From a virus (Duplodnaviria > Caudoviricetes): 33,442 nucleotides of DNA. Within the stretch, counting starts at the first letter, position 1; each line of letters starts with the position of its first letter. The stretch spans positions 1 to 33,442 of the IMG/VR virus record IMGVR_UViG_3300020045_014567. One strand, given 5' to 3'. The notes under the pieces are model-generated. The model did not search any database and had not been told where the DNA came from. It saw nothing but the letters and a program-made list of their open reading frames with translations. Below are positions 1 to 33,442 of this stretch, piece after piece. The position numbers and the translations under genes were made by a program.

Positions 1-17
1 TATTAAAAATAGACATC

Positions 18-347
18 ATGGAAGAGATTATCGTTAATAAAAGAAATATACCGAAAGAGTATATTATTGATTTACAAGGGAAAATGAATAAGGGAGTTTA
101 CGATTGTGTGAACTCAGGAAGTGGAAGTGACGATTGTAAATTCAATACATCACATAGACAAAGCAAATACAACGTAGTTGAAGACATAATTGGATTCGCT
201 CCATCTAAGTGGGGAACAATGGTTGTGTGGAAATGTAAAACATGTGGTCAGATTCAATTCTTTCATCTTCGAGAAAACGAAGCAATTCAACATTTCGATT
301 ATGTGAGAATGTATCATCAATTTAAAACAACCGGAACCTGGGATTAA
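18..347 (+). CDS. Hypothetical protein with Cys motifs (CxxC), possible Zn-binding
   Basis: 109-aa ORF with CKTC. Occupies the slot filled by the unrelated ORF 7069..7212 in the inverted copy. Confidence 0.6.
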   Translation: MEEIIVNKRNIPKEYIIDLQGKMNKGVYDCVNSGSGSDDCKFNTSHRQSKYNVVEDIIGFAPSKWGTMVVWKCKTCGQIQFFHLRENEAIQHFDYVRMYHQFKTTGTWD

Positions 348-349
348 TC

Positions 350-577
350 ATGGCAAAACTCATCCAATACGCAGTAATAACTGCTACAGAAGAACAACTT
401 CAAGAACAAGGACTCAGAACGCTTCACTCAAAACAAAAAGTAGTGGTAGAGAATGTTCTATTTAACCTTAAACTCTGCATAGTAAAAGTGAATCAATTCA
501 CTAACAGCTTTCATATAATGAAGAGATCAGATCTCAATTTGATTGAAAACCAACAACTAACACTTCAATTCGACTAA
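350..577 (+). CDS. Hypothetical protein, paralog of 6839..7066
   Basis: Both are 75 aa, MAKLIQYAVITATEEQLQE...ENQQLTLQF. Confidence 0.85.
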   Translation: MAKLIQYAVITATEEQLQEQGLRTLHSKQKVVVENVLFNLKLCIVKVNQFTNSFHIMKRSDLNLIENQQLTLQFD

Positions 578-578
578 T

Positions 579-986
579 ATGATTATCGCAGTAGACTTCG
601 ATGGAACCATCGTTGAGAACGAATTCCCTAAAATTGGACAATTCAAACCTGGAGCGAAGGAAACTCTCGCAAAACTTCATAGTGAAGGTCACTATATCAT
701 AATTTGGACCTGTCGTTCAGGCATCAAATGTAGCGCTGCAGAAAAATTTCTCAAGAACAACAATGTGAAATATCACGTTATCAACGAGTCAAATCCTGTT
801 AACCTAGCTCTTCATAAAGGAGTCGATACTCGCAAAGTACATGCAGATATCTATATTGATGATCGACACCTTGGATTCAAAGTTGATTGGAAAGAAATCT
901 ACAAAGAAGTTCAAAAACTTAACGGAACTTATATTCCGTATTGGAAGCAACTATGGTATTGGTTCGTTGAATACTTAAATAAGTAA
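579..986 (+). CDS. HAD-superfamily hydrolase/phosphatase (BT0820-like), copy 1
   Basis: Motifs IIAVDFDGT, WTCR, K...ADIYIDD. Confidence 0.85.
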   Translation: MIIAVDFDGTIVENEFPKIGQFKPGAKETLAKLHSEGHYIIIWTCRSGIKCSAAEKFLKNNNVKYHVINESNPVNLALHKGVDTRKVHADIYIDDRHLGFKVDWKEIYKEVQKLNGTYIPYWKQLWYWFVEYLNK

Positions 987-989
987 GAG

Positions 990-1316
990 ATGGCACTAAA
1001 CGAACAACAAATTCAAGCTCTCGAGAAGAAAGGATTTAATCTCGAAACCATGAATAGATACGAAAGTGCTATCTATCTTCTTCAGAATTTATCTAATACT
1101 CTGACATTGGACTACGACGAATACATGAAGCATTTTGGGCTCAGAGGTAAAGCATCAGATCTTGCAAACAAAGTGAAGAAATCAACGGAGAACTATCTTC
1201 AACATATACGTGAAGTAATCCCTGAAAGAGAAGGAGTGAAATTCTTATTAGATTATGAAAGATTCGAAGCAGACTTCCGCAAATTTGCAGGACTTGAAGA
1301 GCTTAAAACTGAGTAG
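990..1316 (+). CDS. Hypothetical protein, paralog of 5268..5597
   Basis: Shared MALN(E/D)QQI.ALEKKGF start and colinear similarity. Confidence 0.8.
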   Translation: MALNEQQIQALEKKGFNLETMNRYESAIYLLQNLSNTLTLDYDEYMKHFGLRGKASDLANKVKKSTENYLQHIREVIPEREGVKFLLDYERFEADFRKFAGLEELKTE

Positions 1317-1452
1317 ATTTCGAACGTTAATCGCAACAAAAGTGCGAAGTTTACCGAGAAAAGAACTTTACTCGAAAGAGATTGAAGAATTTCTCGAAAG
1401 TAAACCGAAAACAAAGAGAGAAAAAGAAATAGATAAAGATTATACCTTCTAA
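1294..1452 (+). CDS. Small basic hypothetical protein, paralog of 5129..5290
   Basis: C-terminus EFLESKPKTKREKEIDKDYTF is identical in both copies. TTG start at 1294 inferred from the paralog length. Confidence 0.6.
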   Translation: MKSLKLSRFRTLIATKVRSLPRKELYSKEIEEFLESKPKTKREKEIDKDYTF

Positions 1453-1462
1453 AGAAATTGAT

Positions 1463-1609
1463 ATGTTAATACCGTTTAGTTTTAAAGCAGATCCTCAACG
1501 AATAAAGCAAGAGAGGGAAGAAAGAGAAAAAGATCGTCAACGATCTAAACATATCGCTTCGTGTACAAAAGCTCACTCAAAAAGAAAATCTAAAAAGAAA
1601 CAAAAATGA
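1463..1609 (+). CDS. 48-aa highly basic protein (not in ORF track), paralog of 4797..4937
   Basis: MLIPFSFKADPQRIKQEREEREKDRQRSKHIASC...; stop overlaps the groES start (ATGA). Confidence 0.7.
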   Translation: MLIPFSFKADPQRIKQEREEREKDRQRSKHIASCTKAHSKRKSKKKQK

Positions 1610-1863
1610 TAAAACCAATCGGATCAAGAGCAGCTCTCAAGCCAATTGAGATAGAAAGAAAGTCACTAACTGGATTAATACTTCCAGACGACAATTCTCA
1701 AAAAATAATCACAGGACAAGTCGTGTCTTGTGGAATCAAAACAACTGAAGTGAAACAAGGTGACTTCGTACTATTCAACAAGTATTCAGGAATCAAACTT
1801 GAGTTCGAAGGACAATCATTGTCTCTCGTTGAAGAAAGTGAAATACTTGTTGTAATTCAGTAA
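1606..1863 (+). CDS. groES: Co-chaperonin GroES, copy 1
   Basis: IKPIGSR, GLILPD mobile loop, VKQGDFVLFNKYSG, EILVVI. Confidence 0.9.
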   Translation: MIKPIGSRAALKPIEIERKSLTGLILPDDNSQKIITGQVVSCGIKTTEVKQGDFVLFNKYSGIKLEFEGQSLSLVEESEILVVIQ

Positions 1864-1876
1864 AAATCGAAAGAAA

Positions 1877-2305
1877 ATGAAAAGGATCGAGTTTAAAGCA
1901 AAATATCATGATTCTAAGATCGAGATTAAATTAAATCTCCTACATGCTTCATCTTTGAATAAAGGATTGTCATCAGAGGTCAATTGGATTATTGACGTTT
2001 GCAGAGAGCTGCAATTTGAGTATGAATTTTCTGAAATCAGAACATCTCCCAATACTCAACTTTATTATATTTTCGATCCTCAATTACGCGCCAGAGAGAT
2101 TCCGTTGAGATATCGATATGAAGACGTCTTTTCAGATTGGAAGTCAGTTTGTGAAACAGAGCAAAAAGAAAAGTATAAAGAACTCGAATTACTTCTAAGG
2201 CGAAACGGAATTGAGACAGAGAGCTTCACTGAGGTAACGAATAACCCAGAATACTTAAAACATATCAAGGCTTCTGGATATATTCAAGCTCTCCTTCGCT
2301 TGTAG
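1877..2305 (+). CDS. Hypothetical protein, 3' end possibly truncated at junction
   Basis: 142-aa ORF preceded by AATCGA. Overlaps the terL fragment convergently by 41 nt. Confidence 0.65.
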   Translation: MKRIEFKAKYHDSKIEIKLNLLHASSLNKGLSSEVNWIIDVCRELQFEYEFSEIRTSPNTQLYYIFDPQLRAREIPLRYRYEDVFSDWKSVCETEQKEKYKELELLLRRNGIETESFTEVTNNPEYLKHIKASGYIQALLRL

Positions 2306-2861
2306 AAATCATCTGCCCTTTGGGAAAGCAAACTGTACCCTTGTGACCAGTAATGTTCGATCCGGTCGTCTTAGATAGTCTAAAACCACCCTTGTCGTTC
2401 ATAAAGTAACTCTTACTGTCAGCGTCGGACCGTATTTGATACAAGTGTCCGAACAGCTCTTGGTACTCGTCGCTCTTGATGATGTCTTTTGAATACTGTG
2501 CGTTTAGAAGCGATAAGTCCTCATCGAACGAGATAGAGATCATTGGGAGCGACGCTTGTTTGATCCACATCCATGCTAAGAGCGACACTGATGTGATGAG
2601 CGACTTGGAGGTGCGTGGGGGAATGTTAACAATTAGGTCGGTAGTCCTTTCCTCCTTTCTAATGATCCTTTCAACCTCAACTTGGTATAAATCACATAGA
2701 TACCTGATGTGAAAGGTGTCCTCATACTTCTCATTAGGGAACAAAATTTGGAAGCTCCAAACAAAAAATTCGTAGTACGATTCGGTAAATATTAGCCTTT
2801 TTAACTCGAGCTCGAGTTCTCTGTCTATAGATTTTGTAATTTGCTCACTCTTTCCTGCCAT
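2265..2861 (-). CDS. terL: Terminase large subunit, N-terminal ATPase part ending in an intein N-fragment
   Basis: LIVNIPPRTSKS Walker A and GSNITGHKG just before the expected Walker B. Walker B and the nuclease domain are absent. Confidence 0.85.
   Translation of the reverse strand: MAGKSEQITKSIDRELELELKRLIFTESYYEFFVWSFQILFPNEKYEDTFHIRYLCDLYQVEVERIIRKEERTTDLIVNIPPRTSKSLITSVSLLAWMWIKQASLPMISISFDEDLSLLNAQYSKDIIKSDEYQELFGHLYQIRSDADSKSYFMNDKGGFRLSKTTGSNITGHKGTVCFPKGQMISTSEGELEYIQKP
2268..2330 (-). mobile_element. Intein N-terminal block A (21 aa, CFPKGQMISTSEGELEYIQKP)
   Basis: Fits the intein block A pattern C-h-x-x-G-x-x-h-x-T-x-x-G, followed by a stop. Confidence 0.75.
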
Positions 2862-2951
2862 TCACCATTTTTTTTCTTAACAAACATTAACGATCTCCAA
2901 TAAACCTTAATACGATTCTCTTTTAATTCTCTCAATATCAACTAATTAAAA

Positions 2952-3182
2952 TCAACCCTCTACGCTCTTAGCTTCAAGCTCATCGGTTCTTACATCCTCT
3001 CTCGGAATCTGCTTACCGCAACTAAGGCACTCAGTGTGGCTATCGGTGTTCTCAACTATCTCTCGAGTAGCGTCGATGACTCTCCCTTTGAAGTCTCTAT
3101 CTTCAGTACCGTGACCGAATACCTCGTAGCTTATTCTGAAGCCTTTGGTTGATTTGCAATGTGGACACTTTCTGTATTTCAT
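2952..3182 (-). CDS. Zinc-ribbon protein
   Basis: CPHC...CLSC. Confidence 0.7.
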   Translation of the reverse strand: MKYRKCPHCKSTKGFRISYEVFGHGTEDRDFKGRVIDATREIVENTDSHTECLSCGKQIPREDVRTDELEAKSVEG

Positions 3183-3207
3183 TGTCTGTTTTTCTTTTCA
3201 ATCAAGT

Positions 3208-3579
3208 TTATTCTTTCGGTAGTGGAGGCAGTTCGAAATAGTGAGTGACTATTCCTGGCTTCACAATTGATGGTAGCGAGAAATATAATCCTTTCAAGCG
3301 TCCTGAGCCTGTGAGAGAGTTTGGTCCTCCATACGATATTTCTACCTCTGCCCAATTGACTCTCGCTAATAACACTCTCTTTCCTCTACCGTAAGAAGTG
3401 TAATCAAGAACTACTAATACTTCACTTCCTATCTCTGGTTGATTTTCTTTTGTTAGAGGTATCCATTCGATAGCGAATTCTACTCCTGCTACAAATCCAT
3501 TGTAAGAACTCGCATAACCTATTAAAGACTTATCGATAGCATAACTTTTCGCTGCTTCTTGTATCGTTTTTCTTTTCAT
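3208..3579 (-). CDS. Phage hypothetical protein (DUF551-like WIP...PE...VLV segment)
   Basis: EWIPL...QPEIGSEVLV...VTHY pattern. Confidence 0.55.
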   Translation of the reverse strand: MKRKTIQEAAKSYAIDKSLIGYASSYNGFVAGVEFAIEWIPLTKENQPEIGSEVLVVLDYTSYGRGKRVLLARVNWAEVEISYGGPNSLTGSGRLKGLYFSLPSIVKPGIVTHYFELPPLPKE

Positions 3580-3584
3580 TGTGT

Positions 3585-3872
3585 TTATTTTACTTCTGGA
3601 CTTGTTAGATAGAAACTACTTCTTATCTCTCCAATGAATTGAGGCTGAAGATTAGTGGCATCTACTGCGTAATCGATCAATCTCGTGAAGTGCTTTTTGC
3701 TTTCTTCATATGAATAACTACAAACGATCAGATCTGTGAATTTTCTTCCGCGTAGATCTTGTTGATCTTTTATTATAACTACTTCATCGTTTGGACTTAT
3801 GAGTCTATCGATTTTAATATAGTACTCTAAGTGTTTTTGATATCCAATGAAAGCGATTACCTTCTTCTCTGA
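3585..3872 (-). CDS. Open frame lacking a canonical start codon
   Basis: About 95 open codons (KKVIAFIGYQ...DLRGRKFTDLI...EVK) exactly filling the gap between co-oriented genes. Confidence 0.45.
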   Translation of the reverse strand, partial: SEKKVIAFIGYQKHLEYYIKIDRLISPNDEVVIIKDQQDLRGRKFTDLIVCSYSYEESKKHFTRLIDYAVDATNLQPQFIGEIRSSFYLTSPEVK

Positions 3873-4126
3873 AGGATTGTTTCAATACACTTCTCAACTT
3901 CTCCTTCACATCGCCTCATTTCTTCAACTGTTGTATCGAACTTAGCTGCGAAATCTTTCATGTTTTCTCCTTGTTTAGGAGGTAAGCTTGGAAGGTTTTC
4001 TCGATCGTATTTCTGAATACAATTTCTTTCGTAAGCTAACATTGCGTTGAACGCTCTCTGTTGCTTTTCGATTGCTTCTTGCGACGGTTCGCAGTAAATT
4101 TCCTGAAAATCTTTTTGAGTTTCCAT
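3857..4126 (-). CDS. Hypothetical protein
   Basis: 89-aa ORF in operon orientation with AATCGC upstream. Confidence 0.65.
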   Translation of the reverse strand: METQKDFQEIYCEPSQEAIEKQQRAFNAMLAYERNCIQKYDRENLPSLPPKQGENMKDFAAKFDTTVEEMRRCEGEVEKCIETILQRRR

Positions 4127-4142
4127 ATTGCGATTTTTCTTT

Positions 4143-4526
4143 TTAAAGCTGTTTTAATCTCTCAAGTACATCTTGAGGAGTGTGACCGTCAAATTCGTTT
4201 GGAATAACCTTCTCGGGAACTTTAAATAGATTCCAGTCTTTTAATTCGTAATGAAAACTTATTTGTCCAGTTGGAAGCTCTGCTACCACAATGAAGTATT
4301 CTCCATCGAAACACCATTCTCCATCGCTATGTCTGAAGCTTTTATGGATATCGTATTTCTTTTCTTCGCTCCATTGATTGAAGAGGAGAACATTGAATGT
4401 TTTTCTGAATTCATAGAGCTCTCCGAATGTATGATATCCGTCTGAGATTAGATCTGTGTCGAGCTGGGTTTCTTTTTTGTAGCGGGAGATTCCGCCATTA
4501 AATATCTCTTCAACTGTTCTATTCAT
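4143..4526 (-). CDS. tad1: Tad1-like anti-defence sponge protein
   Basis: SDGYHTFGELY, KSxxHSDG, GQISFHY, FDGHTxxDVLERL (WDGH-family motifs). Confidence 0.75.
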   Translation of the reverse strand: MNRTVEEIFNGGISRYKKETQLDTDLISDGYHTFGELYEFRKTFNVLLFNQWSEEKKYDIHKSFRHSDGEWCFDGEYFIVVAELPTGQISFHYELKDWNLFKVPEKVIPNEFDGHTPQDVLERLKQL

Positions 4527-4537
4527 CTCTTTTCGAT

Positions 4538-4795
4538 TTACTGGATTATAGCGAGTATCTCATCTTCTTCAACGAGAGATATCGATTCGTCTTCAACTTC
4601 GAGTTTGATTCCTGAGTACTTGTTGAATAGTACGAGATCTCCCTCTTTTACTTCAGTTACTTTTACTCCACAAGACATAACTTGTCCTGTGATTATTTTT
4701 TGAGAATTGTCGTCTGGAAGCATTAATCCTCCTATTGACTTTCTTTCGATCTCAATTGGTTTGAGAGCTACTCTTGATCCGATTGGTTTTATCAT
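4538..4795 (-). CDS. groES: Co-chaperonin GroES, copy 2
   Basis: GroES motifs; 69/85 aa identical to copy 1 by manual count. Confidence 0.9.
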   Translation of the reverse strand: MIKPIGSRVALKPIEIERKSIGGLMLPDDNSQKIITGQVMSCGVKVTEVKEGDLVLFNKYSGIKLEVEDESISLVEEDEILAIIQ

Positions 4796-4796
4796 T

Positions 4797-4937
4797 TTAT
4801 TTCTTTTTAGATTTTCTTTTTGAGTGAGCCTTTGCGCATGAAGCGATATGTTTAGATCGTTGACGATCTTTTTCTCTTTCTTCCCTCTCTTGCTTTATTC
4901 GTTGAGGATCTGCTTTAAAACTAAACGGCATTAACAT
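4797..4937 (-). CDS. 46-aa highly basic protein (not in ORF track)
   Basis: Near-identical paralog of 1463..1609. Confidence 0.7.
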   Translation of the reverse strand: MLMPFSFKADPQRIKQEREEREKDRQRSKHIASCAKAHSKRKSKKK

Positions 4938-4938
4938 A

Positions 4939-5116
4939 TCAATTGGGTTCAAAATTCAACATGATCGCGTCAGGTATTCTCAGAAAAAGTTCGGTTTCAG
5001 TAAGTTTCGGATTTTTAAATCTTAAAATTACACATGTTCCGCTTACGTATAGTGTTAATAAAACTATCACTAAATAAGCAAAAGGAAATAATCTATCAAA
5101 TGTTTTTCTTTTTCAT
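4939..5116 (-). pseudogene. Small membrane protein with a +1 A frameshift just after the start
   Basis: Removing one A from ATGAAAAAGAAAAAC gives MKRKTFDRLFPFAYLVIVLLTLYVSGTCVILRFKNPKLTETELFLRIP...; AATCGA precedes the ATG. Confidence 0.6.
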
Positions 5117-5128
5117 ATCGATTTTTAT

Positions 5129-5290
5129 TTAAAAGGTATAATCTTTATCTATTTCTTTTTCTCTCTTTGTTTTCGGTTTACTTTCAAGAAACTCTTTGAC
5201 TTCTTGTGAAGTTTTATCGTAGAGTTGTTTCTTAGGTAGAGTTAACTTTCTCAATGCGATTAGTTTTCTAAACTTTTCTTGCTTGTTCAT
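5129..5290 (-). CDS. 53-aa basic protein (not in ORF track)
   Basis: MNKQEKFRKLIALRK...KDYTF, paralog of 1294..1452. Confidence 0.7.
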   Translation of the reverse strand: MNKQEKFRKLIALRKLTLPKKQLYDKTSQEVKEFLESKPKTKREKEIDKDYTF

Positions 5291-5597
5291 CTAGTCCAGT
5301 TAGTTTGCGAATTTTCTTTTCGAGAGTCTCGTAGTTCTTGAAGAATCTCATCTTCTGATCTCGAGGGATCACATCTCTAATACTATTGAAATATTCTTCG
5401 TTCAGCATTTTAAGTTTTCGAGCATACTCTGAAGTCTTACCTTTGATCCCGAAAGGCTTCATATATTCATCGAAATCTAACCGAATTGTGTCACTTACAT
5501 GTTGAAGGAGAAAGATTGCCCTCTCGTGCTTGTTTAATACTTCTTGATCGAATCCTTTCTTCTCAAGAGCTTCAATTTGTTGATCGTTTAGTGCCAT
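5268..5597 (-). CDS. Hypothetical protein, paralog of 990..1316
   Basis: Start reassigned to MALNDQQ at 5597 by paralog alignment. Confidence 0.8.
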   Translation of the reverse strand: MALNDQQIEALEKKGFDQEVLNKHERAIFLLQHVSDTIRLDFDEYMKPFGIKGKTSEYARKLKMLNEEYFNSIRDVIPRDQKMRFFKNYETLEKKIRKLTGLDEQARKV

Positions 5598-5598
5598 C

Positions 5599-6063
5599 CT
5601 ATTTGCAATTTCTATATTTATCGTAGCAACATTTCTTATACTTCTTTTCGCTTCCACATGGACATTTTTCGTTTCTTCCAACATATCTGTAATGAAGATC
5701 GTATTCTTGCTGCTTCTCTTTGAATTGAGCTACTTGACGACTATATTCAACTTGATGATTTTCATCTATTTCTCGTTGACCTGCGTCGTCTTCTATTACG
5801 CGAATATTGTCGCCTACGTCAGTGAATAATTCTGATAACATATCTCTCGGCTTTATGAACTTCAAGTAATCACCATAACGTCTGAGTTGAGCGTTTTTGT
5901 AGCGTTGACGTTGTTCTTGTATCTTTTCAATAGGGATTTCGGAAAGTTTGTATTCTTTAGTGATAGTTCTGCAAATTGTACAAGATCCTTCTTCTCCTCG
6001 ATACTGAACAGTGAACTCTTGACATTTAGAGCACCAGAAGCGACTATATTCGATCGTTGGCAT
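5599..6063 (-). CDS. Zn-ribbon plus C-terminal SEC-C motif protein
   Basis: CSKC...CTIC and VGRNEKCPCGSEKKYKKCC. Confidence 0.8.
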   Translation of the reverse strand: MPTIEYSRFWCSKCQEFTVQYRGEEGSCTICRTITKEYKLSEIPIEKIQEQRQRYKNAQLRRYGDYLKFIKPRDMLSELFTDVGDNIRVIEDDAGQREIDENHQVEYSRQVAQFKEKQQEYDLHYRYVGRNEKCPCGSEKKYKKCCYDKYRNCK

Positions 6064-6066
6064 GAT

Positions 6067-6474
6067 TTATTTATTTAAGTATTCAATAAACCATCGAATT
6101 AGTTGTTTCCAGTATGGAACATAAGTTCCGTTTGCTTTCTGAATCTCTTTATAGATTTCTTTCCAATCGATTTTGAATCCAATATGTTTGTCGTCAATGT
6201 ATTTGTCGGCGTAAATCTTGCGTGAATCTATTCCTTTGTAAAAGGCTAAGTTCTCCGGATTTGATTTGTTGATTGCGTGGAATTTCACGTTATGTTTTTT
6301 CAGATGTTTCTCTGCAGCAGAACACTTAATTCCCGAACGACAAGTCCATATGATGATATAATGGCCTTCGTTATACAGTTTTGCGAGAGTCTCTATTGCT
6401 CCCTTTTTGAATCGTCCTATTCTTGGAAACTCGTTCTCAACGATGGTTCCGTCGAAGTCTACTGCTATAATCAT
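6067..6474 (-). CDS. HAD-superfamily hydrolase, copy 2
   Basis: DFDGT motif; same length as 579..986. Confidence 0.85.
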   Translation of the reverse strand: MIIAVDFDGTIVENEFPRIGRFKKGAIETLAKLYNEGHYIIIWTCRSGIKCSAAEKHLKKHNVKFHAINKSNPENLAFYKGIDSRKIYADKYIDDKHIGFKIDWKEIYKEIQKANGTYVPYWKQLIRWFIEYLNK

Positions 6475-6837
6475 GGTTTATTAAGGTATGAATAAGTTAA
6501 TTCAAAAAATATCTGACGAATGAAATACGAAGATAATGCGAATACTGGATTAAATGTGATAGCGATAGCTGCGATCAAACAGATATCTCTTACAACGTCA
6601 GATAAATGCCAAGCGTCAGTGAGAAATGCGAACCATCGACTACTTCCCCAGAATTTTTTCTCCTTGCTTAGGATCTCCGTTCTTCCATTTGTTTTGAGAA
6701 GATCTGCTTTTCTGCCAATATAACTGGTTAAGTTGCGCGAACTTTGTTTCTTTGAAACTGCTTTTTGACGAAGTATCAGCGACGGCTTTCGCTATACCTG
6801 AAAGAGCGAGTAAAGTGATAGATATGATTGCGACCAT
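6471..6837 (-). pseudogene. Membrane protein (121 aa if corrected) with a +1 A frameshift at 6654-6659
   Basis: Removing one A joins KWKNGDPKQGEK to FWGSSRWFAFLTDAWH...LNKP, whose stop overlaps the next ATG (ATGA). Confidence 0.7.
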
Positions 6838-6838
6838 A

Positions 6839-7066
6839 TTATTCGAATTGAAGGGTTAGTTGTTGATTCTCAATGAGTTCAAGTTGAGATTTCTTCATTA
6901 CATGAAACGATTTTGCGTACTCATGCGTTCTTACAATGCAAAGTTTGATATTGAATAAAACTTGTTCTACAACTACTTTCTGCTTCGAATGAAGTGTTCT
7001 AAGGCCACTTTCTTGAAGTTGTTCTTCTGTAGCAGTTATTACTGCGTATTGGATTAGTTTTGCCAT
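6839..7066 (-). CDS. Hypothetical protein, paralog of 350..577
   Basis: Colinear 75-aa paralog. Confidence 0.85.
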   Translation of the reverse strand: MAKLIQYAVITATEEQLQESGLRTLHSKQKVVVEQVLFNIKLCIVRTHEYAKSFHVMKKSQLELIENQQLTLQFE

Positions 7067-7068
7067 AA

Positions 7069-7212
7069 TTAATCCCCCACTTCCTCTTCTCTTAATTCAA
7101 CTTCTTCGCCTTCGATATAAACTACAAAACTGTGAGGGTTACCGTCTTTTGATAGTTCGCGAATTTGAGATTCTAGTTGATCTAAAGTGATTGATAATAC
7201 TTCTTCTTCCAT
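7069..7212 (-). CDS. 47-aa acidic protein (not in ORF track)
   Basis: MEEEVLSITLDQLESQIRELSKDG...EEVGD; first gene after the promoter motif, AATCGA upstream. Confidence 0.65.
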   Translation of the reverse strand: MEEEVLSITLDQLESQIRELSKDGNPHSFVVYIEGEEVELREEEVGD

Positions 7213-7259
7213 GATGTTCGATTTTTAAGAATAAATAATTGCGATTTATTTGATGTTGG

Positions 7260-7300
7260 GAAAGTACTACCTTTATTTCTATTTAGCAACAAAAGTATGT
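7260..7300 (-). promoter_or_regulatory. Phage promoter motif copy 1 (Bacteroidota -33/-7-like)
   Basis: Minus strand ACATACTTTTGTTGCT-N17-GTACTTTC. Confidence 0.7.
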
Positions 7301-7767
7301 TATTTTTTCGCTTTACCTAGTAAATAATCTAGTCGACTCTGTTCATTCTTCTCTAACTTGCTAATATCATACACTGCGTCGCGCTCAATGATGGTTGTTC
7401 TCTTGTTATTTATTTCAATAGTATGATCAACTTTGTGAAGTCCTAAGAGCTTTTCTTTTAGCTTAAGAGCTTTCATTTTGCCTGCAGTATAACCAACTCC
7501 TTCGAAATACTTGTAGATCTGCTCGTAGATCATTATGTGGGAAGGAATGATCAAATCAGCTTGTTGCGCTGTGATTTTTGCGGCTTGATTCTTAGCTGAG
7601 AAGAACAATCCATTAAAAGAATAAGTGTCTGGTAGATCGTATTTGTCTGATAGATATTTTTCAATGTCTCGATACGATTCTCCTACAAGTATTTTCTCCA
7701 ATACTTCTGAAACTACTCTTCTTCTTTGTTCTGCGCTTTTGAAATACTCAACTTCAGCTTTAGCCAT
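7300..7767 (-). CDS. Hypothetical protein, possible terminase small subunit
   Basis: N-terminal HTH-like region, KALKLKEKLLGL helix and DISKL tail resemble TerS architecture; 155 aa. Confidence 0.35.
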   Translation of the reverse strand: MAKAEVEYFKSAEQRRRVVSEVLEKILVGESYRDIEKYLSDKYDLPDTYSFNGLFFSAKNQAAKITAQQADLIIPSHIMIYEQIYKYFEGVGYTAGKMKALKLKEKLLGLHKVDHTIEINNKRTTIIERDAVYDISKLEKNEQSRLDYLLGKAKK

Positions 7768-9212
7768 TACTCATCTAAATTAATATAAATCAACTCCTTT
7801 TTAGCTCTTGTTATTGCAACAAACAAAAGATTCTTTTCTTGAACCAATTCCCACCCTTTAGTTGCGAAAGGAGAAGGTATTGTTTTTGTTCCATTGAATT
7901 TATCGATTATAAATACGCGATCATTTTCAAGTCCTTTGCTTCGATGGATCGTCATCAGTCGTATCGCTTTTTTATCCTCTCTAAAGAGTTCTCTAATCGT
8001 TGCAGATAAATTGCCAGGATCATTCGATTGATGGATGATTAAGTGTAGAACTTCCACCTTATCGAGTAGAGCAAGGTATCTAGGATGAACAAGAGGATTG
8101 TGAAATTTTAATTTGATCAATTCTTCTCTTAAAGCTTCTTTTTGATCTTCAATACGAAGTAGAGTTCTTTCAACATCTGTTGTCTGAACCTTTCCTGCGA
8201 GATCAAGTAATCCAACCTCAATATCTTTGCCAATCACTGTTGATTTGATTCCTTTTCTCAATAGATAGAAGAATGCAAGTATAAGTGGAGCTGTTTTGCG
8301 ACATAGGACCATATCTCCAGCTTTTGCTTCTTCGAGATCGCCTCTTCGAACTATTCCATCGATAGCTCCTTCAAATGGTTGAATTGTATCAAATACTTTC
8401 TGAGCTTCTAATACTATGTTTTTAGCGCATCTATAACTGATTGAGAGTGGTAACTCTGTTGTGTTTGGTCTTGATTTCAATCGATCAAAAGAATCGATGG
8501 AACTTCCTGAAAATGAGTAGATTGACTGTTTTGAGTCTCCCACAGCCACTAATCTTCCATTCGATTTCAATATCTTTTCGATAAAAGTTCTCTGAGCGTT
8601 ATTCAAATCTTGCGCTTCATCTAGGAATACGAAATCGAATTGTTCATCAATCAATCTAGTTGTGGTTGCTGGTAGATAAATCATATCTGTGAAATCAATC
8701 ACTTTTAGATGCTTTTCTTGTTCGCCGAGAAACTTCATAGCTTTATGAATAATCTCAGGAGTCCACTCTAAACCGTAGTGATCGCACATTGTCGATAGAT
8801 CTGCAGCGTTCGGTAGAGTCAGTGTCATTCGAGCATAATTGATTACATCAGAAGTTTGGCCACAAATACGAAAGTTAGCTTTGATTCGCTCTTCAGGTTT
8901 TAGATCGTTGATGAGAATTTTGAACCATTTATCGTTATCGATCTTCACCCCTTTATATTGCTTCATAATCATTCTGCAGCCAAGAGAGTGAAGCGTAGAA
9001 GCTTTTACGTAGTCAGGTACTCGAGATTTGAGTTCATTTACGATTGTATTGCTAAATGAGAGAAATATGCTTTTCTTCATTCGTGGAATTAGCTTCAAAA
9101 CCTCCAGAATCGTTGAAGTTTTACCTGCACCTGCAGTCGCTTCAACACATATGTGGCTTTGAGTGTTTTGTATAGCTTTAAATATTTCGATTTGATATGG
9201 ACTAAAGTTCAT
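7767..9212 (-). CDS. UvrD/Rep-family SF1 helicase
   Basis: ATAGAGKT, DEAQD, VGDSKQSIY, SYRC, TIHRSKGLE, VAITRAK. Confidence 0.92.
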   Translation of the reverse strand: MNFSPYQIEIFKAIQNTQSHICVEATAGAGKTSTILEVLKLIPRMKKSIFLSFSNTIVNELKSRVPDYVKASTLHSLGCRMIMKQYKGVKIDNDKWFKILINDLKPEERIKANFRICGQTSDVINYARMTLTLPNAADLSTMCDHYGLEWTPEIIHKAMKFLGEQEKHLKVIDFTDMIYLPATTTRLIDEQFDFVFLDEAQDLNNAQRTFIEKILKSNGRLVAVGDSKQSIYSFSGSSIDSFDRLKSRPNTTELPLSISYRCAKNIVLEAQKVFDTIQPFEGAIDGIVRRGDLEEAKAGDMVLCRKTAPLILAFFYLLRKGIKSTVIGKDIEVGLLDLAGKVQTTDVERTLLRIEDQKEALREELIKLKFHNPLVHPRYLALLDKVEVLHLIIHQSNDPGNLSATIRELFREDKKAIRLMTIHRSKGLENDRVFIIDKFNGTKTIPSPFATKGWELVQEKNLLFVAITRAKKELIYINLDE

Positions 9213-9660
9213 TTTGCGATTCTTGTTTTAATTTTTGTTTAGCGAATCTTTCTTGATCGCGAAGAAACTCTTTGTGGTATTCTTCATCTTGTCGTTGACA
9301 CTCTTCAAGGTAACGTGGAGTTGCTTCAATAAGTATTTCTTCAATTTTGTGGAAATCAACCTTATAATAGTTTACTCTTGGCATACCTTCTTTTTTTACA
9401 TGAAGCAATCCATCAGCGATAAGCTGATTAGCAATACCTCTTTGTATTAAAGGTGAAATTCCCCAACTCTCTTCAATATCTGCTCTTTTCAACTGAAACC
9501 ATTCTTCTTGAACTCTTTCTGCTTCATTAATATACAATGTGAGAAAAAAAGCCTTCTTCATACCTAATTCTGAAGTAAGCACTTTAGAGATGTTTATATA
9601 AGTTGATTGAGTCAATGATTCTTTTATATTTTTCATTTCGAATGATCCCTCCTGTAACAA
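9202..9660 (-). CDS. Winged-helix protein resembling phage replication initiator N-domain
   Basis: EWF..R.DIEESWG...QR....L...GL...KKEGMPRVNYYKVDF; tandem paralog of 9633..10007. Confidence 0.55.
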   Translation of the reverse strand: MLQEGSFEMKNIKESLTQSTYINISKVLTSELGMKKAFFLTLYINEAERVQEEWFQLKRADIEESWGISPLIQRGIANQLIADGLLHVKKEGMPRVNYYKVDFHKIEEILIEATPRYLEECQRQDEEYHKEFLRDQERFAKQKLKQESQNEL

Positions 9661-10007
9661 TCGATTGCTTCATCCATAATTATTCCTAAGATGTGAAAAT
9701 CAATTTTAAAGTGATTAATTTTAAGAGCTCCCTTCTTTTGGTAATCAATGATACCAAGTTCCTTGAACTCTTTGATGATATCTCTTTGTAAACCAAAATG
9801 TACTCCCCATAGTTTCGATATTTCTTCTCTTCTATAGAAGAACCACTCTCCTTCAATAAGTTTTTTACCGTTTTCGTAAAGGAGATGTTTATCGACTAAA
9901 TCTGTGAGAGCAAAAGCTTTCATTACGCCGAAACGATGCACTAATGCTTTGTTTAGGATCCAAAAGCATTCTTGGGATAAGAGGTGTTTTACTGAATTCT
10001 CTTTCAT
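9633..10007 (-). CDS. Winged-helix protein resembling phage replication initiator N-domain
   Basis: LNKALVHRFG..KAF.L, EWFF.RREEI...WG, QR, GII...KKG...NHFKIDF. Confidence 0.55.
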   Translation of the reverse strand: MKENSVKHLLSQECFWILNKALVHRFGVMKAFALTDLVDKHLLYENGKKLIEGEWFFYRREEISKLWGVHFGLQRDIIKEFKELGIIDYQKKGALKINHFKIDFHILGIIMDEAIDCYRRDHSK

Positions 10008-10039
10008 ATTGGGAAGATACTTCTTTATTTAGTACAGAT

Positions 10040-10225
10040 AGTTTATTTTGACCCCATGAAAATAAAATAAATCATGGGCTCTAATTTATCCCGTGGATTG
10101 GGTTCGATTTGAGCCCGCTTAATAAGAACTAATTAGAAACAAGAACTAAAAGCAAGGAATAAGAGTTATAATATTATATTCCTTACAGTCATATAATATT
10201 AAATTGCGAACTGCGTTCGCGCCTT
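10040..10225. other. AT-rich, palindrome-dense non-coding region, candidate replication origin
   Basis: Four inverted repeats plus direct repeat AAGAACTAA at 10124 and 10141. Confidence 0.35.
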
Positions 10226-10243
10226 AATTTCAAAAACTACACA

Positions 10244-10855
10244 CTACCGTTTGTTTCTCTTCTTCACTTTTGGATTATTCATCCTTTGAGGAAAATGTTT
10301 ACGGTCATAAGGTTTCACTTCTTTTGGAGGAAAGTATTCTGAAGCATACGAAGTCAATTTAAAATCCTCATCTTTGAAGTTAGGAGCAGGCATAACTATT
10401 TCCGGTCTACGAGTGAATTCGTATACTTCAGATAATCCTTTGAGAGCTTCAGGGAGACCGTCGCCAACTCCAACGATAGAGATACCTCTTTCTTTAGCTT
10501 TTAACATCATTTCTTGAAGATGAAATTCTCCATTAATTCTTCCACTTCCACAAAACACTACTCTTGGACCGTGACCAACTATACCGACTCCAGCTTGTTC
10601 TCCGAATTCCTTTTCTAGATCCTTATGTATTCCGTCGAAGAATCCTTGACAATGAACTGATTCAATAGGGCTTGGTCCAAAATGCTCTACAAAAGCTCCA
10701 ACTGACCGAGAAGCTTCTTCTCGCTTGAATTCTGCGAACCAATATTCTTTTGCTTGTTGCGATTTAGCTCCATCTATGAAAGCTATCTTACTGGATACGT
10801 TAGTCGATCCTTCGTACATTTCTGCTGCGATTTTTATGTTTTCATTCAAATCCAT
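10244..10855 (-). CDS. Hypothetical protein
   Basis: 203-aa ORF in operon orientation. Confidence 0.7.
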   Translation of the reverse strand: MDLNENIKIAAEMYEGSTNVSSKIAFIDGAKSQQAKEYWFAEFKREEASRSVGAFVEHFGPSPIESVHCQGFFDGIHKDLEKEFGEQAGVGIVGHGPRVVFCGSGRINGEFHLQEMMLKAKERGISIVGVGDGLPEALKGLSEVYEFTRRPEIVMPAPNFKDEDFKLTSYASEYFPPKEVKPYDRKHFPQRMNNPKVKKRNKR

Positions 10856-10857
10856 GA

Positions 10858-11253
10858 TTACCAGAGTTTAAGTGACATTCCTGTCGGTTTACGTAAATTA
10901 CAAAGGTCTTCAATCTTACCGGATTCGTACTTCTTCACTCGACTCTCAGCACTTTTCCAATTGAGAGCTTCAAAGTAGATGTTTCTAGTATCAACGTTGA
11001 TTGATTTATGTCTGTAATCAAAGACGGTGAAATCTTTTTCTTCAGTGATCACCATTTGAGCAGTTCCTTTTTCAACTTCCTTCTCAATTACCTCAGCGAT
11101 TACTTCTGTCTCAGGATTGTAGAACCATAGTTTTAAACCTGGTGTGCGGAGAAACGTATCAATCAACTTGTATTCCATTTTCTCTTGTTCTACATGCTCC
11201 ATTTGGTTGACAGCAATGTGATTCTGATCTGTTTTGTCGTTTAGTATATTCAT
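10858..11253 (-). CDS. Hypothetical protein
   Basis: 131-aa ORF, tightly packed with neighbours. Confidence 0.7.
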   Translation of the reverse strand: MNILNDKTDQNHIAVNQMEHVEQEKMEYKLIDTFLRTPGLKLWFYNPETEVIAEVIEKEVEKGTAQMVITEEKDFTVFDYRHKSINVDTRNIYFEALNWKSAESRVKKYESGKIEDLCNLRKPTGMSLKLW

Positions 11254-11254
11254 A

Positions 11255-11407
11255 TTATTTCTTATTTCTTAAAAAGTCAACGATATCCATTACTATAAAC
11301 ATTATTAATAAGCCAGCACTAAATTCAATAGTTGTCTCAGACGGACAATAAGCTGGGTTGATACAAGTTGCTATTAATATAGCGCCACAAAATATAGCTG
11401 ATCTCAT
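11255..11407 (-). CDS. 50-aa membrane protein (not in ORF track)
   Basis: MRSAIFCGAILIATC...GLLIMFIVMDIVDFLRNKK fills the gap exactly; two hydrophobic segments. Confidence 0.65.
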   Translation of the reverse strand: MRSAIFCGAILIATCINPAYCPSETTIEFSAGLLIMFIVMDIVDFLRNKK

Positions 11408-11411
11408 AACA

Positions 11412-12011
11412 CTATTCTTTTACTTCGGGAGTTACACCCATTTGTTGACGACAACGTTGAATTTCACTGTGATAAGCTTTCTCAAAGCCTGCAGCAATAA
11501 GCTGATCGTTCAGTTCTTTAGGTTTGATTGAGTGCTTCAAGCGAATCAAGCGACGCATCAAATCAGATTTAGTCATCTCTTTACCGTTTTCATCAGTATA
11601 GAGTTTTTTCTCATGTTTACCAGACTTTTTGGCAACTTTTGCTTTCTTTTCTTTAATAGGTTTTGTTATCATTTTCTCTACCTCTTCAAGTTTCTCAGGA
11701 GTAGGAATTTCATCGATGACATCGATGATGATTGATTCAACCTCACAAGCTGCGAAGAACTCAGGTGAACCTTCTATATTTGCAGGGAAATCTTTGCGGA
11801 GTTGAGCGTCAATCTCAGGAGTGATCACTTCTTCGACAATTTTTGCAGCTTTCTTCGCAAGAATTGAATCAATATCTACATGACGTTTTTTAAGGAGAGA
11901 TATAGCGTACTCAAGTTCTTCACCTTCGAATTTACCAAGCTGAACTCTAACTGTAAGCGCTGATGTACCGATTTTTGAAATCTTTTTTTGATCTTCTTTA
12001 GTTAATGACAT
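11412..12011 (-). CDS. Lys-rich protein with C-terminal domain shared with 23008..23622
   Basis: TKSD...KEL...L..AG..KAYHSEI. Confidence 0.7.
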   Translation of the reverse strand: MSLTKEDQKKISKIGTSALTVRVQLGKFEGEELEYAISLLKKRHVDIDSILAKKAAKIVEEVITPEIDAQLRKDFPANIEGSPEFFAACEVESIIIDVIDEIPTPEKLEEVEKMITKPIKEKKAKVAKKSGKHEKKLYTDENGKEMTKSDLMRRLIRLKHSIKPKELNDQLIAAGFEKAYHSEIQRCRQQMGVTPEVKE

Positions 12012-12047
12012 AAGATGTGACTTACCGTGATGTCGAGGGCTGAGTAT

Positions 12048-12263
12048 TTATTTAAAGAATTTATTGATTACTGTATAATGAAGACCTTCAGTTAAGTATT
12101 GAAAGTTTTCAGATCTCTTGATAGATTGAGGAGTTTTGATTTTATCAACGAAAGTTGACTTGTGTAGATTCTTATCTACGAATTCAGCGACTTCATTGAA
12201 CAGTATCGAAGGTAGTGTTCCTGAGTGATCTGATTGCGCTTCTATGACTTTGGTGAGGTTCAT
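12048..12263 (-). CDS. Hypothetical protein
   Basis: 71-aa ORF whose start overlaps the upstream stop. Confidence 0.6.
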   Translation of the reverse strand: MNLTKVIEAQSDHSGTLPSILFNEVAEFVDKNLHKSTFVDKIKTPQSIKRSENFQYLTEGLHYTVINKFFK

Positions 12264-12559
12264 TATTCTTCGTCTTCTTCGTTACTAATCATATGATTTT
12301 CGTTTCCCCACGCTACAAGAAGATCTTTCACTTTTTGAGGAATTGGGCGATTGTTTCGTATTTCGAAAGTTGGAATATCTATAATTGGACGACCACTACC
12401 TTTGCAGAATTCAACCGTATCATAATAATGATCTCCAAACTCTAAATGTGTTTCTTTTTCTCGATGAAGCTCTATGAACGAGTCTTCTTGTAAAAGAGTT
12501 TCGATTTCTTTGAGTTTATCACAGTTTTTTGCAATTCTAAGTCTAAAAGTAGTTGCCAT
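12263..12559 (-). CDS. Hypothetical protein
   Basis: 98-aa ORF, first after the promoter motif, AATCGA upstream. Confidence 0.7.
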   Translation of the reverse strand: MATTFRLRIAKNCDKLKEIETLLQEDSFIELHREKETHLEFGDHYYDTVEFCKGSGRPIIDIPTFEIRNNRPIPQKVKDLLVAWGNENHMISNEEDEE

Positions 12560-12607
12560 AATATCGATTTTTATAAGTGAATAATATTGTTGTTTTAATT
12601 ATGTCCT

Positions 12608-12648
12608 AAAGATACCCCTACCCATAACACGAAGCAACAAACGTATGT
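12608..12648 (-). promoter_or_regulatory. Phage promoter motif copy 2
   Basis: Minus strand ACATACGTTTGTTGCT-N17-GTATCTTT. Confidence 0.7.
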
Positions 12649-12688
12649 GATATTTTTCACTTATAGGTGTCTTTTTAAGATCTATTAA

Positions 12689-13195
12689 CTATTCTGCACC
12701 TAATTCAGCTCTCAAGATCTTGAAGTATCGATAAATCAACCTTTCATTCACTCTATTCAGATTGATTCCGTAATCAAGAATTTTATACTGAATTGCTCCA
12801 TTAACCTCAACCTTACCTATGTTTCGATAAATAAATTCTCTTTCAGTAATGAGTTTCGAAAGCTTGAGTCTATGGTAAGAGTTCAAAGAGTTGAATTCTT
12901 CTTGAGTCAATCTTTGAACTCTTTCTGCAATTAAAACTAACCCTCCAAAGTTCTCGAAAACTTCGCAAAGATATTGTTGGTTTTCTTGACCATTGATAAG
13001 ATCAATAGTTGTAGCTTCCCAAATGAGTGCTTCATTATAATTTGAGGCTACTCCAGCAATAAATCTTCTCCATGAGAGAAAGATCGGAATCTTCACAACA
13101 ACTTTAGAGAACATAAAGCAAATACGAGTACTACCGATTTTTATTTGCATTAGATTTTCTTTTTTGAATGTTTCTATTGATTTCATTAATAACAA
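12689..13195 (-). CDS. Minimal protein-kinase-like protein, possibly degenerate
   Basis: GSTR, VVKIP, NxxE, NIG, ILDYG. True start probably the internal MQIKIG. Confidence 0.45.
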   Translation of the reverse strand: MLLMKSIETFKKENLMQIKIGSTRICFMFSKVVVKIPIFLSWRRFIAGVASNYNEALIWEATTIDLINGQENQQYLCEVFENFGGLVLIAERVQRLTQEEFNSLNSYHRLKLSKLITEREFIYRNIGKVEVNGAIQYKILDYGINLNRVNERLIYRYFKILRAELGAE

Positions 13196-13257
13196 AAATA
13201 GCGATCACAATAGTTATAGCTGCAACAGCTATAATCAACGGAACATATTCAATTAAA

Positions 13258-13560
13258 TTAGCTTTCATGATACTTAGGTTTGAATTTAAAATATAGTTTA
13301 TCTTCGAGAATTTCTTGCGACTCCATTCCACTTCCTGCATTCTGAGTCACTATTTTGTTTTTAACTTTGAAAGTAGAACAGTAACATACTTGATTCACTA
13401 TCTTGTACAACGTATAAAGGATAGATTCATCGTCTTGAGTGATTGTTCTTAGTCCACAACAATCATTTTGATTTAACTGTAGAACTTGTGTTTCTTGTAA
13501 AGTGTTTACAAGTGTAACAGTTTTCTTCAGGATCGTTGTGGAGTAGAGTTCGTTATTCAT
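13258..13560 (-). CDS. Hypothetical protein
   Basis: 100-aa ORF with ATGA overlap. Confidence 0.55.
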   Translation of the reverse strand: MNNELYSTTILKKTVTLVNTLQETQVLQLNQNDCCGLRTITQDDESILYTLYKIVNQVCYCSTFKVKNKIVTQNAGSGMESQEILEDKLYFKFKPKYHES

Positions 13561-13772
13561 TTTGAATCTTCAATAATGAGTTGATTATTAGCTATATCTT
13601 GAGAGACGTCGAAGTGACATTGATCTTCTTCTTTCAAGACAGTGAAAAGCACAATTATATTCGCAACTACACCTCGAAGAGAAACCGTTTTACATACGGT
13701 TGTAGCAATAAATTGAATCAAATACTCACCTTTCAAGTGAGTTGCAATCGGAACAACAATAGCGTTTCTCAT
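13557..13772 (-). CDS. Hypothetical protein
   Basis: 71-aa ORF abutting the upstream stop. Confidence 0.55.
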   Translation of the reverse strand: MRNAIVVPIATHLKGEYLIQFIATTVCKTVSLRGVVANIIVLFTVLKEEDQCHFDVSQDIANNQLIIEDSK

Positions 13773-14408
13773 TTACTTGAATTTTACAATATGACGTTGA
13801 AGATGAGCAATAAGAGTTTCTGCTGATTCAAAAAGCTGGTTAAGAGGAATATCTTTTAGGATAACCTTTTCAGTTTCGTTTCGAGAAGGTATTTGAGCAT
13901 CAAAAAGTAAAACTTTCTCGTTATCAGGATTATATCTCTTCCCAACGATTCTACCCTCAATGATTTGACAATCTAACAAAACAAACATGCGATCGTCAAG
14001 ATGAGGAATAATGCGTTTAATGAAGGTTGCAGGCATAATCTCGACTTTCTCTTCTTTACAGCGAAGCGGCTTAGAGTCAGAGGATTTGCGAGAGTCTTGA
14101 TAAGTTTTAACATCTGCGCGATATTGCAAAATAATATGAACAGCAAGATAAGAATGAGTACATGTTACTGAGTCTGTTTGGTCAATTCGATACTTCATTC
14201 CAGATTTTTCGCCCTCAGAAAAGAATAATCCTTTCTCACGAAGTACTTTAGCTATAGCTGTAGAATATCGACGATCTACACCATACTCTTCACAAATTTT
14301 ACTGATCGGATAATCTTTAGCGTTCACCCATTTGCTTGTGGCGAGAGTGAAAATTTTACTCACTACTTTAGTAAGATTTTCTTGGAGATTTGTGTTTCTT
14401 TTTGCCAT
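13773..14408 (-). CDS. Hypothetical protein, possible N-terminal winged helix
   Basis: 211-aa ORF; ISKICEEYGVDRRYSTAIAKVLREKGL is wHTH-like. Confidence 0.65.
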   Translation of the reverse strand: MAKRNTNLQENLTKVVSKIFTLATSKWVNAKDYPISKICEEYGVDRRYSTAIAKVLREKGLFFSEGEKSGMKYRIDQTDSVTCTHSYLAVHIILQYRADVKTYQDSRKSSDSKPLRCKEEKVEIMPATFIKRIIPHLDDRMFVLLDCQIIEGRIVGKRYNPDNEKVLLFDAQIPSRNETEKVILKDIPLNQLFESAETLIAHLQRHIVKFK

Positions 14409-14423
14409 GATGATTGAATTTAT

Positions 14424-14445
14424 TCCTCCCGAGAAATCGGGAGGA
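14424..14445. other. Intergenic 9-bp hairpin
   Basis: TCCTCCCGA-GAAA-TCGGGAGGA; no U-tract on the coding strand. Confidence 0.6.
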
Positions 14446-14453
14446 GATTAGCG

Positions 14454-14759
14454 TTATAATTGAATTTTATTTTTCTTACAGTAAGAGTGGAGGTTGTCGA
14501 GAGTGAGTTGTTCTCTATTACCGAATTGGTTACGAGACCGTTTCGATTCAAGATCTAATTTAGCTTGATTAACTTCTTGTCTAATATCAACAACGAACAC
14601 TTCACTATGACCGAAGTCAACAGTTATTGGAGTAGGGTGTCTCTCGTGATCGAAGATTGAGAGAGAAATTTGTTGAGAGAGTACATCAACAACATTGAAA
14701 CATAATCCATTGTACTTTGCGTAAGCTGATTTCTTGTTTACATTCACGATTGCTTTCAT
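14454..14759 (-). CDS. Hypothetical protein
   Basis: 101-aa ORF, first after the promoter motif, AATCGC upstream. Confidence 0.7.
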   Translation of the reverse strand: MKAIVNVNKKSAYAKYNGLCFNVVDVLSQQISLSIFDHERHPTPITVDFGHSEVFVVDIRQEVNQAKLDLESKRSRNQFGNREQLTLDNLHSYCKKNKIQL

Positions 14760-14810
14760 AAGGCGATTGTTTTTATTAAGTGAGTTGTTATTGTTGTTCT
14801 AAGACGTCGG

Positions 14811-14851
14811 AAAGATACGACCTCTTTCTACAGTAAGCAACAAAAGTATGT
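14811..14851 (-). promoter_or_regulatory. Phage promoter motif copy 3
   Basis: Minus strand ACATACTTTTGTTGCT-N17-GTATCTTT. Confidence 0.7.
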
Positions 14852-14890
14852 TTTATTTTACCGAAAAGGTGAAAATAATTCTTAAACACA

Positions 14891-14918
14891 GAAAAACCCC
14901 GCTTCACAGCGAGGTTTC
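14891..14918 (-). terminator. Intrinsic terminator
   Basis: Minus strand GAAACCTCGCT-GTGA-AGCGGGGTTTTTC downstream of the recombination operon. Confidence 0.75.
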
Positions 14919-14948
14919 CCTTAACCAAAAATTAACTTATGAAAAAAT

Positions 14949-15263
14949 TTAATCTTTATTATTTCTATTTTTGCTTTTAAAGTAACGCTGATCTTTACCA
15001 CTCAAGGTAGGCAGAACTTCGTCTTTAAAGTGTTTTCTACTTCTTTTCGTGCGATCTGCTTTAATCTGCTCTTTCGTCATTTTAGTGCCGATTCTGAAGG
15101 TTTCTACCACTGGTGCATCGTAGATATTTTCAAATATGAGAGTTTCTCCGCAGTCACACTTATGTGTTGCTGTTTCTAATTCAGAAGTCCAAACGTAGTG
15201 TTTTGTTATCGAACCGCATTTAGTACATTTGTACTCTTGGCGGTACATTGAGTCATTAGCCAT
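14949..15263 (-). CDS. Zinc-ribbon protein with basic tail
   Basis: YKCTKCG...CDCG. Confidence 0.7.
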   Translation of the reverse strand: MANDSMYRQEYKCTKCGSITKHYVWTSELETATHKCDCGETLIFENIYDAPVVETFRIGTKMTKEQIKADRTKRSRKHFKDEVLPTLSGKDQRYFKSKNRNNKD

Positions 15264-15264
15264 G

Positions 15265-15795
15265 TTAAAAATTTAGTTTACAGTGACGAGCTAATAAGAT
15301 TGCGTCAATCATGCCATCGTGTGGCTTCTTAGCTCTTTCTCCAAAAGTTAGTTTCTGATTCGGATATAATCGTTTTACCGCTAGCAGCGCCATAGCTTTA
15401 GTATCGAGTCCACCTTGTCTTCCAAGAGCTTGTTGCTTAGCGGAAGCTGGTTTTCGAATTTCACCTATGCCTTCGAAAGCGTCTTTTTGCCACTTCTTCG
15501 GCATCACTTTAGTGTACGGAATACTATAAGCTGCAAGAACTCCTTCAATAATTCCAAGACCTCTACCAAAGTCGAATGTAGCTCCTGCAGCAACTTGGAA
15601 GAGTGCATGAAGATCCTCTAATACAACATGAATATCATACTCTTCCGACGTATATTTTAGAAAGATATTCGCAATAGCATGAATGTCGTACTCTTTATTG
15701 ACAACTGGCATAGGGAAGGTTTCAAGAAGATCGCCATTAAATATGACGATGCTTCCGTTTTTCCCAACGTCTAAGCCACAACGTATTTTAATCAT
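15265..15795 (-). CDS. RuvC-like Holliday junction resolvase
   Basis: GLDVGKNG, VLED, FDFGRGLG, PKKWQK, HDGMIDAILLA; start taken at MIKIRC. Confidence 0.8.
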   Translation of the reverse strand: MIKIRCGLDVGKNGSIVIFNGDLLETFPMPVVNKEYDIHAIANIFLKYTSEEYDIHVVLEDLHALFQVAAGATFDFGRGLGIIEGVLAAYSIPYTKVMPKKWQKDAFEGIGEIRKPASAKQQALGRQGGLDTKAMALLAVKRLYPNQKLTFGERAKKPHDGMIDAILLARHCKLNF

Positions 15796-16099
15796 TTTCG
15801 ACAATCCTCCAATCTTCTGCAAGTGTATCTTCAACTGAAGGCGACCATCCTTTAATGGATAAATGAGGTCCTACTATTGCAAGTTGATCGCGATAGCTGA
15901 TTGCAGCGTAATCTTCAAAATCGAATTTCTTCTGAAAGAAATCTTTAACTGACTGCGGCAAAGATTGTATTTTAGGAACTACCTCTTTAGGTATTTGCGA
16001 CTTAACTTGCATAAACACAAAAGTGTCTTTGGTTGGGAATGAGGTCCGTTGGACCATTTTACCATCTTTTAAGGCTTCAATTGCTTCTCCGAAATTCAT
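15788..16099 (-). CDS. tad2: DUF2829 / Tad2-like anti-defence sponge protein
   Basis: MNFGEAIEALKDGKMVQR...WSPSVEDTLAEDW. Confidence 0.7.
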   Translation of the reverse strand: MNFGEAIEALKDGKMVQRTSFPTKDTFVFMQVKSQIPKEVVPKIQSLPQSVKDFFQKKFDFEDYAAISYRDQLAIVGPHLSIKGWSPSVEDTLAEDWRIVEND

Positions 16100-16101
16100 A
16101 T

Positions 16102-16449
16102 TTATTTCTTTTTAATTATTAAATGTTTCGTTAACTCTCTCATATCTTCAAGGTGGAGTTGAGTCGCTTCTAACTTACCTTTCAAAAGGTTTTCGCTTTC
16201 TGTTTTGATATTCATCTCTGAACCTAAATCGATGAAAGCTTTCACTAATTCATCTGCCATTCTAAGAGGCAAGACTAAGAAAGGTTTGATGTTTTGTAGA
16301 AATTCAGCTTCATTTAGACAAGTTACCGAGACAGATTGGTCTTCAGAATTATAAGAAAAATTCTCTCTGATCATATTGTTGCGAGATCCTCCTAAGAGAT
16401 AAATGAATGCTTTATTGTTAGCGTAATCGCGTTGAATTGATACTTCCAT
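16102..16449 (-). CDS. Hypothetical protein
   Basis: 115-aa ORF with C-terminal GKLEATQLHLEDMR. Confidence 0.7.
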   Translation of the reverse strand: MEVSIQRDYANNKAFIYLLGGSRNNMIRENFSYNSEDQSVSVTCLNEAEFLQNIKPFLVLPLRMADELVKAFIDLGSEMNIKTESENLLKGKLEATQLHLEDMRELTKHLIIKKK

Positions 16450-16552
16450 GTTGATTTTATTTATGTTCCGTGATAATAATCTGTATCGTAAAAGCTACCA
16501 TCTGGACGCATTTTATTGTCATCATCGTCACAATCTGGATAGTTTCTACTCA

Positions 16553-18691
16553 TTACTGTATTATTGTTGTTACTCCGTTTTGTTTTCTCATTATAACTGT
16601 ATACTCTTTCAAAGCGTTGATCTCATTCTGAGACACAATTGCTACAGTCTTACCTACACTCTGAAGAGCATCAATGATAGACTCTAATCCCATAACATCA
16701 ACCTGATCAAGTATCTCATCAGCCACAAGTAAATCAATTCCTTTACCATGAGCGCAATTCAAATTGATTAACTCTTGGTTCGCCATGATCACGCAAATAT
16801 CGATCCTTCCACGCTCTCCTCCAGAGAATTTACCATAACTTCCAGCATCAAATCCACCTCTTAATACAGTGGTATCAATTTTCTCTTTCATCTTTCCGGT
16901 AGAGAGCAGTTTATAGCCTTCAATGTTGATCGATAGATCTGTTCCCATTGATTGTAAGAAGAGGTTAGTGTAGTCAGCTACGTTCTTGATAGATTGATTG
17001 GCTACGTGTGATTTGAAGTTCTTGAAGTTGATCTCCCAAACCTTCACTGCTTCAATCTCTTTTTCAAGAGTGTTGAGTTTCTTATCAATTTCGCCTTCTT
17101 CCTCAAAAGCGTCTTCGATCTTTTTGGTTAGTTCATCAACCTTCTCTTGTCCGCTTTCTTTCGTGATCTCTCCGAGTTTGTTTTGAAGATCGATAAGATC
17201 GTTGTTTTTGGTTTGTAAACTAGTCTCGAGTGCTGAGAGCGATATTTTTTCGTTTCCAATCTTTCTCTCAATTGAAACTTTATTGTTTAGGAGACCTGAG
17301 TATTCGCGCTCGATAGCTTCTTTCTCACGATTGATCTCATAGATTCGTGACTGAACTTCTTCTAATTTCTTTCCAATCTCCTGGATTTCAATTTTCACTG
17401 ATTCTTGAGCTTTCAAAATATCAGCATTTATCTGTTGTTTCTGACGAGGTATATCTCCGTTGAGTTGTGTATCGAGAATGGCGATTTTAGTCTTGCCTGT
17501 TTTAATTTCCTCAATCACTCCAGGAAGAAGAGTTTTAGCTTCAGTCACATTAAACTCTTTGTCGCGAAGCGAAAAGTTGTGTTTACAATTCGGACACTCA
17601 ATACTGTCTTCAAGTTTCTTTGATACCTCACTCTCAAAGTCTTCGAACTCTTTCAATTCAATTTTAGCCTGAGTAAGATCTGTCTGAATCTTAGTCTCAG
17701 TTGATTTAACGGTGTCTACACGAGTTTTGAAACTATTTTGTACATTCGCGTGCTTCTCGTTTAATTTTCCTTTCTCAAGAATGAGAATCGTTTTCTCCTC
17801 CTCTTTGACTTTATCTTTTCCCGCAACAGTTTTTAGTTTACTTTCTTTGCCATATTCTTCAATTACTTGATCAGCAGCTTTGAGATTGATTTCAAGAGTT
17901 TTGAGTTCTAATTTTTTTGGCTCAATTGACTCTTCTTGTAACTTTACGATACTTTGGATTTGATAGTCTATCGCAACTCTCTGAGCTTCTAATTTCTCTT
18001 CAACTGCTTCAGGAGTGAATTGAGCTTCGATTTTCATTAATTCCTCTGCATACAACTGAGCTTTTGTTTGTGCTGCAGTCTTTGCTTTACCAAGTTGTAC
18101 CTTATCAGCTTCGAGTTTGTCGAGATCTGTTTTGATGAAGGGGAATACTGAGTCGATATTATCAGCGCCAGAAAAACGGTTAATGATCTCTTTCTTCTTT
18201 GTGTCACTAACTTTCAGGAATGGATTGTAGTTGTCTGAGGTAATCAGAAAGAAATTGAAGAAATCCTCTTTGGAGAGTCCGATTGCTTCAAAGATGAATT
18301 TGTTGTATTCGTTGATGTCAGATTTCTTGATTTCGCTATTCTCACCCTCTCCAATCCACACTCGACATTCGCCAGCTTTGGTGTTGGAATAAATCTTTCT
18401 CCAAATACGGAGATCTTTATTTGTAACAGTGTTCTCCAGAAGTAAATCTACTTCACCGGAATCTTGACTGTTTGTGATTAATTCCTTTGTTCTAACGTCG
18501 CGAATCGAAGTGCCAGCGAAAGCGAGAGCGAGTGATTCGATGAAAGCTGATTTGCCACTGCCATTTCGTGGCTGTTGGGGGTTGTCTAAATTCTCACCAA
18601 CTATGATGACAGCTTCTCCTTTACGGAAGAGATAAGTGCTATCAGTGTGAGAGATGATGTTTGTGATTTTGAGCGATTTTGGACGGTACAT
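16553..18691 (-). CDS. SbcC/Rad50/gp46-like recombination ATPase
   Basis: NGSGKS Walker A, coiled coils, CPNC zinc hook, FSGGE signature, ADEILD Walker B. Confidence 0.92.
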   Translation of the reverse strand: MYRPKSLKITNIISHTDSTYLFRKGEAVIIVGENLDNPQQPRNGSGKSAFIESLALAFAGTSIRDVRTKELITNSQDSGEVDLLLENTVTNKDLRIWRKIYSNTKAGECRVWIGEGENSEIKKSDINEYNKFIFEAIGLSKEDFFNFFLITSDNYNPFLKVSDTKKKEIINRFSGADNIDSVFPFIKTDLDKLEADKVQLGKAKTAAQTKAQLYAEELMKIEAQFTPEAVEEKLEAQRVAIDYQIQSIVKLQEESIEPKKLELKTLEINLKAADQVIEEYGKESKLKTVAGKDKVKEEEKTILILEKGKLNEKHANVQNSFKTRVDTVKSTETKIQTDLTQAKIELKEFEDFESEVSKKLEDSIECPNCKHNFSLRDKEFNVTEAKTLLPGVIEEIKTGKTKIAILDTQLNGDIPRQKQQINADILKAQESVKIEIQEIGKKLEEVQSRIYEINREKEAIEREYSGLLNNKVSIERKIGNEKISLSALETSLQTKNNDLIDLQNKLGEITKESGQEKVDELTKKIEDAFEEEGEIDKKLNTLEKEIEAVKVWEINFKNFKSHVANQSIKNVADYTNLFLQSMGTDLSINIEGYKLLSTGKMKEKIDTTVLRGGFDAGSYGKFSGGERGRIDICVIMANQELINLNCAHGKGIDLLVADEILDQVDVMGLESIIDALQSVGKTVAIVSQNEINALKEYTVIMRKQNGVTTIIQ

Positions 18692-18696
18692 ACGAT

Positions 18697-18933
18697 TTAG
18701 TTTATTTTAGAGACTTGATCTTTACTTGGATAGAATACTGTATTAAAAACATCAAAAGGAATACGAAGCTCACTCCCCTGAGAATTTTCAACAATGGCGA
18801 ATGTACCTGTTGGCTCGATGCAAATACGATTTAGTTCACATCTTTCTCCTTGAGCTGCTGTCTTCACGATGGCTTGAGTCAAGTCTCTAACTGTTGTTCC
18901 AGGTTCATAAATTTGATCTTTTTGATTATACAT
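18697..18933 (-). CDS. Hypothetical protein between the sbcD-like and sbcC-like genes
   Basis: 78-aa ORF, tightly packed. Confidence 0.65.
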   Translation of the reverse strand: MYNQKDQIYEPGTTVRDLTQAIVKTAAQGERCELNRICIEPTGTFAIVENSQGSELRIPFDVFNTVFYPSKDQVSKIN

Positions 18934-18937
18934 ACGA

Positions 18938-19981
18938 CTACGAGTTTACGATTTGATTGAAATATTTTAATCCTTCTTTGTGATTGAGTTTGTTCTTTTT
19001 ACAGAAGACTTCAAATTCCTCAGTGAGTGTTTTGCTGTCAAAAGGTTCAATGCGAGCTTCGAGTTCTTCGATTTTGATCTCTTCTTGTTGAAGCTGCACT
19101 TTGATGCCAATACTTTCAAGAGAGGTTTTATTGAATGCTTTGAGGTCTTTCTCGGCTCCTTTTAAAGTGACGCGAATATAGTCCTGAGATTGTTGTTTCT
19201 CAACCTTTAAGTCCTCAATATCTTTGGTAGTCATCGATTTTACATCAACTTCATAAGTCAAATATTGTGGAAAGATAAATGGTACCAGTTCTGTGCTGAG
19301 ATCGTCGTAAATCACTGTAGCGCCTTTCTGAGTGCCTTCTCCGAAGTTGTGCTGCATTGCTGCACCAATGTATTCAATATGATCAAATTGCTGTGGATCA
19401 TGGTAATGGCCGATAAAGACTTTGTCGTACTTACTGAACAAGTTAGAGTTGATGGTGCTCTCAATTTTGGTACCGTTATTCATAACTGCTCCAGTACATC
19501 CAACATGAGTGAGAAGAATGTTTCTTTCAGCGAAGCCTCCAATTTCATCCTTTTCTTGAATCATTTTAATGTACTGCTCGTCGTTGAAGTATGAAGCATA
19601 ATGAATACCGATTCTTCCAGGAATGTTTATTGGAGCTGTAAAGCGAGCTCCACAATACGGATAAATATCCAAAGCAGGGTGATGTTTAAATGGATCAAGG
19701 AAGGATTTAGCGTCTGAATAGGAAGTTTTATCATGGTTGCCTACCACACAATTCAATCCTATTTCATGTTCACGTAAATCATCGAGTATCTCTCCAAAGG
19801 CTGTGAGAACAGCTTGCGATTGAGATTTGCGACTCTGAAAAACATCTCCGACGTGCTCAATAGAGTTTAATCCTAACTGAATCGTTATTTCGACAGCTTG
19901 TCGAAAGATTGATTTGTTTAACTCAATAGTTGAGTCTGAGAGGTGAGTGTCGGTAATTGCGACAGCGATTGCTTTTTTCAT
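18938..19981 (-). CDS. SbcD/Mre11/gp47-like metallophosphoesterase nuclease
   Basis: TDTH, GDVF, GNHD, LTH, GHYH. Confidence 0.92.
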   Translation of the reverse strand: MKKAIAVAITDTHLSDSTIELNKSIFRQAVEITIQLGLNSIEHVGDVFQSRKSQSQAVLTAFGEILDDLREHEIGLNCVVGNHDKTSYSDAKSFLDPFKHHPALDIYPYCGARFTAPINIPGRIGIHYASYFNDEQYIKMIQEKDEIGGFAERNILLTHVGCTGAVMNNGTKIESTINSNLFSKYDKVFIGHYHDPQQFDHIEYIGAAMQHNFGEGTQKGATVIYDDLSTELVPFIFPQYLTYEVDVKSMTTKDIEDLKVEKQQSQDYIRVTLKGAEKDLKAFNKTSLESIGIKVQLQQEEIKIEELEARIEPFDSKTLTEEFEVFCKKNKLNHKEGLKYFNQIVNS

Positions 19982-19982
19982 T

Positions 19983-20282
19983 TTATTTTCTTTTGATTGC
20001 GATTTTTATTTCTCCTTTACAAACTGAACCCAATACACCTCTTTCTTCGAAAGAAATATCGATAAATTTCTCAAGCTCTTCTTTCAGTTGTTTTCTAATT
20101 TCATATTCAGCTTTCCCTCTTTGATAGTCGATTGCTGAAGGAGTATCGTTAAAGTAAATCACAGTCTGCAAAAACTCTACAAGGAAAGGTTCCTCTTTAA
20201 TAGTCAACGAGTCTATTATTGGAAGCGAAGAAAGAGGAATATATCCGAGCTTTCTAAGAATTTGATCGATTAGGTTTTTCAT
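19983..20282 (-). CDS. Hypothetical protein
   Basis: 99-aa ORF with AATCGC upstream. Confidence 0.65.
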   Translation of the reverse strand: MKNLIDQILRKLGYIPLSSLPIIDSLTIKEEPFLVEFLQTVIYFNDTPSAIDYQRGKAEYEIRKQLKEELEKFIDISFEERGVLGSVCKGEIKIAIKRK

Positions 20283-20316
20283 TGCGATTTGCTTAATTAT
20301 GTGATTGTTTAAGAAA

Positions 20317-20400
20317 GAAATCTCCTCACTTCCCCATGACAGACGACTCTCATACTATTACGTAACCTGATAATTTCGCTGGCCTCCGTGAGGAGATTTC
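20317..20400 (-). ncRNA. Candidate structured RNA closed by a perfect 13-bp stem
   Basis: GAAATCTCCTCAC (20317-20329) pairs with GTGAGGAGATTTC (20388-20400). Confidence 0.35.
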
Positions 20401-20496
20401 AGTTTTGGATATTTACAGAATTCTAGATTTTCCGTGCCGACTTCCCAATTCGTCGCGATCTCGAACTTAATCTCTATTCGCGCTTTGCAAGAACCG

Positions 20497-20567
20497 TGGA
20501 GAGTGAGAGATTCGAACTCCCATGAATCAACTTCCTGCTGACGTCCTACCAATTAAATGAACTCCCC
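20497..20567 (-). tRNA. tRNA-like gene with non-canonical anticodon arm (possible GGA, undetermined or pseudo)
   Basis: Acceptor stem GGGGAGT/ACTCTCC+A, D-loop AATTGGT, T-arm GGGAG-TTCGAAT-CTCTC; no U33 and no encoded CCA. Confidence 0.65.
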
Positions 20568-20572
20568 GATTT

Positions 20573-20608
20573 AAAATAAGACAGTACAGTCTTCCGCACT
20601 GCCTTATT
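20573..20608 (-). terminator. Intrinsic terminator after HU
   Basis: Minus strand AATAAGGCAGTGCGG-AAGA-CTGTACTGTCTTATTTT. Confidence 0.6.
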
Positions 20609-20639
20609 CACTTTGTAAACTTTATCTCTTTTTGTCTGC

Positions 20640-20906
20640 TTAATCCAAAGCCACCTCTTTCGAGAATTTGAATTTAGCTAAGTTCTTAGCTGGTACATCA
20701 ACCGGAGCTCCTGTTTTAGGATTGCGGCCAGTACGTGCTTCGCGAACTTTTACTTTGAATACTCCGAAGCCCTTCAAACCTACTTCGTCGCCGGTATTTA
20801 ATGTTTCTACAATAGTTTCAGTTACTGCGTCTAACGCTGACTGAGATTGTGCGATTGTCAAACCTGACTTTTTCGCGATTGCTTTTACTAATTCTGCTTT
20901 ATTCAT
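20640..20906 (-). CDS. hup: HU-family DNA-binding protein
   Basis: MNKAELV, GFGVF, RTGRNPKTG, KFK; start at MNKAEL. Confidence 0.93.
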   Translation of the reverse strand: MNKAELVKAIAKKSGLTIAQSQSALDAVTETIVETLNTGDEVGLKGFGVFKVKVREARTGRNPKTGAPVDVPAKNLAKFKFSKEVALD

Positions 20907-20974
20907 TTTGATTGTTGTTTTGTGCTTCAAGAGGGAGACTTGTTTGAAACCTCCCTTCTATGAGCTGATTGATA

Positions 20975-22351
20975 TTATTTTTGCATTCTTTTGCGCATTT
21001 CTGCTAAACGATCCTGAGTAGAGACGGTAGTTGCTGCTGCTGGTGTTTTCGAAGGAGTTTCAACTACTGGAGGAATCTCCTCGTGAATTTCCGGAGCAGC
21101 GTCTTCGTTGTCGTCTGTTTGCACTTCATCGACATAAGTTTCCTGAGCTAATTCCCATTCGCGCAACGATTCACGTATAGAATCGTCAGAAAGAGTTGGT
21201 TTGATGATTAATCCGGTTTTGTTGATTTTAGCGAAGTCTGCAAGTTCTTTACGAGTCATAAGGCCGAATTTGTCTTCTTCCGGTTCTTCTACTACCGTCT
21301 CAGCAACCACTACAGCATCAACTACTTCGTGAGAAGCTTCTTCAACTTCATTAACAGTCTCATCGTCTTCTTCAGGATAATAAGCCGAAATTTCTTCACA
21401 AATACTCAACCAAGTTTGGTCTTCAAAGGTACCGATTTGATTTTTCGAATCAAAGAACTCCAATCCTTCAAGTTGAAGATCGAAATCGCGACGTTTGAAT
21501 ACATTCCGGAATTTTTTGGCAAGTGGAGTAGCTTTCATAAACTTCTCAAGCTGATCGTCGCTCAAAGGGAACATGCGAGGAAGAGGATAAACTTTGCCGT
21601 TGATGGTTGTATTCTCAATGGCGTTATCGAGTTCAACTTTGTAATAATCGTTTGCTTGCTTCGCATCCTTATCGTAATTAACAATAATTGCACGACCGGT
21701 TTCGATATCTGTAAAAGGATCTGTAGCTAGAGGATCGTTACCAGTGTCAGTTGAGGCCGCAATACTATTCATACGTTCTTTGATAGCTCGTCCAACTTCA
21801 ACCATTCCAAATTTTGGAACGCCTCCAACGATTTGATCAATATACATTACCCAACCTTGTTTATAACTAAGGCCTTGTACTTTTTTCATAAAGTTTCCGG
21901 TAATAGCTTCAAGTTTGCTTTCGATAAAAGTTTTCGCTTTAGCGTCTTGGCAAACTTTCAAATCTTCAGTCAAATGTTCGCGAGAAAAGGCGATATACTC
22001 TTCAACAAGATCTTTCGGAGTTCCACCATGGATACGAGAATTAAATACTGACTTCGATCCTTCTTTCATAATCGGACGACGAGTCTTTGGATCAAGCGTC
22101 TCTTGATGATTTGCATCTTTCTGAGCTACCATCATCGGTAACCACACAACCACTTTAGGTTCGGCAAAAACATCTCCACCTTCATCTTCTATTGGATGAG
22201 GAGGATAAATGCGAGCAAGATTGGAACCGTTGTTCCACTTCAAATAATCTACTCGGTCGTTGTTGCGACCGAGTGAGCTGCTTAATTCAGCATCCTTTTG
22301 CACTGTTGCTGCTACACTGGTAGCCTTAAATTTACTACGGTCTAATGCCAT
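20975..22351 (-). CDS. Single-stranded DNA-binding protein (gp32-like) with acidic C-terminal region
   Basis: GSNLARIYPP, DPFTDIETGRAIIV, acidic tail; recombination cluster context. Confidence 0.65.
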   Translation of the reverse strand: MALDRSKFKATSVAATVQKDAELSSSLGRNNDRVDYLKWNNGSNLARIYPPHPIEDEGGDVFAEPKVVVWLPMMVAQKDANHQETLDPKTRRPIMKEGSKSVFNSRIHGGTPKDLVEEYIAFSREHLTEDLKVCQDAKAKTFIESKLEAITGNFMKKVQGLSYKQGWVMYIDQIVGGVPKFGMVEVGRAIKERMNSIAASTDTGNDPLATDPFTDIETGRAIIVNYDKDAKQANDYYKVELDNAIENTTINGKVYPLPRMFPLSDDQLEKFMKATPLAKKFRNVFKRRDFDLQLEGLEFFDSKNQIGTFEDQTWLSICEEISAYYPEEDDETVNEVEEASHEVVDAVVVAETVVEEPEEDKFGLMTRKELADFAKINKTGLIIKPTLSDDSIRESLREWELAQETYVDEVQTDDNEDAAPEIHEEIPPVVETPSKTPAAATTVSTQDRLAEMRKRMQK

Positions 22352-22422
22352 AATGTTTTGAATTTTGATTGTTAATAATAATGATTAAGATCTTGGCGCT
22401 GATCAGTTATTGTTTGCGTGGT

Positions 22423-22463
22423 AAAAGTACAGACTTGGTTGAAGCGAAACAACAGAAGTATGT
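22423..22463 (-). promoter_or_regulatory. Phage promoter motif copy 4
   Basis: Minus strand ACATACTTCTGTTGTT-N17-GTACTTTT. Confidence 0.65.
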
Positions 22464-22477
22464 ATTTGTTTGGGTCT

Positions 22478-23008
22478 TTATCTGATTGCTTTTTTAGAAG
22501 CTTTGATCATAACTCCATTAACTGTGTCACTCAGAAGCTCGTTAGAGAATTCCTCAGGACGGATCTTATCAGAGATTTTGTTCAAAAGATTCATTTTAGC
22601 CTGAGCTGCCCAATATAGCGAATCGAGATAATCGAGATTCTTTTGTTTAGCAAAGAAATCGTTTTTCTTAATTCTGTAACGAGCGTCTGTTTTCATTGCT
22701 GCCTCAACTTCGGAGACTGTTCCCTTGCCTCCAGTAGCCACGATTGATTTACGCTTCTCTTCAGTGAGTTGTGCTTCAAAGATTTCAACATCGTTCTTAG
22801 CTTCACTGACGATATTCTGTTGCTCAGCTTTCAAATTAGCGATTCGATTCAATAATACTGGAAAAGTCAAAATCTCTCCGAGGTAGTTGTGGTGATCAAT
22901 CTTCAAGATTTCGTCGATATCGATATCGGTATCAAAAGGTAGTGCTTTTAGCACCACCATTTTGTCTTTTAACTCTATTACTAGAGGTTCTTGTTCGTAG
23001 TTCGCCAT
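22478..23008 (-). CDS. UvsY-like recombination mediator (coiled-coil)
   Basis: Helical; TVSEVEAAMKTDARY pattern; next to SSB. Confidence 0.5.
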   Translation of the reverse strand: MANYEQEPLVIELKDKMVVLKALPFDTDIDIDEILKIDHHNYLGEILTFPVLLNRIANLKAEQQNIVSEAKNDVEIFEAQLTEEKRKSIVATGGKGTVSEVEAAMKTDARYRIKKNDFFAKQKNLDYLDSLYWAAQAKMNLLNKISDKIRPEEFSNELLSDTVNGVMIKASKKAIR

Positions 23009-23622
23009 TATACTTCAGGAGTTGGAACCTTTTTCTTTGCGCTCATAATTTCAGAGTCGTACACTTTTAATCCTTCTTCAGCAAGAAGGAGTTTGATTTC
23101 CTTACTCGTTGCGCCACCAATCAAAAGTTCGACGATTTTGTCTTGCTTGGTTGGTGCACCGGCAACTTTTTCAGCTTTAGGAGTTTTTTCAACTTTTTCT
23201 TTTACTACTTTCTCTTTCGCAAGTTTAGCGCCTTTGTTAGCTTTCTCTACCGCTTTTGCGTTTGCTTTTTCAAGAGGCTCCATCTTTTCGATTTGATCCA
23301 TAGGGACACGGATTGTTTCTCCGTTGTCTGTTTCGATTCGCATCTTAGGTGCGCCAGTAACATCGTTTGTTGTAATCATTTTTGTCTTTATTTTTATTGG
23401 TGTAATTGTTTCAATTGGTTCATCGTTATTTGTTGTTCCAGAATTCATCTGAATGATCGCAGCCTTATTGTTGCTTCTAATATTACTATAAACCTCGATA
23501 AGAGTTTTAGAGGTTGCAGTAGTTGTTTCTTCGTAAAGAGCCACGAATTCAAGGACACTTCGAGATTCGATCGCTGCTTTGATAACAGCAGGATTGTTAC
23601 GATTAAATAGTTGCTTGCTCAT
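23008..23622 (-). CDS. Lys-rich protein with C-terminal domain shared with 11412..12011
   Basis: TKQD...KEI...L..EG.KVYDSEI. Confidence 0.7.
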   Translation of the reverse strand: MSKQLFNRNNPAVIKAAIESRSVLEFVALYEETTTATSKTLIEVYSNIRSNNKAAIIQMNSGTTNNDEPIETITPIKIKTKMITTNDVTGAPKMRIETDNGETIRVPMDQIEKMEPLEKANAKAVEKANKGAKLAKEKVVKEKVEKTPKAEKVAGAPTKQDKIVELLIGGATSKEIKLLLAEEGLKVYDSEIMSAKKKVPTPEV

Positions 23623-24406
23623 CTTCGATTGTGTTTTTAACGATTCCTCTCAGGAATTCGATGTTGCGTTTAGCAAAATAGATATCTGCTTCAGAAAGAG
23701 ATTGATGGAAATAGTTCTTAGGAGTTTTGATTCTTCTGAAATCGCCGTCTTCCCAAGAAACTCCGCACATTCCAGCCCAAACACTGAAGCACGAATCAGT
23801 CGAGCGCATAAGTGGATTGTTTTTGTACTTCAAGAATTCTCGAGGATCTCCGGCACCAAGACAGTGGATGGGTTTCTGAATTAAACCTGCTTCCATAAGT
23901 TCATCATAACATGCGTGACGTCCTTCCATAATACCTTGATCTTCTCCAGCCATTCCCCAAGCATGAGGTACTCCAATTTTAGAAAAACCGATTGTTTTTA
24001 CATGAGGATTTGCGAGCATTTGTTTGTAACAGAAAAGCCAATCTTCTTTAGTTGTACCCTGTGGTACTGCGAATATATCAACTTTATCAAGTAGATCGGC
24101 TTCTTCCATCATTTCAATGAATTTGTTCAGATCTCCAAGAGTAGTTTCAGCGTCGAAGATAGTATCCAAAGGAATGATCTCGTTTGGCATCAAATCTTTT
24201 GCTGCTTCGAGTAGTTCTTGAGGTGTAACTGTCTCATAGTCACCCATTCCGTTGTCGAGAATTGTCCATATTCCTTCAGTCTTTAGCTGTTTAACATAGT
24301 TGCGATATTTTTCGTTTCGCAAGTAATGCTGCGCCAGAACAAAAATCATTTCACCTTCTCTCATTAGTTCTGGGTTAGACAGAGGTGGTATTACGCAAAA
24401 TTTCAT
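23603..24406 (-). CDS. dpdA: TGT-fold 7-deazaguanine transglycosylase (DpdA-like, possibly DpdA3)
   Basis: ILDNG, PLD, AVPQG, IHCLG, RSTDS correspond in order to TGT/DpdA motifs; folE, queD and queE are in the same window. Confidence 0.75.
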   Translation of the reverse strand: MKFCVIPPLSNPELMREGEMIFVLAQHYLRNEKYRNYVKQLKTEGIWTILDNGMGDYETVTPQELLEAAKDLMPNEIIPLDTIFDAETTLGDLNKFIEMMEEADLLDKVDIFAVPQGTTKEDWLFCYKQMLANPHVKTIGFSKIGVPHAWGMAGEDQGIMEGRHACYDELMEAGLIQKPIHCLGAGDPREFLKYKNNPLMRSTDSCFSVWAGMCGVSWEDGDFRRIKTPKNYFHQSLSEADIYFAKRNIEFLRGIVKNTIEDEQATI

Positions 24407-24418
24407 ATTTATTTATTT

Positions 24419-25141
24419 TTAAATGTTATATAACTCTTTCGATTTCAAGAAGTATTCTTCTTTGCTTTCTACAGCGATACAATTTCTATTCAAATTCCTA
24501 CAAGCTCTCGCTACAACAAAGCTTCCAGCACATGGATCAACTACTAATTGTTCCTCATTAGAGTATTGCTTGATCAACAATTCAACTAATCCTAACGGCT
24601 TTTGAGTAGGGTGAAACTTTAAGTTCGATATATTTGGTTCCTTTGCAAAATAGATTGTTGACGTTGGATAGCGATCAGTTTCTCCTCCTCCAGACGTATT
24701 CAATTTTGTATTGTTGTAATTGGTGCCGTCAGACACTTTCTTATTCCAATTGTTGATTGGAGTGTGTCCAGTTGTCTTTTGAGGATTGTAAGTGTATTGA
24801 TTGATGTTTTTAGTAAAGATCAAAATTAGCTCGTGGTTATCCATCACTTTCTTCTTGGCGTTTAGGAAGCCAGTCGGTTTATTCTTAATCCAAATGATTT
24901 CGTGACTGAACCATTTTCTATCAAGATTTATTAAAATCGAAGCCAATTCTATACTTGCGAAAGTAATGAAGGTTCCGTTTTCTTTTAAAGCTTGTTTCGC
25001 TAAGCTCATAAATCGAGTATAATTGAAGAATCTATCCCAGTCATTTGCTGTCTCCTTGTAAGGTAAATCAGTACATATTAAATCTACTTCTTTTAATTTC
25101 TCTAGCTCTTCGAAAGCGTCTCCTATTCTACAGTCTATCAT
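24419..25141 (-). CDS. Beta-class N6A/N4C DNA methyltransferase
   Basis: TDLPY, IIWIK, HPTQKP, VVDPCAGS; no cognate restriction enzyme seen. Confidence 0.88.
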   Translation of the reverse strand: MIDCRIGDAFEELEKLKEVDLICTDLPYKETANDWDRFFNYTRFMSLAKQALKENGTFITFASIELASILINLDRKWFSHEIIWIKNKPTGFLNAKKKVMDNHELILIFTKNINQYTYNPQKTTGHTPINNWNKKVSDGTNYNNTKLNTSGGGETDRYPTSTIYFAKEPNISNLKFHPTQKPLGLVELLIKQYSNEEQLVVDPCAGSFVVARACRNLNRNCIAVESKEEYFLKSKELYNI

Positions 25142-25368
25142 CTTTTTAATTGTTCTCTTGTTTTCTCTTCACATATTCGAGCTAACTCGATCATGCATTT
25201 GTTGTCGTAAAGCGTGTTAGGTTCAGGATGAAAGACATATTTACGCCATCTTCCGAGCCACTTGATGTATCCAAGGATTATCATACTGTCCAAAGTCTGC
25301 ACTTCCCAAACTTTGGTTTTACCAGTTTTAGAATCTGTTAGATAGTTAACTTTAAAGTACTCACTCAT
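25138..25368 (-). CDS. Phage hypothetical protein
   Basis: 76 aa, LGYIKWLGRWRKYVFHP; overlaps its neighbours. Confidence 0.7.
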   Translation of the reverse strand: MSEYFKVNYLTDSKTGKTKVWEVQTLDSMIILGYIKWLGRWRKYVFHPEPNTLYDNKCMIELARICEEKTREQLKR

Positions 25369-26500
25369 AATCTCTCACAATTAACATTTTCCCGAACCTT
25401 GGCACTTGTCTATCGCTCGTTAAATTCTGATAGCGAATCGTCACCATCTGTCCAATCAACTGATCCTTATCTTTCAAGAGCTGTTTGCAGTAATCAACTG
25501 TTCCCTTCAAACCTGCTGAGAATTCTTCGCCTCTAATATCGCGACAATAAACTTTTGCAGCCATTCCGGCACGATTTCCTCTACCTTCTTCAATGTTGAT
25601 CAATTCAAATTCAGCGTCTTGAAACTCTTTCCACTTCAAAAGATCTTTTGTGCGGTGATTTTGGTAGAGTGAGTCGGCATTCCGAATCATTACTCCTTCA
25701 TAACCCATTTCAATGAATTTGTCACGGTACTCTTTGAGGATTTCTTTGGTTACTTGACCTTGAGAGTTGTCGAGAAAAGTGGTTGGAACAAGATGAAGAT
25801 GTATTTTCTCGAAAGGATGTGCATCTTCGAAGAGAGTTTGCAAGGCTGCGTAACGTGCAGCAAAAGACATTTCTTTTACATCGATATCGTAAATATGGTA
25901 TTGAGCAAGTTTTTTTGCCTTCTGCAAATCTTCTTCAGTAGGCTTCTGTTTTTTGAAAATAGAAATGATTTCATTGAAATCGTCGTGTAGCTCGTGATTG
26001 TACGCTTCACCATCGATTTTTACGTTTGCTTTTAATCCTGAAAGAAGTAAAGAAGTTTCTTTCCAAATATGAGGTAAGGAAAAAATTGACTTCCCAGTGC
26101 GAGTGAATAATCCATTCTCAGCTCCAATAGTTCTGGCACCGTCGAGTTTTGCTTGCAAAGCGATATGAGGTAATTTAAGAGCGTAGTCCCAATTCTCTTC
26201 GAGTTTGTGAGCTAACTGTGGAAGAATCTTCATCGCAGCCTCGTCAACTGAGTTAATATCTTCAGTCCAGCCTTTATCTAACTGTTTTCTAACGCGAGCT
26301 TCTGCTTCTTTAATAGCTTGCTCTTGAGGTGAGGTTTCGTTTGTAGAACCGATTCTTTTACCTTGACAACTCGTCCATTCAGTAGGAGTTTGTTTACCAT
26401 CAAGATAACCTTCGGTTGTACGGTAGCGATTGTCTTCGGTTTCGATTTGCCAGATTTGCAACTTTCCGTTGCGCGATTTTTTAAAGAGTGTAGTCTTCAT
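25361..26500 (-). CDS. ATP-dependent DNA ligase with N-terminal WGR-like domain
   Basis: KLDGAR, IDGE, YDI, EGVMIR, LLKWK, VPRF. Confidence 0.9.
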   Translation of the reverse strand: MKTTLFKKSRNGKLQIWQIETEDNRYRTTEGYLDGKQTPTEWTSCQGKRIGSTNETSPQEQAIKEAEARVRKQLDKGWTEDINSVDEAAMKILPQLAHKLEENWDYALKLPHIALQAKLDGARTIGAENGLFTRTGKSIFSLPHIWKETSLLLSGLKANVKIDGEAYNHELHDDFNEIISIFKKQKPTEEDLQKAKKLAQYHIYDIDVKEMSFAARYAALQTLFEDAHPFEKIHLHLVPTTFLDNSQGQVTKEILKEYRDKFIEMGYEGVMIRNADSLYQNHRTKDLLKWKEFQDAEFELINIEEGRGNRAGMAAKVYCRDIRGEEFSAGLKGTVDYCKQLLKDKDQLIGQMVTIRYQNLTSDRQVPRFGKMLIVRDYE

Positions 26501-27026
26501 TGCGATTGTAGTTTTCGATTATTGTTGTATTGACAGTGTGAAGATACTGTATAAGTTCATCTAATCCAAGCGAACTGTCCCTTTTTATTGTATCTTCGAA
26601 GTCAGAACACGAATCTTTAGTTGCTGCTCTCTTTATGTAGCGAGCTTTTAAAATGCCTTCTGGTACTTCAAGCCATACTCGCTCGTAGTTGATTGTGTGA
26701 ATTTCGTTCACTATACTTTCGAGAGCTTTTAAGATAGATAACTGACGAATACCAGTGATCACCATTGTGTCAGTGTTAGCTTTCGAATAAAAAATCTCAT
26801 TCTGAAGATAATCAATAATCTGACTATCAAGAGATTTGTCGTGAGTGCGTGAGTTCGTCTTGGTGAGTTTGCGAACTACGTCTCCAATATCGATATGAAG
26901 ACAATTAGGTGGACAGTTTTCAAGAACGTATTGATTCTTGCCGGAGCAGACTTTACCGAAGACTGCGATGAGGTATGATTGTTCATCTTTCATATTAATC
27001 CTTATAAACGATGGAGCCGTTCTCAT
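26481..27026 (-). CDS. P-loop nucleotide monophosphate kinase-like protein
   Basis: GKVCSGK, GDVVR, ITGIR, RYIKR lid motif. Confidence 0.7.
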   Translation of the reverse strand: MRTAPSFIRINMKDEQSYLIAVFGKVCSGKNQYVLENCPPNCLHIDIGDVVRKLTKTNSRTHDKSLDSQIIDYLQNEIFYSKANTDTMVITGIRQLSILKALESIVNEIHTINYERVWLEVPEGILKARYIKRAATKDSCSDFEDTIKRDSSLGLDELIQYLHTVNTTIIENYNRNEDYTL

Positions 27027-27354
27027 TATCTTCCAAACATTGTACGGAGTAGCAATCGAAAGCTTCGAGAATCTCTTCAGCTATCATTTCACAGGACATC
27101 CCACCAAATTCGCACCAGTTAGGAACGCAAATTGCATTACCTACCATATAGTTGTTTTTGAGGTGATCTTGAACAGCTCTCTTGAAGAGAATAATCTCTA
27201 CGTCACGGTCGCTATGATTCACTTCTTTCACACATTCAATGTGAAAAATATGTCTGTGTCTATCTCTGAGAAAATCAACAGCTTCTGGAGCATCCTTCCA
27301 ATTATGAAATCCTTCGATTTGTAATCTGATTACTACATTTACCTGATTTGCCAT
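26995..27354 (-). CDS. dpdL: QueD-paralog T-fold protein, DpdL-like (CDG decarboxylase)
   Basis: EGFHNW, LRDRHRHIF (LxxxHRHxF), DRDVE, SCEMIA, EDNENG. Confidence 0.7.
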   Translation of the reverse strand: MANQVNVVIRLQIEGFHNWKDAPEAVDFLRDRHRHIFHIECVKEVNHSDRDVEIILFKRAVQDHLKNNYMVGNAICVPNWCEFGGMSCEMIAEEILEAFDCYSVQCLEDNENGSIVYKD

Positions 27355-27356
27355 GA

Positions 27357-27638
27357 TTACGATCCTAAAAATTGATTAATGATTAGTTTTCCTTCAGCGT
27401 TTCGCTCCATTAAATCTAATTCGTTGACTGTTAAATTTTCTTCAACTACCAGATATAATTTTTCTGCAATAGCTTTGTAAGCCTGCTCCACCACTGAAAC
27501 AGATAACTCTCCTACCCATTCGAATTTCTCTCCTTCGTATTTGCGAAAAGATTCTTGATCGCTTTCACTTACTATGAAAGTGGTGTTAAGAGCTGTATTC
27601 AAGATTATTGTTTTGCCTGCGATTATTGGTTCCTTCAT
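27357..27638 (-). CDS. Hypothetical protein
   Basis: 93-aa ORF, first after the promoter motif. Confidence 0.65.
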   Translation of the reverse strand: MKEPIIAGKTIILNTALNTTFIVSESDQESFRKYEGEKFEWVGELSVSVVEQAYKAIAEKLYLVVEENLTVNELDLMERNAEGKLIINQFLGS

Positions 27639-27660
27639 ATAGTTATTTATTTATGGATGT

Positions 27661-27701
27661 AAAAATAGTCCATTGTCTCTTGCGAAACAACAGACTATTG
27701 T
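27661..27701 (-). promoter_or_regulatory. Promoter motif copy 5, overlapping an intrinsic terminator hairpin
   Basis: Minus strand ACAATAGTCTGTTGTTTC-GCAA-GAGACAATGGACTATTTTT; same block spacing as the other copies. Confidence 0.6.
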
Positions 27702-27722
27702 AGTTTTTAGGTCGAATCACCT

Positions 27723-28253
27723 TTATTTTTGTGATTTATCTTCTAATCTCTGTTTGTCGTTTTGATATTGTCCATTATAAAGATTCTCAACAACGTTGCT
27801 TTCGTGAGCATAGATCTGAGCTACGCGAGCTCCTACCTCAATGGTGATTGGAATCCTTACGTGAAGTACTGTACCTATATTAGAGCTCCGAAAGCCTGCG
27901 TCGAAACACGATGAATGTAAGATTGCTCCATTTCTCAACAAACTACTTCTCTGACGAATCAAAAGCATTTGATCTGAAGGAATTTCACATCCTTGAGCAA
28001 AAGTGATATCGTAAGATCCTGGCTCAAGGTGCCACGCTATTGTTTTTTCGTCATCTACTTCGATCTCTGCTGGCTCCACATTCTGTCGAGTAGCAAGTTT
28101 CGTTTTACCTACTCGAGGGATAAATCCTTTACCAACGATCTTTTCAACCTTCACTAAATTAAGATCTACGCCATGCTGAGCCACATTTTCTGCGGCGATT
28201 GGTCCGGTAATGATCATTCGATCTACTAATTGTTTTCCTGTTAAATTTGCCAT
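27723..28253 (-). CDS. Trimeric dUTPase / dCTP deaminase family protein
   Basis: GVDL, RSSLLRNG, DAGF, GARVAQI, YNGQYQ. Confidence 0.8.
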   Translation of the reverse strand: MANLTGKQLVDRMIITGPIAAENVAQHGVDLNLVKVEKIVGKGFIPRVGKTKLATRQNVEPAEIEVDDEKTIAWHLEPGSYDITFAQGCEIPSDQMLLIRQRSSLLRNGAILHSSCFDAGFRSSNIGTVLHVRIPITIEVGARVAQIYAHESNVVENLYNGQYQNDKQRLEDKSQK

Positions 28254-28255
28254 GT

Positions 28256-29242
28256 TTACGCTATTTGTGCTTTGATTTTTACTTCTAATTCATCCATCAA
28301 TTCAGGATTGTCTTCAAGGAGCTGTTTTGTTTTGTCTCTTCCTTGATCCAGCTTTGTATCTCCATAACTGTACCATGATCCTGCTTTTTTGATAATACCG
28401 TATTCTACGCCAAGATCCACAATTTCTCCCGATTTCGAGATACCCTTACCGTACATGATGTCGAACTCAGCTACTTTGAAAGGTGGCGCTACTTTATTCT
28501 TCACCACTTTCACTTTCGTGAGATTTCCAGTAATATCATCGCCGTCTTTTACTTGAGATGAGCGACGAACATCTAAGCGTACCGAAGCATAAAATTTAAG
28601 CGCATTCCCACCCGCAGTTACCTCCGGTGACCCGAACATAACGCCTATCTTTTCACGTAATTGATTAATAAAAATCACTGTGGTATTTGTTTTCGAAACC
28701 ATAGCAGTAATCTTTCTCATTGCCTGAGACATCATGCGAGCTTGCAATCCCATTTTAGCGTCACCCATTTCTCCATCAAGTTCTGCTTTCGGAACAAGAG
28801 CTGCGACCGAGTCGATTACTACTACATCAAATCCTCCTGACTCTATAAGTCCTGCCGCTATTTCTAAAGCTTGTTCACCATAATCTGGCTGCGCAAAATA
28901 TAGCTTTTCGAGATCGACTCCAAGATTGGTTGCGTACAAAGGATCGAAGCTGCACTCAACGTCGATATAAGCTGCGTTTCCTCCAAGCTTTTGAGCTTCT
29001 GCTACAGTATGAATTGCAAGTGTAGTTTTGCCGCTTGATTCTGGTCCATATATTTCGATAACTCTACCCTTTGGAAGGCCACCAATTCCGAGCGCAATAT
29101 CTAATCCAAGAGATCCAGTTGAAGTCGCTTCGACATTAATCTCCGGCTTGTCTGATAACTTCATTACTGCGGTCTTCCCGAATTGTTTCGATATTTTATC
29201 GAGCGCTAATTGTACTCTTTTATCTTTTTCCGATTGTTCCAT
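28256..29242 (-). CDS. recA: Recombinase RecA
   Basis: [39 protein letters not shown]. Confidence 0.97.
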
Positions 29243-29249
29243 TTTGCGA

Positions 29250-29894
29250 TTATTTTGTACGTGATTGATCGATCAATTGAAAGAATTCTTGACGTGTTCC
29301 AATCTCATTTGTGAAGAAATATCCAGACATTTGAGAAGTTTTCATAACGCTATCATGTTTGATCCCTCTGCATTTAACACAAGAATGTTGTGATTCGATA
29401 ACAACTACCACGCCGCGATTACCAACGCATAGTTCATCTACTTTATCGTGAATCTGTTTTGTTAGTGACTCTTGAATATTTGGGCGACGAGCGTACCAGT
29501 CAACAATTCGATTCAATTTACTTAATCCAAGCACTTGATCTGTTTTCTCTTTCCCTGGAATATACGCTACGTGTGCTACGCCCGAAAACCCCAAATTATG
29601 GTGACAACACATACTTACAACTGGAATATTTGTTTGGCAAATCAAACCTGAGTAACCTTCATCGTTAGGGAAAGTGGTAATTGGTGAAAGATCATTGATG
29701 CTACCAGCAATCAAATCGTTTACCCAAGCTTTTGCAACTCTGAAGGGAGTTCTGTCTGAATGTGGATCAGCTGCCCAATCAAATCCCATAGCTGTTAGGA
29801 ATCGACCATAATGAAGAGCTCCTTCTTCAATCATTTTTTGCTTCTCTTCCGAAGTTCTCGCGATACTGCCGTTTGCTTTTTTTATCAACTCCAT
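29250..29894 (-). CDS. folE: GTP cyclohydrolase I
   Basis: [34 protein letters not shown]. Confidence 0.93.
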
Positions 29895-29897
29895 TCT

Positions 29898-30143
29898 TTA
29901 AAATTTAAAAGGTTTCTTGGGAGCTTTCTTGCCCTCAACTATTGGTGCTTTTACACGTTTCTCTTTGATATACGCGACGATCTGAGCTACTAACTCATCA
30001 AAGCTTGATGCTTCGAATTTCTTTTTCTTCTGAAGGAGATATCCTCCCCAACCTTCGTCGTTTGGACTTAGAGTCATTGCTGCTCCTGAGGTTTCTTTTA
30101 CTACTTGACGGAGTTGTTCCGCTGTACTTAATTCTTTTGCCAT
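29898..30143 (-). CDS. Hypothetical protein
   Basis: 81-aa ORF in operon. Confidence 0.65.
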   Translation of the reverse strand: MAKELSTAEQLRQVVKETSGAAMTLSPNDEGWGGYLLQKKKKFEASSFDELVAQIVAYIKEKRVKAPIVEGKKAPKKPFKF

Positions 30144-30165
30144 TTTTATTTTTGTTTTGCTGCGA

Positions 30166-30831
30166 TTAAATATCTTTGAAAATTGAAGGAAGAATTGATT
30201 GCAATTCTTCTAATAAAGGTTTCATTAGCTCTACCATTTGAGGATGAGCTGCTGCTGAAGTACGTTGTTTGAAGATTGTTCTCCATTCGCGCATATTCGC
30301 TGTGACTACTATTTCTGTTTTCAATGAATTCGGAAGTACTGAGCGAGCTTGTTGAGCTTGCCAACCTTCTCTCAGTAATTGTAAGTAAGCTTGTCCACTT
30401 TCAGTAATTGAGTGGTACCATGCTTTGGTTGTCTCCTCGATTTGAAGGTAGTTGTGCTCATTTAATCTCTGAACAAGATCAATCTGCTCATTACTAATCC
30501 AAGGCGGAATAATGAAGGTGAGTTTATTGTTGAATTGATCTTTTGAGTAGTTGCAGTAGCGTGTACTCTCTTGAGAGAAAGACGCAATTCTGTGACGGAC
30601 TATTTCATGCGACACTCCTCTGTCACAAACGAACAACACTGAAAGAGATTGATGTTCGAGTACTGATTCGTGTCCACGCTTTATCAACATTTCGACGAAC
30701 TTGTTAGCGCTCTCATCTGTCATTTTCTCTTCACTCTTGTAGCATGTTCTACCTGCACGCTCGATATTTTGTAGAATTTTCGAACTGTCGATTTCAGACA
30801 GTATTTGATACGATGGTCTAATTAATTTCAT
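30166..30831 (-). CDS. thyX: Flavin-dependent thymidylate synthase
   Basis: GHESVLEH, RGVSHEIVRHR, SQESTRY, ARSVLP, NMREW. Confidence 0.95.
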   Translation of the reverse strand: MKLIRPSYQILSEIDSSKILQNIERAGRTCYKSEEKMTDESANKFVEMLIKRGHESVLEHQSLSVLFVCDRGVSHEIVRHRIASFSQESTRYCNYSKDQFNNKLTFIIPPWISNEQIDLVQRLNEHNYLQIEETTKAWYHSITESGQAYLQLLREGWQAQQARSVLPNSLKTEIVVTANMREWRTIFKQRTSAAAHPQMVELMKPLLEELQSILPSIFKDI

Positions 30832-30841
30832 TTTTACAATT

Positions 30842-31582
30842 TTATAAATATTTATATCCTATTTGATTAGCTTTGATTCGATTAGCAATCGTTGCAGAAT
30901 GTACACCTAACTCTTTAGCTGCTTTAGCTGAGCTTAAAAAAGATACGCCGTTTATTTCTACAGGTTTACTTGTTTTAGGCAAACAATCTATTCTCTCAGC
31001 TCTACGTTTGCAAATTTTCTTTCTTACTTCTTCAGAATGAGTTTTACCTAACATAGTCCCAGTTTTCCCTGCAGTACACTTTATACATACCTGAGCGCCG
31101 ATACTTTTCTTTTTACCGCATTTACATATAGATTGAGATTCCACAACTCCTCCTTTCCAATGACTGTTAGTTGATCCAGGATGACCATATTTCTTCTTTC
31201 TCTGTTCTTCACCCATTAACTCTCTTGTCCTTTTAACTTTGATTTGCCTGGTTTTGATAAACTCAGCTTTGTTGGGGTGATGAGAAATATTGTCTCCTCC
31301 CGAAGCCGACAAAGACATGTTTAAACATTGAGTGAAATCTAACGAATCGAGATATCTTTGTTCGATGACTTTAATCTCTTCGATCGAACATTCTTCAACC
31401 ATTTCAAAAGAGAGGTCGCTTTCTCCATATTTATTGTAAACACGTTGCAATTTTTGAGAATGATGTCGATTATTTTTAAGATCAGATAAATGCTGCTTCC
31501 ATCTCACTTCGATTCGAACTGAACTACCTAAGTAAAATTGATCTTTAGCTTTGCTTACTATCTTATAAATTCCACACCTCAT
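30842..31582 (-). CDS. GIY-YIG homing endonuclease, I-TevI-like, free-standing
   Basis: GIY...YLGSS, RWKQH, KLQR, CKCG...CIKC zinc finger, NUMOD3-like GKTHSEEVRKKI, C-terminal HTH. Confidence 0.9.
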   Translation of the reverse strand: MRCGIYKIVSKAKDQFYLGSSVRIEVRWKQHLSDLKNNRHHSQKLQRVYNKYGESDLSFEMVEECSIEEIKVIEQRYLDSLDFTQCLNMSLSASGGDNISHHPNKAEFIKTRQIKVKRTRELMGEEQRKKKYGHPGSTNSHWKGGVVESQSICKCGKKKSIGAQVCIKCTAGKTGTMLGKTHSEEVRKKICKRRAERIDCLPKTSKPVEINGVSFLSSAKAAKELGVHSATIANRIKANQIGYKYL

Positions 31583-31636
31583 TTAATAGGTTCCTTTCTC
31601 CTGGATTGTTTTTAACAATTCGATGTACTGTTTCAT
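31583..31636 (-). pseudogene. thyA: 5' remnant of thymidylate synthase ThyA (17 aa)
   Basis: MKQYIELLKTIQEKGTY-stop resembles the ThyA N-terminus (E. coli MKQYLELMQKVLDEGT); stop abuts the endonuclease ATG (TAAATG). Confidence 0.75.
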
Positions 31637-31644
31637 TGCGGTTT

Positions 31645-31944
31645 TTAATCGATTAGTTTTAAAATATCTTCTTTTGAGACTCTCATTGAAATGAGGAGTA
31701 GGGTGCAGTATCCAATAATGTCGCAAACATCATTTACTCGAGTTTCCTCCGAAGCTTGTACTCGTTTGAGTTTGTCGTCTAGTCTGATCTTGATTGAATC
31801 CTGACCTGAGAGTTTACTGAATGTGTTTGTTGGATTGATAGCGGCGTCGCCGTAGCGCTTGTTCTTTTCGAGAAGTAGCTCCTGCATTGCAGTAGTTACT
31901 TCCTTAATTCTGTCCTGGGTTGATTCAAACGATTTCTGTATCAT
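31645..31944 (-). CDS. Nucleotide-modification-associated domain 1 (DUF1599-like) protein
   Basis: LLEKNKRYGD, IRLDDKLKR, DIIGY. Confidence 0.7.
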   Translation of the reverse strand: MIQKSFESTQDRIKEVTTAMQELLLEKNKRYGDAAINPTNTFSKLSGQDSIKIRLDDKLKRVQASEETRVNDVCDIIGYCTLLLISMRVSKEDILKLID

Positions 31945-31946
31945 AA

Positions 31947-32714
31947 TTATACTCCTGTTTTTTTATCCCAAATTGTTACGTGTAAACGATCAGAAAATCT
32001 CACTCCTTCACGAATAGCCATTTCTGCTGCCATTTCTCGAGTTTTAGAGAGTTCTTCGCGACTTTCACCGCAAGGCATAAGTATAATCTGTTCTCTGCGA
32101 ATTAAACCTGGTTTCAAGAAGTCTAGTTCGATTTCTTCCCAGTCTGATTCTTCAGATACTACAAATTTAAAATATGAGTTATCGAGTTCGCTCATTTTTT
32201 TCAATACCTCAGGTTCGTAGCGAGCTACTTTTCTGTTTCCGGAATTTTCAAGTTTAGGAGAGTTGTTCCATTGATCAGTGATATTGATCATTCCTTCTGA
32301 AGGCATTAGTACACATTCGTTTTCAACTTCGATAAAAGGTTTGAATCCGTAGCTTTCAGCGAATTCAACGATAAATTTCAAAAGCTGAGTTTGCTGCCGT
32401 AAGGGGCTTCCGCCAGTGAGAACAAAATGAGCACCATTTCTCAGTTGCTGAATTAATCCGGCCTCTTCCATCATAGCGAAGAGCTCTTCGAAAGAGTAAG
32501 TGTTACCGTATCTCCATACTGAGACAGAGTCACAGAAAATACAATTTAATGTACAGTCTTTCAAACGTAAGAAAGCTGCTGGTACTCCTGAGCTAACGCC
32601 CTCTCCTTGCAATGTTTCGGAGAAGAATTCAGATACTTTTAGTGAGCGATAAGGATCGATCCCTTCCGCGTTTTTAACGCGCTTAGGATCTGCTTCGATT
32701 ATTTGTTTTGACAT
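31947..32714 (-). CDS. queE: 7-carboxy-7-deazaguanine synthase (radical SAM)
   Basis: TLQGEG, FLRL, CTLNCIFCD, LTGG, SPKL, FKFVV, RLH. Confidence 0.92.
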   Translation of the reverse strand: MSKQIIEADPKRVKNAEGIDPYRSLKVSEFFSETLQGEGVSSGVPAAFLRLKDCTLNCIFCDSVSVWRYGNTYSFEELFAMMEEAGLIQQLRNGAHFVLTGGSPLRQQTQLLKFIVEFAESYGFKPFIEVENECVLMPSEGMINITDQWNNSPKLENSGNRKVARYEPEVLKKMSELDNSYFKFVVSEESDWEEIELDFLKPGLIRREQIILMPCGESREELSKTREMAAEMAIREGVRFSDRLHVTIWDKKTGV

Positions 32715-32775
32715 ATTTATGTGTTATTTGATTTTTAATACTGTAAAAGTACAACTTATTTCTATAGAACAAGCG

Positions 32776-32802
32776 GAAGCTCCCATTTTCCGTGGGAGCT
32801 TC
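32776..32802. other. Intergenic 10-bp hairpin between queD and queE (possible terminator)
   Basis: GAAGCTCCCA-TTTTCCG-TGGGAGCTTC. Confidence 0.55.
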
Positions 32803-32810
32803 GACCTAGT

Positions 32811-33308
32811 TTAGTTATTTGGATTGTAGGTGTAGACTTTGCGGTCGTCGTACTCAAATTCACCTTTAGCTTCAAGATATTTCTTTAAATCCTCACCGTG
32901 AACAGATAGAAAAATCTCTTTCTCTTCAGGAGTTATTGATTCTTCAAAGCAATCTACCCAGCAATTAGGTGTTTCGTATAAGCGCACTTGATATAAAGTC
33001 AATCCCTCTATTGATGAAAACAATGCTTGCTGAGCTAAGAAAAGCTCTTTTGATAAATTCTCTGCAGTTGGATTACAATACTCACCTACACCACTCAAAC
33101 ACATGATCCATAATTTTGTATGAATTTCGCGAAGAACATCGATAAGCTTTGTGTCATGAGGATTTAATAATGTTCCATGATCCCAAAAATCATCCATCCA
33201 TTGGCATCCAATTCTCTTAATCTCTTTGAAGTCAATATTGTAACCTATCTCTTTAGTTGTTTCAAACTTGAATATAAGCTCTCCGAAATACCGATGGCCA
33301 TGATTCGA
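32811..33308 (-). pseudogene. queD: 6-carboxytetrahydropterin synthase, 5'-truncated
   Basis: The frame extends upstream of the listed Met through IDFKEIK to SNHGHRY, then meets TAA. Also DH, NPTAEN, YETPN. The start, first His and catalytic Cys are missing. Confidence 0.85.
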
Positions 33309-33442
33309 TTAAATCTTTAATAGGGTGTACAATTGAAGAATTGAGAGTCTATCTTGAGTTGCAATTTACTGAAGATATGAATTGGAGCAATTACGGAATG
33401 TTTGGTTGGCATATCGACCATATTGTACCGTGCTCAGATTTC
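33305..33442 (+). CDS. HNH endonuclease fragment, no start, runs off the window
   Basis: SIKSLIGCTIEELRVYLELQFTEDMNWSNYGMFGWHIDHIVPCSDF. Confidence 0.75.

Follow-up and report, generated by a model that had tools for sequence, protein, structure and literature searches.

A 33.4-kb stretch of viral DNA (the whole stretch that was analysed, hereafter the window) carries, where its best cultured relative has an intact thymidylate synthase gene (thyA), the first 17 codons of thyA, a free-standing I-TevI-like GIY-YIG endonuclease gene and thyX, whose predicted product is a non-homologous thymidylate synthase. Relatives of the window hold one of three alleles at this slot: intact thyA, thyX alone, or the cassette of stub, endonuclease and thyX. 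Pseudanabaena cyanophages repeat all three states, a recurrence new to this analysis. We consider it somewhat probable that the arrangement works as a homing cassette: it would cut thyA and put endonuclease plus thyX in its place. On a wider proposition our judgement is evenly balanced: that thyA-cutting endonucleases carrying thyX instead of an intron, and deleting their own target, form a recurring class of selfish elements that drives non-orthologous displacement through a cycle of thyA, cassette and thyX, with separate origins in Bacteroidota-type phages and in cyanophages.

The thyA slot and its contents

On the minus strand, the slot reads in the order 99-aa gene, thyA stub, endonuclease, thyX and 81-aa gene (Table 1). 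The preliminary description had placed a TAAATG junction between the stub and a 246-aa open reading frame, with thyX 10 nt further on, and the coordinates agree; its label of Nmad1 for the 99-aa gene is not confirmed, as that gene has no Pfam match at E 0.01 and PHROG 1485 is a group of unknown function. There is one endonuclease at the slot, and the gene after thyX, which has no Pfam or PHROG match, is followed by folE. The RHRxxSxxQESTR motif (RHRx7S) is intact in the predicted ThyX.

Table 1. Features at the thyA slot of the window
Feature	Coordinates	Strand	Remarks
99-aa conserved gene, left flank	31645..31944	-	83% aa identity to the same-place L001 gene; PHROG 1485
thyA 5' stub, 17 codons then TAA in place of Lys18	31583..31636	-	17/17 to ThyA P0130; 11/17 to syntenic MA9V-3 ThyA
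Free-standing I-TevI-like GIY-YIG endonuclease, 246 aa, no intron	30842..31582	-	Nuclease domain, CxC-CxxC zinc finger, NUMOD3, HTH
10-nt spacer, too short for a ribozyme core	30832..30841	-	No Rfam match
thyX, flavin-dependent thymidylate synthase, 221 aa	30166..30831	-	Pfam Thy1 (PF02511) 1e-48; 79% to L001 thyX
Possible thyA 3' remnant, K-Q-K-stop	30146..30157	-	In spacer between thyX and 81-aa gene
Family-specific 81-aa gene, right flank	29898..30143	-	Follows thyA in MA9V-3, thyX in L001, a ThyA-like tail in X2

The stub translates as MKQYIELLKTIQEKGTY followed by a stop. Against a profile built from the first 17 residues of each of 120 ThyA proteins (the best 120 of 364 matches to the MA9V-3 ThyA query) it scores 49.7 bits, versus 3.3 bits for the runner-up among the 27,801 six-frame 17-mers of the window, a separation that excludes a chance peptide. 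The earlier claim that this open reading frame is a ThyA N-terminus is further borne out by ThyA P0130 (409 aa), which begins with all 17 stub residues. Position 18 is Lys in all 120 of the ThyA proteins listed (best 120 of 364), where the stub has its stop. Judged by these comparisons, the stub is a true thyA start. No further thyA sequence was found by tblastn in the 33.4-kb window, as the preliminary description had also reported, nor does the window hold the rest of the gene in split or spliced form; the contig is no longer than the window and relatives have genomes of about 103 kb, so that a thyA may still lie elsewhere in this genome. A mobile group I intron of the td type was rejected: the 10-nt gap leaves no room for one, as already argued from the sequence, and there is no Rfam match, ribozyme core, flanking exon or second exon.

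The K-Q-K-stop in the spacer after thyX may be the right-hand scar of thyA, since two of the 120 ThyA proteins (best 120 of 364), P0130 among them, end in KQK; the match counts for little, because it is short and A-rich. No significant hairpin lies over the endonuclease start (z -1.37). A search of viral contigs with a degenerate stub-plus-start pattern returned two matches, both unrelated (the end of a packaging-ATPase-like gene and a match on the opposite strand). Separately, ThyA relatives P0019, P0021 and P0110 are 521-593 aa long, which suggests large in-frame insertions.

By Pfam, the surroundings of the slot comprise queD-, queE- and folE-like genes and recA. The slot is flanked by folE (29250-29894), the queE-like gene (31947-32714) and the queD-like gene (32811-33197), a set that suggests 7-deazaguanine DNA modification. 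Passages of PMC12774661 describe a GIY-YIG enzyme that requires G at its cut site, and an enzyme with this requirement would have to tolerate such modification.

Three alleles at one slot in two phage families

RecA and a 458-aa protein both point to Chryseobacterium phage MA9V-3 (103 kb) as the best cultured relative of the window; Bacteroides DAC phages are more distant. The MA9V-3 genome reads queE, a small gene, intact thyA, an 82-aa gene, folE and recA, and lacks thyX; an intact thyA thus stands at the slot ahead of the 82-aa gene and folE, as the preliminary description had predicted for relatives. The closest relative (L001/L002/L180, approximately 80% nucleotide identity) instead has the 99-aa gene, a 148-aa gene, thyX and an 80-aa gene, with stub, endonuclease and thyA all absent (85 kb, 82% complete). 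G001 (82% complete) has thyX and lacks thyA. There is no match to the endonuclease anywhere in G001, G002 or MA9V-3, and none at the slot in L001, MA9V-3 or the cyanophages Pam2 and PA-SR01. At fourfold sites the window's thyX differs from that of the closest relative by 0.34, with five neighbouring genes at 0.33-0.57; its divergence is not below that of the adjacent 81-aa gene, and thyX can therefore stay at the slot without the endonuclease. By this measure, thyX is old at the slot in the window's family.

Synteny searches were carried out from several genes. The 81-aa gene recovered two viral loci, no genome loci and one metagenome locus (the metagenome scan covering 34 of 64 parts), all from the same relative. 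Only the two known relatives were syntenic among 17 folE loci, none of the other 15 listed being so, and two were syntenic among the matches listed for 11 loci of the upstream gene (the end of L005, and L006, set aside). An endonuclease directly before thyX was not seen in any of the 37 listed of 62 thyX loci. The approximately 148-aa gene (L001 5750-6196) is an optional gene before the thy slot, missing in the window and without a PHROG match; it has two start types (MTTLEIV and MNKLEI), and runs X1-X5 show loose ends at 31643-31645.

The second family comes from the two loci in which a related endonuclease is linked to thyX, L204 and L215, both of which group with Pseudanabaena cyanophages. 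In the cultured phage Pam2, ybiA precedes a gene for an intact 308-aa ThyA (PF00303, 6.5e-37), and thyX is absent. In L204, ybiA is followed by a 17-codon stub, 53 nt, a 246-aa endonuclease and thyX; the stub (410-463) is identical at 14 of 17 positions to the start of Pam2 ThyA, codon 18 has gone from CAA to TAA, and homology to Pam2 picks up again at the thyA stop. L215 carries a decayed stub, an endonuclease of the same 246 aa, and thyX. PA-SR01, also cultured, has thyX alone and no thyA. The earlier suggestion to look for the stub/GIY-YIG/thyX order elsewhere is thereby answered by one clear and one decayed instance. The earlier reading as a whole stands in its comparative predictions, and none of the findings it had named as refuting it turned up; what it omits is the endonuclease-free thyX allele found in both families. 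Both the window stub (31583-31636) and the L204 stub run for 17 codons before stopping at codon 18, by coincidence or constraint.

The cyanophage thyX is only 22% identical to that of the window, from which it follows that the endonuclease-thyX pairing arose twice. In free trees, the window's enzyme is not joined with those of L204 and L215; an AU test did not reject a single clade of the three thyX-linked endonucleases (p 0.37). The case for two independent origins is made from the thyX genes paired with the enzymes, from the stubs and from the phage families.

We examined 6 of 18 listed sequencing runs, from three studies; none has half of the window's words, and none of those listed is with certainty an RNA dataset. 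In wastewater run X2, a gap-free 1387-nt contig (depth 67) spans 30233-31612 with 11 differences (99% identity), covering thyX, the endonuclease and half of the stub, which rules out an assembly artefact. A loose end before the 81-aa gene in this run decodes by hand to L-S-T-G-L-I-K-stop, the ending of 7 of the 120 ThyA relatives (best 120 of 364). The match of a 488-nt contig from X2 (depth 152) to the window covers just the 17 stub codons, with five differences (90% identity); the contig's upstream letters, hand-decoded as F-N-Q-F-A-N-N-Y-stop, resemble the end of the 148-aa gene. The 488-nt and cassette contigs overlap by 30 nt; the same overlap occurs in three other contig pairs of X2, so that the fork would fall at the endonuclease ATG. 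We infer, from contig ends and not from reads, that the two contigs are neighbours in the assembly graph, with a second branch, itself unseen, that is probably thyA. If the fork holds, the 99%-identical cassette would stand behind two upstream haplotypes, starting at the same codon, and codon 18 in X2 may still be Lys, fusing stub to enzyme. The same contig ends would point to mobility of the cassette between backgrounds.

In run X1, contig depth, a rough measure, is 47-116 for thyX and 4.5-11.6 for the endonuclease. One of its contigs (702 nt, depth 47) joins the 99-aa gene to thyX via about 480 other bases, and is an endonuclease-free thyX allele. Run X5 has no cover over the endonuclease and bears neither way on its presence.

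Lineage and divergence of the endonuclease

The window's endonuclease matches the Pfam GIY-YIG family (PF01541) above cut-off, and I-TevI_DNA-bd and NUMOD3 below it. It is 32% identical to T4 I-TevI across residues 1-246, and its three matches in the PDB are, by sequence, all I-TevI domains, with 1I3J aligned to residues 131-245. Residues Y6, Y17, R27, H31, H40, E74, N88, C153, C155, C166 and C169 are invariant across seven aligned sequences including T4 I-TevI; we take Y6, Y17, R27, H40, E74 and N88 to be the catalytic residues. The predicted structure has a mean pLDDT of 69.6, with both end domains confident, the linker weak and the C-terminal HTH at about 90. Linker, zinc finger, minor-groove helix and HTH are present in the order of I-TevI, and with full-length identity and all four Cys kept, the preliminary description of an I-TevI-like, colinear enzyme with zinc finger and HTH is upheld.

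Its lineage is linked to thyA. Among the viral loci of endonuclease relatives, thyA lies in or beside 34 of the closest 36, and thyX in the other 2; in the remaining 44 of 80, thyA occurs once and thyX never (the 80 are the best of 573 from a scan that covered 18 of 64 parts, and include some duplicates). At genome loci, 20 of 79 have thyA within 3 kb, including all of the top 14, and one of the 79 has an unrelated thyX one gene away. All five hand-picked cultured-phage matches, chosen from 60 rows, are thyA-linked. In a tree of 61 rows (drawn up leaving out L105, which is short, L112, L129, L131, L152 and most short matches) the window's enzyme falls in a 30-row clade with support 95/96, of which 27 rows are thyA-linked. 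The kinship to I-TevI and thyA proposed earlier thus extends to membership in a thyA-linked lineage.

Within this lineage the window's enzyme stands apart: it departs at 14 of 50 conserved columns, versus 1-12 in 35 thyA-linked relatives (12 in T4 I-TevI), and N175G and F177M, before the NUMOD3 motif, are among its departures. By this count, it is the most diverged of the thyA-linked relatives compared, which could reflect decay or a change of target. In Pam2 and PA-SR01, more distantly related full-length enzymes are encoded approximately 11 kb and 41 kb away from the thy gene, so that the architecture as such has no fixed bond to thyA. When the T4 site was used for a nucleotide scan, which barely discriminates, the score was 26/39 in MA9V-3 thyA versus a best of 23/39 in the window.

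Several arrangements recur around these relatives. Free-standing I-TevI-like forms outnumber intron forms among the top viral matches, and L185, L188-L196, L203, L208, L209 and L232 carry free-standing genes convergent with an intact opposite-strand thyA. In L202 (3001-5873), a near-complete thyA has two tandem I-TevI-like endonucleases converging on it, one frameshift-split and the other shorter; between them lies a partial thyA match on the opposite strand. In Deinococcus (L109 and L110/L114), closely related endonucleases are intron-borne within thyA in two strains, and another strain has a free-standing one after an intact thyA.

Proposed mechanism, alternatives and known systems

From these observations we infer a target, an activity, a drive and an order of events. 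The enzyme would likely cut a conserved target region of intact thyA in co-infecting relatives, and repair from the shared flanks would copy endonuclease and thyX into the cut genome. Having lost the target stretch of thyA, the cassette would itself escape cutting, and it would be viable with ThyX as the likely source of dTMP. At its left edge, marked by the stub, the stub likely forms the last homology used in repair, and in the window it probably also sets translation of the enzyme. Its proposed role as a translational coupler fits the window, where TAA abuts ATG, but is not general, given the 53-nt gap in L204. Were the endonuclease lost later, thyX would remain by itself, completing a cycle from thyA to cassette to thyX; the stub and thyX both begin ATGAAA, so that a short-homology deletion could remove the endonuclease. 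A direct swap of thyX for thyA yields the same thyX-alone product. Homing endonucleases follow a cycle of gain, decay and loss, and the slower action of ThyX compared with ThyA could allow thyA to come back. Beside the divergence of the enzyme and the relatives encoded far from the thy gene, two further points count against the cassette reading: thyX without the endonuclease is common (L001/L002/L180 and X1), and ordinary recombination likewise shuffles phage modules.

The strongest alternative, which we rate as unlikely, is one in which a thyA already followed by a free-standing or intron endonuclease acquired thyX by illegitimate recombination, the redundant thyA was lost, and the enzyme persists as a non-driving relic while ordinary recombination shuffles the alleles. 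Its starting point is a common one, as an intact thyA with an I-TevI-like endonuclease directly after it recurs among 17 inspected loci (in Kenya-K36 the two are joined by an ATGA overlap). The divergence of the window's enzyme also fits a relic, as does a thyX that is abundant on its own and about as old as neighbouring genes. Against a relic, the open reading frame is full length and gap-free in X2, with catalytic residues and zinc ligands all kept, and a second family has the same order, both open reading frames still being 246 aa although the L215 stub has decayed. Moreover, such an origin would be compatible with present-day drive.

Less probable still, and in our view improbable, is a switched target: in relatives that lack the endonuclease, the enzyme would cut either thyX or a flanking gene, and would spread itself alone, the stub being a start signal left over from an older location at thyA. 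Free-standing T4 enzymes do cut the gene adjoining their own (passages of PMC2988022). Endonuclease-free thyX alleles are available as recipients, the DNA-binding columns differ, and the AU test admits one clade of thyX-linked enzymes. However, with thyX partners 22% identical and enzymes unjoined in free trees, one common thyX target is unlikely, and the stub tracks living thyA (17/17 to P0130, and a shared X2 contig) as if thyA genomes were the recipients.

We hold it very improbable that the enzyme acts by interference without conversion, cutting competitor or host thyA and lowering yield, with thyX as self-protection and allele exchange incidental. Intron endonucleases do serve as weapons between phages, and the anatomy and lineage speak for this reading as they do for the cassette; against it, the flanks are syntenic on either side and the X2 fork lies at the stub, both of which fit conversion among close relatives better. 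Hardly credible is a split thyA, with the stub as exon 1 or first piece and the remainder outside a contig that holds 33 kb of a probably 100-kb genome, since there is no intron sequence in the 10-nt gap (no Rfam match), the related introns interrupt a 264-aa ThyA around codons 166-174 and not at 17, a complete thyX is present, and homology between L204 and Pam2 restarts at the thyA stop codon, as in plain replacement.

Free-standing endonuclease donors in T4 resist their own cutting through target polymorphism. The homing cassette as proposed here would differ from the donors SegF, SegG and MobE, which have a homologous target allele: if thyA is the target, the cassette lacks it and an analogous enzyme travels along. 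In other respects the cassette resembles these T4 systems of intronless homing and marker exclusion, in that the gene is intergenic and its start abuts the upstream stop (PMC2988022, in part), and the endonuclease is an optional gene between conserved genes, absent in relatives. According to passages of the same source, the cut made by a free-standing endonuclease lies hundreds to thousands of bases away from its gene, and the interval is co-converted, features of SegF, SegG and MobE that we propose for the window's cassette.

The enzyme itself is like I-TevI of the T4 td intron and its isoschizomer I-BmoI, colinear in GIY-YIG, zinc finger, NUMOD3 and HTH and 245-246 aa in length; passages of PMC12774661 report that both of these cut thymidylate synthase genes. 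Unlike I-TevI in td, the window's enzyme has no intron, and thyA is deleted rather than interrupted; td function is restored by splicing, whereas in the window thyA function is replaced by a non-homologous enzyme, the predicted ThyX. HEG islands offer a further comparison: Barth, Dunham and Seed (PMC10055350, in the passages available) propose that endonucleases mobilise essential cargo and that essential-gene fragments serve as recombination substrates. An HEG island, as described there, has two flanking endonucleases and homologous cargo, and the window's cassette has a single endonuclease; the word "thymidylate" is absent from the main text of that paper, and its passages describe no swap of analogous enzymes. 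The cassette is neither a mobile intron nor an HEG island, and resembles intronless homing minus the resistant homologous copy.

At the level of the locus, the slot is like two known cases in which unrelated isofunctional genes are exchanged at a fixed position. One is in situ DNA polymerase swapping in tailed phages, whose mechanism is called "enigmatic" (PMC11348598, in part); the other is ThyA/ThyX exchange (Stern et al., PMC2826268, in part), a standard case of displacement by a non-homologous gene. The word "endonuclease" occurs 0 times in the main texts of these two papers, whose passages propose no drive mechanism, and the literature covered (few subscription journals, with supplements outside its scope) holds no description of an endonuclease-thyX cassette replacing thyA. 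If true, the cassette reading would explain same-place swaps and spread without fitness gain, and would add a new route to a carrier-harmless endonuclease beside introns, inteins and resistant alleles. The wider proposition of a recurring class would offer a general way in which phages could exchange unrelated genes of the same function in place.

Elsewhere in the window, a gene pair coding for a 135-aa MIIAVDFDG protein and its neighbour occurs in two similar versions, on opposite strands about 5 kb apart (5268-6474 and 579-1316). The intergenic stretches 12587-12664 and 14791-14859 both match one stretch of approximately 75 nt in relative L012, and may be a repeated promoter or regulatory element.
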